Translations under genes and position numbers: made by a program
Assembly (NCBI GenBank): GCA_944367565.1
Contig: CALVWR010000011.1
Location: 92 to 64,091, forward strand
DNA length: 64,000 bases
Direction of reading: 5' to 3'
Source of the DNA: an uncultured Clostridia bacterium
GTDB lineage: Bacteria; Bacillota; Clostridia; Christensenellales; Borkfalkiaceae
The notes under the pieces: generated by a model
What the model was told of the DNA's origin: nothing
Seen by the model: the letters and a program-made list of their open reading frames with translations, nothing else
Database searches by the model: none
Part shown: one piece after another, positions 1-64,000 of the stretch
Layout of the letters: each line of letters begins with the position of its first letter
Position numbering within the stretch: position 1 is the stretch's first letter

Positions 1-1010
1 CAAAGGAGATCTGTATGAACTACCACCATTTTACCATAGAAGAGCGCTGTTGTCTACGAGAATACTATGTTAAAGGAAAAAGTTATAGAGAAATTGCAAA
101 ATTACTTGGCAGGAACGTAAGTTCGATATCACGGGAACTGAGGCGGAATTGTACCTTTTACAGAGATATCCCGAGATATTATCCGTATACTGCGCAAAAG
201 AAAAGCAATCTGCGCAACAGTTACCGCCACCGAGGTATGTTTTGGGAAAGAAACGTATTGGACTACATAGATGAAAAATTATCTAAAACGTGGTCGCCCG
301 AACAAATCTCCAACACGCCGTGCGGGATGAAGATGCCGTCGTTCAAGACAATATACCGTTGGATAGACGAAAGATACTTGCGTTCCACCCTGAAAAACCT
401 ACGGAGAAAAGGGAAAACCCGTAAACGCATGGGCAACGGCGGAAGGTTCACGACGGGGAAAAGCATACGCAAACGGGATAAAAGCGTATACAGCCGCAAA
501 GAGTTCGGGCATTGGGAAGCGGACACTGTGGTATCGGGGCAAGGGAAAAGCAAAGCATGCTTTGCCACGCTTGCGGAAAGAAAAACGAGATATTATATCG
601 CAATCAAGATCCCGGACAGAAAGGGAGAAACGATGGCGAAAGCGATAATTGACGCGCTTTCCAAGTTTCCCGAAGGAGCGGTAAAGACGATTACCTGCGA
701 CAGAGGCAGCGAATTTGCCTGTTGGAGAGAGATAGAAAAGGCACTGAGTTGTGATATGTACTTCGCGGATCCGTATTGCGCATGGCAGAAAGGAACGAAT
801 GAAAACTTAAACGGACTGCTCAGGGAATTTTATCCAAAGGGAAGAAACCTTTCGAGAGTGAGTCCCGCAACATTAAAAAAGAACCTGGCGTTAATCAACG
901 CCAGGCCCAAGAAAGTTTTGCATTACCAAACTCCGCAAGATTTGTTTGAATTAAATCTCTCCTACTGTTGCACTTAACTTGACAATTCATCTTGCAACTG
1001 ATTTGCGGGA
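1..1010 (+). mobile_element. IS30-family insertion sequence; left terminus lies outside the window
   Basis: Contains the complete IS30-type transposase ORF. The sequence after the stop (cttgacaattcatcttgcaactgatttgc) resembles the upstream end of the decayed copy at ~19150-19190 in inverted orientation, which suggests a terminal inverted repeat. The right boundary is approximate. Confidence 0.75.
15..977 (+). CDS. IS30 family transposase
   Basis: 320 aa. N-terminal HTH (SYREIAKLLGRNVSSISRELRRN) and a DDE catalytic region (HWEADTV ... ITCDRGSEF ... WQKGTNENLNGLLREF), both typical of IS30 transposases. Confidence 0.92.
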   Translation: MNYHHFTIEERCCLREYYVKGKSYREIAKLLGRNVSSISRELRRNCTFYRDIPRYYPYTAQKKSNLRNSYRHRGMFWERNVLDYIDEKLSKTWSPEQISNTPCGMKMPSFKTIYRWIDERYLRSTLKNLRRKGKTRKRMGNGGRFTTGKSIRKRDKSVYSRKEFGHWEADTVVSGQGKSKACFATLAERKTRYYIAIKIPDRKGETMAKAIIDALSKFPEGAVKTITCDRGSEFACWREIEKALSCDMYFADPYCAWQKGTNENLNGLLREFYPKGRNLSRVSPATLKKNLALINARPKKVLHYQTPQDLFELNLSYCCT

Positions 1011-1044
1011 AAACCGCGCGTAATGGCAAGGCAAAATCGGCGGT

Positions 1045-1785
1045 TCAGACCGACTGCGTAATATAATCGAGCGGATTGACCGTACCTGCCAGGATGCCGA
1101 AAATATTGATGTTCATGATGAAATTCGCCACGGCGGACGAAGCGAGCAGGGTTTTGAAGCCCTCGAGGAAGCTGAGCGGAAGAATTCCCACGAAAGACAG
1201 CAAAATATAGACCGTCAAAAAGCCCTGCACCGCGCCGAGAATAAAGCCGAGAAGACGGTTTGCCGCGCCGAGAACGGGAATTTTGTTTGCATTCCGGAAC
1301 AGCCGCGAAAGCAAAAAGAAAAAGATGCGTAAAAGGACATACGTCACGATCAGTCCGATCATGGCGGAAACATAGTAGGCGAACGTCGGCGCGAGAACGT
1401 CGATGACGGCGGTTTCCGGCGGCACATTGCCGTCGGAAGCGAGCTTCAGAAGAGAATTGACGATGAATTTCGGCAAAAACGAACCTGTCGCCGTGTTCTC
1501 GTCGAACGCGGACACCGGCAGATTCATGAGTTCTTCCCCGAAAATCCCCGGAAGCGACGCCGTAAAACTGCCCGTCAGCGCGTCGGTCAGCCCGAAGAGA
1601 TTGTTGAGGACGTCGGCGCACTTTCCGCACAGCACGAGCGCGAGAATAAGACTTACGATCCCTGCGAGAAACTTCAGCAGCATCGACGCAAAGCCTTTGA
1701 TAAAGCCGAAAACGGCAAACAGCAGTATGACGCCGAGAATCACGCCGCCTACGGCATAGTTCGCGGCGAGCAGCTGATCAGACAC
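1045..1785 (-). CDS. CvpA-family (colicin V production-like) integral membrane protein
   Basis: 246 aa with multiple hydrophobic helices. The N-terminus (GVILGVILLFAVFGFIKGFASMLLKFLAGIVSLILAL) resembles CvpA family openings. The family call rests on pattern recognition only. Confidence 0.5.
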   Translation of the reverse strand: MSDQLLAANYAVGGVILGVILLFAVFGFIKGFASMLLKFLAGIVSLILALVLCGKCADVLNNLFGLTDALTGSFTASLPGIFGEELMNLPVSAFDENTATGSFLPKFIVNSLLKLASDGNVPPETAVIDVLAPTFAYYVSAMIGLIVTYVLLRIFFFLLSRLFRNANKIPVLGAANRLLGFILGAVQGFLTVYILLSFVGILPLSFLEGFKTLLASSAVANFIMNINIFGILAGTVNPLDYITQSV

Positions 1786-1948
1786 GACTCTCCTCCTTCC
1801 CCGTTCAACGGGTTCTTTTTAAATATTACCATAAAAAAAATATAAATTCAACGTTTTGCGGTATAGAAAGGAAATTTTCAGGCAAATATATACCGTGTCG
1901 GAACCCGGAAAAACGGCGTTTCGCCAAAAAAAATCTGAGGTAGCCGCC

Positions 1949-2506
1949 ATGAAAACGTATACGTTCAATCTTTTTAACAATTATGCCGCGGAAGGCGTCG
2001 TGCAGGCGCTGAAAGAATACAATAAAGAAAATGCCGCGCCCATCGTCGTATGCGTGGGCAGCGATCTCGTCGTGGGAGACAGTCTGGGACCGCTTGTGGG
2101 GACCTTCCTCCGCCAGCGCAATGCCGGCGCTTATATTTACGGAACGCTCAATCAGCCCATCACGTCCAAGGAAGTGGAATATGTGAAACGGTATCTCAAA
2201 CAGCTGCACCCGAAATCCATGATCATCGCCGTGGACGCGGCGGTGGGAGAATCGGGCGACGTGGGACTCATCAAAACGGCGGATAAGGGATTAAAACCGG
2301 GACTCGGCGTCGATAAAAATCTCAGCGAGATCGGAGACGTAAGCATCATCGGCGTCGTGGCGGTAAAATCTTTTAAAAATTATCAGCTTTTCAACCTCAC
2401 GAGACTCAGCCTTATCTACCGTATGGCGGAGACCATAGCCAAGGCGATCGACGATTATACCGCGTTTTACCGCAGTGAAAATCTGCCGGAAAAAAATGCG
2501 ATCTGA
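1949..2506 (+). CDS. yyaC: Putative sporulation protein/protease YyaC
   Basis: Motifs VVCVGSDLVVGDSLGPLVG, YGTL, IIAVDAAVG and LKPGLGVDKNL...GDVSIIGVV are colinear with B. subtilis YyaC as I recall it. Start moved to the internal ATG at 1949 (MKTYTF) behind gaggt; the tracked ORF begins at 1856. Confidence 0.8.
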   Translation: MKTYTFNLFNNYAAEGVVQALKEYNKENAAPIVVCVGSDLVVGDSLGPLVGTFLRQRNAGAYIYGTLNQPITSKEVEYVKRYLKQLHPKSMIIAVDAAVGESGDVGLIKTADKGLKPGLGVDKNLSEIGDVSIIGVVAVKSFKNYQLFNLTRLSLIYRMAETIAKAIDDYTAFYRSENLPEKNAI

Positions 2507-2541
2507 AAATGCTTCATCATATTCCCCCCTTTATTATAGAA

Positions 2542-2576
2542 AAAGGACGCATACTTTACGGTATGCGTCCTTTTGC
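2542..2576. terminator. Bidirectional intrinsic terminator hairpin
   Basis: aaaggacgcatac / gtatgcgtccttt forms a 13-bp perfect stem with a 6-nt loop and is flanked by A/T runs. It lies between the convergent yyaC (+) and DUF2156-GNAT (-) genes. Confidence 0.8.
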
Positions 2577-2598
2577 GATTGCCGTCTTCTGATTCCCG

Positions 2599-3981
2599 TT
2601 ACGCGTTAAAATAATAATAGGTGTCGTCCGAACCGATCTTTTTGAATCCCGCGGACAAAAGCGCGGCTTTGGAAGGCGTGTTTTCTTTGAAGCATTTCGC
2701 TTTCACAACGCCGGCTTCCAGCACGTCCTTCGCATAGCGGATCATGGCGACGAGCGCCGCTTTTGCATAGCCCTTTCCCTGTTCGCTTTTCAGAATCCGT
2801 ATTCCCGTTTCCACGCCGCCGTGAAAATCGAAGTTGTGAAAGACCGCTTCCCCCACCAGCGCGCCGTTATGCCGTACGGCGAGGGAATATTCCTCGCATT
2901 TGTCTTTCAGCGATTGCTGGAAGGAATAAAAATAATCGGGCGTGGGCTCGGCGTTTCCCAGATCCTCTTTATAATCGTAACCCCAATACCGGTTGTTTTC
3001 GTCGTCGGTGTACAGGCGGAAAAACGCGTCCTTGTCCTCCGCCGTCAGATCGCTCAGCACCACGTTTTCTCCCACAATGATGACGGGCGGACGGATTTTT
3101 TTGAACAGACAGTTCACGATAAGATAATTCTTATTCTTGATCAGAATCGGGTGATATTGCATCTTCGACGTACGCAACCCCTCGTCGCCGGAATCGTCCT
3201 CGCGGTTGATGGTTTTCACGCCGTCGACGGCAAAGTGTTTTGCGAATTCCGAAAGCATCACCTGATACGCGCCGGGATAATCGGGCAGACCTTTTTCGAT
3301 GTGTTCGATGATCGTGTCCCCGACGCGCTCCCCTATGGCGAGGGCGACGATCTTGCCGTTTACGAGAATGAATCCCCCGAAACAGTTGTAGCGGAAAAGA
3401 TCGGTTACGAGATCGATGCTGTTCTCGAATTCCCGCTTCGCCGAACGGTTAAACGTTCTTGTCGCGGCAAATTCCTTCAGAAAAGCCAGCGCGGCGGGGA
3501 TGTCCTCGCGGGTGATTTCATGAAATTCGTACCCGCCGAAGGTTTTTAAAAATTTATTGATGTGATTGCGCTGTCCCGCATATTTTTTTCCGCGGAAAGT
3601 TTTCAGATCCTCCGCATTGTAGATGTAATCGCTCCAACGCCTGTCCGACGTGACGCATACGTTGTCAAAACGGTTGCAAAGAAGCGCGGCGGTTTCGTCG
3701 TCAAGACACATGAACCGCAGTCCCTTTCTGTTTTTCGCGTCCTCTTCGATGAAGGAAAGCGCCTTTTCCGTATTTTTTCCGATGGGATAAAAATACGCAA
3801 AGCTCTCGTCGTCGTATCCCCCGCCCATCACCAGGGTATCGTCGACGACGGTATAGTAAAATTGATAACTTTTTCTCCACATATAAAGAAAACCCATGGA
3901 AAAATCGGCAAAGCCGCTCTTCGACTGCAAAATGTAGTCTTTGATTTCCAACGGGTCGTTGAGCCGTTTCAGTTCCTGCAT
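2599..3981 (-). CDS. DUF2156 (MprF/LysX C-terminal-like) domain fused to a GNAT N-acetyltransferase domain
   Basis: 460 aa. The N-terminal ~300 aa carry FRGKKYAGQRNHINKF, typical of DUF2156. The C-terminal ~160 aa are RimJ/RimL-like GNAT (QGKGYAKAALVAMIRYA). Confidence 0.7.
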   Translation of the reverse strand: MQELKRLNDPLEIKDYILQSKSGFADFSMGFLYMWRKSYQFYYTVVDDTLVMGGGYDDESFAYFYPIGKNTEKALSFIEEDAKNRKGLRFMCLDDETAALLCNRFDNVCVTSDRRWSDYIYNAEDLKTFRGKKYAGQRNHINKFLKTFGGYEFHEITREDIPAALAFLKEFAATRTFNRSAKREFENSIDLVTDLFRYNCFGGFILVNGKIVALAIGERVGDTIIEHIEKGLPDYPGAYQVMLSEFAKHFAVDGVKTINREDDSGDEGLRTSKMQYHPILIKNKNYLIVNCLFKKIRPPVIIVGENVVLSDLTAEDKDAFFRLYTDDENNRYWGYDYKEDLGNAEPTPDYFYSFQQSLKDKCEEYSLAVRHNGALVGEAVFHNFDFHGGVETGIRILKSEQGKGYAKAALVAMIRYAKDVLEAGVVKAKCFKENTPSKAALLSAGFKKIGSDDTYYYFNA

Positions 3982-4053
3982 AACTTCTCCTTTTGTATTT
4001 TTTTGTATCGAAAGGCGCGCCTTTGGCGCGCCTTTCGTCCGATTTTACGGGGA

Positions 4054-4938
4054 TTATTCGCTCTTTTCCCCGCCGGAATCGGCGGAGATCACTTCCTTTA
4101 GGCTGGCAAACAAGCCCGCCACGTTCTGGATCTCGCTGGGAATCACCAGTTTGGTGCTCTTGCCGTTGGCAACGGACTTCAGCGCCTCATATCCCTGCAA
4201 GGTCAGATAGGCGGCGTTGGGGTTGGCGTCGTTGATCATCTTGATGGCGGTGGCGGTACCTTCCGCTTCCGCGATGACCGCCGCCTTTTTTGCTTCGGCG
4301 CGGAGGATCAATGCCTCCTTTTCGCCTTCCGCCACGAGAATGTTGGAACGCTTTTCGCCCTCCGCTTTCAGAATCGCTTCACGCCGCTCGCGTTCCGCGC
4401 GCATCTGCTTTTCCATGGCGTTCTGAATGTCCTTCGGCGGAAGGATGTTCTTCAGTTCCACACGGTTGATCTTGATGCCCCAGGGATCGGTCGCTTCGTC
4501 GAGGATCACGCGCATTTTGGAATTAACGGTGTCACGCGAAGTGAGCGTCCCGTCAAGTTCCAACTCGCCGACGAGGTTTCTCAGCGTCGTCGCCGTGAGA
4601 TTCTCGATGGCGCGGATCGGGTCCTCCACGCCGTAGGTGAAGAGTTTCGCGTCGGTTACCTGAAAATAAACGACGGTATCGATCTGCATGGTGACGTTGT
4701 CCTTCGTGATGACCGGTTGCGGCGCAAAATCCGCAACGCGTTCTTTCAGCGAAATGGGACTGCTTGCCTTTTCGATGAACGGCAGGACAAAGTGGATGCC
4801 CGTGTCGAGAATTTTGCGGAATTTACCGAGCCTTTCCACGATGACCGCGGTAGATTGTCTGACCACGCGGATGGACGCGACGATCACGATAAAGATCACG
4901 ACTGCAAGTACGATCAGAATAATTTCCAAAGGTCCCAT
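4054..4938 (-). CDS. SPFH/Band 7 (stomatin/prohibitin-like) membrane protein
   Basis: 294 aa. N-terminal TM helix, then IVERLGKFRKIL...TKDNVTMQIDTVVYFQVTD and a coiled-coil EAEGE/AEAKK-rich tail, as in QmcA/YqfA-type proteins. Confidence 0.9.
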   Translation of the reverse strand: MGPLEIILIVLAVVIFIVIVASIRVVRQSTAVIVERLGKFRKILDTGIHFVLPFIEKASSPISLKERVADFAPQPVITKDNVTMQIDTVVYFQVTDAKLFTYGVEDPIRAIENLTATTLRNLVGELELDGTLTSRDTVNSKMRVILDEATDPWGIKINRVELKNILPPKDIQNAMEKQMRAERERREAILKAEGEKRSNILVAEGEKEALILRAEAKKAAVIAEAEGTATAIKMINDANPNAAYLTLQGYEALKSVANGKSTKLVIPSEIQNVAGLFASLKEVISADSGGEKSE

Positions 4939-4954
4939 AAAAAATCTCCTTTCT

Positions 4955-5392
4955 TTACGATTTCTGCACTTTTTCCACGATCAGACGGTTTCCCGTGATC
5001 CTGACCACGCGTACCGTTTCTCCGGCGGCAATTTCTTCGCCGTCCGATTCGGTATCGGCAGTCCACACCACGTCGCCCGATTTCACGCTGCCCGCCACGT
5101 TGAAGGAAATGGGCGTCAGCAGAACGAATTCCCTTCCGACGAGGGAATCGGCGTTGGTGCTTTCTTTATTGTTGCCGAGAACTTTTAAGATCGGCTTTCT
5201 GCACAGCACCAGCAGAATTGCCGACAAGGCGATAAACGCCACGAGCTGCCAGATCAGATCCACATCGACGAGGGCGAGGATCATCGCCAGCAATCCGCCG
5301 AAGATAAACCATACCGAAACGAGGTCGGTGGTGACAAATTCGATGATGATACTGAGCGCCACGACGCCCAGCCAGATATAGACCCAGGTCAT
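4955..5392 (-). CDS. NfeD-family membrane protein, partner of the SPFH protein
   Basis: 145 aa with 3 TM helices plus a C-terminal OB-like soluble domain (GREFVLLTPI...GSVKSGDVVWTA). It lies immediately upstream of the SPFH gene in the conserved NfeD-SPFH operon arrangement. Confidence 0.8.
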   Translation of the reverse strand: MTWVYIWLGVVALSIIIEFVTTDLVSVWFIFGGLLAMILALVDVDLIWQLVAFIALSAILLVLCRKPILKVLGNNKESTNADSLVGREFVLLTPISFNVAGSVKSGDVVWTADTESDGEEIAAGETVRVVRITGNRLIVEKVQKS

Positions 5393-5470
5393 AAAACCTC
5401 CTTTTTTACCGACGTCGTCCGTCCGCCGTCGACTTCATGATAACAGAACCGCACGCTTTTGTCAATCCGT

Positions 5471-7045
5471 TCACACCCGTGACGCGCTGTTGCTCCGCGG
5501 CAGGTTGTTCGCACGGAATAAAACCGTTTTCGGCGTGCCGTTTTCCGTGAAGAAAAAGACCTGATAAAATCCGGTATCCGTACGGCAGGAAAATTCCGAA
5601 ACGTTACCGCCGTACCCCGCGCCGGAAAAGACCGTATAGTTAAAATAGGCGTTTTTGACGGTATAAATCCCGCTCTCTTCGTTGCGCGTCACGCAGTAAC
5701 AGTCAATACGGTTTGCCGCCGTGTCGGCATTGCCCCCGATAAACAGTTCCGAGCCTGCGCTGGAATGTTCTTCTCCGTCAACGGAAAACATACTCAGATA
5801 CGTCGTGTTGTCCGTCTGATAGGTGTAATACAGCAGCGACGTGCCCGAAAGCGTTCTGCCCGTCGTGTAAAACTGCTGATTTGCGCCGTCGAAAAGCAAC
5901 AATGATCCGTCCGGCGCATAGAAATCCCCGCCGAATTGCATCAGCCCGCTGCCCAGATAGGTCTTTCCGTACGTCACGGAAAGAAGGCTTCCTTTTCCGT
6001 AGACGGCAACGGGGTTATCGCTCGATGAAGAAATGCAAAAAACGATGTGATCGCCGTCGTAAAAGACCGAATCGGCGCCGGGCATCAGTTTCTGCACGTC
6101 GGTATACAGCCCCACGCTTTCGTTAAAGCACTGTAAGAGAGATGGGCCCGCGCCGACCTGCCTTTCGACGATGGGAATGCTTTTCAGAAATACATAATGC
6201 TCGGCGTACGGCGGATAAAATACGTTCTGCGCGCCGGGTTCGATGATGTAATTCGCGTCGTATTCCGCGATCTTGCCGGAGCCGACGTCGTAAGACTTCG
6301 TGACGAGTTTCATTTTCGCCGCCCCGCCCATGGCGACGGTGTAATAATCGAAATCTTTTTCGCTGTCCGCCACCGGAACGGAATACTGCGTATAGATCTT
6401 GTTTCTCAGACACCATACGGGTACGGGGTCATCGGTAAGCGGGACGCCGAGCAGATTTTCAAGGCTGATCGTCCGGAGAAAATTCCCCGCTTTATCGAAA
6501 ACCGAATGAACGAGCGGCGAGGTGCTTTCCCGTTGCAGAGCATACCCTTCCAGCGGAAAAACGGCGTCGGACTCGGTAAGAACGGGATCGAGCGATTTCT
6601 TTTTGCAGACCACGGTGCCGTCGGGCCGGACGTAAATCATCGTCTGTCCGTTGGAAGAATAATACGGATTATCCCCCGAATATGCCTCGCCGTTCAGCGT
6701 GGCGCAAAGTCCCGTCCTGCCGTAAAAGAGAAACTGTTCCCCCTTTTCCACGACGTACAGTCCGTCGGTCAGTTTTGTAAACGGAAAGTTTTCGGTATAC
6801 AGCAGCCCCGTATGCGTGGAATAAAGCGCATACCGTCCGTTGTTTTCGGCGAGAATGATTCCGAACTTATCCACGGAAGTCGGCGTATATCCGTCCAGCG
6901 CGGTAATGGAATACGCCGATAATTTTATATCCTTGGGCGCGTCGTTGATCTTGCCGGAATTGACGGCGCATGCCGACGCGCAAAAAAGCATCGTACCTGC
7001 AAGGGCGAAGGACGCCGCAACGCGGGAAATACGGTTGATTTTCAT
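5471..7045 (-). CDS. Hypothetical secreted lipoprotein
   Basis: The internal start MKINRISRVAASFALAGTMLFCASAC has a lipobox-like signal and follows aaggagg. The body is Tyr/Gly/Thr-rich and beta-propeller-like, with no family recognised. The tracked ORF extends to 7105. Confidence 0.6.
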   Translation of the reverse strand: MKINRISRVAASFALAGTMLFCASACAVNSGKINDAPKDIKLSAYSITALDGYTPTSVDKFGIILAENNGRYALYSTHTGLLYTENFPFTKLTDGLYVVEKGEQFLFYGRTGLCATLNGEAYSGDNPYYSSNGQTMIYVRPDGTVVCKKKSLDPVLTESDAVFPLEGYALQRESTSPLVHSVFDKAGNFLRTISLENLLGVPLTDDPVPVWCLRNKIYTQYSVPVADSEKDFDYYTVAMGGAAKMKLVTKSYDVGSGKIAEYDANYIIEPGAQNVFYPPYAEHYVFLKSIPIVERQVGAGPSLLQCFNESVGLYTDVQKLMPGADSVFYDGDHIVFCISSSSDNPVAVYGKGSLLSVTYGKTYLGSGLMQFGGDFYAPDGSLLLFDGANQQFYTTGRTLSGTSLLYYTYQTDNTTYLSMFSVDGEEHSSAGSELFIGGNADTAANRIDCYCVTRNEESGIYTVKNAYFNYTVFSGAGYGGNVSEFSCRTDTGFYQVFFFTENGTPKTVLFRANNLPRSNSASRV

Positions 7046-7076
7046 AGGAACCTCCTTGTGGGTCATGACGGAATTT

Positions 7077-8456
7077 CTATTCCGCATCTTCGGGTAAAGT
7101 CTCAAGCCGATCGCCGGAGCTTTTCCGATTGAAAAGAATCACGGCAGTGATCGCGCCGGCAAGAGCAAACAGACATAAAACCAACGCGGCGACGGGCGCG
7201 GCGCCGAGGCCGAATGCGGCGCCTTCGACTGTCTGCGCGGAAATCTGTGTTTTGAGCGAAACCGACAGCGCAAGAAAGACGACGGAAAGAACGACACAGA
7301 GCGATGTGAACAGAATAGGCAGGATCGCCGTGCGCTTATCGGAAAACAGCGCCTTAAGAATAAAGTAAAGCGCCAGCACGAGAAGCGCGATAAAGATCAC
7401 AAGCACGATGTATTCCGCAATGCAGGTGCTGATAAAGATCAAATCTTCCGCGGTAAGCTCCGAAGAAATACCGAAAAGAAGCAGGAACGAACTTAAAAAC
7501 GCGCCGGCGGAATAATATACCCTTGTTCCTTCGCCGGAAAGATTTAAAAACGATGTGCCGAGGATTTTCAGCGAAACGATCAGCAGAATCGCCGTTATGC
7601 CGAAGGGAATGATTTTTCTGAGATCGGCGAGGATTTTTCTGCCGTTGAGAATACATTCCATTACGATTGCCGCCGCCAGGAAGACGCAGACAAGTACGAT
7701 TTCGGCGATTGCGGGCGAGGAAATCGTGATGAGCAGATTCAGATTTTGAGTGCTTGCTGACAAGGACAGGGAAAAAAGCAGGATCGTAGGAACGATGATC
7801 GCCGCAAGCGTGGTAACCGCGACCGGAATGAGATATTTCCGCAATGAAAATTCCTTTCTGCCGATGTTCTTTGAAAAAGTTACCGTTGCAAGCGTGGCAT
7901 AAACGATATTGACGATGATGTTTGCGCCGTAAACGACGGCGATAAGGATCGAAGGCATATAAACGGCAAAGTAGGCTTCCGAATAGATTGCAATGTCAGC
8001 GCTCAACGATTCAAAAAAGATGGAAATTTCTTCCCATTGGTCGATAAGAAAAGAAAACGCCGAAGAAGTTTCCCAGTTCTTACCGTCGAGGGAAAGGCTG
8101 ACTCCCAGGAAAAAGGAAAAAATCAGCATGGCGACGATCGAGCCGAACAGCAGGCTGTTGCGGATGATCGCCAACACGCCCGCACTCCGTTGCGGCAGGG
8201 CGCGGGACTCGGCCGCCGCGCTCTCTTTGTGCTTTGCGCCGCACTGCGGACAGAAGTTTCCGAGATACGCCGTGCCGCACGAGCTGCAGACGGTTTTCCC
8301 GTCGAGCCGTATTCCGCAGAAATTGCAGTAGACGTTTTCTTCCGCATTGAGTTTGCCGCAGGAAGGACACGCGCGTTTCCCGTCGATCCGTGTGCCGCAT
8401 TTTGCGCAGAAAATCGCGTGTTCTACATTTTCCGCTCCGCAATTTTTACATTCCAT
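7077..8456 (-). CDS. Multi-zinc-ribbon N-terminal domain fused to a polytopic membrane domain
   Basis: The first ~75 aa hold four CxxC pairs in series (CKNCGA...CAKCG...CPSCG...CNFCG...CSSCG...CPQCG). These are followed by ~10 predicted TM helices. Confidence 0.65.
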   Translation of the reverse strand: MECKNCGAENVEHAIFCAKCGTRIDGKRACPSCGKLNAEENVYCNFCGIRLDGKTVCSSCGTAYLGNFCPQCGAKHKESAAAESRALPQRSAGVLAIIRNSLLFGSIVAMLIFSFFLGVSLSLDGKNWETSSAFSFLIDQWEEISIFFESLSADIAIYSEAYFAVYMPSILIAVVYGANIIVNIVYATLATVTFSKNIGRKEFSLRKYLIPVAVTTLAAIIVPTILLFSLSLSASTQNLNLLITISSPAIAEIVLVCVFLAAAIVMECILNGRKILADLRKIIPFGITAILLIVSLKILGTSFLNLSGEGTRVYYSAGAFLSSFLLLFGISSELTAEDLIFISTCIAEYIVLVIFIALLVLALYFILKALFSDKRTAILPILFTSLCVVLSVVFLALSVSLKTQISAQTVEGAAFGLGAAPVAALVLCLFALAGAITAVILFNRKSSGDRLETLPEDAE

Positions 8457-8659
8457 ATCATGTTCCCCCTCTTTTCGGTTCGGTATACCGTCCGATTCGG
8501 TTATTACCGATAGTATATCATTATTTTATTTCTGTGTCAATATGAAAATGCTTTATTTCCGTGCGGTCCACCGAGCAGACCGCATACGGCTGCGGAAAAT
8601 CCGCTTCGCAATAAAGTCGGAAGAACGCGGAAAATTCACATCGGCATAAAGCGCGCCCC

Positions 8660-8693
8660 GAAAAAACTCCAGGCGCGGCAGATGCCGCGCCTG
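8660..8693 (-). terminator. Intrinsic terminator downstream of parB
   Basis: caggcgcggc agat gccgcgcctg forms a 10-bp stem. On the minus strand it is followed by gagtttttt. Confidence 0.75.
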
Positions 8694-8696
8694 CGT

Positions 8697-9608
8697 TCAG
8701 AATTTGATTTCCGCTTTCTCCGCATATTCGATGATCGCCGCAAGTCTGTCCAGATCGTCGCGGGTATAGTAATCGATGTAGATCCTGCCTTTGTTGTCGT
8801 TTCCGATGGCGTTGACTTTCGTGCCGAGCACGCGTTGCATCGTGATGACGAGTTCCTTCAGTTCCAGCGAAAGTTCCGCTTTTTTCTTTTTCTTTTCTTC
8901 CGGCGGATTAAAATAATTTTTGACTTGCTGTTCCGCTTCCCGTACCGAACATCCGTCCTTGACGAAACGGTTCGCCATTCTGACCTGTTCTTCCGCGGGA
9001 ACCGTGATGATGGCGCGCGCGTGTCCCGACGAGAGCGCGCCCGATTCGACGAGGCGGATGACTTCCGGCGACAGCTGCAAAAGCCGCAGCGTGTTGGTGA
9101 TCGCCGGACGGGATTTGCCGATTCTGTCGGCAAGTTCGTCCTGCGTCATGCCGTAATCCTCCATCAAAGAACGCATGGCGGTCGCTTCCTCGATGGGATT
9201 CAGATCCTCTCTTTGCAGGTTCTCGATCAGCGAGATCTCCTTGATCTGCCGTTCGTTGTAATTTTTGATGATGACGGGGACCTTTTCAATGCCCGCAAGT
9301 TTGCTTGCGCGGTACCGTCTCTCCCCCGCAATGATCATGTATCCTTTGGCGTCCTGATTGACGATCAGCGGCATGATCACGCCGTGATGACGGATGGATT
9401 GCGCGAGCTCGTCGAGCGCGTCGGGATCGAATGACTTCCGCGGCTGATCGGGATTGGGGTGGATCGATGAAAGTTCCACTTCCTTTACGCTTTCTTTTCC
9501 TTTTTCTTCCGTTTCCGGTTCGTCAAAAAGAAGACTCTTTCCGTAATCTTCTTCCGTTTCCGCAAACAACGCGGAAAGTCCTTTTCCCAGACCTCTGTTG
9601 TTTTTCAT
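8697..9608 (-). CDS. parB: Chromosome partitioning protein ParB/Spo0J
   Basis: MKNNRGLGKGLSALF opening, IIAGERRYRASKLAG (the GERRxR CTP/arginine box) and HTH GMTQDELADRIGKSRPAITNTLRLL. The tracked ORF (to 9836) carries a spurious Arg-rich N-terminal extension. The ATG at 9608 fits the canonical ParB N-terminus. Confidence 0.95.
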   Translation of the reverse strand: MKNNRGLGKGLSALFAETEEDYGKSLLFDEPETEEKGKESVKEVELSSIHPNPDQPRKSFDPDALDELAQSIRHHGVIMPLIVNQDAKGYMIIAGERRYRASKLAGIEKVPVIIKNYNERQIKEISLIENLQREDLNPIEEATAMRSLMEDYGMTQDELADRIGKSRPAITNTLRLLQLSPEVIRLVESGALSSGHARAIITVPAEEQVRMANRFVKDGCSVREAEQQVKNYFNPPEEKKKKKAELSLELKELVITMQRVLGTKVNAIGNDNKGRIYIDYYTRDDLDRLAAIIEYAEKAEIKF

Positions 9609-9613
9609 AAATA

Positions 9614-10390
9614 TTACCCCTGTTTTGATGCCGTTCTTGCAAGATATTCGTCGGTAAGTGCGTCGTATGCCCGTGCGCCTGCGCATTTCGGATCGTGCAG
9701 TAAGATCGGTACGCCGTGACTGGGCGCTTCCGAAAGACGGATGTTGCGCGGAATCACCGTGTCGAACATACGCTTGCCGAAGTATTTGCGTATTTCTGCC
9801 GCGATCTGTCGGGAAATGACCGCGCGACTGTCGCACATCGTCAGGACAACGCCCTCGATTTTGAGTTTGTCGTTGAGATGTTTCACCACCAGCTTGATGG
9901 TATTGATCAGCTGGCTTAATCCTTCCATCGCATAGTATTCGCTCTGAATGGGAATGATCACCGTATCTGCCGCGGATAATGCGTTGATGGTGAGAAGCCC
10001 CAGCGAGGGAGGACAGTCGATGGCGATGTAATCGTAAAAACCTTTGACCTCTCCCAACATTTTTTTAAGCACGCTTTCCCGATCTTTCATGTAAACAAGT
10101 TCGACTTCCGCGCCGGCAAGATCGATGTTTGACGGCAACAGATCGAGATTCGCAATGGACGTCTTGATTGCGAGACTCGGGATGGGAACCTCGTCGATCA
10201 GCGCGTTGTATACGGAGTTTTTTACTTCCGATTTTGCAAAACCGAGACCCGTGGTCGCGTTTCCCTGCGGATCCAGATCGACGAGCAGGACCTTTTTCCC
10301 CTTTACGGCGAGATATGCCGCCATATTGACACAGGTCGTCGTTTTTCCGACGCCCCCTTTCTGATTTGAAAATGCGATAATCTTACCCAT
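9614..10390 (-). CDS. parA: Chromosome partitioning ATPase ParA/Soj
   Basis: MGKIIAFSNQKGGVGKTTT is the deviant Walker A motif. It also has DLDPQGNAT and IDCPPSLG. The 258-aa gene lies 5 nt upstream of parB. Confidence 0.95.
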   Translation of the reverse strand: MGKIIAFSNQKGGVGKTTTCVNMAAYLAVKGKKVLLVDLDPQGNATTGLGFAKSEVKNSVYNALIDEVPIPSLAIKTSIANLDLLPSNIDLAGAEVELVYMKDRESVLKKMLGEVKGFYDYIAIDCPPSLGLLTINALSAADTVIIPIQSEYYAMEGLSQLINTIKLVVKHLNDKLKIEGVVLTMCDSRAVISRQIAAEIRKYFGKRMFDTVIPRNIRLSEAPSHGVPILLHDPKCAGARAYDALTDEYLARTASKQG

Positions 10391-10426
10391 AAATCCGCTC
10401 CGCTTTTGTTTACGATGATTTCTCGG

Positions 10427-12625
10427 CTATTTCCCGGCGCCGTCGTGTTTGTCGCCGTCCGACTTCGCTTCGTCCGTTTCCTTCCCGTCTTCCGCCGATT
10501 CTTTTTCCTTGTCCGGTTCGTCCACGATCACGTTCTTCCCGCCTCTTGCAAACGGATTTTCCTGTAATGTCTTTTCGTTTTCGTCCATGAACTTTTCAAT
10601 CTCTTCCAAAGATTTACCGTCCATCAGCATATCCACTTCTTCCGTAAAGATCGTCTCCCGTTCGACAAGCAAACGCGCCATATTGTCGAGAAGTTTTCGG
10701 TTTTCCGAAAGGATGGAACGCGCTTTTCCCAACGACTCCATCACAATCTTATTGACTTCTTCGTCGATGATCCCCGCCGTCTCTTCGCTGTAATTCACAT
10801 GGGATGCCATATCCCTTCCGATAAAGACTTCCTGGTCGCTGCCGTAGGAAATCGGACCTACGCGATCGCTCATGCCCCATTCGGTCACCATCAGCCGCGC
10901 CCGTTTCGTCACCGCTTTGATATCGCCCGACGCCCCCGCCGAGATGTCTTTGATCACCAGCTCTTCCGCAACTCTTCCGCCGAGCGTCATGACGATATCG
11001 TCAAGCAGCTTCGCCTTCGTAAGATGATTGTCGTCGTTGTCCGGCATGGTCATCGTATATCCTGCCGCCTGCCCTCTCGGAATGATGGAAACTTCATGTA
11101 CCGGATCGCAGTTCGGTAAAAGTTTTGCAAGGATCGCGTGTCCCGATTCGTGATACGCCGTGATGCGCTTATCCGTTTCCGTGATAAGCCTGCTCTTCTT
11201 CTGCGGCCCCAACAGCACTTTGTTGATGCCCTCGTATAAATCCTTGTTCGTGATCACTTTCCTGTTCGCCCGCGCCGCGAGAATCGCCGCTTCGTTCAGC
11301 AGATTTTCAAGATCCGCTCCCGAAAAACCGCTGGTCATCCGCGCTACCGTCTTGAAATTTACGTCCGGCGCCATCGGCTTGTTCCTGGCGTGTACCTTCA
11401 ATATCGCTTCCCGTCCTTTTACATCGGGCGTGTTGACGTAGATCTGTCTGTCAAATCTACCTGGACGCAACAATGCCGGATCGAGAATGTCCGCACGGTT
11501 GGTCGCCGCCATCACGATGATGCCTTCGTTGGTCTCGAATCCGTCCATCTGCACGAGCAGCTGGTTCAGCGTCTGTTCGCGTTCGTCGTGACCGCCGCCG
11601 AGACCCGTACCCCTCTGCCGACCTACCGCGTCAATCTCATCGATAAACACGATACAGGGCTGACTCTTCTTCGCCGCGTCAAATAAATCGCGCACCCGCG
11701 ACGCTCCTACGCCGACGAACATCTCCACGAAATCCGAACCGCTGATCGAGAAAAACGGCACGCCCGCTTCTCCCGCAACCGCCTTCGCAAACAGGGTTTT
11801 ACCCGTTCCCGGAGGCCCTACAAGCAGTACGCCCTTCGGAATCCGCGCGCCGAGTTCGGAAAACTTTTTCGGATTTTTCAGAAATTCCACCACTTCCGCA
11901 AGTTCGGCTTTTTCCTCATCCGCCCCGGCTACGTCGGTGAATCGAACCTTCAGATTGTGCAACTGCCGCGCGTTGGTCTTCGCAAAATTCATGGCGCTCT
12001 TCGTCCCGCCGCCCATCGACCGCGATATAAAGATGAATGCCACCACCATAAGCGCAATCATGATCACATACGGAATGATCGACGACCAGATCGAGCCTGC
12101 ATTGGGATCGGTTCCTTCATAAACGATTTCCGCTCCGTCTGCGGCGCTCTGATTGATGTGCCGCAAGGCGTCTTTATACAGCGTTACATCGTCCGAATTC
12201 ATCAGAATCGTCGAATACGTGCGCACAATATCGGCCGCGCCGCCGGACAGACGGTATGTTACGGCAATATAAATATTGTAATTGCTGAATTGTACTTCGT
12301 TGATCTTTGCCGAAGTAGCGTCAATCCGATCCAGTTGCGCTTTCAAGGTCTTATCGGATCTCAGAATTATCATAGCATCCGCCTTACCCGTCGTCGTCGT
12401 CACGACTTCCGTGATCGGATTGCCTGCGGAATCCTGTCCGATTACTTTTTCGGTCCGGACAATTCCGATAGCTTGCTCAAAAATGCTGTTATCGATTTTC
12501 GTTGAGCCGGCACATGAACTGGTAAACGAAAACACGGCGATTAACGCAACAATAACGGCCAATACGCCTATTAAAATGCCGGTGTTGGATTTTTTCAATG
12601 ATGTCCCTCCTCGGAAAGATCGCAA
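10427..12625 (-). CDS. ftsH: ATP-dependent zinc metalloprotease FtsH
   Basis: [23 protein letters not shown] (Walker A), [10 protein letters not shown] (Walker B), SRH region [18 protein letters not shown] and HESGHA zinc site. The predicted ectodomain between the two TM helices is ~145 aa, longer than I expect for FtsH. The C-terminus is an acidic tail. Confidence 0.97.
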
Positions 12626-12734
12626 AAAGCCGATCCTCCGCTTTTTTAATTTTAATTCGCTCTGAATCGAAGAATACGGATATTATTACCGCCCTACATA
12701 CGATTCATAATGTATTTTTTTACTTTTGATGCGA

Positions 12735-13563
12735 AATCCGAAGAATTCCGCCGTCATAATTTTGCCTGTGTGGTTTTGTCCGGCGCCCGTCAGATTTCCT
12801 GCAGAATCTCACATGCCGAAGATCCCATCCTCGGATCGGCACTCACCGTGCTTTAGTTTACATGATTTCGGCTGAAGTCTTATCTAAACATCGGCGCACG
12901 TTATGATTTTGCATATAGATTCGACTGAATTTTGTCTGTGTAACGGTGCTTGTTTTCATCCCGTCTACGAGGTTTGTTTCAGTTGAATTTTTCCCGCGCG
13001 ACGGTGCTTGTTTTGGTTTCGCCTACACGGTTTCGGTTGAAGTTTGTGCAATGTCGGCGCACGTTATGTTTTCGCGTAAATGGCTTTGTTCGGCTCCTGC
13101 CGAATTTTCTGCCGGAAATTTTGCCGGCACGGTTTCGTCCGGCGCCTGTCAGATTTCCTGCAAAATCTCACCTGCCGAAGATCCCACCCGCGCGGTTTCG
13201 TCCGGCGCCTGCCGAATTTTTTGCCGAAAATTTTGCCTGTATGGTTTTGTCCGGCGCCCGTCAGATTTCCTGCAGAATCTCACCTGCCGAAGATCCCATC
13301 CTCGGATCGGCACTCACCGTGCTTTAGTCTACATGATTTCGGTTGAAGTCTTATCTAAACATCGACGCACGTTCTGTTTTTGCATATAGATTCGACTGAA
13401 TTTGTCTGTGTAACGGTGCTTGTTTTCATCCCGTCTACGAGGTTTGTTTCAGTTGAATTTTTCCCGCGCGATGGTGCTTGTTTTCATCCCGTCTACGAGG
13501 TTTGTTTCAGTTGAATTTTTCCCGCGCGACGGTGCTTGTTTTGATTTCGCCTACACGGTTTTG
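12735..13563. repeat. Non-coding mosaic of nested direct repeats
   Basis: A ~276-bp segment starting at 12760 recurs at 13231 (period 471 bp) with scattered substitutions. A 58-bp unit (ggtgcttgttttcatcccgtctacgaggtttgtttcagttgaatttttcccgcgcgay) begins at 12945, 13415 and 13473, with partial copies at 13003 and 13531. A ~55-bp segment (gtccggcgccygtcagatttcctgcaraatctcac.tgccgaagatccca) occurs at ~12778, ~13138 and ~13249. Confidence 0.9.
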
Positions 13564-14011
13564 CTGAAAACTCGCTTAAGCGTCGGTGCTTATCTCAAAA
13601 TGTACGGAGTTCGCAATATACGTAAAAACGCAAATAAAATACTCGAAATATTGTATTTAAATCAATTGCGCTCCAAACTGTACATTAATTTATAATGCGC
13701 GCCGTTTCTTTCAAATTCAGGCGCTCCGTAATTGCGTAGTATTTGTCCTGAAGCCTAAAATGACCTCATTAAATGAAATTTAATTTAACGTTTTATAAAA
13801 ATTCCGTATCAAATTATATAAATATAATTATTATAACGCGAAATCTGCCATCGTACAGGAAATGATAAACAAGGTCGCCGATAGACCGGCGGACAGTGCA
13901 TCTTTTCAATTACATCGGTGCGCCGGATGCGAAAGACATTGCCAACACTATGGGCAAGCGATTGAAAGTCAAACTATTAACCGCATAAGCTGAATTTCGT
14001 TCTGTTCTACC

Positions 14012-14197
14012 CGTTTTGGCTTTAAAATCATCAGGGGCGCCGAGGATTGTGTAGCATTTGCTAAATCCTGTTAAAAAGCATTACGCATTATAAAACTTCA
14101 ATTTTTACAGGATAACTTTAAAATTTTTACTTTATCCTGTTTTAAATTTATACATCATTCTGTTGCGCGTTTTGGCTTTAAAATCATCAGGGGCGCC
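14012..14197. repeat. Two perfect 30-bp direct repeats bracketing ATCCTGT-type inverted repeats
   Basis: cgttttggctttaaaatcatcaggggcgcc occurs at 14012-14041 and 14168-14197, each preceded by ttctgtt. Between them lie aggatt(15 nt)aatcct and acaggataa(16 nt)ttatcctgt. Confidence 0.85.
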
Positions 14198-15241
14198 TAA
14201 ACTTACACAGAATGCGTCTTGCTTTCAGAAGTGCCGTAAACTGTATTGGCGCAGAAATTTGTTTAAGCGCAACTTTAAATTTTCTCTAAAACACAGAACG
14301 CTGCAATTATAATCAATAAATATTTATTATTGCTATTTATTATTTATAAATAAAATAAAAATTTAACTAAACAATAAAAATCACAATAAAAACTGGTACA
14401 ATCTTAATATATCTGATCCGATTTTATGAGCGGATAATACAATATATAAAATATAAAGTAACCCAACTATATAAAAAAAAGATTGAAATAGCATTGAAAG
14501 AGATAAGTTTTATAACATAATTGCCTGAAATCAAATAAAATAAAATGCGCTAAAATATTACTTAAAATCTATCTTCTCTGTGCGTTAAAATACCCGCTAA
14601 AACATTCTTTTTTAGTTTACGTAAGTAAAGCGAAAATCATACATTGCGACTTATAAATTGTATTAAAAATATATTAAAAACATTTTATCACAATTGCCGG
14701 CAAAAGACAATATATTTTTCAATAATTTTACAAAAAAAACACATCATGAGAAAATTGGCATACAAAACAAAACTGAAATTTCTAACAATATACTAAATGA
14801 TACGACATGATCCAAATTAAAATTAAAGTTAAAACAAAAGCGCGTTATTGCGTTTTTAGTCATAAAAAACGCGCTTGTTAATTAAAATTTTAAAATTTAT
14901 TATTTTAACAAAAATGTACTAAAAATAGCCGACTATTTTTAAGTCCGATCATAATGTCAGGTTGCTACTTATATATTTTTAAAATTTTCTTTATGGCAAA
15001 ACAATTCAGATCTAACCGCAATACATTAAAACGATAAACAACCCCTTTATTTCAAGTAAACTTAATTAAATTACGTAGCAAAATGTTATGCAAAATAAAA
15101 TGCCACAATGCGCAAATAATTAAATGTAATTTTTATTTAAAAACTATGGATATTTATAAAAATAAACAAGCTGTTTTCAACAATTGTATTGTATAAACAA
15201 TGTCAAAGTGATTATCGGCATTTTTTATTTTGCTTTCATAA

Positions 15242-15257
15242 TGTTTCACGTGAAACA
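15242..15257. promoter_or_regulatory. parS: parS site 1 (ParB-binding centromere-like palindrome)
   Basis: TGTTTCACGTGAAACA is a perfect 16-bp palindrome matching the Firmicutes parS consensus TGTTNCACGTGAAACA. The palindrome extends to 18 bp (ATGTTTCACGTGAAACAT, 15241-15258). Confidence 0.85.
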
Positions 15258-15269
15258 TTTATCAGGCGA

Positions 15270-15285
15270 TGTTTCACGTGAAACA
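15270..15285. promoter_or_regulatory. parS: parS site 2
   Basis: An identical 18-bp palindrome at 15269-15286, 28 bp centre-to-centre from site 1. Confidence 0.85.
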
Positions 15286-16429
15286 TCGCTCAAAACATAA
15301 TAGTCTGAGACAAAATACAATATATTTTATGCCGATAAAAATTTATGCCATTCTGTCTCAGCTCGTTAAAATGCAAATTTTTTATGGTTATTTTATTCAG
15401 AAATTTAAGACAATTTGACGGTAATTTTAACGTAAACAATATAATACTATGGTTTCGGACGTTCTGCAAAGTATGTTTTTATTTTAAGCTGTTGCTTATG
15501 CTTGCACATTAGAAATTTCAGCAAGCATATAAACTATAAATTAATCAAAAAAATGGCGTAATTTTTGCAAGAATAATAATGTTTTAATTGTAAGATAGTA
15601 TAATTATAATTTTTTCGGCAACAAAGCGAATGTAAATATAATTTTGCATAGTAATTTATCCTTTAAAAATTAAAATATAGTAATGTGCGCATTTGATTTA
15701 TACAACTTTATGTTTAAAATATGACTTAATATGCATAAAAATTGGCAGGAAAATGTTTTTTAGTAAATAAAATTAAAATTTTTTGGTTTTAGTGATAAAT
15801 TATTTATAAAATACTGAAAAACTTATAATTTGGCGGTGAGAAAATGCGTTTTAATATTTTATTAGTGATTAAATTTTATGCGCTTAAATAAAAATATTTA
15901 ATCATTTTATTTTTAATTAAAGTACTGATTTTAAGCGTAATTTCTTTATTGAAAATAGGGCAATTTTATACAAATGATCACTCATAATAATTTTAACGAT
16001 GAAAATACATTATAATTAAGGGTCTATTTTGCGTATTTGATAAGTGCAAAATTTTAATAAAATTGATTTATTTAGCGCATGTATTTATTATATTTTTGAG
16101 CCAAAAAACTTATCTGTGTATTTTTTCTTTAAAAATTAAACAGCTATTTTGCGTGCGTATTTACGGTTTCTTTATAGTGGATCGGTTAAATTTTGCGTAG
16201 CGCAAAAAACAATTTATTTTTTTGATTTAAATAAGTTTGGCGCAAATATATTATAATTTTTATGCATGTTTGTTTAAAATAAGCGCAAAGCATTATTAAA
16301 GGATTATTTTATTTATTAAGTAGAAGCAAAATTAAAGCGAATATTTATAAATTAAATTATAATATATCTATATTTATTTTTTTGTTCTTTTCGGTTGAAA
16401 TGTTATGGAACAAGTTCATCCGAAATATC

Positions 16430-16458
16430 TTGCTATTGCAAAGAAATTATGTTACAAT
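16430..16458 (+). promoter_or_regulatory. Candidate sigma-A type promoter for the 16507 gene
   Basis: TTGCTA (16430-16435), a 17-nt spacer, then TACAAT (16453-16458), ~50 nt upstream of the ATG. Confidence 0.4.
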
Positions 16459-16506
16459 AATCAAAAAGTACAGTGTATGCTATTATAGCGGGAGCGAGAT
16501 GTTTTA

Positions 16507-17246
16507 TGCGTAAAAGCAGCAAGGCGGCAATTATTACGATGATCGTTTTATTTATTTTGAACTTTGTCGTGATTGTGCCGTATATTGTTTTTCCGGCAGG
16601 GAAATTGCCTGCATATGAAATGTTTGAGGAGCTTTCTTCTGTACGGACATGGCTTGATGAAAACGGTGTTGATGTTCAGGATGTGGGGAAAGACAGTTAT
16701 CTCGGCGATACGGAGACGGTGGATTCCGTTAATGTTTCGTTCCTTTATGCAGGAGAATACTATCGGTTGTCGGCTCATATTTTTGAAACGAAAGAGGCGT
16801 TGCGGAATTATTATGCATCACGAACGGGATACGGAACGGATCTGGATCAAGGGGAATACTTTACCGCATATTATTTTTCCACTTCTTTCTGCGCATTTGA
16901 AGGAAACAGACTGATTGCGTTGTCGGGCGGGGATTATCTGGCGTTTTTGCAGGTTTTCGGAGATCTTTTCGGAAAAGAGGAGAATGCGACAAGTTCGGAA
17001 AGCGGACAGAGCGCGGCAAGTTCGGAAAGCTGTCGGAGTGCGATGGTTTCGGAAAGTGGGCAGGGCGCGGTAAGTTTGCAAAGTGTACAGAGCGCGATAG
17101 TTTCGGAAAGCAGGCAGGGCGCGGTAAGTTTCCAAAGTGTACAGAGCGCGATAGTTTCGGAAAGTAGGCAGAGCGCGGTAAGTTCGGAATGCGGACAGAG
17201 TGCGGTGCTGAAGATCGTGAAGGGGGCGCAAAATGTTTCAATTTAA
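16507..17246 (+). CDS. Hypothetical membrane-anchored protein with a C-terminal 9-aa tandem repeat region
   Basis: MRKSSKAAIITMIVLFILNFVVIVPYIVF is an N-terminal anchor. A soluble domain of unknown family follows, then eight nonapeptide repeats. G+C is lower than in the surrounding core genes. The tracked ORF starts at 16473. Confidence 0.6.
16992..17207 (+). repeat. 8 x 27-bp in-frame tandem repeat
   Basis: Units start at 16992, 17019, 17046, 17073, 17100, 17127, 17154 and 17181. They encode SSESGQSAA / SSESCRSAM / VSESGQGAV / SLQSVQSAI / VSESRQGAV / SFQSVQSAI / VSESRQSAV / SSECGQSAV. Confidence 0.9.
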
Positions 17247-17997
17247 AAAAGGAGAGATTGCAACTTATATAATTTTGTTGTTTTTAACGGGATTATTCAG
17301 CATTTTATTGTTGGCGAAAGGATATCCCGCATGGTTTTTGTTTGCGTCGGCGGTAGTGATTATTCCCTGTGCGGGAATGCTCATCGCAATTTTGTGCAGG
17401 AACAAAGTACTTTCTGGGGCGGAGGCGTATCTTTCGGAAGAAAATTATAAAAAATTCGATGCTTACGCGGCAAAACATGAAAATCGGTATTTTTTTATAA
17501 GAGTTTACGCAATACTTTCCTTGCTTGAACGTGGAGATGCCGACGGTTTTCTGAAAGCATACGAAGCGTATGGAGAAAAAAACAAAATATCCAAAGACTG
17601 GCTGTATAAGCTGGAGGCATATAAGGTATTTTATCAACTTTTGAGCAAAGGAGAAATTTCGTTGAAAACCGTGAATCGGTTAGAAAGTACGATATCGGCT
17701 GAGGAAGTGGAGCGGGAACGGTGTATCTGTAAGATGCTGGATTACTATAATAAGGGGGATTTGGAACGGGCGATCAAGCAGCTCGGATGGTATGAAGAGA
17801 AAGGCGGCAGGCGATTTTTGAATTTTATGTACGGTTATGTTTGCAATCTGATCGAAGAAGCGGCAAGCGAAGGAGAGCTGCAAGTCGGAGAAAAGGTAAA
17901 AAGTGCGGCTTATAATGATTTTTTGCGGCAGGGAGCAAGTCGGTTTGACGCGTTAGCAAATCAAAGAAAACGGAAAACGGAGCGTAATCCTGAATAA
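17233..17997 (+). CDS. Hypothetical membrane protein with a helical-repeat (TPR-like) soluble domain
   Basis: 254 aa, with an aaggggg RBS. It has two N-terminal TM helices and an alpha-helical Lys/Glu/Tyr-rich remainder. It overlaps the upstream gene by 14 nt. No family recognised. Confidence 0.55.
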   Translation: MFQFKKGEIATYIILLFLTGLFSILLLAKGYPAWFLFASAVVIIPCAGMLIAILCRNKVLSGAEAYLSEENYKKFDAYAAKHENRYFFIRVYAILSLLERGDADGFLKAYEAYGEKNKISKDWLYKLEAYKVFYQLLSKGEISLKTVNRLESTISAEEVERERCICKMLDYYNKGDLERAIKQLGWYEEKGGRRFLNFMYGYVCNLIEEAASEGELQVGEKVKSAAYNDFLRQGASRFDALANQRKRKTERNPE

Positions 17998-18088
17998 AGA
18001 GAAAGCGTAAAGAGTGAAGGTGCGCGCAATGGAAATATAAAATTGTCGTGCGCTTAAAACCGCGTTCTGTTTTGTATAGCGTAAAAAA

Positions 18089-18244
18089 GAAATTGTCAAA
18101 TCAATTGCAACACCGCATAAGATCTTCTTGAAATAAATCTATCGGGGTTTTAAAATATAAAACCTGATGAAATGTCAAACCAAGTGCAACACCGGATAAG
18201 ATTTTCTTGAAATAAATCGATCGGAGTTTTGAAATATAAAACCT
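18089..18244. repeat. Two tandem ~78-bp repeats carrying IS30 terminal-repeat-like sequence
   Basis: Units at 18089-18165 and 18166-18244. Each contains tgtcaaa(t/c)caa(t/g)tgcaacaccg(c/g)ataag, similar to the right end of the intact IS30 (cttgacaattcatcttgcaactgatttgc, 978-1006). Confidence 0.7.
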
Positions 18245-18249
18245 TTTTA

Positions 18250-18281
18250 GACCCGGCGTTAATTAACGTCGGGTTTTTTTC
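18250..18281 (+). terminator. Hairpin plus T-run (intrinsic terminator-like)
   Basis: acccggcgtt aatt aacgtcgggt forms a stem with one mismatch and is followed by ttttttt. It abuts the truncated 3' end of the IS30 remnant. Confidence 0.55.
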
Positions 18282-19125
18282 AAAGTTGCGGGACTTATTC
18301 CGGACAAGATTCTGTCTTTATGACAGAACTCTATGAACAGACCGCTCATATTCGTTTGTACCTTTCTGCCACGCACAATACGGATCTGCAAAAAGATTTT
18401 GCGTTTCAAGCCGTTTTCTATTTCTATCTAACAAGCAAATTCGCTTCCACGGTTTAAGGCGATGGTTTTTACCGTTATTTAGGGGAGTTTGCTCAACATG
18501 GAGCTCATCGCATTTGCCATCGTTTCACCTGTTCTGTCCGCAATTTTCATCGCTGTATAATACCTTATTTTTCTTTCCGCAAGCGTGGCAAAGCATGCTT
18601 TGCTTTTCCCTTTGCGCCGAAAAGCAATGTTTCCAAAACCGAAAGATCGACGCCGTCAAAGAAGATAAATGCGTGACGGAAAAAGAAAAAAGCGGTGCAC
18701 GCGCCCGGCTAAACCGGCTCCTTGAAAGAATTGCAAAAATATCGAGAAAATAAATTTGTGCTATAAACAAGAATCGAATGACAAAAAATTATCGGAGCAG
18801 AATTCATAAACTTAAGTGTAATGAATTTACAGAAGATTTTATGTTTGCGAAACCGATACATACACCATGGTTACGGATATATTACAAGGCTCCTTTGCAC
18901 AAAAGGATATTGAAATGATGAATTATAAAACAAAAAATAAATTTTTGTGCCGTATACGGATAATATCTCGGTATATCCCTGAAAAACGTACAGTTCCGTC
19001 ACAATTCTCGATACCGAACTCACATTTCTACCGAGAAGTCTTGCAATTTCCCGATAACTTTTTCTTTTTATATAGTATTCTTGTAGCCGACAGGATTCTT
19101 CCATGGTAAAATGATGATAGTTCAT
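18282..19125 (-). pseudogene. Decayed, 3'-truncated IS30-family transposase gene
   Basis: The 84-aa N-terminal fragment MNYHHFTMEESCRLQEYYIKRKSYREIARLLGRNVSSVSR is ~80% identical to the start of the intact copy. The reverse complement of 18571-18615 is identical to 541-585 over 45 nt. Further similarity runs down to ~18282, interrupted by frameshifts and stops. Confidence 0.85.
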
Positions 19126-19694
19126 ACATATCTCCTTGGCAAAATTTGACTTGGCAACTCTATTTTACCACAGATTTGTAGGAACTTTTTTTCTTTTATG
19201 TTGCGTTTATATAGTATAATTTATTAAATAAAACCCGCGTTTTTCCGTGGAAGGAAAAACGCGGGCTACTCGTTATTCGATACAGAGTCCATATTCTAAG
19301 TATGCATCATAATAAATGAAAGAAAAACATCCGACGAGACTTTTTATATAAACTTTTTCGGGATGAAAGCGTTGAATGGGGATTCTTTCCATAACGAAAG
19401 TTGTCCGTTTTACTTATGCGGACGGCTTTTTAAAATCGGGGAAAATGTCACGGATTTGCTTTTTTGCCGAAAAGCACGCGAATACCGTTGCGAGATTTTT
19501 CCGCTTATGATAAAATAGAGAGAGCGGGGAATGAAAAACGGTCGGATAATCAAACGTAAGAAGGGGGATACGGCAAGGGCGCCGCGATCGCGTCAAGGTT
19601 GACGGCATGGCGTCAAAAACGGAACAAAAAGAATGAGGACGATTTTATAAGAAAGCGGTGACCGACGGACGGAAGCGCTCTGACGGGAGGAACT

Positions 19695-21311
19695 ATGCAC
19701 AGAGAAGGGAAAGCGCATTATTTTAAGAATACCTTTTTGCCCTGTGTGGCGAGCGGGTTTGCGGTGGGACTGATTGTCGGGATCGCCGTATTTTTTTTCA
19801 AGTATGCGGCGGATTTTTTATCGGATGAATCCGCTTTGATTTACGGATACATAAGGGAAAATCCGACCTTTATCCCGTTGTTGTTTTTAGGGCTTGCGAT
19901 CCTGGCGACGGCGGAATATTTTTTTCAGAAATTTGCGCCGGAAACGAGGGGCGGAGGAATTCCGCGCAGCGTGGGCGTGATCCGGGGAATCGTGACGTTC
20001 CGTTGGCTGAGGACGGCGATCGGTACGGTGTTCAATTCTTTTTTGAGTTATTTTGCGGGATTGCCGTTGGGCACGGAAGGGACGTCGGTATTGCTGGGAT
20101 GTTCCTTGGGGGCAGGCACGGCGGCGTTGCCGATTTCCGGGCGGAATTTTTCCAAATACATGATGACGAGCGGCGCCTGTGCCGGGTTTGCCGTTGCGAC
20201 GGGCGCGCCGCTTTCGGGAATCTTGTTTTCCGTGGAGGAAACGCACAAGCGTGTTTCGTCTACGATTATGCTTGCTTCGATTTCGGCGATTCTTTCTTCG
20301 ATATTCGTATCGCGGCTGTTGTCTGCGGCATTGGGAATAAATCTCGCGCCGTTATTCGGCGTAGCGGCGGAGACGTTGCGTTCGCCCGCGATCGGAGAAG
20401 TGTGGGTGATGCTGCTTGCAGGCGTAATCGTGGGATTGTTTGCAACGGGGTTTTGCCGGCTGACCGAGGTGTTGTCGAACTTATTCGGAAAGAAGTGTTC
20501 CGCTGCGGGGAAGCTGATGCGGTTCATCGTGTTGTTCTGGCTTGTCGGGACGGCGGGATTTTTTCTGGAAGGGACGCTTTACGGCGGCCACGGGATCGTG
20601 GAAAAGGTTTTTGCCGGAGGGATGGGACCGGGTGAAATTGCCCTGACGCTGACGATCCGGCTGGTGCTGGTGGTGCTTTGTTCGGCGATCGGCGCATCGG
20701 GCGGACTGTTTATTCCCATGCTATCTCTCGGCGCGCTTGCGGGAGCGCTTTCTGCGAAGCTGTTCGCGGTGATGGGGATGTCCGCGGAAGTTACGCCGTT
20801 TGTCGTACTTGCCTGTACCGTGTCGTTTATGGGTGCGAGTACGAAAGCGCCCATCACGGCGCTGGTGTTCGCCATGGAATCGACGTGGCGGTTCACGAAT
20901 TTGTTTTATTTGGCGTTCACGGTATTTATTTCGTACTTTATCACGGAGCTTACGCGTACACGGTCGGCGTACGAATTTATGACGGAACGGATGGCGAAGC
21001 GGCAGGCGGAAGGCAAACATTTTTTCTACGGAGATTTCAAGGTGACCGTGACGGCGGGATGCTTTGCGGAAGGGAAAGAAATTTCCGAACTGTTGTTGTC
21101 GTCCAACATAACGGTACGCAAAAACATTTCGTTTGAAGACGAATCGGAAGTTTATCTGGGAAACGAGAGAAGACTGCGGGAAGGCGACGAGCTGATCTTT
21201 ACGGCGCTGATGAGCGACGAAAACGCGGTGCGTTGCGAATTGGAAAATTATTTCGGGAAACAGGAGTGGGAAAAACATGATACTGAGAGCGGTGAACTTC
21301 GGGGAGTTTGA
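19695..21311 (+). CDS. ClC family voltage-gated chloride channel / H+-Cl- antiporter with a C-terminal TrkA-C-like domain
   Basis: 538 aa. Carries GGGIPRS, GLPLGTEGTSV and GAPLSGILFSVEE, which are ClC selectivity-filter-like motifs. A soluble C-terminal ~110 aa follows. RBS gggagg. Confidence 0.85.
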   Translation: MHREGKAHYFKNTFLPCVASGFAVGLIVGIAVFFFKYAADFLSDESALIYGYIRENPTFIPLLFLGLAILATAEYFFQKFAPETRGGGIPRSVGVIRGIVTFRWLRTAIGTVFNSFLSYFAGLPLGTEGTSVLLGCSLGAGTAALPISGRNFSKYMMTSGACAGFAVATGAPLSGILFSVEETHKRVSSTIMLASISAILSSIFVSRLLSAALGINLAPLFGVAAETLRSPAIGEVWVMLLAGVIVGLFATGFCRLTEVLSNLFGKKCSAAGKLMRFIVLFWLVGTAGFFLEGTLYGGHGIVEKVFAGGMGPGEIALTLTIRLVLVVLCSAIGASGGLFIPMLSLGALAGALSAKLFAVMGMSAEVTPFVVLACTVSFMGASTKAPITALVFAMESTWRFTNLFYLAFTVFISYFITELTRTRSAYEFMTERMAKRQAEGKHFFYGDFKVTVTAGCFAEGKEISELLLSSNITVRKNISFEDESEVYLGNERRLREGDELIFTALMSDENAVRCELENYFGKQEWEKHDTESGELRGV

Positions 21312-21765
21312 AGCGCTGGAGCGTTTATGCAAAGCGCTGTGGCACGAGACGTACGACGCGTTGATCGGCGAGGCGCAGGTCTGTTATATGCTTGAAAAAT
21401 TTCAGAGCAAGCAGGCGTTTTATAAGCAGATGAAAGAAGAAAATTATCGGTATTTTTTTATCGTGCGGGAAAACGACGTCGCGGGATATGTTGCGCTGAA
21501 GTTGGAAGAAAAGAGGTTGTTTTTATCGAAACTTTACTTAAAAAAGGAATACCGCGGCACGGGATTGGTCAAAGATGTGTTGCAGGAAATTTTCGAAGCG
21601 GCGCGGCATTTCGGATACAAAGAGGTCTATCTCACGGTCAACAAGCACAATGCGCGTGCCGTCGCGGCGTATAAAAAATACGGGTTCTGCCTGGAAGACT
21701 GCGCGGTATCGGACATCGGCGGAGGATATGTGATGGACGATTATATTTACAAGCACAGCGTATAA
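21277..21765 (+). CDS. GNAT family N-acetyltransferase
   Basis: 162 aa. YRGTGLVKDVLQEIFEAARHFGYKEVYLTVNKHNARAVAAYKKYGF is a typical acetyl-CoA binding core. It overlaps the ClC gene end by 35 nt. Confidence 0.8.
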   Translation: MILRAVNFGEFEALERLCKALWHETYDALIGEAQVCYMLEKFQSKQAFYKQMKEENYRYFFIVRENDVAGYVALKLEEKRLFLSKLYLKKEYRGTGLVKDVLQEIFEAARHFGYKEVYLTVNKHNARAVAAYKKYGFCLEDCAVSDIGGGYVMDDYIYKHSV

Positions 21766-21776
21766 TGAAGCCGGCT

Positions 21777-21815
21777 GCGGCGCCGTCCTGAACGACGGCG
21801 CCGCAACGTTTTTTT
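21777..21815 (+). terminator. Intrinsic terminator after the GNAT gene
   Basis: gcggcgccgtc ctgaac gacggcgccgc forms an 11-bp perfect stem, followed by aacgttttttt. Confidence 0.8.
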
Positions 21816-22045
21816 CAAAAACCGCGCCGCTTCGGAAGGATTGCGGCATCCGGATAAGGTGTCCCCGGCGGCGGGGCAACGCGTTTTCGGCGGCAAAGGT
21901 TTTTCAATTGCCTGACGGCGCCGCAACGTTTTTTCAAAAACCGCGCCGCTTCGGAAGGATTGCGGCATCCGGATAAGGTGTCCCCGGCGGCGGGGCGACG
22001 CGTTTTCGGCGGCAAAGGTTTTTCAATTGCTTGACGGCGCCGCGG
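21794..22045 (+). repeat. Tandem 120/119-bp intergenic repeat (2 full units plus a 13-bp partial third)
   Basis: Units start at 21794, 21914 and 22033 and are nearly identical. Each unit contains self-complementary segments: aaaaacc/ggttttt, cgccg/cggcg, ggat(tgcggc)atcc and ccccg(gcgg)cgggg. Confidence 0.9.
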
Positions 22046-22101
22046 AAAGGATTATAATTATAAGAAAACGAGAAAAAATCCGAAAAAGGAAAGGAGATTT
22101 T

Positions 22102-23253
22102 ATGGGGGAAGCGAAGGACGACGAAAAGAGATCGGCAATTCATCGCGCGCGCTTGCACGATGTTCGCGCGGTGCTGAAAAACAACGTCGTTTTGCTTGTG
22201 GCGATAAGCGCGGCGGCGATCACCTGTTTTTTCGTGCCGCCGGACGCCGCATATGCGGATTATTTCGACGTACGTACGCTTTCGTGTCTTTTTTGTACGT
22301 TAGCGGTGGTTTCCGCACTGAAGAACATCCGATTTTTCACGTTTACGGCGGATCGGATCGTGCGCGGCTTCAAAAACCTCAGAAACGTGGTGCTTGCGCT
22401 GGTGTTTGTGACATATTTCGGCTCGATGGTCATGGCGAACGATATGGCGCTCATCACATTCTTGCCGCTCGGATATTTTGCGCTGAACGAATGCGGACAG
22501 AAGAAGGTGATGGCGTTCACCTTTGTGATGCAGAATATCGCCGCGAATCTCGGCGGGATGCTCACGCCCTTCGGCAATCCGCAGAATCTTTATCTGTATT
22601 CGTATTACACCATTTCCGCCGGGGAATTTTTCGCGATCATGGCGCCGCCGTTTGCGGTGGCGTTCCTGCTGATCGCGGGGGTATGTCTGTTTGTCAAAAA
22701 GCAGCCGGTGGAAGTTTCTGCCATACGTCCCGGAACGCCGTCGCCCTGGCGCACGGCGGTCTATTTCGTGCTCTTTGCGATTTCGGTGATGATCGTTTTC
22801 CGCGTATTTCCGTATTACTGGGGGTTGGCTGCGGTGACGGTTTCTCTTCTCGTTCTCGATTATAAGGCGTTTGCAAAGGTCGATTACGCGCTGTTGCTGA
22901 CGTTTTGCGCTTTCTTTGTCTTTTCCGGCAATATGGCGCGCATCCCCGTCGTGCGGGAATTTTTTTCGTCACTCATGTCGCGGGATCCGTTGCTGTTCGG
23001 CGTTTTGTCCTGCCAGATCATCAGCAACGTGCCGTCCGCCGTCCTGCTGTCGAAATTTACCGCCGATTATGCAAATCTGCTTGTGGCAGTCAATATCGGC
23101 GGACTCGGGACGCCCGTCGCGTCGCTTGCGAGTCTGATCACACTGAGCAATTATCGGCAGACGGGCGGCAACGTAAAGCGCTATCTCGGACTTTTTCTGC
23201 TGATCAATTTTATTTTTCTCGGGATTTTGCTGGCGGTGGTCTACCTCTTCTGA
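22102..23253 (+). CDS. ArsB/NhaD-superfamily (citrate-transporter-like) anion/cation permease
   Basis: Polytopic membrane protein with NIAANLGGMLTPFGNPQNLYLY and NIGGLGTPVASLASL motifs. ATG at 22102 sits behind aaaggaaaggag. The tracked ORF starts at 22027, inside the repeat. Confidence 0.6.
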   Translation: MGEAKDDEKRSAIHRARLHDVRAVLKNNVVLLVAISAAAITCFFVPPDAAYADYFDVRTLSCLFCTLAVVSALKNIRFFTFTADRIVRGFKNLRNVVLALVFVTYFGSMVMANDMALITFLPLGYFALNECGQKKVMAFTFVMQNIAANLGGMLTPFGNPQNLYLYSYYTISAGEFFAIMAPPFAVAFLLIAGVCLFVKKQPVEVSAIRPGTPSPWRTAVYFVLFAISVMIVFRVFPYYWGLAAVTVSLLVLDYKAFAKVDYALLLTFCAFFVFSGNMARIPVVREFFSSLMSRDPLLFGVLSCQIISNVPSAVLLSKFTADYANLLVAVNIGGLGTPVASLASLITLSNYRQTGGNVKRYLGLFLLINFIFLGILLAVVYLF

Positions 23254-23328
23254 AACGCGGATAAAACGCTTGCTAAAAACGGCGTTTTTATGATAAAATA
23301 AACGAGATTTATTTTCGGAGATATCGGA

Positions 23329-24903
23329 ATGGACTGGGATTTGTTTTTAAAAACCGCGATACTCGTGCTGTATGTGGCGGGGATGCTGCTGGTGGCGTTC
23401 TTTACACGCAAACGCGCTCTGACGGTAGGGGACACGTTACTGGGCAACCGCAATATGGGCGGTTGGCTTACGGCGTTCGCTTACGGAACGACGTATTTTT
23501 CGGCGGTCATCTTCATCGGTTACGCGGGGGAGCAGGGGTATTCTTTCGGGTTTCACTCGCTCTGGATCGGCGTGGGCAATGCGCTGATCGGCGCGGCATT
23601 GGCGTGGATTTTGTTGGGAAAGCGCACGCGCAACGTCACCGTTCTGCTCGGAACGAAGACCATGCCGGAATATTTTTCGGCGCGGTATGAGGACAAGTAT
23701 CTCAAACTGATCTCCGCGCTCGTGGTCGTGATCTTTTTGCTGCCGTATTCCGCCAGCGTCTATACGGGGCTGGGCTATCTGTTCAAGAGCGTATTCGGCA
23801 TCGATTTTATCTGGGTGGTGCTCGCCATGGCGGCGCTGACGGCGATCTATCTGTTTTTCGGCGGATATTTTGCCACGGCGGTTTCCGACTTTGCGCAGGG
23901 TATCATCATGCTGATCGGCGTAGTGGTGATGATCGCCTTCGTATTCAATTACGAAGCGGTGGGCGGATTCCTGGAAGGTCTCGGAAAGATTTCGGAAAAA
24001 CGGGACGAGCTGGGACTGCATATTTCCGGAACGGGGATCTGGCAGCTGATCGCGCTGGTGCTTTTAACTTCCGTCGGGAGCTGGGGCTTGCCGCAGATCG
24101 TACATAAATTTCACACGGTAAAAGACGAAAACGCCATAAAAAAGGCAACGTGGGTGTCCACGGCGTTCGCATTGATCATCGGGATCGGTGCATATCTGGT
24201 GGGCTGTACCGCCGTTTTAATCTTTGAAAACACCGCCGCCGTTCCCGTGGATCAACGGATTCCTCAGCTGCTTTCCAAAACCCTGCCGGCGGGACTTTTG
24301 GGACTCATTGTCGTACTCGTGCTTTCGGCGAGTATGTCTACGCTCAGCGGACTCACGTTATCGGTCGCGTCGGCGGCGGGCGTCGACATCATGAAGGGGT
24401 ATATCCGCAAAAACGCGTCGGATAAAGCGGTGAATCTGACGATAAAACTCGTCGGGGTGGCGGTCATCGCGGTTTCCGCAGCCATCGCGATCTATAACGA
24501 TTTCTATCAGCAGGCAAACGGAAGATCGACGACCATCGTCAATCTCATGTCCCTTTCCTGGGGCGTGCTGGCGGGGGCGTTTATCGGTCCGTATATTTAC
24601 GGGCTGTACAGTAAACGCGCCACCCGCGCGGGGGCGTACGTTTCCATTATAGGAACGCTCGTCATCACGGCGGCGTTGTATATCGTTTCCAGAACGGCGC
24701 CGTCTGCGGCGGCGGTGCTTACGCCGCCGGCGATCGGGGTATTCACCATGGTTTACAGTATGATCGCCGTGCCGATCGTTTCCCGCTTTACGCGGCGTCC
24801 TTCCGAAGCGCTGGTGAACAGCGTGTTCGAAGCCGCCTCCCTTCCGGTAAACGAGGTGAAGCAGGCGGTGACGGCGCCTTCCGAAAGCCGGAGCGAAAAT
24901 TGA
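23329..24903 (+). CDS. Sodium:solute symporter (SSF) family transporter
   Basis: 524 aa with ~13 TM helices and PutP/PanF-like organisation (GNRNMGGWLTAFAYGTTYFSAVIFIGYAG, SWGLPQIVHKF). Substrate not assignable. Confidence 0.8.
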   Translation: MDWDLFLKTAILVLYVAGMLLVAFFTRKRALTVGDTLLGNRNMGGWLTAFAYGTTYFSAVIFIGYAGEQGYSFGFHSLWIGVGNALIGAALAWILLGKRTRNVTVLLGTKTMPEYFSARYEDKYLKLISALVVVIFLLPYSASVYTGLGYLFKSVFGIDFIWVVLAMAALTAIYLFFGGYFATAVSDFAQGIIMLIGVVVMIAFVFNYEAVGGFLEGLGKISEKRDELGLHISGTGIWQLIALVLLTSVGSWGLPQIVHKFHTVKDENAIKKATWVSTAFALIIGIGAYLVGCTAVLIFENTAAVPVDQRIPQLLSKTLPAGLLGLIVVLVLSASMSTLSGLTLSVASAAGVDIMKGYIRKNASDKAVNLTIKLVGVAVIAVSAAIAIYNDFYQQANGRSTTIVNLMSLSWGVLAGAFIGPYIYGLYSKRATRAGAYVSIIGTLVITAALYIVSRTAPSAAAVLTPPAIGVFTMVYSMIAVPIVSRFTRRPSEALVNSVFEAASLPVNEVKQAVTAPSESRSEN

Positions 24904-24914
24904 TCGTATACGAA

Positions 24915-24942
24915 AGAGGACGTCGGGAGGCGTCCTCTTTTA
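24915..24942 (+). terminator. Intrinsic terminator after the symporter gene
   Basis: agaggacg tcgggagg cgtcctct, followed by ttt. Confidence 0.65.
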
Positions 24943-24996
24943 TGAAAGCGGCAACGGAGCGGCGAAACGGATATTTCGGGAAAAAAAGCAGTTTCG

Positions 24997-26001
24997 TTGC
25001 AATCTTCGGCGCGATATGCTACAATAGAGGAAAAAAGAGGGGCCGGTTTGGGAGAAAAATTCGTTTTTTCCGCAAACGAAGCGGAAAGAAAAAAGATCAA
25101 TCGCTATGCGCATCGACGCGAACGGTTCTGGGAGTTGGATTTTTTGCGCGGATTCTGCGTGTTGCTCATGATCCTGGATCATTTCATGTTCAACGTCCTC
25201 GCCGTTGCGCCGTACGTCAACGACGTTCTCGGCACGCATGTGCTGGAAAGCGCGCGCGCCTTTGCGCTTCGCTATGATCAAAGCGCGTTCATCGAGTCGG
25301 CGCGGTTCGTCGTGCGGTGCTGCTTCTTTGCACTGTGCGGCGTCAGCTGTACGCTTTCGTCGAATAACTTCACGCGCTTTCTGCCGCTTGCGGCGATCGC
25401 GCTGTTCATCAACGGCGCGTCTGCGTTGCTCGATCGGTGGATGAACGGCGGCTTTCTCGTGATTTTCGGCGTGTTTCATATGCTTTCCGCGTCGATTTTG
25501 ATCTTTGCCCTGCTCGACGGCGCGGTGACGCTCCTTCTGCGCCCGATAAAAGACGGCGCCAAGCGGAGGCGCGCGGAAAACCTTCTGCGCTATCTGCCCT
25601 CCGCCGTGGGACTGGTTTTTCTCGTTCTTTATTTTACGCAGTGGGGCAGATTGGAAACTTCCGGCGGCTATACGGTGTACAGTCTCGTACGGGCGTCGGG
25701 AAACAGAACCGCCGATCTTCTGACGGGGATCTGCATCGATCTGGCGGGCAATTCTCCGTTTGTCGGAAGCGCCGATTATTTTCCCCTGCTTCCGTACGGC
25801 GCGATCGTACTTGCGGGCAGTTTTTTCGGAAGAGCAATCTACCACACTTACCATAAAAACGCGCTTCGTCCGCTCGACGGCGCGTGGAATGCCGGCGTGT
25901 GCTTTGTCGGACGCCATGCGGCGTTGTTTTATCTGGGACATCTGATCGCCGTGCCGGCGCTCGTCGTGCTGGGCGCGCTTGCCGAACGGATCTTTTTCTG
26001 A
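24997..26001 (+). CDS. DUF1624 / heparan-alpha-glucosaminide N-acetyltransferase-like membrane acyltransferase
   Basis: ERFWELDFLRGFCVLLMILDHFMFNV opening motif and ~8 TM helices. The true start is uncertain; a TTG at ~25048 behind aagagggg is possible. Confidence 0.6.
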   Translation: MQSSARYATIEEKRGAGLGEKFVFSANEAERKKINRYAHRRERFWELDFLRGFCVLLMILDHFMFNVLAVAPYVNDVLGTHVLESARAFALRYDQSAFIESARFVVRCCFFALCGVSCTLSSNNFTRFLPLAAIALFINGASALLDRWMNGGFLVIFGVFHMLSASILIFALLDGAVTLLLRPIKDGAKRRRAENLLRYLPSAVGLVFLVLYFTQWGRLETSGGYTVYSLVRASGNRTADLLTGICIDLAGNSPFVGSADYFPLLPYGAIVLAGSFFGRAIYHTYHKNALRPLDGAWNAGVCFVGRHAALFYLGHLIAVPALVVLGALAERIFF

Positions 26002-26011
26002 GGGGTTTATT

Positions 26012-27604
26012 TTGAAAACATTTCACGTTGAACCGCAATGGTCGATGTACGAGGCGGTCAAAGCGAACATATCGCAAAGCAGACAAAAAACCGCGATCTC
26101 ATATTACGGCAGAAACCTTTCTTTCAGACGGGTGTTTTATCTGATCGACGTACTTGCGGAGAATTTTCTTTCGGGTTACGGCGTCGGGAAAGGGGACACC
26201 GTAACGCTCTGTATGCCGAATACGCCTTCCGCGCTGTTTTGTTTTTATGCGGCGAACAAATTGGGGGCGGCGGTCAACCTGACTCATCCGTATCTGCCGC
26301 CGGAGAAACTTCTCGAAAGCGCGGAAAAAACAAAGAGCAAACTGATCGTGGTATACGATTCCTATCCCGCGTTTTCTTCGGATATTCCCGTTCTGGAAAG
26401 CGATAACGGAACTTTTATGGGCGCGGCGGCGAAGGCGTATTACCGCATTACGGCGAAAAAGAGCGGAAGGAAAGAGAAGCTGGAACGCTTGCTCAAGCGG
26501 AAAACGAAGGGAGAATTTGCGGCGGCGGCGCGCTTTGAAGAAGGGACGGCGGCGGTGTATCTCGCGAGCGGGGGAACGACGGGAGAGCCGAAGATCATCG
26601 TGCACGGGAACGATACGTTCAATCTTCTGTGCGCCAAAGCGCCGGAATTTCTCCGTTACGACATCGAAGAATACGAAGCGCTTTACAACGTGCTGCCCAT
26701 CTTTCACGGATTCGGGCTGTGCATCAACATGCATATGTGCATGATGATCCGCAAGCGGAACATCATGTGTGCGAAATTCGACGCGAAGCGGTCGGCAAAG
26801 GAGATCGTGAAGCAGAAGGCGAACATTCTGACGGGCGTGCCGACGATGTATCTGAAGTTGCTGACGAGGAAGGAATTTACGAACGCCGATCTTTCGCATA
26901 TAAAGGACGTATTTGTAGGCGGGGACAGCGCGGGGGAAGAACTCATTTCCCGGTTTAACGCCGTGCTGGAAAGGGGCGGCTCGCCGGCGAGGATGTACGA
27001 AGGGTACGGGTTGACGGAAACGGTGACGGTCTGCGTGGTGAATACGGCGCGGCATCACCGTGCGGGATCGATCGGGTATCCGCTGAGCGACACGAAGATC
27101 GCCGTCGCGAAGGACGGGGCGTTTGTGCCTGCCGGGGAAGTGGGAGAAATATATCTGTCCACGCCGCAGTTTATGCAGGGGTATCTGAACGACGCGAGTT
27201 ATCCGTTTGCGGAGATCGGCGGGGTGAAATGGCTGAAGACCGGGGATTACGGGTATCTCGACGCGGACGGATTTTTATATTTCAAGCAGCGGATCAAGAA
27301 CATGATCAAAGTGAGCGGGGTACCGGTATATCCTTCGGAAGTGGAAAGCGCGGCGCTGCGCGTTCCCGGCGTGAAGAAGGCTTGCGCGATCGGAGTTTTT
27401 GACGAAGTGAAGGGGCAGAAGGTAAAATTATACGTCCAGGCGGAACGGGACGGGGAGGAGTTCAGACGGGAGATCCTCGCGGCGTGTAAAGAGCAGCTCA
27501 TCGCCTACGCCGTTCCGAAGGAAGTGGTGGTACGCGACAGACTTCCGGTGAGCCTGATCGGCAAGATCGACAGAAAGGCGCTGGAAGAAGAAAACGGAAA
27601 ATAA
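26012..27604 (+). CDS. AMP-binding enzyme (acyl-CoA synthetase / fatty-acid or aryl-acid ligase family)
   Basis: YLASGGTTGEPKIIVH, EGYGLTE and GDYGYLDADGFLYFKQRIKNMIKVSG adenylation motifs. TTG start at 26012 behind gagggg, 10 nt after the upstream stop. The tracked ORF starts at 25979. Confidence 0.88.
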   Translation: MKTFHVEPQWSMYEAVKANISQSRQKTAISYYGRNLSFRRVFYLIDVLAENFLSGYGVGKGDTVTLCMPNTPSALFCFYAANKLGAAVNLTHPYLPPEKLLESAEKTKSKLIVVYDSYPAFSSDIPVLESDNGTFMGAAAKAYYRITAKKSGRKEKLERLLKRKTKGEFAAAARFEEGTAAVYLASGGTTGEPKIIVHGNDTFNLLCAKAPEFLRYDIEEYEALYNVLPIFHGFGLCINMHMCMMIRKRNIMCAKFDAKRSAKEIVKQKANILTGVPTMYLKLLTRKEFTNADLSHIKDVFVGGDSAGEELISRFNAVLERGGSPARMYEGYGLTETVTVCVVNTARHHRAGSIGYPLSDTKIAVAKDGAFVPAGEVGEIYLSTPQFMQGYLNDASYPFAEIGGVKWLKTGDYGYLDADGFLYFKQRIKNMIKVSGVPVYPSEVESAALRVPGVKKACAIGVFDEVKGQKVKLYVQAERDGEEFRREILAACKEQLIAYAVPKEVVVRDRLPVSLIGKIDRKALEEENGK

Positions 27605-27619
27605 ACGGACGGGAGACAG

Positions 27620-29143
27620 ATGGCAAAGAAAGGGGAAAAGGACAATCTGATCCTGAAGATCCAGGAAGGGGAGCTTTTCAGGTTTTTCGATACCGACGTG
27701 CGCAATAAAGTGACGATCGGGACTTCCCGTATGTGCGATATCTGCATCAAAAGCCAGATGATGCAGCCGGAACAGGTCATATTATACAAAGAAAACGGGG
27801 AATGGTACGTCGACGACCGTACGCCCGAGGGCGCGCGGTGCGAAGTGCTGATCGGGGGGAAACGTCCGAAACGCAACCCCGCCGTATTCGACGGCACGCT
27901 GCTGCTGCGCAGGGCAGGGGATAAAAAGACGGTGCTTGCGGAAATCTCGGTAGTGAGGCGCATCAGCCGCAGGCACGATAAAAAGCGGATCGATCTGACG
28001 GAACGCACCGTGACGGTGGTGGGCAGCGGCGCGGGGTGCGACGTAAGGGTGGAGAATCCCATGGTCGACGAAAAACATTTTTTCATCGTATGCGACGGCG
28101 GGAAATGTTATATCGAAGACAACCGCAGCCTGAACGGCACCTATGTGAACAACAAGAAGATCAAGCGGGCGCTGCTCAACGATTACGACCGGATTTCCAT
28201 TCCGTCGGCAGCGTATGTGTTTTACGATAACAAACTTCTTTTTTCCACGTCGGCGGCGGGGATTCAGATCGACGTTGTGAATATTTCCAAGGAAGTGACC
28301 GATAAGAAATCCAAGAACAGGAAGATTTCGCTCGTGAACGGGGTGACGTTCCGCATCGAAGCGGGTACGTTCGTGGCGATCGTCGGCGGGAGCGGCGCGG
28401 GAAAGTCCACCGTTCTCGACTGTATCAACGGACTGCGCCCGGCGACCGGCGGAAAGATCTATTACGATACCAACGATTATTACGAAAATATCAATTCCTA
28501 TAAAGGCGTGATCGGGAACGTGCCGCAAAGGGACGTGATGCACGACGATCTCAGCGTGGAGAACGCGCTGTATTACACCGCGCTTTTGCGGATGCGTTCC
28601 GACATGAAGAAACAGGAAGTGATGGAACGGGTGTACAAGGCGATCGAGGACGTGAAGCTGACGGGAAAGGAACAGCTGAAGATCAGCGCGTTATCGGGAG
28701 GACAGAAAAAGCGCGTTTCCATTGCAATGGAGCTTCTGTCCGATCCGAAAGTGATCTTTCTCGACGAGCCGACCAGCGGACTTTCGCCCGATCTCGATCT
28801 GGAAATGATGGAATTGCTCAAAGAACTTTCCAAAAAGGGCAGGACCATCGTGGTGGTGACGCACGCGATGGAAAATCTCGATAAGTGCGACAAGGTCGCT
28901 TTTTTAGGATGCGGCGGCAGACTTGTTTTTTACGGGAAACAGGCGGAAGTCTTCAAATATTTCAATAAAAAGAGTTATTCCAGAATCTTTGCCGCGCTCA
29001 CCGACGAAAACGTGTGCAAGAGCTTTGAAGCGCGTTATCGCAACAGCGAGTATTTTCAGGAACTGAGCGCGTCTTTCAGGAAGCTGTACGATAACGATCG
29101 TCCGAAAGAAGAACTTACGGAGGCGCGCGATGAAGAGATTTAA
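27620..29143 (+). CDS. ABC transporter ATP-binding protein with two N-terminal FHA domains (ABCG/Rv1747-like architecture)
   Basis: FHA1 is VTIGTSRMCDICIKS...WYVDD. FHA2 is VTVVGSGAGCDVRV...IEDNRSLNGTYVNNKKI. The ATPase follows: GGSGAGKST (Walker A), LSGGQKKRVSIAMEL (signature) and IFLDEPTSGL (Walker B). Confidence 0.9.
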   Translation: MAKKGEKDNLILKIQEGELFRFFDTDVRNKVTIGTSRMCDICIKSQMMQPEQVILYKENGEWYVDDRTPEGARCEVLIGGKRPKRNPAVFDGTLLLRRAGDKKTVLAEISVVRRISRRHDKKRIDLTERTVTVVGSGAGCDVRVENPMVDEKHFFIVCDGGKCYIEDNRSLNGTYVNNKKIKRALLNDYDRISIPSAAYVFYDNKLLFSTSAAGIQIDVVNISKEVTDKKSKNRKISLVNGVTFRIEAGTFVAIVGGSGAGKSTVLDCINGLRPATGGKIYYDTNDYYENINSYKGVIGNVPQRDVMHDDLSVENALYYTALLRMRSDMKKQEVMERVYKAIEDVKLTGKEQLKISALSGGQKKRVSIAMELLSDPKVIFLDEPTSGLSPDLDLEMMELLKELSKKGRTIVVVTHAMENLDKCDKVAFLGCGGRLVFYGKQAEVFKYFNKKSYSRIFAALTDENVCKSFEARYRNSEYFQELSASFRKLYDNDRPKEELTEARDEEI

Positions 29144-29960
29144 AAAACGTTCCGCAAAGATGAATATCACGCATTACGGTGTTCTCGTGCGGCGGCAGTT
29201 CAGACAGATCTTCTCCAACGCGAAACTGTTCTTATCGCTGCTGCTGCAGGCTCCCGTCATGCTCATGATCGCGCTTTTTGTCTATAATCGGGATACCTTT
29301 CAGCCGGGGTATGTCAGCCTGTTCGACGCGTCCACCATCATCTTCGTCCTCGTGTTCGTTTCCGCGCTGATGGGGATTCTCAATTCCTACGGCGCCATCT
29401 GTAACGAACGCCCCATTTTAACGCGGGAAGTGTTCGGCGGACTGGATGTGGCGGCATATCTGTTGGCAAAGTTTACCGTACTCGCGCTGGTCGGGCTGGC
29501 GCAGTGCGTCATTTTGTCGGGAGGCGCGCTCCTCGCCATCGATTTCCCCTTTACCTATCCGTTCGTCGGGACGCTGCAGTTCTTTCTCGCCCTCTATCTG
29601 ACCAATGTTTCCGTTGCGGCGATGGGGCTTCTGATCTCTTCGTTGCTGAAGAACGCGGGCAGCGCGATTCTGCCGGTCCTCATCGTCATCATCATGCAGG
29701 TGGTGTTTTCCGAAGCGGTTTTTCCCATCGAGGGCGTCGTGCGCAATCTCTGCTATATCACCTCCGCCATGTGGGGCGTATCCCTCATCGGGCAAAGCTG
29801 CCTGCTGAACGACTACTGGATCACCTATACCGGCGAACGTTATAAGGAAATTTACGACTATTCGCCCGTGATCAGCATCGTCGCACTTCTCGCGATCACG
29901 GCGCTTTGTCTGTTGCTGGCGATCGTGAAGCTCAAACGGGATTACAAGAATAAGGACTGA
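29130..29960 (+). CDS. ABC-2 type (ABCG-like) transporter permease
   Basis: 276 aa with 6 predicted TM helices. It overlaps the ATPase gene by 14 nt. An alternative start is MNITHY at 29160. Confidence 0.75.
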   Translation: MKRFKKRSAKMNITHYGVLVRRQFRQIFSNAKLFLSLLLQAPVMLMIALFVYNRDTFQPGYVSLFDASTIIFVLVFVSALMGILNSYGAICNERPILTREVFGGLDVAAYLLAKFTVLALVGLAQCVILSGGALLAIDFPFTYPFVGTLQFFLALYLTNVSVAAMGLLISSLLKNAGSAILPVLIVIIMQVVFSEAVFPIEGVVRNLCYITSAMWGVSLIGQSCLLNDYWITYTGERYKEIYDYSPVISIVALLAITALCLLLAIVKLKRDYKNKD

Positions 29961-29982
29961 CGCATATGCGTCTGCAGGAAAA

Positions 29983-30022
29983 AACCGCCGCGTAGCGTTC
30001 ATCTCCGCGGCGGTTTGCTTTC
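29983..30022. terminator. Bidirectional terminator between the ABC operon and fucO
   Basis: aaccgccgcg (13-nt loop) cgcggcggtt. An A-run upstream gives a U-tract for the minus-strand fucO transcript. Confidence 0.7.
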
Positions 30023-30040
30023 AGTCGCAATGCAATCGGT

Positions 30041-31192
30041 TTAATATGCTTTTTTATAAATTTCAAGAATTTCCGCAACGGAAGTTTTCCGCGGATTGCC
30101 GCCGGTGCAGGGATCGATGAACGCGTCCTCGGAAAGCTGTTTTAAACTTTCCTCCCTGATGCCGATGTCGCGGAGATGCTGGGGGATTCCGATGGCGAGG
30201 GAGAGTTTTTTCACCGCTTCGATGGCGGCGTTTGCCGCTTCTTCCGCGCTCATGCCCTTTGTGCATACGCCCATCGCGCGCGCAATGCCTTCGTATTTTT
30301 CCATCGCTGCGGGTTTATTGTATTCCATCACATAGGGGAGAAGTAACGCGTTGGCGACGCCGTGCGCGATGTCGAACCGCGCGCCGAGGGGGTGCGCCAT
30401 CGAATGTACGATGCCGAGTCCTACGTTGGAGAACGCCATGCCCGCCACATAAGAACCGTATGCCATGCCTTCGCGCGCCGCGGCGTCCGCGCCGTTCTTC
30501 ACGGCGTTTTCGAGGTTGTCCGCGATGAATTTGATGCTGTTCCAGCAAAGCAGATCGGAAATCGGGGTCGCGCCGGCGGTGATGTAGCCTTCGATGGCGT
30601 GCGTGAGCGCGTCCATTCCGGTGGAGGCGGTCAGTCCTTTGGGCATACTCATCATCATTTCCGCATCGTTGAACGCCACCATGGGGATGTCGTTGGGGTC
30701 GACGCATACCAGCTTTCTGCCGGCGTCCTCATCGGTGATGACGTAGTTGATGGTCACTTCCGCCGCCGTACCCGACGTCGTAGCGAACGCCATCACGGGG
30801 AACGCCCTGTTTTTGGTGTCGGCGGTGCCTTCGAGGGATTTCACGTCGGCAAACGAGGGGTTGTTCGCGATGATGCTGACGGCCTTTGCGGTATCGATCA
30901 CGCTGCCGCCGCCGATGGCAATGATCACATCGGGCGCGCATTCTTTGAATTTCGCGAGAGCGCACTGCACGTTGTGAATGGTCGGGTTTGCCTTCACATC
31001 GTCGAAAAGGCAGTATTTTACGCCGCTTTCATCCAGAAGATCGGTCACCATTTTCGCAACGTTGAATTTTACGAGATCCTTGTCGGAAACGACAAAGGCT
31101 TTTTTCATGCCGCGTTTTTTAAGTTCGGTTTTGAGTTCGCTTCTGCAACCCGCGCCGAAATAGCTTGTTTCGTTGAGTACCATTCTTGCCAT
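30041..31192 (-). CDS. fucO: Iron-containing alcohol dehydrogenase, lactaldehyde reductase (1,2-propanediol oxidoreductase)-like
   Basis: 383 aa, colinear with E. coli FucO as I recall it: NETSYFGAG, IAIGGGSVIDTAKA, TTSGTAAEVTINYVITDE, GMDALTHAIEGYIT and GGNPRKTSVAEILEIY. Confidence 0.8.
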   Translation of the reverse strand: MARMVLNETSYFGAGCRSELKTELKKRGMKKAFVVSDKDLVKFNVAKMVTDLLDESGVKYCLFDDVKANPTIHNVQCALAKFKECAPDVIIAIGGGSVIDTAKAVSIIANNPSFADVKSLEGTADTKNRAFPVMAFATTSGTAAEVTINYVITDEDAGRKLVCVDPNDIPMVAFNDAEMMMSMPKGLTASTGMDALTHAIEGYITAGATPISDLLCWNSIKFIADNLENAVKNGADAAAREGMAYGSYVAGMAFSNVGLGIVHSMAHPLGARFDIAHGVANALLLPYVMEYNKPAAMEKYEGIARAMGVCTKGMSAEEAANAAIEAVKKLSLAIGIPQHLRDIGIREESLKQLSEDAFIDPCTGGNPRKTSVAEILEIYKKAY

Positions 31193-31362
31193 AATCCTGT
31201 TCTCCTGTCATAAAATTATATCGAAATATATTCCGACGCAACCATTATAACATAAAGAAACGGGAAAAGCAACGTCATTTTTGATTTCCGAAGGTTTTTT
31301 GCTTTTCCGTGATTGACCTGAGGAAAAATTTGCTGTATACTATGAAAAAACAGAGGGAAAAA

Positions 31363-31773
31363 ATGTTGCAAGTGGTGGCTGCGGTCCTTTTTCGCGGCGA
31401 AAAATTTTTCATCGGACGGCGTCCGGAAACGAAGCGGCTCGGGGGGCTTTGGGAATTTCCGGGCGGGAAAGTCGAAGCCGGCGAAACGGAGAAAGCCGCC
31501 CTGGTGCGCGAGTGTCGGGAAGAGCTCGGCGTCGAGGTGCGCGTCGGGAAACGGTTCATGCGTCTTCGCCACGCGTACCCCGACGGCGAAGTATCGCTCA
31601 CGCTGTATTTTGCTTCCGTCGAAGAAGGGGAGATCAAACTGAAAGAACATACGGACGGCAGATTTATCAGCGCAAAGGAGATCGGAGCATACGCGTTTTG
31701 TCCGGCGGATCTTCCCGCTTTACAAAAATTAGCGGATCTGCTTGCCGAAAAAAAGCCGGAGGAAATAAAATGA
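31363..31773 (+). CDS. NUDIX hydrolase (MutT-like)
   Basis: Nudix box [30 protein letters not shown]. Start chosen at the ATG at 31363 behind agaggga. The tracked ORF begins at 31309, and an alternative ATG lies at 31342. Confidence 0.85.
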
Positions 31774-32900
31774 AAGAAAAGATAACCGATCCCGCCCTGC
31801 GGGAAAAATACGGAAAGATCGGGAGCGTCGCCGCGATCTTATGTAACGTGGTGCTGGCGGCGGGAAAGATCGTTGCGGGCCTGCTTACGGGGGCGATTTC
31901 CGTCCTTGCGGACGGATTAAACAATCTTTCCGACTGCGGCAGCGGAACGGTGGCGCTGGTATCCTTCCGCATGGCGTCGAAACCCGCCGATAAAGAGCAT
32001 CCGTTCGGACATCAGCGGGTGGAATATATCGCGTCGATGTTCGTCGCGTTTCTGATTCTCGTCGTGGCGTTTGAACTGGCTAAGGAATCGGTGGGAAAAA
32101 TCATCGCGCCGGAGGCGGCGGAATTTTCCGTGCTGGCGCTGTCGGTGCTCGGGGCGTCCGTGGCGGTAAAGGGCGGGATGTTCGTATTCGCCCGCCGGCT
32201 CGGCAAGCGCATCGATTCCGACGTGCTGTTGGCGCTCTCCAAAGACAGTCTGTCCGATTGCGTGGCCACCGCCGTCGTCATAGCGGGGCTTCTGATCGCG
32301 CACTTTACCGGATTCAATCCGGACGGATATGCGGGCGTACTGGTTGCGATTTTCGTGGCGTTTTCGGGGATCGGGATTCTGAAAGAAACGATGTCCAAAC
32401 TGATCGGACAGGCGGTGGAGCCCGAACTGATCGCCGCGATCAAAGCGCGCATCTTCGCGCATGAGGAAGTGCTGGGCGTACACGACATCAGCGTGTACAG
32501 TTTCGGACCGAACAAGTATTTTGCCAGCGTACATATCGAACTCGACGCGTCTCTCGACGTGATGGAATCACACGAACTGATCGACTCCATCGAACAGGAA
32601 TTCGCGCGGGAAACGAATATTTCGCTTACGGGGCATCTCGATCCCATCGTCGTCAACGACCCGGCGGTGGTGGAACTGCGTAAAAAGTTCGGTCAGCTGG
32701 TGAAAAGTCTGGACGAACGCTATTTCATGCACGATTTCAGAACGGTTATCGGTCCGCACCGCACCAACGTCATTTTTGAAGTCGCGATTCCCTTCGATTG
32801 CAAAAAGAGCAATGAAGAAGTCAAGGAAGACATCTGCCGCGCCGTATCCGAACAGGACGGCGGAATATATACCCCCGTCGTGCTTGTCGAAAGGCAGTGA
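31770..32900 (+). CDS. Cation diffusion facilitator (CDF) family metal efflux transporter
   Basis: The [15 protein letters not shown] start overlaps the NUDIX stop (ATGA). Motifs [11 protein letters not shown] and [11 protein letters not shown], six TM helices and a C-terminal cytoplasmic domain are present. The tracked ORF (from 31449) has a spurious Arg-rich extension. Confidence 0.88.
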
Positions 32901-32993
32901 CCGCTTTCAAAACGGAACAAAAAACAAAAAGCGCACGCCTTTTTGAAGGTTGCGCGAGGGCAGGGCGTGCGCGAGAATCGTTTGTATAAAGAA

Positions 32994-33033
32994 GCCGCCC
33001 TCCCGCGGAGAGATCCGCGGGAGGGCGGCTTTT
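32994..33033. terminator. Bidirectional terminator
   Basis: gccgccctcccgcgg agagat ccgcgggagggcggc forms a 15-bp perfect stem, followed by tttt. It lies between the convergent CDF and AraC genes. Confidence 0.85.
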
Positions 33034-33034
33034 G

Positions 33035-33913
33035 TTATCGGCGGCTGAATTTTCGGATGTCCGCCGAAGGCGAGATTTTATTATAGCGTTTATAAACTTT
33101 TGAAAAATAAAGGGGATCGGCATAACCGACGGCGGCGGCGATTTCGCTTACGGACGTATAGCCCTGCGAGATCAGCATCGAAGCCGATTCGATGCGCTTT
33201 TGGGTGAGGTAATTTCCGAAGGTCAGTCCCATTGTCGCTTTGAACACTTTTGAAAGATAATTTTCATGCAAAAACAGCGCCTTTGCCACTTCCGCGATCG
33301 ACAGGGACGGATCGGAATAGTGTTCGTTGATGTACTCCAGCGTCAGTTCGATATATTTTTTCCTGTGCCGGCGGTGCAATTCCGTGTTCTGCAGTGCGGA
33401 ACGCGAAGATAACGTGGCATAATGCACGATCTGCATGAAATGTTCCAAAAAGAGAATATCCGTCAGAATTTCCTTGTCGGCGGGGATCGTGAAATTCTTA
33501 TAATATGCGTCGTGCAGTTTATGAACGTATCGCGTGGGGACGGTAAGAAAATGCCTCTTTTCGCCGAACCCCATTTTCAGCGCGTATTCGCGGCATTTGT
33601 TGCCGCTGAAGGAAACCCAGTAAAATACCGCGGGATCTTCCGGATCGGTCAGAAACCCCATATCGATGTTCGGCTGCAGCATGAAAAGCTGGTTCTTTTT
33701 CAGTACGACCGTCTGCCCGTCCGCAAAGAGCGTAAGCTGTCCTTTCATGATAAAATGCAGACGGTAGGTAGGATATTCAAAACTTGAAACATAATTTTTA
33801 TCGGAAGGCGTATGTTCAAAACCGTAATGCCCGATCAGAAGATCGATATAATCGGTGGTGATGTTGCTCGCCGATTTTGCTGCGGTGGATGTTTCAAATT
33901 CGTTCAGATCCAT
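33035..33913 (-). CDS. AraC family transcriptional regulator
   Basis: N-terminal cupin-like sensor and C-terminal double HTH (IAEVAKALFLHENYLSKVFK ... VSEIAAAVGYADPLYFSKVYKR). Start at MDLNEF (33913) behind aagggg. The tracked ORF runs to 33997. Confidence 0.9.
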   Translation of the reverse strand: MDLNEFETSTAAKSASNITTDYIDLLIGHYGFEHTPSDKNYVSSFEYPTYRLHFIMKGQLTLFADGQTVVLKKNQLFMLQPNIDMGFLTDPEDPAVFYWVSFSGNKCREYALKMGFGEKRHFLTVPTRYVHKLHDAYYKNFTIPADKEILTDILFLEHFMQIVHYATLSSRSALQNTELHRRHRKKYIELTLEYINEHYSDPSLSIAEVAKALFLHENYLSKVFKATMGLTFGNYLTQKRIESASMLISQGYTSVSEIAAAVGYADPLYFSKVYKRYNKISPSADIRKFSRR

Positions 33914-34250
33914 ATTTTTCCCCTTATACGACTTGCGTTGCCGCCGAAAAACGGTCGGTTTTTCACGCGCTTTCCTGTCAGTTTTAATTATAGTCAAAAA
34001 AGGCGCATTGTCAATATTTTTTAAAAATTAAGATAGAATTTTCCATGTTCTGTATTTTGACAAGATTGAATTTTATAAGGAATTAAAGGGAGATTCCGAA
34101 ATATGCGAACAGGAATATTCTGACAAAAAAACGGATTTTTGATTAAAACATAAAAGTTATCATTTTCCATAAAATGCCGGATGCTGTCTATTTACATCCC
34201 GGGCGGATTGTTTTATAATGAATATACAATATCGATAAGGAGAAAGAAAT

Positions 34251-37168
34251 ATGAGCAGAGCAAGTTGGGGCAAGGCGGTCATCGCGCTTGTGCTTGTCAT
34301 GATAATGTCGTTCTGTATCGGTATCGTTCTGACGCGTACGGATTTTGCATACGCGGCGGGAACGGGATTGGCAGAGTGGCTTATTTCGACAGAGAAGAAT
34401 AAAACGTTATCGACGGAAGGCGAGCGCCTCGGCGTGATCGTGGAAGCGGACGGAACAGCGCCGACGGAACGTTCAACGCGATATTCAAAGGGGATACGAC
34501 CGTCACTTTCGGCGCGCCCACGACGCTGCTGGAGGACGGCAGCGGAGTAACGAAGGGAAAAGAAATTGTTTACCGAATCAAAGATCTTTCGGGGCAGGAA
34601 ATTTTTTCCGTACATTATGTAGGAAACGGCTGGGGGACGAATGTTTACGTTCAGTACGGCACGGAAATCCGCGGCGCGACGAACAACGGACTCGGAGACG
34701 CGCCGCTGCCCGAAGGCGCGCCGGCTCACGGCTGGATTTCGAGAATTTATTATAAAGAAAAGATCGGCGACAATTTCGGCCTTTATGCGCCGTATTTTTC
34801 CGATGACGCCAGCAGAAAAAATCTGCGGAACGGAAAAATCAGTTTCAAATGGTCGGGCGACGTGCTGAATATCTATGCGTTGAACAATAATACGGATACG
34901 GAGATCAGGGTCGCGTCGTTTGACGGAACGGATACGACGTTTGAGATTCCCGACGTACGGGAAGTGGCGTTTACCACCATGGATGAAATGAACGCCAACG
35001 GACAATTTGCCCTTCCGAAAATTTACGATCGGCTGAAGGACGGGTATACGATCTCGTTTGAAAGCGCAGGGAACGTGAACGTTCAGATTAAGGCGATCAA
35101 CGACGAAGAACTCGCAACGATGACGGCGGTGCCGGAATATCTCACGGAATATTTCGCACAGCAGGGGATCGTTTATGCATATGCGGTTCCGCAAACGGCG
35201 CTTGCCGGCGGAAACGATCTGCAGCTTCCCGCGGCGGTTTATCTTGAAAACGGCGAACTGAAAAACGCGATCGTTTCCGCAACCGATCCGCAGGGGAAAA
35301 CCCTGACGGTGCAGGACGGTACGGTGAACGTCATGAATCTCGGCGATTATACCGTCACCTACACGGCGGGGACGGAAACGTACGAACATGTCGTGAAAGC
35401 GGAAAGAAGCGGGATGCCGACAAGCCTTGCGGTTTCGGCAAGCGACGTTTCCTCCGCGATCGAAAAAACGGGAGACTATGCGGGATTGAACGTCAATCTC
35501 GACGGGGAAAAAGAAAACTTTTCCGGAATGCTGAACGGCGTGTTTACGGGGGATACGAAAGTCGATTTCCGCTTTCCTCTCGATGCGGATACGGTCGCGG
35601 GCAGTAAAGTGATCTTTACGGTAAGCGACCTTAACGGAAACGCGGTGTTTGATATCGTATTCGATGCCGGCGACGGATATGCCACGCTGCCGTATATAGA
35701 CTATAACGGAAAAATCCGTGCGGGCGTCAGGAACACGCAGGAGGCAGGCTGGAAGCCGGCGGTTCTATTCAGGCAAAGAATTTTTCCGGGTGAGTCCCAC
35801 GGAACGGGTTTCCCGAATTTTGCATCTTCCAACAATACGACCGTCGGATATTTCTCGCTGGAATGGGCGGAGGACGTTCTGAATATCTGGTATCTGGCGA
35901 GCAATCAGCAGCCGCTGAAGCTGGCGGCGTTTGACGGTACGGACGCTACGTTGGAGATTCCCGAAAATCGGATCATCGTATTCAATACGGAAAGCGAGCT
36001 GAACGCCAACGCGCAATTTGCCCTTCCGAAGATTTACGATCGGTTAAAGGACGGCTACACCATCAGCTTTGAAAGCATTTGGCATAACGAAATCAATTTT
36101 GTTTCCATCAACGGCGCGGCGCTGAATCAGGATGTGCTTACGGTGCAGGATGTAACGTACGACGTGAACATCGAAGGCGAGGAAAACAAAGAAATAACGG
36201 TGCCGCAGGACAGCGAAGTTTACGCGGATATAACGTATAACCTGTTCTTCACGAACGGGTGGTCCGTACAGCAGCCGAACAGAGTGAAAGTAGACGTAGA
36301 CACGTCCGCAACCGGCGCCAGAACGGCGATCGTCACCGATCCCGCGGCCTTGCAGAGGCTGGGCGTCGACGTGCAGGTGACCTACACCGTAAACGTCCGC
36401 GAGAAAACGGCGGAAGAGATCTTTGCCGATATGGCGGAGAAGATCAACATGGAAGCCGGCGCGGCGATCCGCCTGGAAGAACCTGCCGGCTTGCGGTTCA
36501 CGACCTGCGTGGATAAACTCGCCGCGGATACGCTTGCGTCGCTTTACGACGAGGTCGCATACGGTACGATGATCGTTCCGGAAGATATGCTCGCAGGAAA
36601 GACCTTGCAGGAGCTTTACGGCGACGAAAGCGTACTCAAAGTGCAGAGCTCCGGATTTTATGCGGAGCAGAACGGCAGTTATATTTACCGTGCGTCGATC
36701 GTCAACATCCGTGATTATAATTATACCCGCAACTTTGTCGGGATCGGGTATGTGGCTTGCGCGGACGGCGTGATCTTTGCACAGCAATACGAAGCAACTT
36801 CCCGCAGCGTCTATTCGGTGGCGCAGAAAGCGTTTTCCGATCGCGTCGCAACGGCGGACGACGTCTATTGCAACGAAATTGACGGACTGTATTCCCCCTA
36901 TACGGCGGAACAGCTCAGCCGGATCAAAGAACTCTTTATCGACGCCGTTGTGGAAATCGATACGGAAGGGCAATATTGCGGAAGGACGCAGTATTATGAA
37001 CCCGCTTATCTTGCAGAGGTGCAGACAGACGGCGATACGGGAACGCGCGTCGTCACCGTGACTTCCCAAACGGAAATCAAAACGGTTTATTTCGGAGGCG
37101 AAAAAGTCGAACAAGGCAGACTCAGCTTCAGCAACGGAAATAAAACGGTCACTTTTTCGGCGGAATGA
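34251..37168 (+). CDS. Large secreted repeat protein (paralogue 1), reading frame interrupted by a -1 frameshift near 34452-34457
   Basis: A signal peptide ORF (34251-34550, ...TRTDFAYA) is followed, in the frame open from 34403, by NSADGTFNAIFKGDTTVTF...HYVGNGWGTNVYVQYGTEIRGA...ISFKWSGDVLNIYAL. This runs without a stop into the tracked ORF 34862-37168. That segment is homologous to internal modules of this gene and of 37880-41368. It is either a pseudogene or a sequencing error. Confidence 0.7.
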
Positions 37169-37183
37169 TAAAGGAGAAAAATT

Positions 37184-37306
37184 ATGAAAAAATTATATCT
37201 GCAACCCGAATTGCTTAAAATCGATTTCGTCGCTTCGGATGTCGTTCTGGCTTCGCCTGTCGGAGACGATTTCGGAAACGATCCCTACAGCGAACAGATT
37301 ATCTGA
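37184..37306 (+). CDS. Small 40-aa ORF with a strong RBS (MKKLYLQPELLKIDFVASDVVLASPVGDDFGNDPYSEQII)
   Basis: aaaggag sits 7 nt before the ATG, 15 nt after the stop of the giant gene, and a hairpin follows at 37353. It falls below the 60-aa track threshold and was found by reading the sequence. Confidence 0.45.
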   Translation: MKKLYLQPELLKIDFVASDVVLASPVGDDFGNDPYSEQII

Positions 37307-37352
37307 GTCGTAAGCAAAACGCTGAAATGCTGAATTCCGATCAAAAACCCTT

Positions 37353-37390
37353 CGCCCCGCCGCGGCATACGCCCGGCGGGGCGATCTTTC
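37353..37390 (+). terminator. Hairpin terminator candidate
   Basis: cgccccgccg (11-nt loop) cggcggggcg, followed by a weak atcttt tract. Confidence 0.5.
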
Positions 37391-37879
37391 GCTATAATGA
37401 ATATTTTGCTGTTCGCAAATTTTTTTAAAATAGAAGTTAAAATTTTCCATGCCGTTTTTTTTGCGCGCGCACGCGTTCGGAAAACAGAAAAAAAGCAAGG
37501 CCCGTCCGTCGGACGAAATGAATTTGAAATTTTATAAATAAGCCGGTTTTTACTTACTTTTTTGCCCGTCGGAAAATCATGCGGCGCGCCGAAAGAATTT
37601 TTTCTTCCCGCGCGGAAAAAGTTTTTTCCGTCTCCATATGGAAAATTTTAATAAAATTTCTGTAAAAAATATCAAATAACAACACAGAGTTTTCCATAAA
37701 TATCTTTTTGTGGTCTATGGACAAAACGGGGGTTAGGCATTACAATGAAAGCGGAAGATCGGAGAACCGTTTGCCTTGACGACGGGCAATTTTGCAAAAA
37801 GATCCGCAAACCGACCGGAGGAGCGAAAAATCGCCGGTCGAGATATGAAAAATAAAAAACAGAAAGGAAGGTAGGGAAT

Positions 37880-40800
37880 ATGAGAAAGTCGATTTTTATC
37901 AAGCCGCTCGTTTCGCTGATTCTGATGGCGACGCTGGCGATCGGCGTCGCATCGGCAGGCGCGGGAAAGGGCGTCGTCTTTGCGGCGGCAGATCTTTCCG
38001 CGTCTTCGCTTGTGCGTGCGAGCGAGGGCGTTACGGTGAGTGCGGGTGCGCAGTTCACCAAGGACGGCGGATACTCGGAGAGTCCGCGCGGGTTACTGCT
38101 CACCGTTCCGAAGGAAACGGCGAGTTATTCCTTCGACATCAGCGGCGTATTCAAAAACAACATGGCGTTGAAGTTCAACATTCCCGGACAGAGCGACGTC
38201 GACGGCGCGTACCGCTATTATGATTCCGATCTGGTCTTTGAGATTTACGACGTGGCAAGTCCGAACGTTGGTTTTGAAGTGACCTTCGGACCGGGACGCG
38301 GCACGGACTGGAACGGATGGAACGGCATGGCGTGGGTGACGTACGATTACAACGGGACGGAAGTCTACCGTGCGGGTTCTTCGCGGGACGGCGGAGAATT
38401 GCACGATAAATACGTGCATAAATATGCCGGATGGGGCGCGGGAACGTCCGCGCCGGATAACGGGGTTTGTTTCATGCCGTATCCCGAGCAGAACGGGGTG
38501 GACGGTGGAGACGCGGCGGACAACTTCGGATATCTGATTCTGCAGTACAATGCGGAAGGCAATCTGGAAATCTGGGCGCGCGGACAGGAAGGCGGAAACA
38601 AGACCATCGTCCGTCTTGCCGTGTTTGAAAAGGATCCGGCAACATATGTTCCCGATCAGTCGGACGGCTGGTTTGCGGACTGCGATCTGCCTGCAATGCC
38701 GTTTGCGGAAGGATTCGGGATCCGCGCGCGTACGGAAGGCTCGCACGATGCGGGCGATCAGGCCGTCATGCTGCTGGAAATATACGAAACGGCGGACAGA
38801 GCGACGTCGTTTATCGAGGATTATACGAACAACACTTCCGTCTTTCAGCGGTTTACGGAAAGCGGAACGAAATACGATCTTTCCGCGGAAACCATTGCCA
38901 CTCCGGCGTTCTATACGGAATTTCGGAACCGCGTGACGATCTCTGCGGACGACGCGTTCCCGTATGCCTTTGTTGCGGGCGCGACGACGCAGATTCCCGG
39001 GGCAACGTACATCACGGCGGACAATACGACGCCCGCCCCGGTAGCGAAGATTGAGCTTACCGATCCCGACGGAGAAAAGACGGACATCACCGCGTCGAAG
39101 AGCGTTACGCCCGACGTTATGGGCGAATATACCGTGACGTATACGGCGATCGAGAACTCCGAACGGCCGGGCAATACGATTTTCTTTAAATTCACGGTGG
39201 ATTCCTTCAAAACGGATACCGCAAATCTGCTTGTTCTCGACGGGAACGCGCAGTACGATCTGCAAAACAGCGGCGATTATGTGGGGATCAACCTCACGCC
39301 GAAGACCAACGACGCTTTCAGCGGAACGTTCGACGGCATTTTCACGGATGACTTCAGCATAAAATTCACCGTTCCCAGCACGCTGCCGTGTGACGGGAGC
39401 AGCAACGGACTTTCCGTCGTGTTTACGGTATCGGATCTCGAAGGAAACAAAGTGTTTTCCGTGCATTTCGTATCGGACGGCTGGGGCACCAACGCATGGG
39501 TGCGATACGGCGATGAAATCCGCGCCGGCGTGACAAACGCCGTGGGCGAAGATCTGCCGGGACAATGGCGTCCGCGTATCTATTACGTGCAACCCAAGCC
39601 TTATGACGATTACGGCATTTTCCGTCCGAACATGAACAGCAGTCAGAATACGCAACCCGGGGAACTTTCCTTTGAATGGGCGGGCGATATACTCAACATC
39701 TGGGCGCTGAACGGTACCGGCGCGCTCAAGGTGAAGCTCGGGTCCTTCGACGGGACAGACACGACGTTTGCAATCCCCGAAGGGGGTGACGTCGCCTTCG
39801 CGAGCGACGCCGAGCTCAACGAAAAAGGGAAGTTCGCGCTGCCGAAGATTTACGAACAGCTCAAAGACGGGTACACCGTCAGTTTCACGGCAGGCGTGGA
39901 AGGCGTGAAAGGAAACGCGCTTCATATTGCAGAACTGAACGGAACCAAGATCGAGCGCGATTATCTCGGCGCGGAAGGAAAGTCGGAGATCTTTCTGGAA
40001 AACGAAGCCGACGCAACCGTTTATCTTCCGCAGAACACGCAGGCGGGAGACGTGACGTTCCGTTATACGATCGCGTTTATGCCGGGGCTGGAGAAGATTA
40101 CGGAAGTCAAAATTCCTTTAGCGGCGGACACCTCGTCGATCGGACAAAAGGAAGTAACGGTTACGGACGATTCGGTGGCGGAATATTTCGGGCAGTTGTC
40201 GAAAACGTACACCGTGATCGTGGAAGAGGCATACAGACTCAGCTTTGAAACCAACGGCGGCAAGGCCATCGGGGCGATCGACTGGTCGGAGCATACGCGC
40301 AACCGTCTGGGGGACGCGTTGCCGACGGCGGAAAGGGCGTACTGGACGTTCGGCGGCTGGTATGCGGACGAAGACTGCACCGAACCCGTTACGCTCGGCG
40401 AGATACAGGGCACCGCTACCGTATATGCAAAGTGGCTGGATGAAGAACCGCCGGTCATCGAACTGAACGGTTTGAACGACGTCATGACCGTTCAGGTCGG
40501 CAACGTCGCGGTCGGGCAGAGCGACGTGCGCGTTTCCGACGCGGCGGAGGGCAACGAAATCGCGCTGATTGTCGAAGTAAAATATGAAAACGGCAGTTTT
40601 GCACTTCTTGAAGGATTCGATTTCTCGCGGCTGGGAACATATACCGTGCGTTACACGGCAGCCGATCCGAGCGGAAACGAGAGTTTCATCGAACGTACAA
40701 TCGTCGTTGTGGACGAAATTCCGCCCGTCATCACGTTGGAAGGGGAAGTTCCTCTGAACGGATTTACGGGGATCAGGATCGAACTTCCCGCGGCGACGGC

Positions 40801-41368
40801 GACAAAAGATGCGACGGTCGAGATCACAATCACCTTCGGCGGTGCACCGATCGCGCTGACGGAACGCGGATTCGTACCGGACGCGCCGGGGACCTATGAA
40901 GCGGTTTACAGCGCAAGCGACGCGCACGGCAATACCGCCTATATCAACAAGCAGATCACCGTCGTGAACGACACGGAAGAACCGATCATCAGCGGCGGGC
41001 TGGAAGCGACTACCGTGAAAAAGGACTCGCGCGTGGAGATCGTCGCGGCGACGGCTACGGACAATTGCGACGCCGCCGTGGAAGTAAGCGTCAAAGTTTA
41101 CTACGGCACGGAAGAAGTTTCCCTGACGGATAACGGGTTTACGGCGGCAAATCTCGGCGTATACCGCGTGGAATATTCCGCAAAGGATTCGTCCGGAAAC
41201 ATCGCCGTCAAAAACGTGGAGATCACGGTTATGGAAAACGTCGCAAACGGCAGCAATGCGGGAAGCTGTAATTCGTCGTTTGCCGGCACAATGAGTTTTG
41301 CCGCGGTCGCCTTGCTTGCGGCGGCGTGCATGATGATCGTGAAAAACAGAAAAACGCGTCAGCGCTGA
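37880..41368 (+). CDS. Giant cell-surface protein (paralogue 2) with a C-terminal membrane anchor
   Basis: 1162 aa. It has a signal peptide, lectin-like modules shared with 34251-37168 (FALPKIYEQLKDGYTVSF, ELSFEWAGDILNIWAL) and a Listeria-Bacteroides (Flg_new-type) repeat (YWTFGGWYADEDCTEPV). Three to four Ig-like DUF5011/HYR-type domains follow (GTYTVRYTAADPSGNES, GTYEAVYSASDAHGNTA, GVYRVEYSAKDSSGNIA). The terminal hydrophobic helix ends in KNRKTRQR. Confidence 0.8.
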   Translation: MRKSIFIKPLVSLILMATLAIGVASAGAGKGVVFAAADLSASSLVRASEGVTVSAGAQFTKDGGYSESPRGLLLTVPKETASYSFDISGVFKNNMALKFNIPGQSDVDGAYRYYDSDLVFEIYDVASPNVGFEVTFGPGRGTDWNGWNGMAWVTYDYNGTEVYRAGSSRDGGELHDKYVHKYAGWGAGTSAPDNGVCFMPYPEQNGVDGGDAADNFGYLILQYNAEGNLEIWARGQEGGNKTIVRLAVFEKDPATYVPDQSDGWFADCDLPAMPFAEGFGIRARTEGSHDAGDQAVMLLEIYETADRATSFIEDYTNNTSVFQRFTESGTKYDLSAETIATPAFYTEFRNRVTISADDAFPYAFVAGATTQIPGATYITADNTTPAPVAKIELTDPDGEKTDITASKSVTPDVMGEYTVTYTAIENSERPGNTIFFKFTVDSFKTDTANLLVLDGNAQYDLQNSGDYVGINLTPKTNDAFSGTFDGIFTDDFSIKFTVPSTLPCDGSSNGLSVVFTVSDLEGNKVFSVHFVSDGWGTNAWVRYGDEIRAGVTNAVGEDLPGQWRPRIYYVQPKPYDDYGIFRPNMNSSQNTQPGELSFEWAGDILNIWALNGTGALKVKLGSFDGTDTTFAIPEGGDVAFASDAELNEKGKFALPKIYEQLKDGYTVSFTAGVEGVKGNALHIAELNGTKIERDYLGAEGKSEIFLENEADATVYLPQNTQAGDVTFRYTIAFMPGLEKITEVKIPLAADTSSIGQKEVTVTDDSVAEYFGQLSKTYTVIVEEAYRLSFETNGGKAIGAIDWSEHTRNRLGDALPTAERAYWTFGGWYADEDCTEPVTLGEIQGTATVYAKWLDEEPPVIELNGLNDVMTVQVGNVAVGQSDVRVSDAAEGNEIALIVEVKYENGSFALLEGFDFSRLGTYTVRYTAADPSGNESFIERTIVVVDEIPPVITLEGEVPLNGFTGIRIELPAATATKDATVEITITFGGAPIALTERGFVPDAPGTYEAVYSASDAHGNTAYINKQITVVNDTEEPIISGGLEATTVKKDSRVEIVAATATDNCDAAVEVSVKVYYGTEEVSLTDNGFTAANLGVYRVEYSAKDSSGNIAVKNVEITVMENVANGSNAGSCNSSFAGTMSFAAVALLAAACMMIVKNRKTRQR

Positions 41369-41485
41369 AAAGAAGGGGGCGCCCGATCGGCGCCCCCGTA
41401 CGCGGAAACCGGAAAAACGGCGTTATTTTGCAAAAGGAAAGAACTTCCCTGCGGGAAGGAAATGGATAGAAGGAGTTAAATAAAT

Positions 41486-43129
41486 ATGAAAGTCTGGAAA
41501 AAAGTCATCGCCGCCGCACTTGCGGCAAGCCTTTGCGTTTCGGGATTTGCGGCGTGCGACGGAGAGAGAAGTGCGGATTATTCCAACATGACCGTGCTGA
41601 ATATCGGCGTATATGACGGGGGCTTGGGCACCGCATGGATACAGAAAGTTGCCACCGAGTTTGAAAAACGGTACGAAGGCGTTTCCCTGGAAGACGGAAA
41701 GACCGGCGTACACGTCTCCATAACGGGGAAGAAGGATCCGTATCTTTCCGATACGTTGCTCGCGGGGATTCAGGCGGGCAGCGAAACGAACGATCTGTAT
41801 TATACGTCGCAATCCAACCTTTCGGTATGGACGGACGGCGACGTCGCCTACGATCTGACCGATACGGTGACGGAAAAGGTTTATAAAGCGGACGGAACGC
41901 TGGCAGAAGTCGGAGAGAGCGCCACGCTGAGTATTTACGACAAGATGGAAGAATATTATCGGGACGCGTTCAACACGGCGGACCGTACGGCGGGCAACGA
42001 AAACGCCGTGGAATATTACGGGATTCCCTTTGAGGACAATCTGACCGGATTCATTTACGATTACGACCTGTTTGAAGAGCAGGGCTGGCTGAGATACAGC
42101 GGAAGAGACGGAATGCCCGGTACCGTGGATGAATTCATGCAGCTTCTCACCACGATCGTACGCGCAAATTACATACCGTTTACTTTTTCTCCGGACTTTG
42201 CGTATTACTCGACGTCTTATGTGAACGCCTTTGTCGCGCAATATGACGGCCTGGAAAATTTCATGCTTCTCGAAGATTATACGGGCAATTTTGTTGCGGC
42301 GGACGGTACGGAAACGCCGATCAACGAACAAAACGGATATCTGCTCGCGTCGTTGCAGAAAGGCAGGCTGAAAGCCGCGGAATTTGTACGGAACATCATG
42401 AATCCCATGTTTTACGATCCGGATTGCTTAAAAAGCGGACATTCTTACTCGATGGCGCAGAGCAACTTCATCTTGAGCAAAGAGGGCGGCAATAAACGCA
42501 TCGCCATGATCTTTGAAGGCGAATGGTGGGAAAACGAGGCGCGGATGTATTTCAATTCCATGGGACAGATCAAGGAAGAAAACGGATACGGCAAGCGCGA
42601 TTTCAGGTTCTTTCCCATTCCGGAAATCCCCGGGCAGAAAGTCGAGGGGCAGAGTTTCCTCGGAAGCATGTCGAACGGAACGGTGCTTTTCGCAAACAAA
42701 AAGACGATAGAGGGAAATGCCGTCAAAGAAAAGCTCGTGAAGGAATGGTTGCAGTTCCAGCACGCGGAAGCGTCCCTGGAAACGTTCACCATGACGGTCG
42801 GCGCGGTATTGCCTTACGATTATGATCTTTCCGATGAGCAGCTTCAGCAAATGACGCCGTTTGCGCGGGATTGCTGGGATGTGCACCGCGGCGGCGAAGT
42901 GACCATTCTCCGCAATTCTCCGAACGCCCGTTCGAGGTTCGCGCGGAGCACGACGATGGATGTGGGCTGGAGAAGCTCCGTGCCGGGATATAATACGTTC
43001 ACGACGGAACTGTTCTCCGTCATGTTCAACAATCAGAATCTTACGGCGCAGGCGTATTATGACGGACTCGTTGCGTATTATAACGAAGCGGACTGGATGC
43101 AGGCCTATAATTTGTTCTATAACATCTGA
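41486..43129 (+). CDS. ABC transporter extracellular solute-binding lipoprotein (large LplA-like family-1 SBP)
   Basis: 547 aa. Lipoprotein signal MKVWKKVIAAALAASLCVSGFAAC. Position upstream of two sugar-type permeases, and RBS aaggag. Confidence 0.8.
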   Translation: MKVWKKVIAAALAASLCVSGFAACDGERSADYSNMTVLNIGVYDGGLGTAWIQKVATEFEKRYEGVSLEDGKTGVHVSITGKKDPYLSDTLLAGIQAGSETNDLYYTSQSNLSVWTDGDVAYDLTDTVTEKVYKADGTLAEVGESATLSIYDKMEEYYRDAFNTADRTAGNENAVEYYGIPFEDNLTGFIYDYDLFEEQGWLRYSGRDGMPGTVDEFMQLLTTIVRANYIPFTFSPDFAYYSTSYVNAFVAQYDGLENFMLLEDYTGNFVAADGTETPINEQNGYLLASLQKGRLKAAEFVRNIMNPMFYDPDCLKSGHSYSMAQSNFILSKEGGNKRIAMIFEGEWWENEARMYFNSMGQIKEENGYGKRDFRFFPIPEIPGQKVEGQSFLGSMSNGTVLFANKKTIEGNAVKEKLVKEWLQFQHAEASLETFTMTVGAVLPYDYDLSDEQLQQMTPFARDCWDVHRGGEVTILRNSPNARSRFARSTTMDVGWRSSVPGYNTFTTELFSVMFNNQNLTAQAYYDGLVAYYNEADWMQAYNLFYNI

Positions 43130-43137
43130 TTTCGAAA

Positions 43138-44118
43138 ATGAAAAAGAAACTTACAAGCGGCGCGAACAGCCGTAAGACTTATGAAAGGAACGCGCAGTTG
43201 TTCTGCATCGCGTTACTTACGTTCATGCTGGCGCAGTGGCTGGTGTTCTACGTTTATGCAAACATCAACAATCTTCTGCTCGCGTTCCAGCGCTTTGACG
43301 CGAATACGGGAAAACAGGTCTTTTTGGACGCGCCGCATATGTTTGACAACTTTGCCAAATTTTTCAGAGAACTTTTTGCGGGAAACAACGTAACAAAATA
43401 TTTTCTCAACGGGATGATCATGCATCTGATGACCTTTGTCTGTCTGCCGCTGAGCATCATGTTTTCCTTCATCATTTACAAAAAGCTGCCGCTCAAAGGA
43501 TTGTTCAAGGTCGTGCTTTACCTTCCCACCATTCTTTCGGCGATGGTCATCGCGCTGTTTTTCCGGTACTTCATCGAATACGGATGCGAAGGTATTTATG
43601 TGCGGATTTTCAAAGGATCGAAGGATAATTTCCCGCATTTTATCACCGACGGCAATTATGCGTTGGGAACTATGCTGGCATACTGCGTATTCACCGGGCT
43701 TCCGGGCAGTCTTTTGCTCAATCTCGGCACGATGAGCCGTATTCCCGAAGACCTGATCGAAGTCGGAAAGCTGGAAGGATTCAGTTTATGGCAGGAGTTT
43801 ATCCATCTGACCGTTCCCATGATGTTTCCCGTTCTGCAGATCTACTGTCTGGGAATTTTCGTCGGATTTTTCACGGCGCAGGGTCCGCTGTTCGCCATCT
43901 ACGGAAATATCGCGGGGAAAGCGCCGGAAAGCACGATCACCTTCGGCTATTACATGACGTTGCAGGTCATAGGCAATAGCGGTTCTACCGTCGGTGACAA
44001 CCGGTTCAATTACGGGTACACGACGGCGGCAAACCTGACGATCGGCCTGGTTTCCATCCCGATCATCTGGGGAACGAAAAAACTGTTTGACCGGTTCGAT
44101 CCGGAAGCGGAATTTTAA
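43138..44118 (+). CDS. Sugar ABC transporter permease (LplB/MalF-type)
   Basis: 326 aa with 6 TM helices and an EAA-like loop: IPEDLIEVGKLEGFSLWQEFIHLTVP. Confidence 0.85.
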   Translation: MKKKLTSGANSRKTYERNAQLFCIALLTFMLAQWLVFYVYANINNLLLAFQRFDANTGKQVFLDAPHMFDNFAKFFRELFAGNNVTKYFLNGMIMHLMTFVCLPLSIMFSFIIYKKLPLKGLFKVVLYLPTILSAMVIALFFRYFIEYGCEGIYVRIFKGSKDNFPHFITDGNYALGTMLAYCVFTGLPGSLLLNLGTMSRIPEDLIEVGKLEGFSLWQEFIHLTVPMMFPVLQIYCLGIFVGFFTAQGPLFAIYGNIAGKAPESTITFGYYMTLQVIGNSGSTVGDNRFNYGYTTAANLTIGLVSIPIIWGTKKLFDRFDPEAEF

Positions 44119-44131
44119 GGAGGAAGGACCT

Positions 44132-45049
44132 ATGAAAACACAAAATCGCGTAAAAAACAGACCGCCTTTCCGCTTTTCCTCCGTCAGAAAGTGTATTTTT
44201 CCCGTTTTGATCTGGACGCTGCTGGCTTTATGGACGCTGATCTTTTTTGCAATGCTGCTTTGGGGCCTTGTGGCGAGCGTGAAATCTATCATGGGATTTT
44301 ATCTCGACCCCGTGTTCTTCCCGAAAGGGAAAGAGATGTGGGCGTTCGACAATTACGTCGTCGCATTCCGGAACATCAAGGTGCAGGTTTCGAATACGGA
44401 GACCGTCGGCTTTTTCAGAATGCTCGTCAACAGTCTGTTGTACGCCTGCGGCAACGCGTTCCTGTCCGTGCTGACGGCATCGCTTGCAAGTTACATTCTC
44501 GCAAAATACAACCGTTTCCGCTGGGTGGGGGCGCTCTGGACGATCGTGCTTGTCACGAACTATCTTCCCATCGGTTCGTCTACGGCGGCGAATATCAAAC
44601 TTCTCAACGATCTCGGGATTTACGATTCCATGCTGGGGAACTGGCTTTGGGGCTGCGGTGCGTTCGGTTCGGTATTCCTGATGTACTACGCGAGCTGGAA
44701 GGGCCTTTCCTGGGGATATGCCGAGGCGGCGTTCATCGACGGCGCCGGACATTTCAGGACGTTGATCCAGATCATGATGCCCATGACAAAGACCATTTTC
44801 GGCGTTCTGTTTCTGATGCAGTTCATCACGCTGTGGAACGACTATATGACGCCGCTGATCTTTTTGCCGTCGTTTCCGAATCTGTCGTACGGGGCATGGC
44901 AGTTACAGTACAGTACGAACTATGAAACCTCAAGCATCACCGTGAAGATCGCGGGTCTGTTGCTGATTGCATTCCCGGTGTTCGTATTGTTTATGTGTTT
45001 CAAAGAAAAACTGATGGGTTCGCTGACCATCGGCGGCCTGAAAGGATAA
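44132..45049 (+). CDS. Sugar ABC transporter permease (LplC/MalG-type)
   Basis: Start MKTQNRV lies behind aaggagg; the tracked ORF starts at 44087. It has the EAA loop YAEAAFIDGAGHFRTLIQIMMPM and 6 TM helices. Confidence 0.85.
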   Translation: MKTQNRVKNRPPFRFSSVRKCIFPVLIWTLLALWTLIFFAMLLWGLVASVKSIMGFYLDPVFFPKGKEMWAFDNYVVAFRNIKVQVSNTETVGFFRMLVNSLLYACGNAFLSVLTASLASYILAKYNRFRWVGALWTIVLVTNYLPIGSSTAANIKLLNDLGIYDSMLGNWLWGCGAFGSVFLMYYASWKGLSWGYAEAAFIDGAGHFRTLIQIMMPMTKTIFGVLFLMQFITLWNDYMTPLIFLPSFPNLSYGAWQLQYSTNYETSSITVKIAGLLLIAFPVFVLFMCFKEKLMGSLTIGGLKG

Positions 45050-45061
45050 GGAGAAAACAGA

Positions 45062-47956
45062 ATGAAAAAAGGGGTTTTGGCTTTAATTTTTGCGATCGCA
45101 CTGACGGGATCGGCGTTCGGCGCGGCGTTTGCGGCGGAAGTCGAAACGGGACAGGGGATCAGTCCCGCCGATCTGTGGATTGCGGATGACGGCATAAGCG
45201 TCAGCGCAAACGTCGATACGCCGGATTATATGCGCAGCGGATATTTTAAAGATTACCGCGACCCGGCTACGCGCGTTACCATCACCGAAGACGACCTTCC
45301 CGAATACCGCAAGAACGGCGTTTATGTGACGTCGTCGGCGGGGAACGCGGCGGTTACATATAAGAACGTCATCGACATTTCGGGACTGAAAACGGAAGAT
45401 GAACTTTTGTCCGTCGTCCCCATTCCGACAACGAGAGGAACGTCGAGTTTTACGGAATTCGGCATCACGCTGACCGATGCGGACAATCCCGACAATTACA
45501 TCTATATCCGGATTTTTGAAAACCGCTGGTGGACGATCGGCTCGCTGATGAGCGTTTCCACGCAGAACTTCGAAGCGAGGGCGTACAGATGGGGGCAGAA
45601 CCCCGGGGAAATGGGCGAATTTTGCGAGCAACTGCGTACAAATTTCATGGGAACGCAGCAGGCCGTATTTGAAGGGGTAAGCGAAGAAGAAATGCTGATC
45701 GTGCCCTTCAGCGTGCGCTACGATACGGAAAAACGGCTGGTTTCCATCTGCAATCCCGACGGACAGATCTTCCCCGTGCTCGATCTCGACGACGGCGCTT
45801 CGGTGGGATACGGCAACGAATGGCAGGGGTTTGAAAACGACAGAGTGATTCTGAGCATATCGGCGAGCGGCTTTCTGGGCGCACAGGCGGATTTTATGAT
45901 CTTCAACGTGGCGGGAACGACGATGAACGGCGAGCAGGTGAACGATACCGCCGCGCCGTCGATTCTTGTGAAGAAGACGTGGGAGACGCCGCCGACGGCG
46001 GCGGTAGGCAAGCCCTATGCGATTTTCCCCGCGGAGGCGTACGACGCGGTGGACGGCGCGCTGGATCTGCAGGTATCCGTAAGGAAAGAGGGGACGGAAG
46101 AATTCGTTCCCGTCGGAAACGAGCATATTTTCGACGAACCGGGAACCTATATTTTGCGTTATGAGACGACGGACAACGCCGGGCTTACGACGGCAAAGGA
46201 ATTCACCGTGGAAGCGCGTTACGGGATTGCGCCGATGACGATCGAAACGCAATGGGATAAAACGAAGTTCCGGGTAGGCGAATCGATCGAGATCAGACCT
46301 GCGACGGTCACCGGAGGCAGCGGGACGGCCGAACTGACCGTCTATGCGGAACGCGCGCTGACGGGAGAAAGGACGGATGTTGTAAACAACGCCTTTACCG
46401 TCCGGCTGGCGGGCGAGTATTATGTTCGTTACGTTGCGACGGATTATCTCGGAAACCGTACGATCAGAAGCGTTTCGCTGAACGTGGTTTCGGACGGAAA
46501 AGCGCTCATGGAAGGCGATATGATGATGTTTGAACGGTTTATCGACGGTGAAACGTACAAATTGCCGGAGCCGTCGGCATACGATTACATCAGCAGTCCC
46601 GGATCGAAGCTCAACGCGGTCGTGAAAGTGAGCGCGACGGGAACGGGCGAAAAAGCGGCGTACAGCGAAACGGTGGAAAATTATCTTTTCACTCCGACGA
46701 AAGAACTGTTCGGCGATGCGGTGAAAATCCGGTATGCGATTTCCTGCGGGGAGAACGGGGAAGAGACGGTTTACAATTTTGAAGTTCCCGTCATCGAACC
46801 GCAGACGTTGGTCGATTACTTTGTTTACGACGAAGAAAACACCGACATCGGCTACAATCTGCCGAGCGAAGTGCTGGAAAGCTACATGACGTTCAGCCGC
46901 AAACAGGGATCCGATGCGGAAAGTCTGTCGTATATGTTTATCCATCCGTTCAAGGCAAACGGATTCAGCACGCGGTTTTCGGTGCCGTTTACGATGCAGA
47001 ATTTTACGCGGCTGACGCTCGTTTTCAAGGATGCGTATAACGGATCGGTCGGGTTTACGTTGTCGCTGGAAAAGTATAACGAAAGCAGCACGTTCGTTTA
47101 TTATAACGGACAGAAATATTCCATGTCGGGCGCGTTCGACACCGAAAAAGGTTCAAGCTCGATTCCGCTGATGATCCAATACGACGACGGGATCGTCATG
47201 GATTACACCGATAGACGCATCTTCACGCCGACCGTCAACGACGACGGGTCCGCGTTTGAAGGATTCCCGAGCGGAAAGGTGTTCGTCACCTATATCATCG
47301 AGGGCATCACGGGAGATGCGGGAATCAAGATGAATTCCATCGGTTCGCAGACGCTGTATGCGGAATATCTCGGCGATGTTTTACAGCCTTATGTCGATAT
47401 CGTCGTGCCGGAATTCGAATATCAGGAAGATATGCCCGAACGCTTCGCGCTGAACCAGCGCGTCAGGATTCCTTACGTCAGGGCTTATGACAATCTGAGT
47501 CCGTATGTCGAGGTTTTCGTGACGCTCACCGCGCCGGACGGCGGAAAGATTTACGATAACGCGTTGTGCGAAGAGGGAATGAGCTTTGTCATCGAAAATT
47601 ACGGGAAATACTATCTCAGTTATTATGCGGCAGATAAAGCCGGCAAATTCAAACTCGATTCTTACACCATTCAGGCGGAAGATCTGATCGCGCCGACGAT
47701 CACGCTGTCGTCCGACGAGCCTCTGTCGGGAAAAGGAAACAGGGTTGCGATCACTTTGCCGGATGTAAAGGTTCTCGACAATTACGACGAAAACCCCGTT
47801 TTGAAGATCTTCGCGGTGGATGCGTACGGCGAGTATACTGCGTTGGAAGGCGATCGGTTCGTGCCGCCGCAAGCGGGAAGATACATCATTCGCTATTATG
47901 CGTATGATGCGAATTACAATGTGACGATCAAAGATATCGTCTGCAACGTCAAATGA
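45062..47956 (+). CDS. Giant secreted protein (paralogue 3) with lectin-like and Ig-like domains
   Basis: 964 aa. Signal peptide MKKGVLALIFAIALTGSAFGAAFA, an N-terminal concanavalin/LamG-like region and Ig-like domains (GTYILRYETTDNAGLT, GEYYVRYVATDYLGNRT, GKYYLSYYAADKAGK, GRYIIRYYAYDANYN). Confidence 0.75.
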   Translation: MKKGVLALIFAIALTGSAFGAAFAAEVETGQGISPADLWIADDGISVSANVDTPDYMRSGYFKDYRDPATRVTITEDDLPEYRKNGVYVTSSAGNAAVTYKNVIDISGLKTEDELLSVVPIPTTRGTSSFTEFGITLTDADNPDNYIYIRIFENRWWTIGSLMSVSTQNFEARAYRWGQNPGEMGEFCEQLRTNFMGTQQAVFEGVSEEEMLIVPFSVRYDTEKRLVSICNPDGQIFPVLDLDDGASVGYGNEWQGFENDRVILSISASGFLGAQADFMIFNVAGTTMNGEQVNDTAAPSILVKKTWETPPTAAVGKPYAIFPAEAYDAVDGALDLQVSVRKEGTEEFVPVGNEHIFDEPGTYILRYETTDNAGLTTAKEFTVEARYGIAPMTIETQWDKTKFRVGESIEIRPATVTGGSGTAELTVYAERALTGERTDVVNNAFTVRLAGEYYVRYVATDYLGNRTIRSVSLNVVSDGKALMEGDMMMFERFIDGETYKLPEPSAYDYISSPGSKLNAVVKVSATGTGEKAAYSETVENYLFTPTKELFGDAVKIRYAISCGENGEETVYNFEVPVIEPQTLVDYFVYDEENTDIGYNLPSEVLESYMTFSRKQGSDAESLSYMFIHPFKANGFSTRFSVPFTMQNFTRLTLVFKDAYNGSVGFTLSLEKYNESSTFVYYNGQKYSMSGAFDTEKGSSSIPLMIQYDDGIVMDYTDRRIFTPTVNDDGSAFEGFPSGKVFVTYIIEGITGDAGIKMNSIGSQTLYAEYLGDVLQPYVDIVVPEFEYQEDMPERFALNQRVRIPYVRAYDNLSPYVEVFVTLTAPDGGKIYDNALCEEGMSFVIENYGKYYLSYYAADKAGKFKLDSYTIQAEDLIAPTITLSSDEPLSGKGNRVAITLPDVKVLDNYDENPVLKIFAVDAYGEYTALEGDRFVPPQAGRYIIRYYAYDANYNVTIKDIVCNVK

Positions 47957-47964
47957 GGGAAATC

Positions 47965-49893
47965 ATGAATAAGATCATAAAAGTTTTTGTAATCATCCTT
48001 TCCGGAATTCTTCTTTTTTCGGCGGCGAGCTGTAAAGAAACTGCAAGTTCGACGATTCAGGAAACGGACGTCATGCTCGCGTCGGGAGGGACTACGGAAT
48101 ATTCCGCAGTGATCTCCGCGAACGCGACGGAAGCGGAAAAGTATGCGGCGCAGCAGCTTGCGACGTATTTCAAGGAAGCAACGGGCGCGTCGTTGCCGGT
48201 CAAAACCGACGCGGAGATGTCCTTTAATCAGAACGATAAGGTGATTTCCGTCGGCAGAACAACGATTCTGAACGGAAGCGGGATCGCGCTGGACGAAGCG
48301 ACGCTGACCTGCGACGGATTCCGGATCGAACGGTTTGAAAACACCGTGGTGCTGTGCGGGACCGAGGATACCGGGACCATCTACGCGGTGCAGGATTTTC
48401 TCAAATTTCAGTTCGGATACGAAGCGTATGCTTCCGACGAGATCTGGATCGATTCGAAACCGGAAGCGAAACTGCTCGACTTCCATTATAGCGATTCGCC
48501 GGATTTCGAAGGACGCGATATGGACGGCGATCTGCTGTACAACATCGCAGGGGCAACGCAGCTCAGGATCCGCAGCTGGTCTAATTCTTCGCCGGCATAT
48601 GCGTACGGCGCCAGCCGCGACTGGATCGGCGGACACTGCGAAAGTTTCCTGCACGTCCTTCCCAAAGATATTTACTACAACGAGGAAGAACATCCCGAAA
48701 CCTATCATCCCGAATGGTATCAGTACAGCGCGCGGCAGATGTGCCTGACAAATCAGGAGCTGATCGCCGAGTTCATCAAGAACATGATCGTGATGATCGA
48801 AGAGAATCCTTACGGAAAATACGTAAACATTTCCGAAGAGGACATGGCGGGGATGTGTCAGTGCGAAGCCTGCGTTGCGGAACAGAGACAGTATCTGATG
48901 AGCGGATACATCATCCGCTTCTGCAATCAGGTCATCGAAGGCATCGAATCGTGGCGCCTGGAAAACTGCCCGGAAAGGGAATGGAAGTATGTTACCTTTG
49001 CGTATTCTTCCGGCAGTATCAATCCGCCGGTCAATACCGTGAACGGAGAATATCAGGTCATCGACGAGAGCGTGCGCCCGCATGAAAAACTCTATATGCG
49101 CATCACCCCGATTCAGTACTGTTTCTCCCATGCGTTCATGGACGAAAGCTGCGAAGTCAACAAGACCTTCCGCAATCAGCTCGCCGGATGGCGCGCGATC
49201 ACAGATCGGTTCATGGTCTGGGACTACGACGCCAATTATACCCATTATTTCCTTTTCTTCAACGATTATGAATCGCTGAGCGCAAACCTTCGTCTGTACA
49301 AGGAAATGGGCGTCGTGAATATTTTCCGTCAGAACACGACGGGATCCAGGATCCGTTCGATGGTCGATCTCAACAACTATCTCAACGGCAAACTCATGTG
49401 GAACACCGAACTGGAAACGGAAACGCTCATCGACGACTTTATGGATCATTTCTATAAATCCGGCGCGCCGTACATGAAACAGTATCTTTCCATGATGCGC
49501 ACCTATCTCAAACAAAAGGATCTCGACAGCCTCGCCTCGGGCGGGAAGGGAATTCACTTCCAGCTTTACGACAGCTATCAGCCGCAGCTCGCCACGGCAA
49601 GCACCTGGGAAAAGCGGATTTTGGAACAGGCGCTGGAACTCTTCGATCAGGCGATGGCGACCTATGATTCCATCGAAAACGACGGCGAACGGGAAGTGAT
49701 GAAAAACAGGATTCTCAAAGAAAGTCTTTGCGTGCGTTATCTGATCATCAAGAATTATTCTTCGTATTATAATCAGAATTCTTCCGCTTATGTGCAGACG
49801 ATCAACGAATTCCGCGAAGATGCGAACCTTCTGGGAGCGTACTGCCATTCGGAAGGCGGCGATCTCAGTACCTGGCTTGATTCAATGCTTTAA
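47965..49893 (+). CDS. Putative glycoside hydrolase-like lipoprotein (DUF4838-like)
   Basis: Lipoprotein signal MNKIIKVFVIILSGILLFSAASC. An N-terminal GTEDTGTIYAVQDFLKF segment resembles DUF4838 proteins of polysaccharide loci. The family call is from memory only. The tracked ORF starts at 47953. Confidence 0.45.
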   Translation: MNKIIKVFVIILSGILLFSAASCKETASSTIQETDVMLASGGTTEYSAVISANATEAEKYAAQQLATYFKEATGASLPVKTDAEMSFNQNDKVISVGRTTILNGSGIALDEATLTCDGFRIERFENTVVLCGTEDTGTIYAVQDFLKFQFGYEAYASDEIWIDSKPEAKLLDFHYSDSPDFEGRDMDGDLLYNIAGATQLRIRSWSNSSPAYAYGASRDWIGGHCESFLHVLPKDIYYNEEEHPETYHPEWYQYSARQMCLTNQELIAEFIKNMIVMIEENPYGKYVNISEEDMAGMCQCEACVAEQRQYLMSGYIIRFCNQVIEGIESWRLENCPEREWKYVTFAYSSGSINPPVNTVNGEYQVIDESVRPHEKLYMRITPIQYCFSHAFMDESCEVNKTFRNQLAGWRAITDRFMVWDYDANYTHYFLFFNDYESLSANLRLYKEMGVVNIFRQNTTGSRIRSMVDLNNYLNGKLMWNTELETETLIDDFMDHFYKSGAPYMKQYLSMMRTYLKQKDLDSLASGGKGIHFQLYDSYQPQLATASTWEKRILEQALELFDQAMATYDSIENDGEREVMKNRILKESLCVRYLIIKNYSSYYNQNSSAYVQTINEFREDANLLGAYCHSEGGDLSTWLDSML

Positions 49894-49940
49894 TAAAAGA
49901 ACGCCGCGCCGATCGCGGACGCGGAAAAAACGACCGATCT

Positions 49941-51470
49941 ATGAAATACAGTTATAAGATACAAGAAAATGAATTTTGGTGGGGAGGCGCGGTCAGCGAC
50001 GGCAGCGTCCTCCCGTTCACGAACGCAGGGGAATACGAACTGAATTTTCTGGTGAACCGCACATACAACCAGGTCAACCCCCTCTTCGTGAGTTCGCACG
50101 GAAGATATTTATATATCGACGGAAAATGCATCATCCATGCCGACGGAGAATATCTGACGGTCAGCGAAGCGGGCAGGAACGTGTTTTTCGAAGAAGGATT
50201 TTCTTCGTTGAAGGAGGCGTATCTTGCGGCGGCAAAACGGTTTTTCGTCAAAGAAAAAAAGCCGGTGCCCGAGATCACGTATGCGGCGCCGCAGTACTGC
50301 ACGTGGATGGAGATGCTGCGCAATATCGATCAGGAAAAGATTCTCGCCTATGCGGAGGGCATCGTAAAAAGAAAAATGCCGCCGGGCGTGCTCATTCTCG
50401 ATGACGGATGGATGGAAGGCTACGGCGAATGGTCCTTCCGCAAGAAAGCGTTTCCGGATCCGAAAGCGATGATCGAAACGCTGCACAAACAGGGATTCCG
50501 CGTGATTTTGTGGGTTTGTCCGTTTGTCGACCGTACGGCGGCGGAATTTAAGATGCTGGAAGAAAAAGGCGCGCTGGTCAGGACGGCGGAAGGAAAGACG
50601 GCGGAACGCGTCTGGTGGAGCGGAAAGAGCGCCGTGCTGGACGGTACGAATCCGGATTCGTTCGGCTGGCTCGGCGAGCGGCTGGACGCACTGATGCGCG
50701 ATTACGGTGTGGACGGATTCAAGCTGGACGCCGGCGACGCGTTCTATTATGAATCCGACGACATCACCTGTCATCCGACGACGCCCAACGGACAGAGTCT
50801 GTTGTGGGCGGAGTTTGCGCGGCGATACGAATATGCGGAACTGCGCGCCTGCGTGGGGATGGGCGGCGCGTCTGTCGTGCAGAGGCTTTCCGACAAACGC
50901 AACGACTGGAGTGAGAAAAACGGGCTGGGATCGCTGATCGCGAACATGATCCAGTCGGGATTATGCGGGTATATGTATTGCTGTCCCGACATGATCGGCG
51001 GCGGAAACGAATCGGACGTCAAGGGCGACAGGTTTGTGGAAGACGAAGAGCTGGTCGTCCGCTCCTGCGAATGTGCGGCGATGATGCCGATGATGCAGTT
51101 TTCCTATGCCATCTGGAAAAAGAACAGTTTTCTCAGCGAGATCGCGCAGAAGTTCGCAAAATTACATACGTCGCTTGCCCCGTATCTGAAAGAACTTGCC
51201 ATCGAAAGCGCCGAGAATTTTGAACCGATGCTGCGGTGTATGGAATATGAATTTCCGCATTGCGGGCTGGAACGGGTAAAGGAACAGTTTATGCTCGGCA
51301 GCAGATATCTCGTCGCGCCGGTCATAAAAAAGGGTGAGAGAAAAAAGAAAGTAATCCTTCCGGAAGGGCGTTGGCTTTATGTGCCGGAAAACAGAGTTTA
51401 CGGGCCCGGCGTGACGGAAGTGGATGCTCCCATCGACGTGTTGCCGTATTTTGAGAGGGTAAGAACATGA
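49941..51470 (+). CDS. Glycoside hydrolase, GH31-like
   Basis: 509 aa, no signal peptide. LILDDGW ... VDGFKLDAGD ... CPDMIGGG resemble the GH31 (YicI-type KTDFGE) catalytic core. Assignment is tentative. Confidence 0.5.
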   Translation: MKYSYKIQENEFWWGGAVSDGSVLPFTNAGEYELNFLVNRTYNQVNPLFVSSHGRYLYIDGKCIIHADGEYLTVSEAGRNVFFEEGFSSLKEAYLAAAKRFFVKEKKPVPEITYAAPQYCTWMEMLRNIDQEKILAYAEGIVKRKMPPGVLILDDGWMEGYGEWSFRKKAFPDPKAMIETLHKQGFRVILWVCPFVDRTAAEFKMLEEKGALVRTAEGKTAERVWWSGKSAVLDGTNPDSFGWLGERLDALMRDYGVDGFKLDAGDAFYYESDDITCHPTTPNGQSLLWAEFARRYEYAELRACVGMGGASVVQRLSDKRNDWSEKNGLGSLIANMIQSGLCGYMYCCPDMIGGGNESDVKGDRFVEDEELVVRSCECAAMMPMMQFSYAIWKKNSFLSEIAQKFAKLHTSLAPYLKELAIESAENFEPMLRCMEYEFPHCGLERVKEQFMLGSRYLVAPVIKKGERKKKVILPEGRWLYVPENRVYGPGVTEVDAPIDVLPYFERVRT

Positions 51471-52636
51471 AAAGCGGATATAAAATCGGTTTCTGGAATT
51501 ATGTGAACACGGGCGTTCTCGACGCGGAACAGGCGGCGGACGATTGGAAAGCGTTGGAAATGAATATGCCCATGTCTTTTGAATACGATCCGGCGAAAAA
51601 CAGAAAGGAAGAGATGATCGCGCAGCTGGACGCTTGCGAAAAGCGCGGCATGAAACTGATCGTATGCGACGCGCGCACCACGTTTTTCCGGTATATGGCG
51701 GTGGGGGAAGAAGCTTTCCGCAAAGGTGTGCGGGAAGCGGCAAAAGAATTCGGGGATCATCCCGCGTTCTGCGGTTTTCACGTCGGCGACGAACCGGGAA
51801 AAACACAGTGGAAAGCGGCGGAAAACGCGTATATCATCTGCCGGGAAGAAACGAAAGAAATGCCGTTTATCAATTTTCTTCCCTATTGGGACGAAGATAA
51901 TTTCAAAGATACCCTCGGCGTAGAGGGGAAAGACTACGGCGCGCTGATCTGCGATTTTCTGCGCAAGACCGGCGCGAAGAAGTTCGGTTACGACTATTAC
52001 GGACAGTGCGCGTATTTCGAGCGGGAACGGTTTATCGATCTTTATTTCAGAAACCTGAACCTGTTTGTCGACGCGGCGCGGAAAAACGACGCCGAATTAT
52101 ATGTTTCCCTGCTTTCCGTGGGACACTGGTCGCTCGTCGTGCCGGATGAAGATCTTCTCCGCTGGCAGATCGCCACGACGATCGCGCACGGCGCGGCGGG
52201 AATCATGTGGTTTTTCGTTTACGAGCGACGGCTGGACGGCAGTTTCCGCCTTTCGCCCATCGATCTTTTCTGGGAAAAAACGGAAACATACGGCAGATTA
52301 TCCCGTCAGAACCGCACCTTCCTCGAATATTACGATAAGCCGCTTTCACAACTTGAATTTGTAAATGTAGGGCATATCGGCAAGTGTTACGGCGGCACGG
52401 AACCGTTTGTTTTCGGCAAGGATATCGAAGCCGTCGATTTCGTCGTAAACGAAGTTCCGCTGGCGGTTGCCCGCTTTGAAAAGGAGGGAGAATCGAGCTA
52501 TCTGCTCGTCAATCTTTCGCAGAACGAGCCGACGTCCGTATCCGTGAAGTGCGGCGGAAATCTCGCGTCCTGCTCTTCCCGTTATTGGATTGCTCCCGGA
52601 CAAATGCTCCTTTTATGCAACGAAAAACATAAATAA
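51467..52636 (+). CDS. Hypothetical cytoplasmic protein, possibly a TIM-barrel glycosidase
   Basis: 389 aa. The ATGA overlap suggests translational coupling with the GH31-like gene. No motif recognised confidently. Confidence 0.4.
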   Translation: MKSGYKIGFWNYVNTGVLDAEQAADDWKALEMNMPMSFEYDPAKNRKEEMIAQLDACEKRGMKLIVCDARTTFFRYMAVGEEAFRKGVREAAKEFGDHPAFCGFHVGDEPGKTQWKAAENAYIICREETKEMPFINFLPYWDEDNFKDTLGVEGKDYGALICDFLRKTGAKKFGYDYYGQCAYFERERFIDLYFRNLNLFVDAARKNDAELYVSLLSVGHWSLVVPDEDLLRWQIATTIAHGAAGIMWFFVYERRLDGSFRLSPIDLFWEKTETYGRLSRQNRTFLEYYDKPLSQLEFVNVGHIGKCYGGTEPFVFGKDIEAVDFVVNEVPLAVARFEKEGESSYLLVNLSQNEPTSVSVKCGGNLASCSSRYWIAPGQMLLLCNEKHK

Positions 52637-52661
52637 GCGGAATCATTCGTTCCGTTTATGA

Positions 52662-52697
52662 AGAAAGCGATCCCGCAATCGGGATCGCTTTCTTTTC
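52662..52697. terminator. Terminator hairpin at the end of the glycan locus
   Basis: agaaagcgatccc gcaatc gggatcgctttct forms a 13-bp perfect stem, followed by ttt. Confidence 0.75.
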
Positions 52698-52799
52698 GCG
52701 TCGCCGTACGCCGAATCTCGGCTTTATCCGATCTGCACGCTCAAGATTTAGCGCCGACCGCTCCCGTTCGGCGCAGGACTTTTTGCCCTTTTACGGTCT

Positions 52800-53678
52800 T
52801 TATCTGCTGTGCATCTTTTTATATTGCGTGGGCGTACAGGAAACATATTTGCGGAACGTTTTGGAAAAGTAATTCGGCGTATCGAAACAAAGCTGCGCGG
52901 CAGTCTGCGTTACCGTCATGCCTTCGCGGAGCAGCTGTTTCGATTTTTCGATCTTAAGCCGCGTATAATAGCGCATCACCGTTTCGCCCGTCGCTTTCTT
53001 GAATTGCCGGAAGATATACGCGCGGTTATAATTCAAAGCGCGGCATACGTCCGCCGCGGTGATTCTGCCGCAAACGTTCTCGCCGAGATATGCCGCCGCC
53101 ATTTCCGCAATGCGGCTTTCCAGTTCCTCTTTCGGCAAAAATGCGTCCACGGCGTTCTTTTTTTCCGTTTCCGCCCGCATGATCCCGATCAGCAGAATTT
53201 CTAAAAACGCCCGGATGATCTGCAATCCTCCGAGCGCCGGTTTTTCGGCAAGGGGAAGTTTTTTCGCGTCGGGATCGGCAAAGGGAATGAAAAACGTCTT
53301 TTTGCTTTCTTCCACCAGCGCGTAAACGTAGCGCACCAGCGTTTTGTCCACGGCAACGTGTCTGTTTTCAAAAAAACGCATCCCTTCGCTTTTACATTCA
53401 AAAGAAACGATAAACACATTCGGCGCGGTGCGTCCGTTGGCGGAAAGGGCATGATATTCCTCGGGCTTGTGAAAGATCGCTTCGCCTTCTTTCAGGATGA
53501 TTTTCCTTTCGTCCGCCGTACATACAATCTCGCCTTTATCGGCGTAAACCATTTCCCAGAAGTCGTGTTTTTCTCCGCGGGAAACAAAGTTTTTTGAAAA
53601 TTCAAAGTAATGCACGGTGACGATCTTCTGTATATTGAGCAGATTTTCGATGCGGTGCCTGTAATATTTTTTTTCCAT
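52800..53678 (-). CDS. AraC family transcriptional regulator
   Basis: 292 aa. Cupin-like N-terminus and C-terminal HTH pair (ITAADVCRALNYNRAYIFRQFKK ... VTQTAAQLCFDTPNYFSKTFRK). Confidence 0.9.
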   Translation of the reverse strand: MEKKYYRHRIENLLNIQKIVTVHYFEFSKNFVSRGEKHDFWEMVYADKGEIVCTADERKIILKEGEAIFHKPEEYHALSANGRTAPNVFIVSFECKSEGMRFFENRHVAVDKTLVRYVYALVEESKKTFFIPFADPDAKKLPLAEKPALGGLQIIRAFLEILLIGIMRAETEKKNAVDAFLPKEELESRIAEMAAAYLGENVCGRITAADVCRALNYNRAYIFRQFKKATGETVMRYYTRLKIEKSKQLLREGMTVTQTAAQLCFDTPNYFSKTFRKYVSCTPTQYKKMHSR

Positions 53679-53819
53679 GGGTTCAGTGTATCACAACCGT
53701 AAAAAAATGTAAATATTTTTACTTAAAAAAAGAAAGCGACTTTTTTACTCTTTTTAGCGACGTACGGCGCTTGTCAATCGAGAACAAATGATATAAAATA
53801 AAAACAGGAGGATGAAGAC

Positions 53820-54524
53820 ATGAAAGTTCTGGCAATCGGAGCGCATCCCGACGACATTGAGATCGCCTGTTCGGGAACGCTTGCAAAATGCGTTAAAAGA
53901 GGGGATGAAGTGACGGTATGTCACGTATCCACGGGGAATCTGGGCCACGTGATCATTCCGCCCGACGAACTTGCCGTGATCCGCGCGAACGAGGCGAAAA
54001 AAGCGGGATCGCTTGCGGGAATCAAGGTGATATGCGCGGGGTTCAATGACCTGGATATTTTCGATAACAACAAGGCGGCGCGGGATAAGATCGTGGACGT
54101 CATCAAGGCGGAAAATCCGGATTTTATCATCACGCACAATCCCGACGATTATATGCCCGATCACACCGCCGTTTCGCGGTTGGTGTTCGACGCGAGCTTT
54201 ACGGCGACGCTGCCCAATTACAAGAGCGGAGTGAAGCAAGCGGCGCGTCTGGTGCCGATTTATTACATGGACACGCTGGCGGGGGTAAATTTTCAGCCGA
54301 CGGAATACGTCGACATCACAAACGAGATCGATCTGAAGATCCGGATGCTCGAATGTCACGAAAGTCAGCTTGTCTGGATGCGGGAGCACGACGGCATCGA
54401 TTTTGCGGACATGGTGAGAACGTGCAGCCGTTACCGCGGCTATCAGTGCGGGGCGGCGTACGCGGAAGGGTTCAGACAGTGTCAGGTCTATCTCAAAGGA
54501 ACCACAAAGCGGCTGCTGCCGTGA
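53820..54524 (+). CDS. PIG-L / LmbE family N-acetyl-sugar deacetylase
   Basis: MKVLAIGAHPDDIEIACSGTLAK carries the AHPDDxE zinc-site motif. Also ITHNPDDYMPDH and ECHESQ. Confidence 0.85.
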   Translation: MKVLAIGAHPDDIEIACSGTLAKCVKRGDEVTVCHVSTGNLGHVIIPPDELAVIRANEAKKAGSLAGIKVICAGFNDLDIFDNNKAARDKIVDVIKAENPDFIITHNPDDYMPDHTAVSRLVFDASFTATLPNYKSGVKQAARLVPIYYMDTLAGVNFQPTEYVDITNEIDLKIRMLECHESQLVWMREHDGIDFADMVRTCSRYRGYQCGAAYAEGFRQCQVYLKGTTKRLLP

Positions 54525-54534
54525 GGAAAAGAGG

Positions 54535-55542
54535 ATGAAGTTTCGATGGTGTGTGATCGGCGCGGGCGGCATTGCGGATCGCAGGGTGATGCCCGCCATG
54601 CTGAAGGAAAAGGGATTCGAACTCGTTGCGCTGTGTGACCGGACGCCGGAAAAAGCCGAAAGACTGGGCGCCAAATACGCGGTGAAATTCTATACCGACG
54701 AGGAAACCATGCTCAGGGAAAACCCCTGTGACGGCGTTTACATCGCTTCGCCCGTCGCCTTGCATCTTCCGCAGGCGCTGACGGCGTTGCGATACGGCTG
54801 TAATGTGCTTTTGGAAAAGCCGATCGCGATGAACGCGGAGGAAGGAGAGCGGCTCGCCGCCGCGTTCCGCAGGGAAAAGAAAACGCTTTCCGTGGGATAT
54901 ATGATGAAATTTCACAATCTGCACGCGATGGCGAAGAAGATGATCCGCGACGGAGAGATCGGGCGGGTCGGCACCGTGCGGTTTTTCTTCGCCTGCTGGT
55001 ATCCGGATCTTGCCGGCGCGTGGCGGCAGGAAAAGGCGCTCGGCGGCGGGGGGTCGGTGATGGATCTCGGCGTGCACTGCATCGAACTTGCGGAATTTCT
55101 TCTCGGCGAAGAAATTACGGAAGCGAAGGGATATCTTGCGACAAGAACGTTTTCTTACGAAGTCGAAGATACCGGAGCCTTTCTGTTCCGCACGGCAGGC
55201 GGGGTGATCGGGAGCGTGGAAACGGGATTCAACGTGCCGGACGCCTGTGCGAGCCGACTGGAGATCTACGGAAGCGAAGGGAGCGTGATCTGCGAGGGAA
55301 CGCTGGGGCAGGAAGAGAAAGGAAAACTGACGTTACTGAGAGCGCCTCAGGGGGAATACGACGCGATGCAGACGCGCGGCGTCGTGAAGTCGGAACGGTA
55401 CTACGGCGCGGGCGGCGACCTGTTCCGAAAGGAACTGCGGCGGTTTGCGCAACGGGTGCGCGAAAAGGCGTTTGACGAGGAATCGGAACGGGCGGTGCGC
55501 GTACAGCGGATCGTGGACGGAATTTATAATGAAAAACGATAA
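54535..55542 (+). CDS. Gfo/Idh/MocA family NAD(P)-dependent oxidoreductase
   Basis: RWCVIGAGGIADRRVMPAM Rossmann N-terminus, LLEKPIA motif and a C-terminal alpha/beta domain. Confidence 0.85.
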   Translation: MKFRWCVIGAGGIADRRVMPAMLKEKGFELVALCDRTPEKAERLGAKYAVKFYTDEETMLRENPCDGVYIASPVALHLPQALTALRYGCNVLLEKPIAMNAEEGERLAAAFRREKKTLSVGYMMKFHNLHAMAKKMIRDGEIGRVGTVRFFFACWYPDLAGAWRQEKALGGGGSVMDLGVHCIELAEFLLGEEITEAKGYLATRTFSYEVEDTGAFLFRTAGGVIGSVETGFNVPDACASRLEIYGSEGSVICEGTLGQEEKGKLTLLRAPQGEYDAMQTRGVVKSERYYGAGGDLFRKELRRFAQRVREKAFDEESERAVRVQRIVDGIYNEKR

Positions 55543-55556
55543 AAAAGGAGAAGGAT

Positions 55557-56501
55557 ATGGATTTCAATTCGACGGTAAAGGGAAGTTTGCTGGAAGGGTT
55601 TTATCCGGAAGGCTGGGATTTTGAAAAGATCGACGCGTGTTGTGCGAACGCGCCGGAGAGCGTGACGGAAAAACAGCCGTTCTGGCATAAAGATTTCGCG
55701 CCGATTTTGTGCGACAATCTTGCGGAGTTTGAAGTGAAGATGGGGCACGAGATCGCGCTTTGCGTCAAAAAAGCCAACGCGGAGAAGAAAAAGCTCGCGT
55801 TTATTCTGCCCGTCGGGCCGATGGGAATGTATAAATGGGTGGTCTATTTTCTCAAGGAATGGAAGGAAAGCTGCAAAAACGTGTGGTGTTTCAACATGGA
55901 CGAATGGGCGGACGGCGAAGGCAATACCATCACGGGAGAAGCGTCCTTTCAGAGCGCGATGGAAAAGGCGTTTTACGATCCGCTGGGAGAACTGACTGTC
56001 CCGAAAGAACAGAGAAATTTCGCCACGAAAGACAATCTGCCGACCTATCCCGAGAAGATTGCGTCGCTGAAAAAGGACGGGGCGAAGCTGATTCTGGTTT
56101 ACGGGATCGGGCGGATGTGTCATATCGCGTTCTGGGAACCGCATTTCGGATCGGAATTCGCAACCGACGCGGAATGGATGAAGCAACCGTACAGGATCGG
56201 GGCAAAACTGCATCCGCTGACCATCGAGCAGAACGCGCTGACTTCGTTTAAGAGCCGTACGAGCCTGGTGCCGTGCCGTGCGAATACGGTGGGGCCGGCG
56301 TTGCTGTTCAGCGCGGATTACGCCATCGGCGGAGCGGACGGCGCGTTTTCCCGCGGGATGCAGTGGCAGGGCATGAGCCTTTGGATGACGCTCCGTTACG
56401 GACCGACGCGCTTCGTCACGTCGAGCTATATTCCCACGCTTCCCGGAAAGCTGTTTTTCCTGAAGGAACTTGCGGGACCGCTGTGCCCGGAAGCGAACTG
56501 A
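55557..56501 (+). CDS. Glucosamine-6-phosphate deaminase / 6-phosphogluconolactonase superfamily protein (divergent)
   Basis: 314 aa. LAFILPVGPMGMY and LILVYGIGRMCHIAFWEP resemble the NagB/AgaI fold motifs. An extended N-terminus is present. Confidence 0.55.
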   Translation: MDFNSTVKGSLLEGFYPEGWDFEKIDACCANAPESVTEKQPFWHKDFAPILCDNLAEFEVKMGHEIALCVKKANAEKKKLAFILPVGPMGMYKWVVYFLKEWKESCKNVWCFNMDEWADGEGNTITGEASFQSAMEKAFYDPLGELTVPKEQRNFATKDNLPTYPEKIASLKKDGAKLILVYGIGRMCHIAFWEPHFGSEFATDAEWMKQPYRIGAKLHPLTIEQNALTSFKSRTSLVPCRANTVGPALLFSADYAIGGADGAFSRGMQWQGMSLWMTLRYGPTRFVTSSYIPTLPGKLFFLKELAGPLCPEAN

Positions 56502-56503
56502 CG

Positions 56504-57472
56504 ATGGGCGGCATCGCGGTAGCGGGAACGATTCTCGCGGATAAACTGAACGAGATAGAAGCCTATCCGCAGGCGGGGGAGCTGACAAAGATCAGACGGG
56601 TAAGCCGTGCGGCGGGCGGATGCGTGCCGAATACGGCGATCGATCTGAAAAAGCTCGATCCGTCGCTCGATGTCGAAGCGGTCGGACTGGTCGGCGACGA
56701 TGCGGACGGCGAATTTCTGATCGGAACGCTGCGTGAAAACGGCGTTTGCACAGACGGCGTAAAAAGCGTGCGCGGGGGGCGCAGCGGCTTCACGGAAGTG
56801 ATGAGCGTTGCCGGAGGACAGAGGACGTTTTTCTCTTTCGCGGGGGCGAATGCGGACTTTTCGGCGGCGGACGTCGATTTTGACGCGATGCGCGGAACGA
56901 TGCTGCATCTGGGATATTTTTTGCTTCTCGACGCCGTGGATCAAGGCGAAGGGCTGAAAATTTTACGCAAAGCGAAGGAAAAGGGAATCAGGACGTCCAT
57001 CGACCTGGTGAGCGAAAATTCCGAACGCTACAAAAAAGTGCTGCCGTGTCTCGGATATGTGGACAATCTCATCGTCAACGAAACGGAAGCGGGCAGGCTT
57101 ACGGGAATGCGTCCGTCGCTCGGCAATCTGCCGCGGATCGCCGAAAAACTCCTCAAGGAGGGCGTAAAAGAAAGGGTGATCGTACATTGCCCGGAAGCGG
57201 GCGTGTGCGCGTCGGAACGCGGAACGCAGTTGCAGGCGTCTTTCGCGCTGCCGCAAGGATTCATTCAAGGAACGACGGGTGCGGGCGACGCTTTCTGTGC
57301 GGGGGCGCTGCTCGGAATTTACCGCGATAAAAGCGACGGCGAGATTTTGCAATATGCGTCGTGGGCGGCGGTTTGTGCGCTGAGCGAGACGGACGCGACG
57401 GGCGGAATGCGCGCACTTGCGGAAGCAAGGGCGTTCTGCTCGAATTTTGAAAGGAGAAAATTATGCTTGTAA
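56504..57472 (+). CDS. PfkB family carbohydrate kinase
   Basis: The MGGIAVAGTILADK start comes 2 nt after the upstream stop. C-terminal TTGAGDAFCAGALLG is the PfkB signature 2. The tracked ORF (from 56273) overlaps the previous gene out of frame. Confidence 0.8.
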   Translation: MGGIAVAGTILADKLNEIEAYPQAGELTKIRRVSRAAGGCVPNTAIDLKKLDPSLDVEAVGLVGDDADGEFLIGTLRENGVCTDGVKSVRGGRSGFTEVMSVAGGQRTFFSFAGANADFSAADVDFDAMRGTMLHLGYFLLLDAVDQGEGLKILRKAKEKGIRTSIDLVSENSERYKKVLPCLGYVDNLIVNETEAGRLTGMRPSLGNLPRIAEKLLKEGVKERVIVHCPEAGVCASERGTQLQASFALPQGFIQGTTGAGDAFCAGALLGIYRDKSDGEILQYASWAAVCALSETDATGGMRALAEARAFCSNFERRKLCL

Positions 57473-58299
57473 ATCTGAATGACATTCTGAAAAAAGCGCA
57501 AAAGGAAAAATATGCCGTGGGGTTATTCAACACGACGGATACCGATATGCTGCAGGCGGCGATCGCCGCGGCGGAGGAACTTTCGTCGCCCATCATCATC
57601 GGTACGGCGGAGGTGCTGCTGCCGTACGGCGAGCTGGAACTCATCGCGCCGGCGCTGATCGCGGCGGCAAAGCGGGCGTCGGTTCCCGTCGTGGTGCATT
57701 ACGATCACGGTCTGACCTACGCACGGTGCGTGGAGGCGTTGCAACGCGGCTTCACTTCGGTGATGTTCGACGGATCGGTAAAGCCGTACGCGCAGAACAT
57801 TGCGGAAACGAAAGAGATCGTGAAACTCGCGCACGCCATGGGCGCGACGGTGGAAGGGGAGATCGGACACGTCGGGGAAGCCGCGACGGGCGATAACGTT
57901 CTCACGGATATGTACACGACGGCGGAGGAAGCGCGCGCGTATGCGGAGGATACGGGGGTGGACGCCCTCGCCGTGGCGATCGGTTCGGCGCACGGCGTTT
58001 ATAAGAAAAAACCCATGCTGAATATCGGACGGCTGAAGGAGATCCGCGAAAGCGTGCGCGTTCCTCTCGTGCTGCACGGCGGCAGCGGACTTTCCGACGA
58101 GGATTTCGCGAAAAGCATTGCGGGCGGGATCGCCAAGGTCAACGTGTTTACGGACCTTTGTCTTGCCGGAGAAAAAGCGATGAAAGAGGGAACGGAAAAG
58201 AACCTCGGATATCTGGAAACGCGCAATCGGAAAGTCGATGCGATCCGCGAGGCGGTCAGAACGAAGATCCGACTGTTCGGTTCGGCGGGAAAGGCGTAA
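57463..58299 (+). CDS. Class II ketose-bisphosphate aldolase (fructose/tagatose-1,6-bisphosphate aldolase family)
   Basis: MLVNLNDILKKAQKEKYAVGLFN, VHYDHG, EGEIGHVGE, LAVAIGSAHGVYK and LVLHGGSGL are metal and substrate motifs of GatY/KbaY/FbaA-type class II aldolases. Confidence 0.85.
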   Translation: MLVNLNDILKKAQKEKYAVGLFNTTDTDMLQAAIAAAEELSSPIIIGTAEVLLPYGELELIAPALIAAAKRASVPVVVHYDHGLTYARCVEALQRGFTSVMFDGSVKPYAQNIAETKEIVKLAHAMGATVEGEIGHVGEAATGDNVLTDMYTTAEEARAYAEDTGVDALAVAIGSAHGVYKKKPMLNIGRLKEIRESVRVPLVLHGGSGLSDEDFAKSIAGGIAKVNVFTDLCLAGEKAMKEGTEKNLGYLETRNRKVDAIREAVRTKIRLFGSAGKA

Positions 58300-58401
58300 A
58301 ACGCCGAAACAGGGGATTGCCGCAGGCTCGAAAACATAAAATCAAAAAGCCGCCCCTTTCGCTTCGTGCGAAAGGGGCGGCTTTATTCTGTTCCGGAACC
58401 A

Positions 58402-59562
58402 TCAGGCGTTTTCGCCGTCGGTGGTCTTATCGGTTTTCTCCGCCGGCTGTCCGGTCGGGTTCACCGACGCGATCTGTCTTTGCATCGTTTTCGAAGAAAG
58501 GAGCGCCGCGCCGACGATCACGTCGAGGGCAAGATCCACGAAGATGAACGCGTTATAGGCGAGACTGTAGAGCAGTTCTTTGCCCTGTTCGAAAGTCGAC
58601 CAGGAGTAAAAGACGAAATAGCCGCTGAGGACGTGCGCGAAGTAACGTCCGAGGCAGGCGACGACCATACCGAGAAGGAATTCGAGAAGCATATTTCCTT
58701 TCAGACCTTTCATACCTTTAAATATGCCCGCGAGGCCCAACGCGCCGAAGGCGATGGGGTAATCGAGCAGTACCTGTACGGGTTCGTAGATCTGCGGCGA
58801 CTGGATGCATTGCAGAATCCCGTAGATCACGCCGGCGATCACGCCTTTTTTCGCGCCGAACATATAGGCGTAGAGCATGATGGGCAGCATGGAAACGAGG
58901 GTAACCGAACCGCCCATGGGCAGGGAGAAGAATTTTACGTAAGAAAGGGCGAACGCCGTAGCGATGCAGATACCCGCATAAGCGAGCTGTTTGGTCTGCG
59001 CGGCGGTTCCTTTTTTGCGGTCGAAGAGCAAGGAAAGGACGGCGATGACGGCGACGAGCGCGACGGTGAGGACGATATAGAGCGCGTTGTTTTGCGGCTC
59101 ATAGCCTTCATAAGTGGGGAATACGCACAGTATGGCGACGAGATAGCCCGCGAAGAGCGCGAGGGACGTCCAGAAAACGGCTTTCAGCGCTTTTTTCGCA
59201 AAGAGTGCGACAAAGAGGTTTGCGATCACCGCGACGAGCGCGTAGCCGAAGAGTCCCACGAGCAGCCAGAAGTTCGTGTCGATCTCGTTTTTCCACGCCA
59301 TGCGCGTGATCTGCATATATAAGATCACGGAGATCAGCGTGAGCGCGTAGCCCAGCACGATGCCCACGGCGATAAGCGCAAAGGCGCGCATCTTTTCGGG
59401 AAATCTGAATTTCACGACAAGTCCCGCGACGACGAGCACGACGGCGAGGGCGACGGTCACCCAGAGCGCGAAGGACTGCACCGATTCGATCACGCGCTTA
59501 AGCGCTTCGATCTTCTGATCGGAAGTAAGAGCCGTTACTTCCTCGTCCCAATTTGAAAACAT
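58402..59562 (-). CDS. Thiamine transporter: ThiT-like ECF S-component fused to an additional N-terminal polytopic domain
   Basis: 386 aa. The C-terminal ~190 aa (FSLPMGGSVTLVSMLPIMLYAYMFG ... LLDYPIAFGALGLAG) is ThiT-like. The N-terminal ~190 aa add ~5-6 TM helices. It lies directly downstream of a TPP riboswitch. Confidence 0.6.
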   Translation of the reverse strand: MFSNWDEEVTALTSDQKIEALKRVIESVQSFALWVTVALAVVLVVAGLVVKFRFPEKMRAFALIAVGIVLGYALTLISVILYMQITRMAWKNEIDTNFWLLVGLFGYALVAVIANLFVALFAKKALKAVFWTSLALFAGYLVAILCVFPTYEGYEPQNNALYIVLTVALVAVIAVLSLLFDRKKGTAAQTKQLAYAGICIATAFALSYVKFFSLPMGGSVTLVSMLPIMLYAYMFGAKKGVIAGVIYGILQCIQSPQIYEPVQVLLDYPIAFGALGLAGIFKGMKGLKGNMLLEFLLGMVVACLGRYFAHVLSGYFVFYSWSTFEQGKELLYSLAYNAFIFVDLALDVIVGAALLSSKTMQRQIASVNPTGQPAEKTDKTTDGENA

Positions 59563-59585
59563 AAAACAACTCCTTCATATCGCAT

Positions 59586-59617
59586 CAAAGAAAAACGCGC
59601 CTTAAAAAGGGCGCGTC
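59586..59617 (-). terminator. Riboswitch expression-platform terminator
   Basis: The minus strand reads gacgcgcc cttttta aggcgcgt, followed by ttttcttt. It lies between the TPP aptamer and the ThiT start codon. Confidence 0.8.
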
Positions 59618-59631
59618 AAACGGCAAGAAAG

Positions 59632-59712
59632 ATTTTGCGTTTCCCTGCAAGCATTACCTTGGCGGGTTCAATGGTATAATCTCAGCTTTTTACGGCACCC
59701 ATAGCGATATTT
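59632..59712 (-). promoter_or_regulatory. TPP (THI-box) riboswitch aptamer
   Basis: The minus strand reads ctatGGGTGCcgtaaaaaGCTGAGAttatACCattGAACCcgccaaGGTAATgcttgcAGGGAAacg. This matches the conserved GGGUGC / CUGAGA / ACC..GAACC / UAAU / AGGGA elements of the THI element. Confidence 0.85.
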
Positions 59713-59725
59713 TGTTTACGACATC

Positions 59726-59754
59726 ATTGTAGTATAAAAAAAAGATTGTGTCAA
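59726..59754 (-). promoter_or_regulatory. Promoter of the TPP riboswitch-thiT unit
   Basis: On the minus strand: TTGACA (59754-59749), a 17-nt spacer, then TACAAT (59731-59726). Confidence 0.65.
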
Positions 59755-59791
59755 ACGTTTGAATGTGCTATACTGAAAACGGAGAAAGAAG

Positions 59792-60367
59792 ATGATCAAA
59801 TTTTTTGCGTTTCTGGACAGAATGAAATACATCCGGCGCTGGTCGCTCATGCGATCGCTGCGGGAGGAGAACATCATGGAGCATACGGAGCAGGTGACGG
59901 TGATCGCGCACGCGCTTTCGATAATAGCCGGTAAAATCTTTCATAAAGAAGTCGACGCCGGCCGCGCCGCGCTGTACGCTCTGTATCACGAAACGGGCGA
60001 AGTGCTGACGGGCGATCTGCCTACGCCGATCAAATATTACAACGAAGAGATCCGCGGCGCGTACAAGGATCTGGAAAAAAAGGCGGAAATCAAACTGCTG
60101 GGAATGCTTCCCGACGAATTGCGGGCGGAATATGAAGCGTACGTTTTGCCCGATACGGAGTCGTACGAATACCGCCTCGCCAAGGCGGCGGATAAAATTT
60201 CTGCGTATCTCAAATGCGTGGAGGAAGTGAAGGCGGGCAATCCGGAATTCCGCAAGGCGAAGGTCGCCACGCTGCGTGCGATCAGGGCGTTCGATCTGGA
60301 AGAGGTGAAATATTTTATGGAAAACATCGCGCCGGCGTACGAACTTACGCTGGACGAACTCGACTGA
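59792..60367 (+). CDS. HD-domain 5'-deoxynucleotidase (YfbR-like)
   Basis: FLDRMKYIRRWSLMRSLREENIMEHTEQV ... YHETGEVLTGDLPTPIKY. The H..HD..D metal motif layout is as in YfbR. Confidence 0.75.
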   Translation: MIKFFAFLDRMKYIRRWSLMRSLREENIMEHTEQVTVIAHALSIIAGKIFHKEVDAGRAALYALYHETGEVLTGDLPTPIKYYNEEIRGAYKDLEKKAEIKLLGMLPDELRAEYEAYVLPDTESYEYRLAKAADKISAYLKCVEEVKAGNPEFRKAKVATLRAIRAFDLEEVKYFMENIAPAYELTLDELD

Positions 60368-60385
60368 CGGCAAAGGGAGAAATTT

Positions 60386-61294
60386 ATGGATATCAACAAA
60401 TATAATCCGAAAGGAAAGATGAGTACGAAACATATTTTTTCCGTATCCGATCTGGAAGAATCGGATATTTACGAGATCCTGCACCTTGCGCGCAAACTCA
60501 AGCAGAAACAGCAGGTCAAGGAAAAACTGAGCGTTTTTGACGGCAAGAACGTGGCGATCATGCTGAAAAGCAGTTCTTCGCGCGTGCGGATTTCCTTCGA
60601 GCTTGCCATCAACCGGATCGGGGGAAAAACGCTGTATCTTTCCCCGTCGGACGCGGATTTCTACCGCGGACTCGATTATCTGGACGTGGCGCATATTTTG
60701 CGTTCGTACGGCGTGAACGGACTGATCGTCAAGAATCTTTCGGCGGAAGCCGTTGCGCAGCTGAGGGGCAACGTTTTGCCCGTGATCCACTTAAAGGACG
60801 GAAGAAGCAGCGCCTGCCAGATTCTTGCCAACCTGTATACGATGTGGGAAGCGTCGGGGCGGCTTACGGGCATGAAATATGCGGCGCTGGGAAACTTTGT
60901 CGCGCCCGAAGCGGAAGAGATCAACGCCTATGTGCGCTGCGGCGCGGAAGTGACGCTCTGCGCTCCGGAAGATCTTTTGCCTTCCGGAGAACAGCTGAGG
61001 AATATTTCCCAATACGGGGACGTATTGCTTACTTCTTCCGTCGCGAAGGCGGTCGGCAATGCCGATATCGTGACCACCGTGTGGGACGGCGAAATAGACC
61101 GGCTGACTTCCTACGCCGCGACGGAAGAGCTTTTCCGGGAAAATCCCAAGGCGAAATACCTGCACGTTCTCCCGGTTCATCACGGAACGGAGGTCGCGGA
61201 TTCCGTGCTTTACGGCGAAAGATCCGCCGTCTTTACCCGCGCGGCGAATCTTATTTATGTGGAACAGGCAATGGTTATGCTGTATTTCCGCTGA
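60386..61294 (+). CDS. Ornithine/aspartate carbamoyltransferase-fold protein with divergent active-site motifs
   Basis: 302 aa, colinear with OTCase/ATCase. However, STRTR reads SSRVR, the HPxQ region reads SACQ, and HCLP reads HVLP. Confidence 0.55.
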   Translation: MDINKYNPKGKMSTKHIFSVSDLEESDIYEILHLARKLKQKQQVKEKLSVFDGKNVAIMLKSSSSRVRISFELAINRIGGKTLYLSPSDADFYRGLDYLDVAHILRSYGVNGLIVKNLSAEAVAQLRGNVLPVIHLKDGRSSACQILANLYTMWEASGRLTGMKYAALGNFVAPEAEEINAYVRCGAEVTLCAPEDLLPSGEQLRNISQYGDVLLTSSVAKAVGNADIVTTVWDGEIDRLTSYAATEELFRENPKAKYLHVLPVHHGTEVADSVLYGERSAVFTRAANLIYVEQAMVMLYFR

Positions 61295-61423
61295 AAAACA
61301 TCTTTTGTGCAAGGTGTACGGAAACGGCGTGTATATTTATGAATTTTGCCCATTGTAAAAATCTTTCATTTATAGTAAAATAAAAACATAAAGCAAAAGC
61401 ATATTTTGGAGGAAAGGCTTTTT

Positions 61424-62821
61424 ATGGCAAGTTTACAGTTAAAGAATATCTATAAAGTATATCCTTCCGGCGTAACCGCCGTTTCGGATTTTAACCTCGA
61501 TATTCAGGATAAGGAGTTCATCGTTTTCGTCGGCCCGTCGGGCTGCGGAAAATCGACCACGCTCCGTATGATCGCGGGACTGGAAGAAATTTCCGACGGC
61601 GAACTCTATATCGACGGCGAACTGAAGAACAACGTCGCCCCCAAGGACAGGGATATCGCCATGGTGTTCCAGAACTACGCGCTTTATCCGCACATGACCG
61701 TTTACGACAATATGGCGTTCGGTCTGAAACTCAGAAAGGTTCCCAAGGCGGAAATCGACGAAAGGGTGAAGGAAGCGGCGAGAATTCTCGGCATCGAAAT
61801 GTATCTTACCAGAAAGCCGAAAGCGCTTTCCGGCGGTCAGAGACAGCGTGTCGCGCTGGGACGTGCTATCGTCCGTGAACCGAAAGTATTCCTTCTGGAC
61901 GAACCTCTTTCCAACCTCGATGCGAAACTGCGCGCGCAGATGAGAACGGAAATCACCAAGATCCATAACCGTCTTGCCACCACGTTTATTTACGTCACGC
62001 ACGATCAGGTCGAGGCCATGACGATGGGTACGCGTATCGTCGTTATGAAAGACGGCTTCATGCAGCAGGTGGACGCGCCGCAGGCGCTTTACGATTACCC
62101 CATCAACCAGTTTGTGGCGGGCTTCATCGGCACGCCGCAGATGAACTTCTTCACGGCGAAGCTGACCGGGACGAAGGATAAGGTTTATGTGGAATTCGGC
62201 GAAGAAAAACTGCTTTTGCCCAAGGAGAAGGTCGATCTGATTTATTCTCTTGAAGATTATCTCAACACCGATAAGGAAGTGACCTTCGGCGTGCGTCCGG
62301 AAGATCTGCACATCGAAGAAGATCTCATTGCAAAACACCCCGAATATTGTATGCCGGTAGATGTGGACGTCGTGGAAATGCTCGGCTCGGAAACGCTGCT
62401 TTACGGCAAGCTGAGAAAGTCCGTCGAAGAGCAGGAATCGGATAATCCGGATGAAATCAAATCCATTGTGGACGACGTTTCCAATCTCATCGCGAAAGTG
62501 GATTCGCGTTCGCAGGTCAAGCGCGGGGATAAGATCCAGATGCTCATCGATATGGCGCACTGCCACCTCTTCGATAAAGAAACGGAAATGACCATCATCG
62601 CGCGCGATGCGGAAGCGAAGAAAGCATATCTCGAAAACAAGAAGGAAGAGGAAGCGAAAGCTGCCGCCGCCGCGGAAGCCGGCGAAGCGGCTCCCGCAGC
62701 GGAAGCGGCGCCTGTGCAGGAACCCGCTCCCAAAAAGAGCTTTAAGGATCTTTTCAAGAAAAAAGCCAAAGCCGAAAAGCATGAGGCCGAAAAGTCCGAC
62801 GAAGAGAAAACCGAAGAATAA
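61424..62821 (+). CDS. Sugar ABC transporter ATP-binding protein (MsmX/MalK/UgpC type) with a ~100-aa low-complexity C-terminal tail
   Basis: [58 protein letters not shown] and a TOBE-like regulatory domain. A Lys/Glu/Ala/Pro-rich tail follows ([33 protein letters not shown]...). ATG at 61424 sits behind ggagga. Confidence 0.9.
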
Positions 62822-62843
62822 TCGGCAACAGCCGTAAATTTAA

Positions 62844-62890
62844 GAAAGCCCGCGTCTAAGGCGCGGGCTTTCTTGTGTTCTTGTGTTTTT
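62844..62890 (+). terminator. Intrinsic terminator after the ATPase gene
   Basis: gaaagcccgcg tctaagg cgcgggctttc forms an 11-bp stem, followed by a T-rich tract ending in ttttttt. Confidence 0.8.
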
Positions 62891-63124
62891 TTGATGCAAA
62901 AATATAAATTTCTTGCGCCTGTCATTGCGCCGCAACGGCAGGTTTTATTATTTTTACACTATGGATATCCTACATGTGATTTTAAGCCCTATGCGGCTTC
63001 CGATTCCGTCACTCGGGCATATTTATTCATTTTTTACCGTTTTTATACAATACAAAGAATTTAAATTTCTTACGTCTGTCAATTCCGCTATACTCGCATA
63101 ATTATTCAATTTGCACCGCATTTA

Positions 63125-63380
63125 TTCAGTTTGTAAGATTTAAAACCCTGCGCGGTTGCCGTTCCGGCAGGCGAATATCAAACACCCGAGGGGCTGATCG
63201 GGGATTTACACCCGAAGATCCGCTGTTTACCCTGACGGTAGCCGCGGACACCGCGAAAAGGTATTGCAAGCGTCTGGGGATAAAGTTTTTCCCCACCCGC
63301 TATAAACCTTTGACGATGGTGGTGTATATAACTTAATAAAAACGAAGAGACTGTTACCAGCGGTAGCAGTCTCTTTTTTA
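63125..63380 (+). ncRNA. Candidate structured small RNA or orphan leader of unknown class, ending in a strong terminator
   Basis: A GC-rich segment sits in an AT-rich intergenic region. Its local hairpins are tgccg(ttc)cggca, cgcgg(aca)ccgcg and gggga(taaagtttt)tcccc. The terminator is gagactgttacc agc ggtagcagtctc plus tttttt (63347-63380). There is no credible ORF. A possible promoter is tttctt-17 nt-tatact at ~63066-63094. Confidence 0.4.
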
Positions 63381-63629
63381 TTGCGTTAATTTACGCAGAA
63401 CTATTGACAAAGTATTTTGATTATGGTAATATAAAAATAAGCAAAGGATATTTTAAGCTATATTTTATATATTTCCGCCAGAGATAAATCTGTCGTAAAT
63501 GTATAACGTCTAATTTGGAATATTGTTTGCTTGCTGAGAGGAGAGGTGTATTCTCTTTTATGCAAGCTCTTTTTATATCCTTTGCAAAAATAATTTGCAG
63601 AGGCTTTTTTATGCCTCAAAGGAGTTTTT

Positions 63630-64000
63630 ATGTTAAAAAAAGAAGCAATCGCAACCATTGAAGACGTGATCGGGTATGTGTTTGACAACAAGCAACTGAT
63701 CTCACAGGCTTTCACGCGTTCATCCTATCATTATGAGCATCCGGAAGATCAGGACAATGAAGTGCTGGAATTCGTGGGAGATTCCGTTCTTTCGTTGATC
63801 GTGGTAAATATTCTTTGTAAAGAATATACGGGCATGGATGGTAGCGGATATTATTCCTGTCGGGACGAAGGGGATCTGAGCGCTTTGAAAAGTGCTCTTG
63901 TCAACAAACAGTTTTTGGCAAAGCAAATGGGCAAACTTTGTCTGCAAGAGTATTTAAGAATGAGTATCGGAGATGAAATACAGGGCGTAAAAAACGGAAA
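63630..64000 (+). CDS. Ribonuclease III family protein, 3' end beyond the window
   Basis: Missing from the ORF track because the frame is open at the window end. ATG at 63630 sits behind aaaggag. The translation is MLKKEAIATIEDVIGYVFDNKQLISQAFTRSSY...NEVLEFVGDSVLSLIV...LSALKSALVNKQFLA, which contains the RNase III signature (E-F-x-G-D-x-V-L). G+C is markedly lower than in neighbouring core genes. Confidence 0.7.
   Translation, partial: MLKKEAIATIEDVIGYVFDNKQLISQAFTRSSYHYEHPEDQDNEVLEFVGDSVLSLIVVNILCKEYTGMDGSGYYSCRDEGDLSALKSALVNKQFLAKQMGKLCLQEYLRMSIGDEIQGVKNG

Follow-up and report, generated by a model that had tools for sequence, protein, structure and literature searches.

A gene-free, AT-rich tract with paired parS sites upstream of ftsH-parA-parB as a probable ParB loading region in Christensenellales

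Introduction

Work on chromosomal parS generally regards each site as an isolated 16-bp sequence, and the best-known parS of Bacillus subtilis lies inside the spo0J gene itself. Both parS and parAB are typically origin-proximal. In plasmid partition operons of the type Ib-like kind, the centromere precedes parAB and also serves as the operator for autoregulation. On chromosomes, ParB spreading from parS has been reported to affect adjacent promoters in Streptococcus pneumoniae (PMC4488948) and in Pseudomonas aeruginosa (PMC5521831).

The locus described here is found in a stretch of 64,000 nucleotides from an uncultured Clostridia bacterium, which was analyzed as a whole and is referred to as the window. 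Unlike the B. subtilis site, the parS pair here lies in the middle of a gene-free tract, 0.6 to 4 kb long and 18 to 30% in G+C, upstream of an ftsH-parA-parB cluster. We compared this tract with the corresponding loci of relatives in the Christensenellales and weighed several explanations for its length and composition.

Results

The gap and its borders. A gene-free interval of about 3.9 kb had been predicted between the divergent ftsH (minus strand) and a right-hand gene on the plus strand, and this interval is real, extending from the end of ftsH at 12625 to the start of the next gene at 16506. As originally predicted, there is no ORF of at least 60 aa between 13696 and 16472, the longest being 59 aa; recoding TGA, TAG, or TAA uncovered no hidden ORFs either, as the longest stop-free runs did not exceed shuffle medians. 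The left border, ftsH (10427 to 12625, minus strand; Peptidase_M41 and AAA domains), is the first gene of the ftsH-parA-parB cluster. The right-border gene (16506 to 17246, plus strand) has no Pfam match and encodes a hydrophobic segment near the N terminus; its start had been placed at 16507, but the ATG is at 16506, and the frame beginning at 16507 contains 11 stop codons. This gene includes an internal 54-bp tandem repeat (16994 to 17184), at which the contigs of L001 and L002 stop, and its homologue adjoins the gap in L006 too. A search for tRNA and tmRNA genes found nothing. Elsewhere in the window, a second gene-poor, low-G+C stretch occupies 18.0 to 19.7 kb, and positions 15 to 977, 11.6 kb from the left edge of the gap at 12626, encode an IS30 transposase, not a rhamnosidase, according to protein search. 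A large protein search with the rhamnosidase fragment returned zero matches.

Composition and repeats. G+C content is 19 to 27% over approximately 14250 to 16500 and 36 to 40% over 13600 to 14250, compared with a window mean of about 52%. The compositionally deviant block is thus present, but it measures about 2.25 kb rather than the predicted 2.9 kb. Next to ftsH lies a repeat mosaic (12723 to 13561; 45 to 50% G+C) built of units of about 471 bp and of 58 bp. Its copy number varies between strains (12793 to 13214 and 13415 to 13472 are missing from L001 and L002), and no further copies were found in the rest of the window or in relatives. The following transition segment (13601 to 14250) contains the predicted perfect 30-bp direct repeats (14012 to 14041 and 14168 to 14197) as well as a perfect 9-bp inverted repeat, ACAGGATAA/TTATCCTGT (14107 to 14115 and 14132 to 14140).

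The predicted GC islands are indeed above chance: GCGC occurs 11 times (0.4 expected under an order 0 model, 6.3 under order 1), and runs of at least four G or C number 25 against about 5 expected. A GCGC pair 18 bp apart (GGCGCAG...AGCGCAA; 14249 to 14270, plus strand) is the window's example of a dyad that relatives carry at 19- to 20-bp spacing upstream of the ftsH P1 promoter, and GCGCAA sites recur at 16200, 16240, and 16283 in the right arm of the block. Across the relatives' gaps, WGCGCW reaches 10.5 times its expectation versus 1.7 times in other noncoding DNA of the same loci, and GCGC-to-GCGC spacing peaks at 19 to 20 bp. Between the two strains compared, the islands show no evident excess of conservation over the adjacent sequence (about 3 substitutions in 34 sites, counted by reading). 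AA/TT periodicity is marginal in the right arm (z = 5.6 at 10.25 bp; 95% shuffle maximum, 5.0) and not significant over the whole block. The two arms resemble each other, in direct or inverted orientation, no more than shuffles do.

parS and ParABS genes. The two predicted parS palindromes lie at the center of the gap, at 15242 to 15257 (parS-1) and 15270 to 15285 (parS-2), 28 bp apart start to start. Both match TGTTTCACGTGAAACA perfectly and agree with the parS consensus, the 16-bp inverted repeat TGTTNCACGTGNAACA, for which 0.28 matches per window would be expected by chance when as many as three mismatches are allowed. The genes parA (9614 to 10390, minus strand; Walker-type ParA/Soj ATPase with AAA_31/ParA Pfam matches) and parB (8697 to 9608, minus strand; 303 aa with Pfam ParB_N and HTH_ParB) are located left of the gap, 2.2 to 3.9 kb from its edge at 12625. 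The parB translation contains IIAGERRYRA, which includes the GERRYRA CTP-binding motif.

A conserved element and promoter-like blocks beside parS. An element of about 80 bp (15304 to 15385, plus strand) is order-wide and single-copy; it consists of an imperfect long palindrome, GAGACAGAATGGC and GCCATTCTGTCTC separated by about 28 nt, followed by a AGAGCGTTAAAATGACAATTTTT-like tail. It was recovered from 55 loci, once per locus and near parS in every case, and it keeps with parS even when uncoupled from both ftsH and yyaC. In the clade of the window, its orientation is inverted relative to ftsH. Two promoter-like blocks are also conserved among relatives. In the window, a P1-like block (15576 to 15605, plus strand; −10 TAGTATAAT at 15596 to 15604) matches the conserved ftsH P1 of the relatives and faces the gene at 16506, not ftsH; a TG-extended promoter-like site is found in the right arm at 16430 to 16458. 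A scan for sigma-70 promoters and terminators gave results not above shuffles. By eye, the fit of the element across the alignment was inconsistent for a sigma-H, sigma-54, sigma-D, ECF, or sporulation-sigma promoter, a CIRCE or CtsR operator, and a dif site.

Rfam 15 gave no match in the whole window at gathering score, and at E ≤ 5 the gap had a single match, to an miRNA model, attributed to chance (14059 to 14119). For the ~80-bp element, RNAalifold returned no consensus structure, and covariation was not above shuffles on either strand. In a sliding-window fold scan, structure was significant only at the parS/element center and in one hairpin near 14106.

The AT-rich arms. The left arm (14251 to 15240; 22 to 27% G+C) has an excess of G over C (0.15) and of T over A (0.13) on the minus strand and differs by 1.5% between strains; the right arm (15401 to 16505; 19 to 26% G+C) has a plus-strand GC skew of +0.23 and differs by 2.4%. 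Four-fold degenerate sites differ by 1.12%, and this slightly faster divergence of the arms argues that their sequence is unconstrained. Indeed, the only parts of the gap that can be aligned with L003, L004, and L006 are parS and the ~80-bp element. Despite this turnover, arm lengths are common to the three lineages for which they were compared: measured from parS, the flanking genes lie 1.2 and 2.6 kb away in the window, with corresponding values of 1.3 and 2.6 kb for L003 and 1.2 and 2.8 kb for L006. At parS the noncoding GC skew changes sign: the left and right sides show −0.15 and +0.23, respectively, in the window, and −0.16 (p = 1e-19) and +0.10 (p = 1e-18) in 35 pooled relatives, where T exceeds A on the sense side. 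Such a flip within noncoding arms suggests outward transcription, and the left arm may accordingly be an untranslated, leftward-transcribed spacer or leader. The long noncoding transcript proposed in the original prediction is therefore upheld in part: the arm skews of the window and its relatives agree with it, whereas Rfam matches, covariation, and widespread structure are lacking.

Relatives and assembly. An AT-rich gap of 0.2 to 4 kb is present upstream of ftsH-parA-parB in about 60 of 80 Christensenellales relatives, and these gaps carry parS (usually paired, 28 to 45 bp apart), the ~80-bp element, phased GCGC sites, and promoter-like blocks. The gene-free gap recurs in L003 and L006, and in L006 it is flanked by the same genes on both sides. 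The locus is rearranged among relatives, with the module inverted and with yyaC/cvpA, dnaA-gidA, and dnaN on differing sides. In the close relative L005, ordinary genes extend to within 400 bp of ftsH and parS is absent there, which indicates that the long gap is dispensable at that position.

Chimeric assembly, contaminant DNA, and simple decay of ordinary genes had been named as findings that would undermine the interval, and none was borne out. The independent assemblies L001 and L002, which have the same differences from the window and were thus counted as one other strain, span both junctions, with identities to the window of 98.2% (block) and 99.5% (flanks), and L083 matches the window almost exactly. 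No contaminant, plasmid, or phage matches were found. The closest gap-keeping relatives have no intact genes at colinear positions, and tblastn of neighboring proteins from L003, L005, and L006 against 12626 to 16505 returned no matches.

Discussion

The centromere-like ParB loading platform put forward in the original prediction is supported by the perfect, order-wide parS pair and the nearby parA and canonical GERRYRA parB. We propose that the gap is probably this lineage's enlarged and rearranged form of an AT-rich region found in most Christensenellales, combining the main ParB loading site with the regulatory DNA of ftsH-parA-parB in a divergent long-leader spacer. ParB-CTP clamps would load at parS and slide outward over the neighboring DNA, building a partition complex on which ParA, and probably SMC, would act. 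Both AT-rich arms would be untranslated and transcribed outward from the parS/element center, leftward in the direction of ftsH and rightward from the P1-like promoter in the direction of the gene at 16506. They may thus serve as spacers maintained in length but free in sequence, or as long leaders that hold coding genes at distances of some 1.2 and 2.6 kb from the point of ParB nucleation. Because parS lies beside promoters, ParB may modulate them. The additional length in this clade derives from added AT-rich DNA and from the strain-variable tandem-repeat mosaic next to ftsH, and the parS-element-P1 module is inverted relative to ftsH.

Several alternative explanations were weighed. A horizontally acquired AT-rich island or a set of decayed genes, silenced by a nucleoid-associated protein, or else an assembly chimera, would account for a G+C content some 30 points under that of the genome, and the IS30 transposase at the left end of the window and the second gene-poor stretch could be read in the same way. 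However, the gap is syntenic across the order, with identical neighbors in L006; an independent strain spans both junctions; plasmid and phage matches are lacking; the colinear proteins of relatives leave no trace in the block; alternative codes reveal no hidden ORFs; and the IS30 element is far from the gap. This explanation is largely refuted and extremely improbable, and the silencer-bound foreign remnant of the original prediction is likewise not supported. We also consider it unlikely, although clearly less so, that the block apart from parS is functionless, i.e., an AT-biased neutral scar, lengthened by tandem duplication and not yet deleted, in an origin-near region prone to rearrangement. 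Arm divergence equals or exceeds that of synonymous sites, so most of the gap DNA could indeed lack a function, and the loss of alignment beyond parS and the element, the variable mosaic, the rearrangements of the locus, the complete absence of the gap from L005, the lack of ORFs under every stop-codon recoding, and the lack of detected RNA structure outside the center all fit a neutral scar. Bacterial genomes, however, have a deletion bias, which makes it unexpected that an architecture of about 4 kb (arms of 1.2 to 1.3 and 2.6 to 2.8 kb) should persist in the window, L003, and L006 despite sequence turnover. The gap-specific WGCGCW enrichment, the 19- to 20-bp phasing of GCGC, and the flip of noncoding strand skew at parS also argue against it.

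A further explanation, in which the block coincides with or includes the chromosomal replication origin or its unwinding element, is suggested by the extreme AT-richness of the tract, by genes diverging from it, and by a change of sign in total GC skew near 15300, which was implied by the numbers of the original prediction and is indeed seen. The general origin proximity of parS and parAB points the same way, and in many relatives dnaA-gidA, recF, or dnaN is found no more than 10 kb from the homologous locus. In addition, the dnaA-recF intergenic space is just ~100 bp, which implies that oriC is not there, and DnaA-box-like 9-mers are about 2.2-fold enriched in the relatives' parS gaps (27 versus 12.5 expected). 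Nevertheless, the block itself has no DnaA boxes (TTATCCACA-like, at most one mismatch; 0.9 expected), and no DnaA-box-like block is among the conserved blocks of the relatives' gap alignment. The change in total skew follows the switch in coding strand, while third-position (GC3) skew keeps its sign, with left and right values of about +0.03 and +0.13 in the window and of +0.059 and +0.077 in 40 relatives (the confidence interval of the latter difference includes 0). The Firmicutes leading strand is purine-rich, and the AT skew of the arms is opposite to this pattern. In this species, neither dnaA nor dnaN, nor recF or dnaA-gidA, was seen in the window (to +64 kb) or in the 8.9 kb preceding it, and origin proximity is thus shown for relatives only. 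In those relatives, the regions upstream of dnaN form a separate site with an AT-rich stretch and 10 DnaA boxes (1.35 expected). The DnaA probe was the B. subtilis sequence, and its matches were checked by Pfam Bac_DnaA_C on L077. An origin or unwinding region in the block, as floated in the original prediction, is therefore not supported and very improbable; instead, the data suggest that oriC in Christensenellales is dnaN-linked and that dnaA has moved into a dnaA-gidA operon. The functional core might alternatively be a small RNA gene of ~80 nt on the strand opposite to our alignment, the AT-rich DNA being its promoter/terminator context or further noncoding RNA. The conservation of the element, once per locus, and its linkage to parS apart from ftsH and yyaC are compatible with such a gene, and the reverse strand forms the better hairpin (76.5% versus 70.2% of cells paired, G-U replacing an A/C mismatch at one position in 25 of 52 sequences, mean folding energy −16.6 versus −13.9 kcal/mol), preceded by a conserved TAAAAT-like box and followed by a T-run. 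However, the RNAalifold, covariation, and Rfam results speak against it, the mean folding z-score is only −1.3, and conservation is greatest in the primary sequence of one arm and the tail, as for a protein-binding site or promoter. We regard a small RNA as quite unlikely.

Besides the ParB loading region proposed above, a more elaborate possibility, which we raise only tentatively and think unlikely to hold, is a composite centromere in Christensenellales. In it, parS, the linked ~80-bp element, GCGC arrays with a phasing of two helical turns, and a gene-free AT-rich zone of maintained length would act together, the element and GCGC sites being bound by one or more putative factors, to organize ParB/SMC loading or origin-region positioning and to control ftsH-parAB. 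In either case, an abundant uncultured gut order keeps its parS in AT-rich DNA free of genes, a conserved tract of unusual length that also holds a second conserved element and phased GCGC sites. If this context matters, centromere neighborhoods may be under selection for architecture rather than sequence, and further, candidate DNA-binding partners would be expected. The locus also provides a dependable landmark for the origin-proximal region in Christensenellales MAGs, along with a caution that a flip of total GC skew beside parS and AT-rich DNA is insufficient to call an origin.

With respect to described systems, the locus resembles the Firmicute oriC (dnaN-upstream DnaA-box clusters with an unwinding element, incC type) in being AT-rich, intergenic, and near parAB, but it differs in having no DnaA boxes, no dnaA/dnaN adjacency, and no GC3 flip, and the canonical dnaN-upstream box cluster of the relatives is a separate site. 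The resemblance to chromosomal ParABS systems (B. subtilis Spo0J/parS, S. pneumoniae, P. aeruginosa) extends to the same 16-bp consensus palindrome, a cognate ParB with GERRxRA, an adjacent ParA, and, in the relatives, an origin-proximal neighborhood. Unlike in those systems, parS is here accompanied by an 80-bp palindromic element and phased GCGC sites, for which a limited literature search found no published description. Finally, most relatives share with plasmid type Ib-like operons an order of parS, promoter blocks, and an operon ending in parA-parB, an order in which parS-bound ParB could regulate its own operon. The locus departs from the plasmid arrangement in being chromosomal, in having ftsH as the first gene, and in placing parS 0.5 to 2.8 kb from the start codon with no promoter overlap, and in the clade of the window the parS-element-P1 module is inverted away from ftsH.

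Genomic setting of the ftsH-parAB gap

A gene-free gap had been noted between the divergent ftsH gene (10427-12625, minus strand, with AAA and Peptidase_M41 domains, followed by parA and parB) and a rightward gene, and it is present at that place (12626-16505). The right-hand gene does lie on the plus strand, with its start at the ATG at 16506 and not at 16507, the frame of which is full of stops. No ORF of 60 aa or more had been seen between 13696 and 16472, and the longest there is 59 aa. The fall in G+C content is strong (window mean of ~52%), and yet the strongly deviant block measures ~2.25 kb instead of the proposed 2.9 kb, because values of 19 to 27% are confined to ~14250-16500, with 36 to 40% over 13600-14250. 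Two perfect parS sites (15242-15257 and 15270-15285), perfect 30-bp repeats at 14012 and 14168, and GC islands were all confirmed; GCGC occurs 11 times versus 0.4 (order 0) or 6.3 (order 1) expected, and G/C runs of at least 4 number 25 versus ~5 expected. The composite repeat mosaic next to ftsH spans 12723-13561. An 18-nt motif, TTTCGGYTGAARTSTTAT, lies in both mosaic units (12866-12883 and 13337-13354) and again at 16389-16406, just upstream of the gene at 16506; these copies may be the ends of a rearranged segment or may reflect chance.

A chimeric assembly is contradicted by two other contigs (L001, ENA ERZ1673725; L002, Logan SRR12395652), which run through ftsH, the mosaic, the AT-rich block, and the gene at 16506. 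As both differ from the window identically, they were counted as one independent strain, with identities to the window of 98.2% (block) and 99.5% (flanks) and a mosaic shorter by one 471-bp unit and one 58-bp unit. Both contigs end at ~17025-17048 because the gene at 16506 (16506-17246) contains a 54-bp tandem repeat; the repeat (16994-17184, 88% identity) encodes a Ser/Glu/Gly-rich stretch. A further contig (L083, ERZ28613947) is identical to the window except for one base, and neither plasmids (PLSDB) nor phages (INPHARED) gave a match to the interval. The gap is neither an artefact nor contaminant DNA.

Several features were also observed outside the gap. A full-length IS30-family transposase gene (15-977, plus strand, 320 aa, rve and HTH domains) has many metagenomic copies, up to 96% identical; L001 departs from the window at position 992 and carries a rhamnosidase gene in its place, and the insertion is therefore strain specific. 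To the right, the genes at 16506 and 17233 lack Pfam matches and combine low G+C with a very high GC skew (+0.32). A second gene-poor stretch (18000-19690, 32 to 44% G+C) contains only ORFs of at most 84 aa, including one (18871-19125, minus strand) that is annotated in L083 as a protein of 84 aa weakly matching HTH_38. A tandem duplication of ~120 bp (21794-22043; 131-bp arms, 97.7% identity) separates an acetyltransferase gene from a CitMHS transporter gene.

Conservation of the gap among relatives

Judging from FtsH relatives, the organism belongs to the uncultured gut Christensenellales. Approximately 60 of the 80 loci compared have an AT-rich stretch directly upstream of ftsH-parA-parB holding one to four parS sites, which are usually paired, 28 to 45 bp apart. 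In most loci the ORF-free gap is 0.2 to 4 kb long and has 17 to 31% G+C, versus 37 to 57% in the flanks. Within the higher-G+C clade to which the window belongs, the gap measures 3.7 to 4.0 kb in two loci (L003 and L006) and is no shorter than 3.2 kb in a third (L004), and in L006 both right-hand genes have homologues (37% and 43% identity) that keep the divergent layout. In the window, parS lies 1.2 and 2.6 kb from its flanking genes, with corresponding values of 1.3 and 2.6 kb in L003 and 1.2 and 2.8 kb in L006. Of the sequence itself, just parS and a single short element can be aligned between the window and these clade loci. In these three lineages, the gap has kept its dimensions over the long term. 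The exception is L005 (FtsH 79% identical, 56% G+C), where ordinary genes come as close as 400 bp to ftsH and the 5.3 kb upstream of it (L005 1-5315) contain no parS; that lineage has lost the parS block or carries it at another position. Neighboring genes are shuffled among relatives, with yyaC/cvpA, dnaA-gidA, recF, and dnaN on differing sides depending on the locus.

Conserved sequence elements linked to parS

Conserved cis-elements are linked to parS. An alignment of 30 typical gaps revealed parS twice, an ~80-bp element, TTGCGCTA, and two promoter-like blocks (P1 and P2) ahead of ftsH. The element (15304-15385 in the window) occurs in 55 loci, as a single copy per locus and always near parS; in it, a strongly conserved tail follows a long imperfect palindrome. 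RNAalifold predicted no consensus structure for it, and covariation under a hairpin model was not above that of shuffles on either strand; pairing was 76.5% on the reverse strand versus 70.2%, with G-U in place of A/C mismatches. The parS pair together with the element, when folded as single-stranded DNA, is far more stable than shuffles (z = −6.4).

WGCGCW is enriched 10.5-fold over expectation in the gaps versus 1.7-fold in other noncoding DNA of the same loci, and GCGC-to-GCGC spacing peaks sharply at 19 to 20 bp. In relatives, GCGC-core dyads (often TAGCGCTA or GGCGCAA) with this spacing lie 60 to 100 bp upstream of the P1 −10 box of ftsH, for instance at −487 (L073), −343 (L068), and −244 (L082) relative to ftsH; the window has GCGC sites at 14249/14267 and 16200/16240/16283. 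The dyads look like a candidate operator for a regulator. Between the two strains, their conservation is not above that of surrounding DNA.

Most relatives share the order parS, element, GCGC dyad, P1, P2, and ftsH. The element has the opposite orientation with respect to ftsH in the window, L003, and L004. In the window, a P1-like block (TAGTATAAT, 15596) is found on the downstream side of the element, and the module therefore points at the gene at 16506; ftsH itself is now preceded by the strain-variable mosaic.

Evaluation of alternative functions

Coding DNA, decayed genes, and a long structured RNA were ruled out as explanations of the block. Recoding any one stop codon yielded no hidden ORFs beyond shuffle expectation, relatives' proteins from colinear positions left no trace in the block, Rfam gave no match, and significant folding was confined to the parS/element center and one hairpin near 14106.

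A replication origin was likewise rejected on the basis of DnaA boxes, a cluster upstream of dnaN, and GC skew at third codon positions (GC3). The block has no DnaA box at ≤1 mismatch versus 0.9 expected, and the alignment of relatives' gaps contains no conserved block resembling one. In relatives, dnaA is directly followed by gidA (mnmG) as an operon, divergent from recF over only ~100 bp, and the classical DnaA-box cluster, together with AT-rich DNA, is a separate site upstream of dnaN, which has its own location (dnaA-gidA, recF, or dnaN loci in Christensenellales: L010 18300-20831, L033 389-2927, L077 2-2454, and L013 19150-20716). In L013 this cluster comprises TTATCCACA, TTGTCCACA, and TTTTCCACA, followed by an AT-rich stretch, and pooled dnaN-upstream regions hold 10 DnaA boxes versus 1.35 expected. 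The order and orientation of the dnaA-gidA and dnaN blocks relative to ftsH-parAB vary by genome. Total GC skew changes sign at the block as a result of the switch in coding strand: by GC3, the plus strand is G rich on both sides (means of +0.075 for left minus-strand genes and +0.09 and +0.17 for right plus- and minus-strand genes), a pattern unchanged with 9 kb added on the left. Among 40 relatives, values of the replication-type GC3 component on the two sides of the gap (+0.059 upstream, +0.077 downstream) differ by an amount whose confidence interval spans zero. DnaA-box-like 9-mers are ~2.2-fold enriched in relatives' gaps, which may thus have a minor DnaA-related role.

Evolution and possible role of the arms

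The AT-rich arms diverge between the two strains by 1.5% (left) and 2.4% (right), versus 1.12% at four-fold degenerate sites, 0.9% in short intergenic DNA, and 0.5% in coding DNA overall, and their primary sequence is therefore unconstrained; parS and the element show one change in 160 bp. GC skew in the arms flips at parS, from −0.15 on the left to +0.23 on the right, and pooled data from 35 relatives gave −0.16 upstream of parS (P = 1e-19) and +0.10 from parS to ftsH (P = 1e-18), with T>A on the sense side. On the nontemplate strand, transcription leaves an excess of G over C and of T over A. As replication-type skew does not flip at the block, outward transcription would be the simplest cause; a further possible one is selection, in long untranslated RNA, against C-rich sites at which Rho loads.

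Canonical ParA and ParB (the latter with a GERRYRA motif) are encoded next to the perfect parS pair. We hypothesize that ParB-CTP loads at parS and then slides into flanking DNA, and that the arms, untranslated and transcribed outward, may matter by length alone, holding coding genes off the nucleation site and supplying the genes on either side with promoters and operators. The leading alternative holds that, parS apart, the whole gap is neutral filler at a hotspot of rearrangement. The unconstrained arms and shuffled neighbors are what such filler might look like; given the persistent dimensions, the phased GCGC sites enriched specifically in the gaps, and the skew flip at parS, we consider it unlikely.

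ParABS centromeres are well known. A limited literature search turned up no account of parS in a long, AT-rich, gene-free setting that is conserved, of a linked 80-bp element, or of phased GCGC sites; the anatomy of the gap is unusual and conserved. By analogy with other species, in which ParB is reported to modulate parS-adjacent promoters (PMC5521831, PMC4488948), ParB might also modulate the promoters of the genes flanking this gap.

Follow-up and report, generated by a model that had tools for sequence, protein, structure and literature searches.

Two copies of one palindrome were found close together in a long AT-rich non-coding tract, upstream of the genes encoding FtsH, ParA and ParB, in an uncultured Christensenellales genome. 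The question raised by this locus is whether the pair represents the centromere (parS) of the chromosome, a centromere of plasmid style as proposed in the initial annotation, or an element of another kind, such as a control site for transcription or a replication origin. The features of the window (the whole stretch of DNA that was analysed, 64 kb in length) are shown in Table 1.

Table 1. Features around the palindrome pair, with positions in the window.
Feature	Position	Strand	Description
parB	8697-9608	-	Spo0J-type, 303 aa, GERRYRA CTP motif; Pfam ParB_N and HTH_ParB
parA	9614-10390	-	soj-type small Walker ATPase, 258 aa; Pfam AAA_31/CbiA/ParA
ftsH	10427-12625	-	Pfam AAA and Peptidase_M41; first gene of ftsH-parA-parB; same order in relatives
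AT-rich non-coding tract	13600-16470	.	~2.8 kb, 19-30% GC; surrounds the parS module
ttatcggcat	15212-15221	+	left arm of a 10-bp inverted repeat
parS-1	15241-15258	.	ATGTTTCACGTGAAACAT; 16-bp core (15242-15257) TGTTTCACGTGAAACA, perfect palindrome; A/T flanks incidental
parS-2	15269-15286	.	palindrome identical to parS-1, 28 bp away
Companion element	15303-15393	+	~90 bp, core ATTCTGTCTCAG...TAAAAT; adjoins the parS pair
Companion, dyad-symmetric left part	15305-15316		ctgagacaaaat
Companion, inner segment of left part	15325-15340		ttttatGCCGataaaa
Companion, last segment of left part	15350-15361		attctgtctcag, then cgttaaaatgcaaattttt

The palindrome pair and the adjoining Par proteins

The two palindromes are very probably the ParB loading sites of the chromosome, that is, its centromere. 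Both 16-bp cores are perfect palindromes and match the parS consensus TGTTNCACGTGAAACA perfectly, and the two sites are spaced 28 bp start-to-start, leaving 10 bp between the 18-mers and 12 bp between the 16-bp cores. The flanking A/T bases of the 18-mers showed no conservation among 126 related sites, and the 16-mer was therefore taken as the parS unit. In a scan of the 64 kb, which are nearly all of one 65.6-kb metagenome scaffold, the pair represented the sole parS-like sites at two or fewer mismatches. The chance expectation in 64 kb was a mean of 0.13 matches, and four matches were reached in 0 of 100 dinucleotide-preserving shuffles. The parS search string for genome scans is TGTTNCACGTGNAACA. 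Among the repeats around the pair only the two palindromes recur; the spacer and flanks differ, and neither iterons nor a second motif class was observed.

The initial annotation had described two perfect dyads fitting the consensus, ~5.6 kb from parB and accompanied by two pairs of inverted repeats. The occurrence of ATGTTTCACGTGAAACAT as a perfect dyad at both positions, the distance (from the start of the called parB gene) and both pairs of repeats were all borne out. Its assignment of the palindromes as parS is supported by the consensus, by the adjoining parA-parB genes, by conservation in relatives and by invariance within the species.

The predicted ParA and ParB of the window are of the canonical chromosomal type, with a CTP motif in ParB. 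ParB scored 192.6 bits against TIGR00180 (cut-off 58) and below the Noc cut-off against the Noc model, and its best solved structures were B. subtilis Spo0J 6SDK (2e-53), to which the GERRYRA motif aligns, followed by T. thermophilus Spo0J 1VZ0. For the parA product, every NCBIfam match was below its cut-off, and the identical ParA protein is present on 21 contigs. The parS pair is located 2.6 kb upstream of the ftsH-parA-parB operon, and the neighbouring genes in relatives (ftsH, gltX, rsmG, and rplM) represent chromosomal synteny. The protein encoded at 15-977 of the window is without a database record.

parS clusters and a companion element in relatives

A tight cluster of 2-4 parS sites upstream of ftsH-parA-parB is kept across the order and is invariant within the species. 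Of 50 evaluable loci from Christensenellales-type genomes, 43 had such a cluster, defined as 2-4 sites that fall within 60 bp, in the corresponding AT-rich intergenic region, with the sites spaced 25-46 bp, and 46 had at least one parS site upstream of ftsH. Pairs were also observed in outgroup Clostridia, 25-40 bp apart and just upstream of parAB. The 20-kb loci L001-L068 contained no further parS-like sites, in parB or outside it, indicating that the cluster is the local centromere. The spacings of 25-46 bp had no fixed phase and helical phasing of the sites was rejected; such variation implies no particular cooperative geometry.

The tract surrounding the module has a GC content of about 24%, compared with ~52% in the window; its ORFs do not exceed 59 aa, and it contains neither an RNA family nor DnaA boxes (13600-16470). 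Among same-species contigs, the identity of the tract was 96.6-98.2%. Both parS sites were invariant among the five same-species contigs, and no variation was present in 15211-15306 of the five sequences, compared with ~4-5 variable sites per 100 bp in the rest of the tract. Against other species, the tract was alignable only at 15222-15408, an island of ~190 bp holding the parS pair and the companion element, and nothing outside this island was conserved, even in comparison with relatives at 90-92% ParB identity.

Besides parS, the companion element is the sole part of the tract with cross-species similarity, and it is the one new item at the locus. Its consensus among relatives is AGAAT-N33-ATTCTGTCTCAG-NNCGTYWAAAT-GACAATTTTT. 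The sequence model R1 scored 68.3 bits (E=6.6e-19) on the window copy and detected the element in at least 41 related loci, exclusively beside parS and at a distance of about 30-200 bp from it, while an R1 search of the outgroups found no copy. A literature search for the core sequence returned nothing relevant. The repeat ctgagaca (15305-15312)/tgtctcag (15354-15361) noted in the initial annotation is part of this clade-wide element. The other noted repeat encloses the parS pair, and its right arm, atgccgataa (15329-15338), forms the inner core of the companion. This ttatcggcat/atgccgataa bracket was significant in the window (10/10) and in the close relative L003 (9/10), borderline in L006 (9/10) and not significant in other loci, and it was rejected as a general feature.

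A hairpin or structured RNA was rejected as an explanation of the companion on the basis of Rfam, RNAalifold and pair counts, and the companion is preferably described as a conserved stretch of double-stranded DNA whose consensus is dyad-symmetric. Rfam gave no match at the gathering threshold nor at E up to 10, RNAalifold predicted zero pairs, and in a sequence-only alignment of 41 copies 61.8% of cells were paired compared with 63.5% in column shuffles, showing no excess of covariation. The DNA fold of 15296-15400 was marginally better than that of shuffles (z = -1.96). Isolated, seemingly compensatory changes were seen in L018, L035, and L008 and were not general.

Proposed alternatives: control of transcription, a replication origin and plasmid descent

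The companion may be a promoter/operator or a site for an accessory protein, and a control function of the parS cluster is a possible, though doubtful, addition to its centromere role, with which it is compatible. According to this explanation, the cluster would double as, or mainly serve as, a control site, and ParB sliding from the pair would regulate a companion promoter, so that ftsH-parA-parB would be autoregulated in most relatives and the divergent genes at 16473 and 17233 would be controlled in the rearranged lineage of the window. It is favoured by the constant proximity of the companion to parS in at least 41 loci, by its orientation toward ftsH in 38 of 41 loci, by its absence from the outgroups, and by the intergenic sites parS3 and parS4 of P. 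aeruginosa, which repress neighbouring promoters (PMC7022226). In the alignment, sigma-70-like hexamers were read on both strands of the companion (forward nnGCCA-16-TAAAAT; reverse TTGTCA-16-CAGAAT after an A-tract), but the forward -35 is unconserved, the -10 variant CTAAAT is without the key A2, and promoter-like matches in the AT-rich tract were at chance level (29 compared with 23.2 expected). The companion lies between 334 and 5001 bp from ftsH, another, weaker block of conservation is present 60-200 bp upstream of ftsH, and in the window the module of parS and companion is inverted and 2.6 kb from ftsH, the lineage being rearranged. The companion was not established as the ftsH promoter, in view of the unconserved forward -35, the variable distance, the second block nearer ftsH and the inverted module.

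A chromosomal replication origin (oriC) in the AT-rich tract, with the parS pair inside it, is unlikely, and an origin at the pair is unproven. The minimum of the cumulative total GC skew falls at 15200-15400, exactly at the pair, and genes diverge from the tract: 9 of the 11 genes on the left run leftward, and ~80% of those in the 48 kb on the right run rightward. The non-coding flanks also swap their G/C bias at the pair (+ strand; 261 G/301 C on the ftsH side and 156 G/110 C on the other side), and so extreme an AT-rich tract could unwind readily. However, third-codon-position skew (+ strand) was positive in most left-side genes except ftsH and gave no clean switch, the common gene layout in relatives has both cluster neighbours co-oriented, and the flank skew switch is owed to loci with divergent neighbours. 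No DnaA box TTATCCACA at one or fewer mismatches was found in 13600-16470 and no cluster of boxes anywhere in the window, and the density of DnaA boxes was flat around the parS clusters in ~45 relatives. The dnaA gene was absent from the window, with no Bac_DnaA match among the 30 large ORFs scanned. It was not found either in the Christensenellales loci, with flanks of up to 10 kb fetched on either side of parB, by a DnaA Walker-A pattern, which did detect dnaA in three outgroup loci. The lack of conservation of the tract beyond the parS island, even among relatives with 90-92% ParB identity, likewise argues against an origin. The DnaA-box scans (window and ~45 loci), the dnaA search and the per-gene GC3 skew thus gave no positive evidence for oriC at the tract, and a literature search for the Christensenella oriC returned nothing relevant. 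The skew minimum at the pair is real and is confounded with gene orientation and with the lineage-specific rearrangement.

It is very improbable that the AT-rich tract and its tandem sites are a plasmid-derived or horizontally acquired centromere: the low GC content of the tract (24%, surroundings ~52%) would suit foreign DNA, but 43 of 50 relatives carry orthologous clusters at this chromosomal position, the sites bear the chromosomal consensus, the Par proteins are a ParA of short chromosomal type and a Spo0J-like ParB, identity to ParB is 42% for the best plasmid-borne match compared with 55-92% for chromosomal relatives, and searches of the tract against plasmid and phage records gave no similarity. 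The ParB-binding sites of F sopC are tandem short inverted repeats, and the likeness of the window pair to these repeated units is superficial. In contrast to F sopC and P1 parS, the window lacks a 43-bp repeat unit, heptamer-hexamer boxes of the box A/box B kind and a large HTH-ParA; its replicon context is chromosomal and its site sequence is the chromosomal consensus. No repeat unit other than the palindromes was present, and neither an iterated array nor box A/box B with IHF, as in plasmid-type centromeres (F sopC, P1 parS, R1 parC), was found at the pair, nor plasmid residence or plasmid-type Par proteins at the locus. A foreign origin of the tract was rejected, since the plasmid and phage similarity searches were empty. 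The initial annotation's view of the pair as a plasmid-style centromere is thus contradicted by the chromosomal synteny, by the tract and by the ParB comparison, and its view that a tandem intergenic pair is unusual is not supported, since clusters are found in 43 of 50 relatives, in outgroup Clostridia and on published chromosomes.

Known chromosomal systems and predicted centromere function

The window locus is very probably an ordinary chromosomal centromere. It resembles the Spo0J-parS system of B. subtilis in the same 16-bp consensus, in a GERRxRA ParB that is closest to the solved Spo0J and in an adjoining soj-type ParA. In B. subtilis, about ten single parS sites are dispersed, several of them within genes and one in spo0J. 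In contrast, parB is free of sites in the clade of the window; 2-4 sites share ~100 bp of a single intergenic region, and an ftsH-parA-parB operon takes the place of noc-soj-spo0J.

Several strong parS sites close together near the par operon are also a feature of Caulobacter crescentus, in which at least five parS sites are clustered, two strong ones lie inside 260 bp, and ParB spreads ~2 kb around a site (PMC5815017). The Caulobacter cluster was placed ~8 kb from ori by ChIP-seq, whereas the cluster in the window was recognised by its sequence, and no counterpart of the companion element has been described in Caulobacter. In most species parS is present near oriC in more than one copy, and one site suffices (review, PMC7022226). 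C. glutamicum has ten parS sites in 35 kb, nine of which are intergenic (PMC7083940). Like the window locus, C. glutamicum and P. aeruginosa carry multiple, mostly intergenic parS sites of which one suffices (PMC7083940, PMC7022226), but their clusters extend over kilobases (35 kb, or four sites near oriC), whereas the Christensenellales sites are 25-46 bp apart.

For the parS pair as chromosomal centromere, ParB binding, spreading and SMC loading are inferred from the established ParABS pathway. According to this pathway, each 16-bp palindrome would bind a single dimer of ParB, whose gene lies 5.6 kb away, and CTP-bound ParB would shut into a clamp and slide onto the flanking DNA, leaving the site open to a further dimer. 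ParA would move the partition complex formed in this way, and loading of SMC is probable. With the sites 28 bp apart and 12 bp between the cores, both could be occupied simultaneously, and the presumed benefit would be a doubled nucleation rate together with redundancy.

Tentatively, the parS cluster and the companion could be a composite centromere module specific to Christensenellales, though this remains an improbable extension of the centromere reading. The companion would then be a site for a centromere factor or a ParB-gated promoter firing into or beside parS, coupling ParB occupancy to ftsH-parAB or to a non-coding transcript, and the AT-rich tract with its fast turnover would offer sliding ParB clamps a landing zone devoid of genes.

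With this analysis, the centromere of an uncultured Christensenellales genome can be annotated with confidence. Tandem parS sites between genes are normal on chromosomes and are no reason to label a locus plasmid-like. Members of this abundant gut lineage appear to have their chromosomal centromere packed into a single tight group of 2-4 sites that lies upstream of ftsH-parA-parB, and such a cluster would be a handy natural minimal centromere for work on ParB loading, ChIP and Hi-C in cultured relatives. If the companion element proves to be a ParB-controlled promoter or a site for an accessory factor, it would be a new cis component in a well-studied system.

The parS pair and the ftsH-parA-parB locus

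The two palindromes in the AT-rich tract are identified with high confidence as parS sites, as the initial annotation had proposed: they match the consensus, adjoin parA-parB and are kept in relatives. Both copies of ATGTTTCACGTGAAACAT were present where they had been placed, as were the flanking inverted repeats. When the window was scanned with TGTTNCACGTGAAACA at up to two mismatches, these sites were the sole matches, each found on both strands because it is palindromic; 0.13 matches were expected by shuffling, and the observed count was reached in 0 of 100 shuffles. The bases directly outside the 16-mer showed no conservation across 126 related sites, indicating that the 16-mer is the functional unit and the 18-bp palindrome an accident of the AT-rich context. 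Among five same-species sequences, 15211-15306 was without variation, and the surrounding tract carried ~4-5 variable sites per 100 bp.

Features of the parS region in the window
Feature	Position	Strand	Remarks
parB	8697-9608	minus	303 aa, from gene calls on identical contigs
parA	9614-10390	minus	short soj type
ftsH	10427-12625	minus	left of the tract
Direct-repeat block	12700-13560		GC-richer, between tract and ftsH; units of ~470, 112 and 58 nt, 87-97% identity
AT-rich tract	about 13600-16470		~2.8 kb
30-bp direct repeat	14012-14041, 14168-14197		CGTTTTGGCTTTAAAATCATCAGGGGCGCC, perfect, 156 bp apart, left edge of tract
parS-1	15241-15258
parS-2	15269-15286
Companion element	15303-15393
Gene	16473-17246		no Pfam or NCBIfam match
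Coding repeat	16991-17206		27/54-nt tandem repeat within gene 16473-17246
Gene	17233-17997		no Pfam or NCBIfam match
Tandem repeat	18089-18244		79-bp unit twice, 89% match; non-coding stretch between 17997 and 19695

ParB has the GERRYRA motif as well as ParB_N and HTH_ParB domains; among solved structures it is closest to Spo0J of B. subtilis (6SDK, 2e-53) and of Thermus, and it scores above the threshold of the TIGR00180 model and under the Noc cut-off. A 379-aa version, the longest ORF (8697-9836, GTG start), was rejected as an ORF-finder artefact; it overlaps parA by ~220 nt, and gene calls start at 9608. The ftsH gene lies directly upstream of parA-parB in a three-gene cluster (8697-12625) conserved across the Christensenellales-type loci (L001-L068, the regions around the genes of ParB relatives), whereas a noc/gidB-soj-spo0J neighbourhood is typical of Bacillus.

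The search for ParB relatives, with one genome per species, gave 80 loci, ~68 of them of the Christensenellales type with ftsH-parA-parB. Upstream sequence of 1.5 kb or more before ftsH was available in 50 loci; in 46 of these it contained a parS site (at most one mismatch), and in 43 a tight cluster. The clusters comprised 28 pairs, 14 triples and a single quadruple, their sites 25-46 bp apart, and the nearest relatives had window-like pairs 27-29 bp apart. All clusters fell between genes in AT-rich DNA, at 200 bp to 5.4 kb (typically 250-1000 bp) upstream of ftsH, and no parS-like sites were found within parB in Christensenellales-type loci. Outgroup Oscillospiraceae/Eubacteriales loci also had parS pairs 25-40 bp apart near parAB. 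Being conserved in relatives and invariant within the species, the twin arrangement is an inherited, selected trait that the lineage shares, rather than something peculiar to the window, and the varying spacing argues against a fixed cooperative geometry.

Companion element adjoining the parS cluster

When 12500-19700 was compared by BLAST with all loci, only 15222-15408 of the tract was similar across species, comprising the parS pair and the companion element, with the consensus AGAAT-N33-ATTCTGTCTCAG-NNCGT(T/C)(A/T)AAAT-GACAATTTTTAAA (end also given as NNCGTYWAAAT-GACAATTTTT). A model of the sequence alone, made from 28 copies, located the element in 41 loci (E <=1e-8; for example L053 1883-1975 and L022 6505-6596), every match being beside a parS cluster; there were no matches away from parS clusters in 1.28 Mb and none in outgroup loci. 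Extra copies in L052, L068 and L045 each had their own parS site. The element is oriented toward ftsH in 38 of the 41 loci, and in L003, L004 and the window itself the whole module of parS cluster and element is inverted.

The ctgagaca/tgtctcag repeat forms the outer dyad of the element and the 10-mer atgccgataa its inner core; the ttatcggcat partner beyond the parS pair reached significance in the window and L003 alone, with L006 borderline. A hairpin or RNA was rejected: the RNAalifold consensus was without pairs, no Rfam family matched, and an unbiased 41-copy alignment showed no excess covariation (61.8% of cells paired, against 63.5% with the 3' columns shuffled), the window copy folding only marginally better than shuffles (z = -1.96). 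The dyad symmetry therefore belongs to the conserved double-stranded sequence, which is compatible with a protein-binding site or a promoter/operator.

Our leading guess is a putative ParB-controlled promoter/operator, the alternative being a putative accessory-factor site. By our reading of the alignment, each strand offers promoter-like hexamers, nnGCCA-16-TAAAAT on the forward strand and, following an A-tract, TTGTCA-16-CAGAAT on the reverse; however, such hexamers occur in the tract at chance density, and the forward -35 is unconserved. The distance to ftsH also ranges from 334 to 5001 bp, and a weaker, separate conserved block lies closer to ftsH.

AT-rich tract and the replication origin question

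The long non-coding, AT-rich setting described initially was borne out, with 19-30% GC in the tract against ~52% elsewhere in the window, and with no ORF above 59 aa, no tRNA and, up to E = 10, no Rfam match in it. The window covers nearly all of a single 65.6-kb metagenome scaffold; the tract was found in all same-species contigs at 96.6-98.2% identity (99.3-99.5% in genes) and is therefore not an assembly artefact. Comparable expansion to 2-5 kb was observed in L002, L003, L004, L010, L015, L045, L055 and L066, and the expanded tracts of related lineages turn over too fast for alignment.

The copy number of the direct-repeat block varies among same-species contigs, L081 having many more copies, and spurious ORFs (including 12946-13389) fall inside it. 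The two adjacent genes to the right of the tract have homologues in L006 and L002, hydrophobic N-terminal stretches (putative membrane segments) and a very strong GC3 skew of about +0.4 each.

The minimum of the cumulative GC skew at 15200-15400, the divergence of gene directions from the tract and the switch in G/C bias of the non-coding flanks at the parS pair would fit a replication origin in the tract, which we nevertheless consider unlikely. In most relatives gltX, DUF1256 (YyaC-like) and CvpA are directly upstream of the parS cluster (for example L022, about 4300-6200); the window's lineage has DUF1256 and CvpA downstream of parB (1045-2506), an inverted module and different neighbours. 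This rearrangement can by itself account for the divergent gene directions and for much of the step in skew, and in the order's common layout, gltX(+) DUF1256(-) CvpA(+) [parS] ftsH parA parB, both neighbours of the cluster are co-oriented. Third-codon-position skew also lacks a clean switch, the minus-strand genes on the left, except ftsH, mostly keeping a positive plus-strand GC3 skew. No DnaA box (at most one mismatch) was found in the tract and no cluster anywhere in the window, and box density was flat around the parS clusters of ~45 relatives. Neither the window nor the flanks of any Christensenellales locus, taken to at most 10 kb on each side of parB, contained dnaA; a DnaA Walker-A signature detected it in three outgroup loci.

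DnaA boxes (TTATCCACA/TTATCAACA) with at most one mismatch formed small groups 0.1-1.5 kb from the parS cluster in L003 (2286-2608), L015 (4944-4964) and L056 (4941-4969); neither the window nor the loci taken together showed this. The groups in these relatives could be origins, or chance occurrences in AT-rich DNA.

Comparison with plasmid and chromosomal systems

The pair had also been read as an unusual, plasmid-style centromere, which is contradicted by the chromosomal consensus of the site, the chromosomal type of the Par proteins and the chromosomal, conserved synteny. ParB shares 42% identity with its best plasmid-borne match, compared to 55-92% with chromosomal relatives, and no iterated units were found around parS beyond the palindromes themselves. 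A foreign origin of the tract was rejected, no plasmid or phage record having matched. In site sequence, Par proteins and conservation among relatives the locus belongs with chromosomal parS; the indications on its distance from the origin are mixed, and binding by ParB is predicted.

The idea behind the plasmid-style reading, that chromosomes usually have single parS sites inside genes, is true of B. subtilis and not generally. Of the ten parS sites that C. glutamicum carries over 35 kb, nine are intergenic, and a single site is enough (PMC7083940). In Caulobacter the cluster comprises at least five sites, of which two strong ones fit within 260 bp, and spreading covers ~2 kb per site (PMC5815017); and among parS1-4 of P. 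aeruginosa, intergenic sites repress adjacent promoters (PMC7022226). Clusters of parS sites near the origin, often between genes, are thus already well documented, and what is added here is a tight parS cluster conserved clade-wide together with a previously undescribed companion element.
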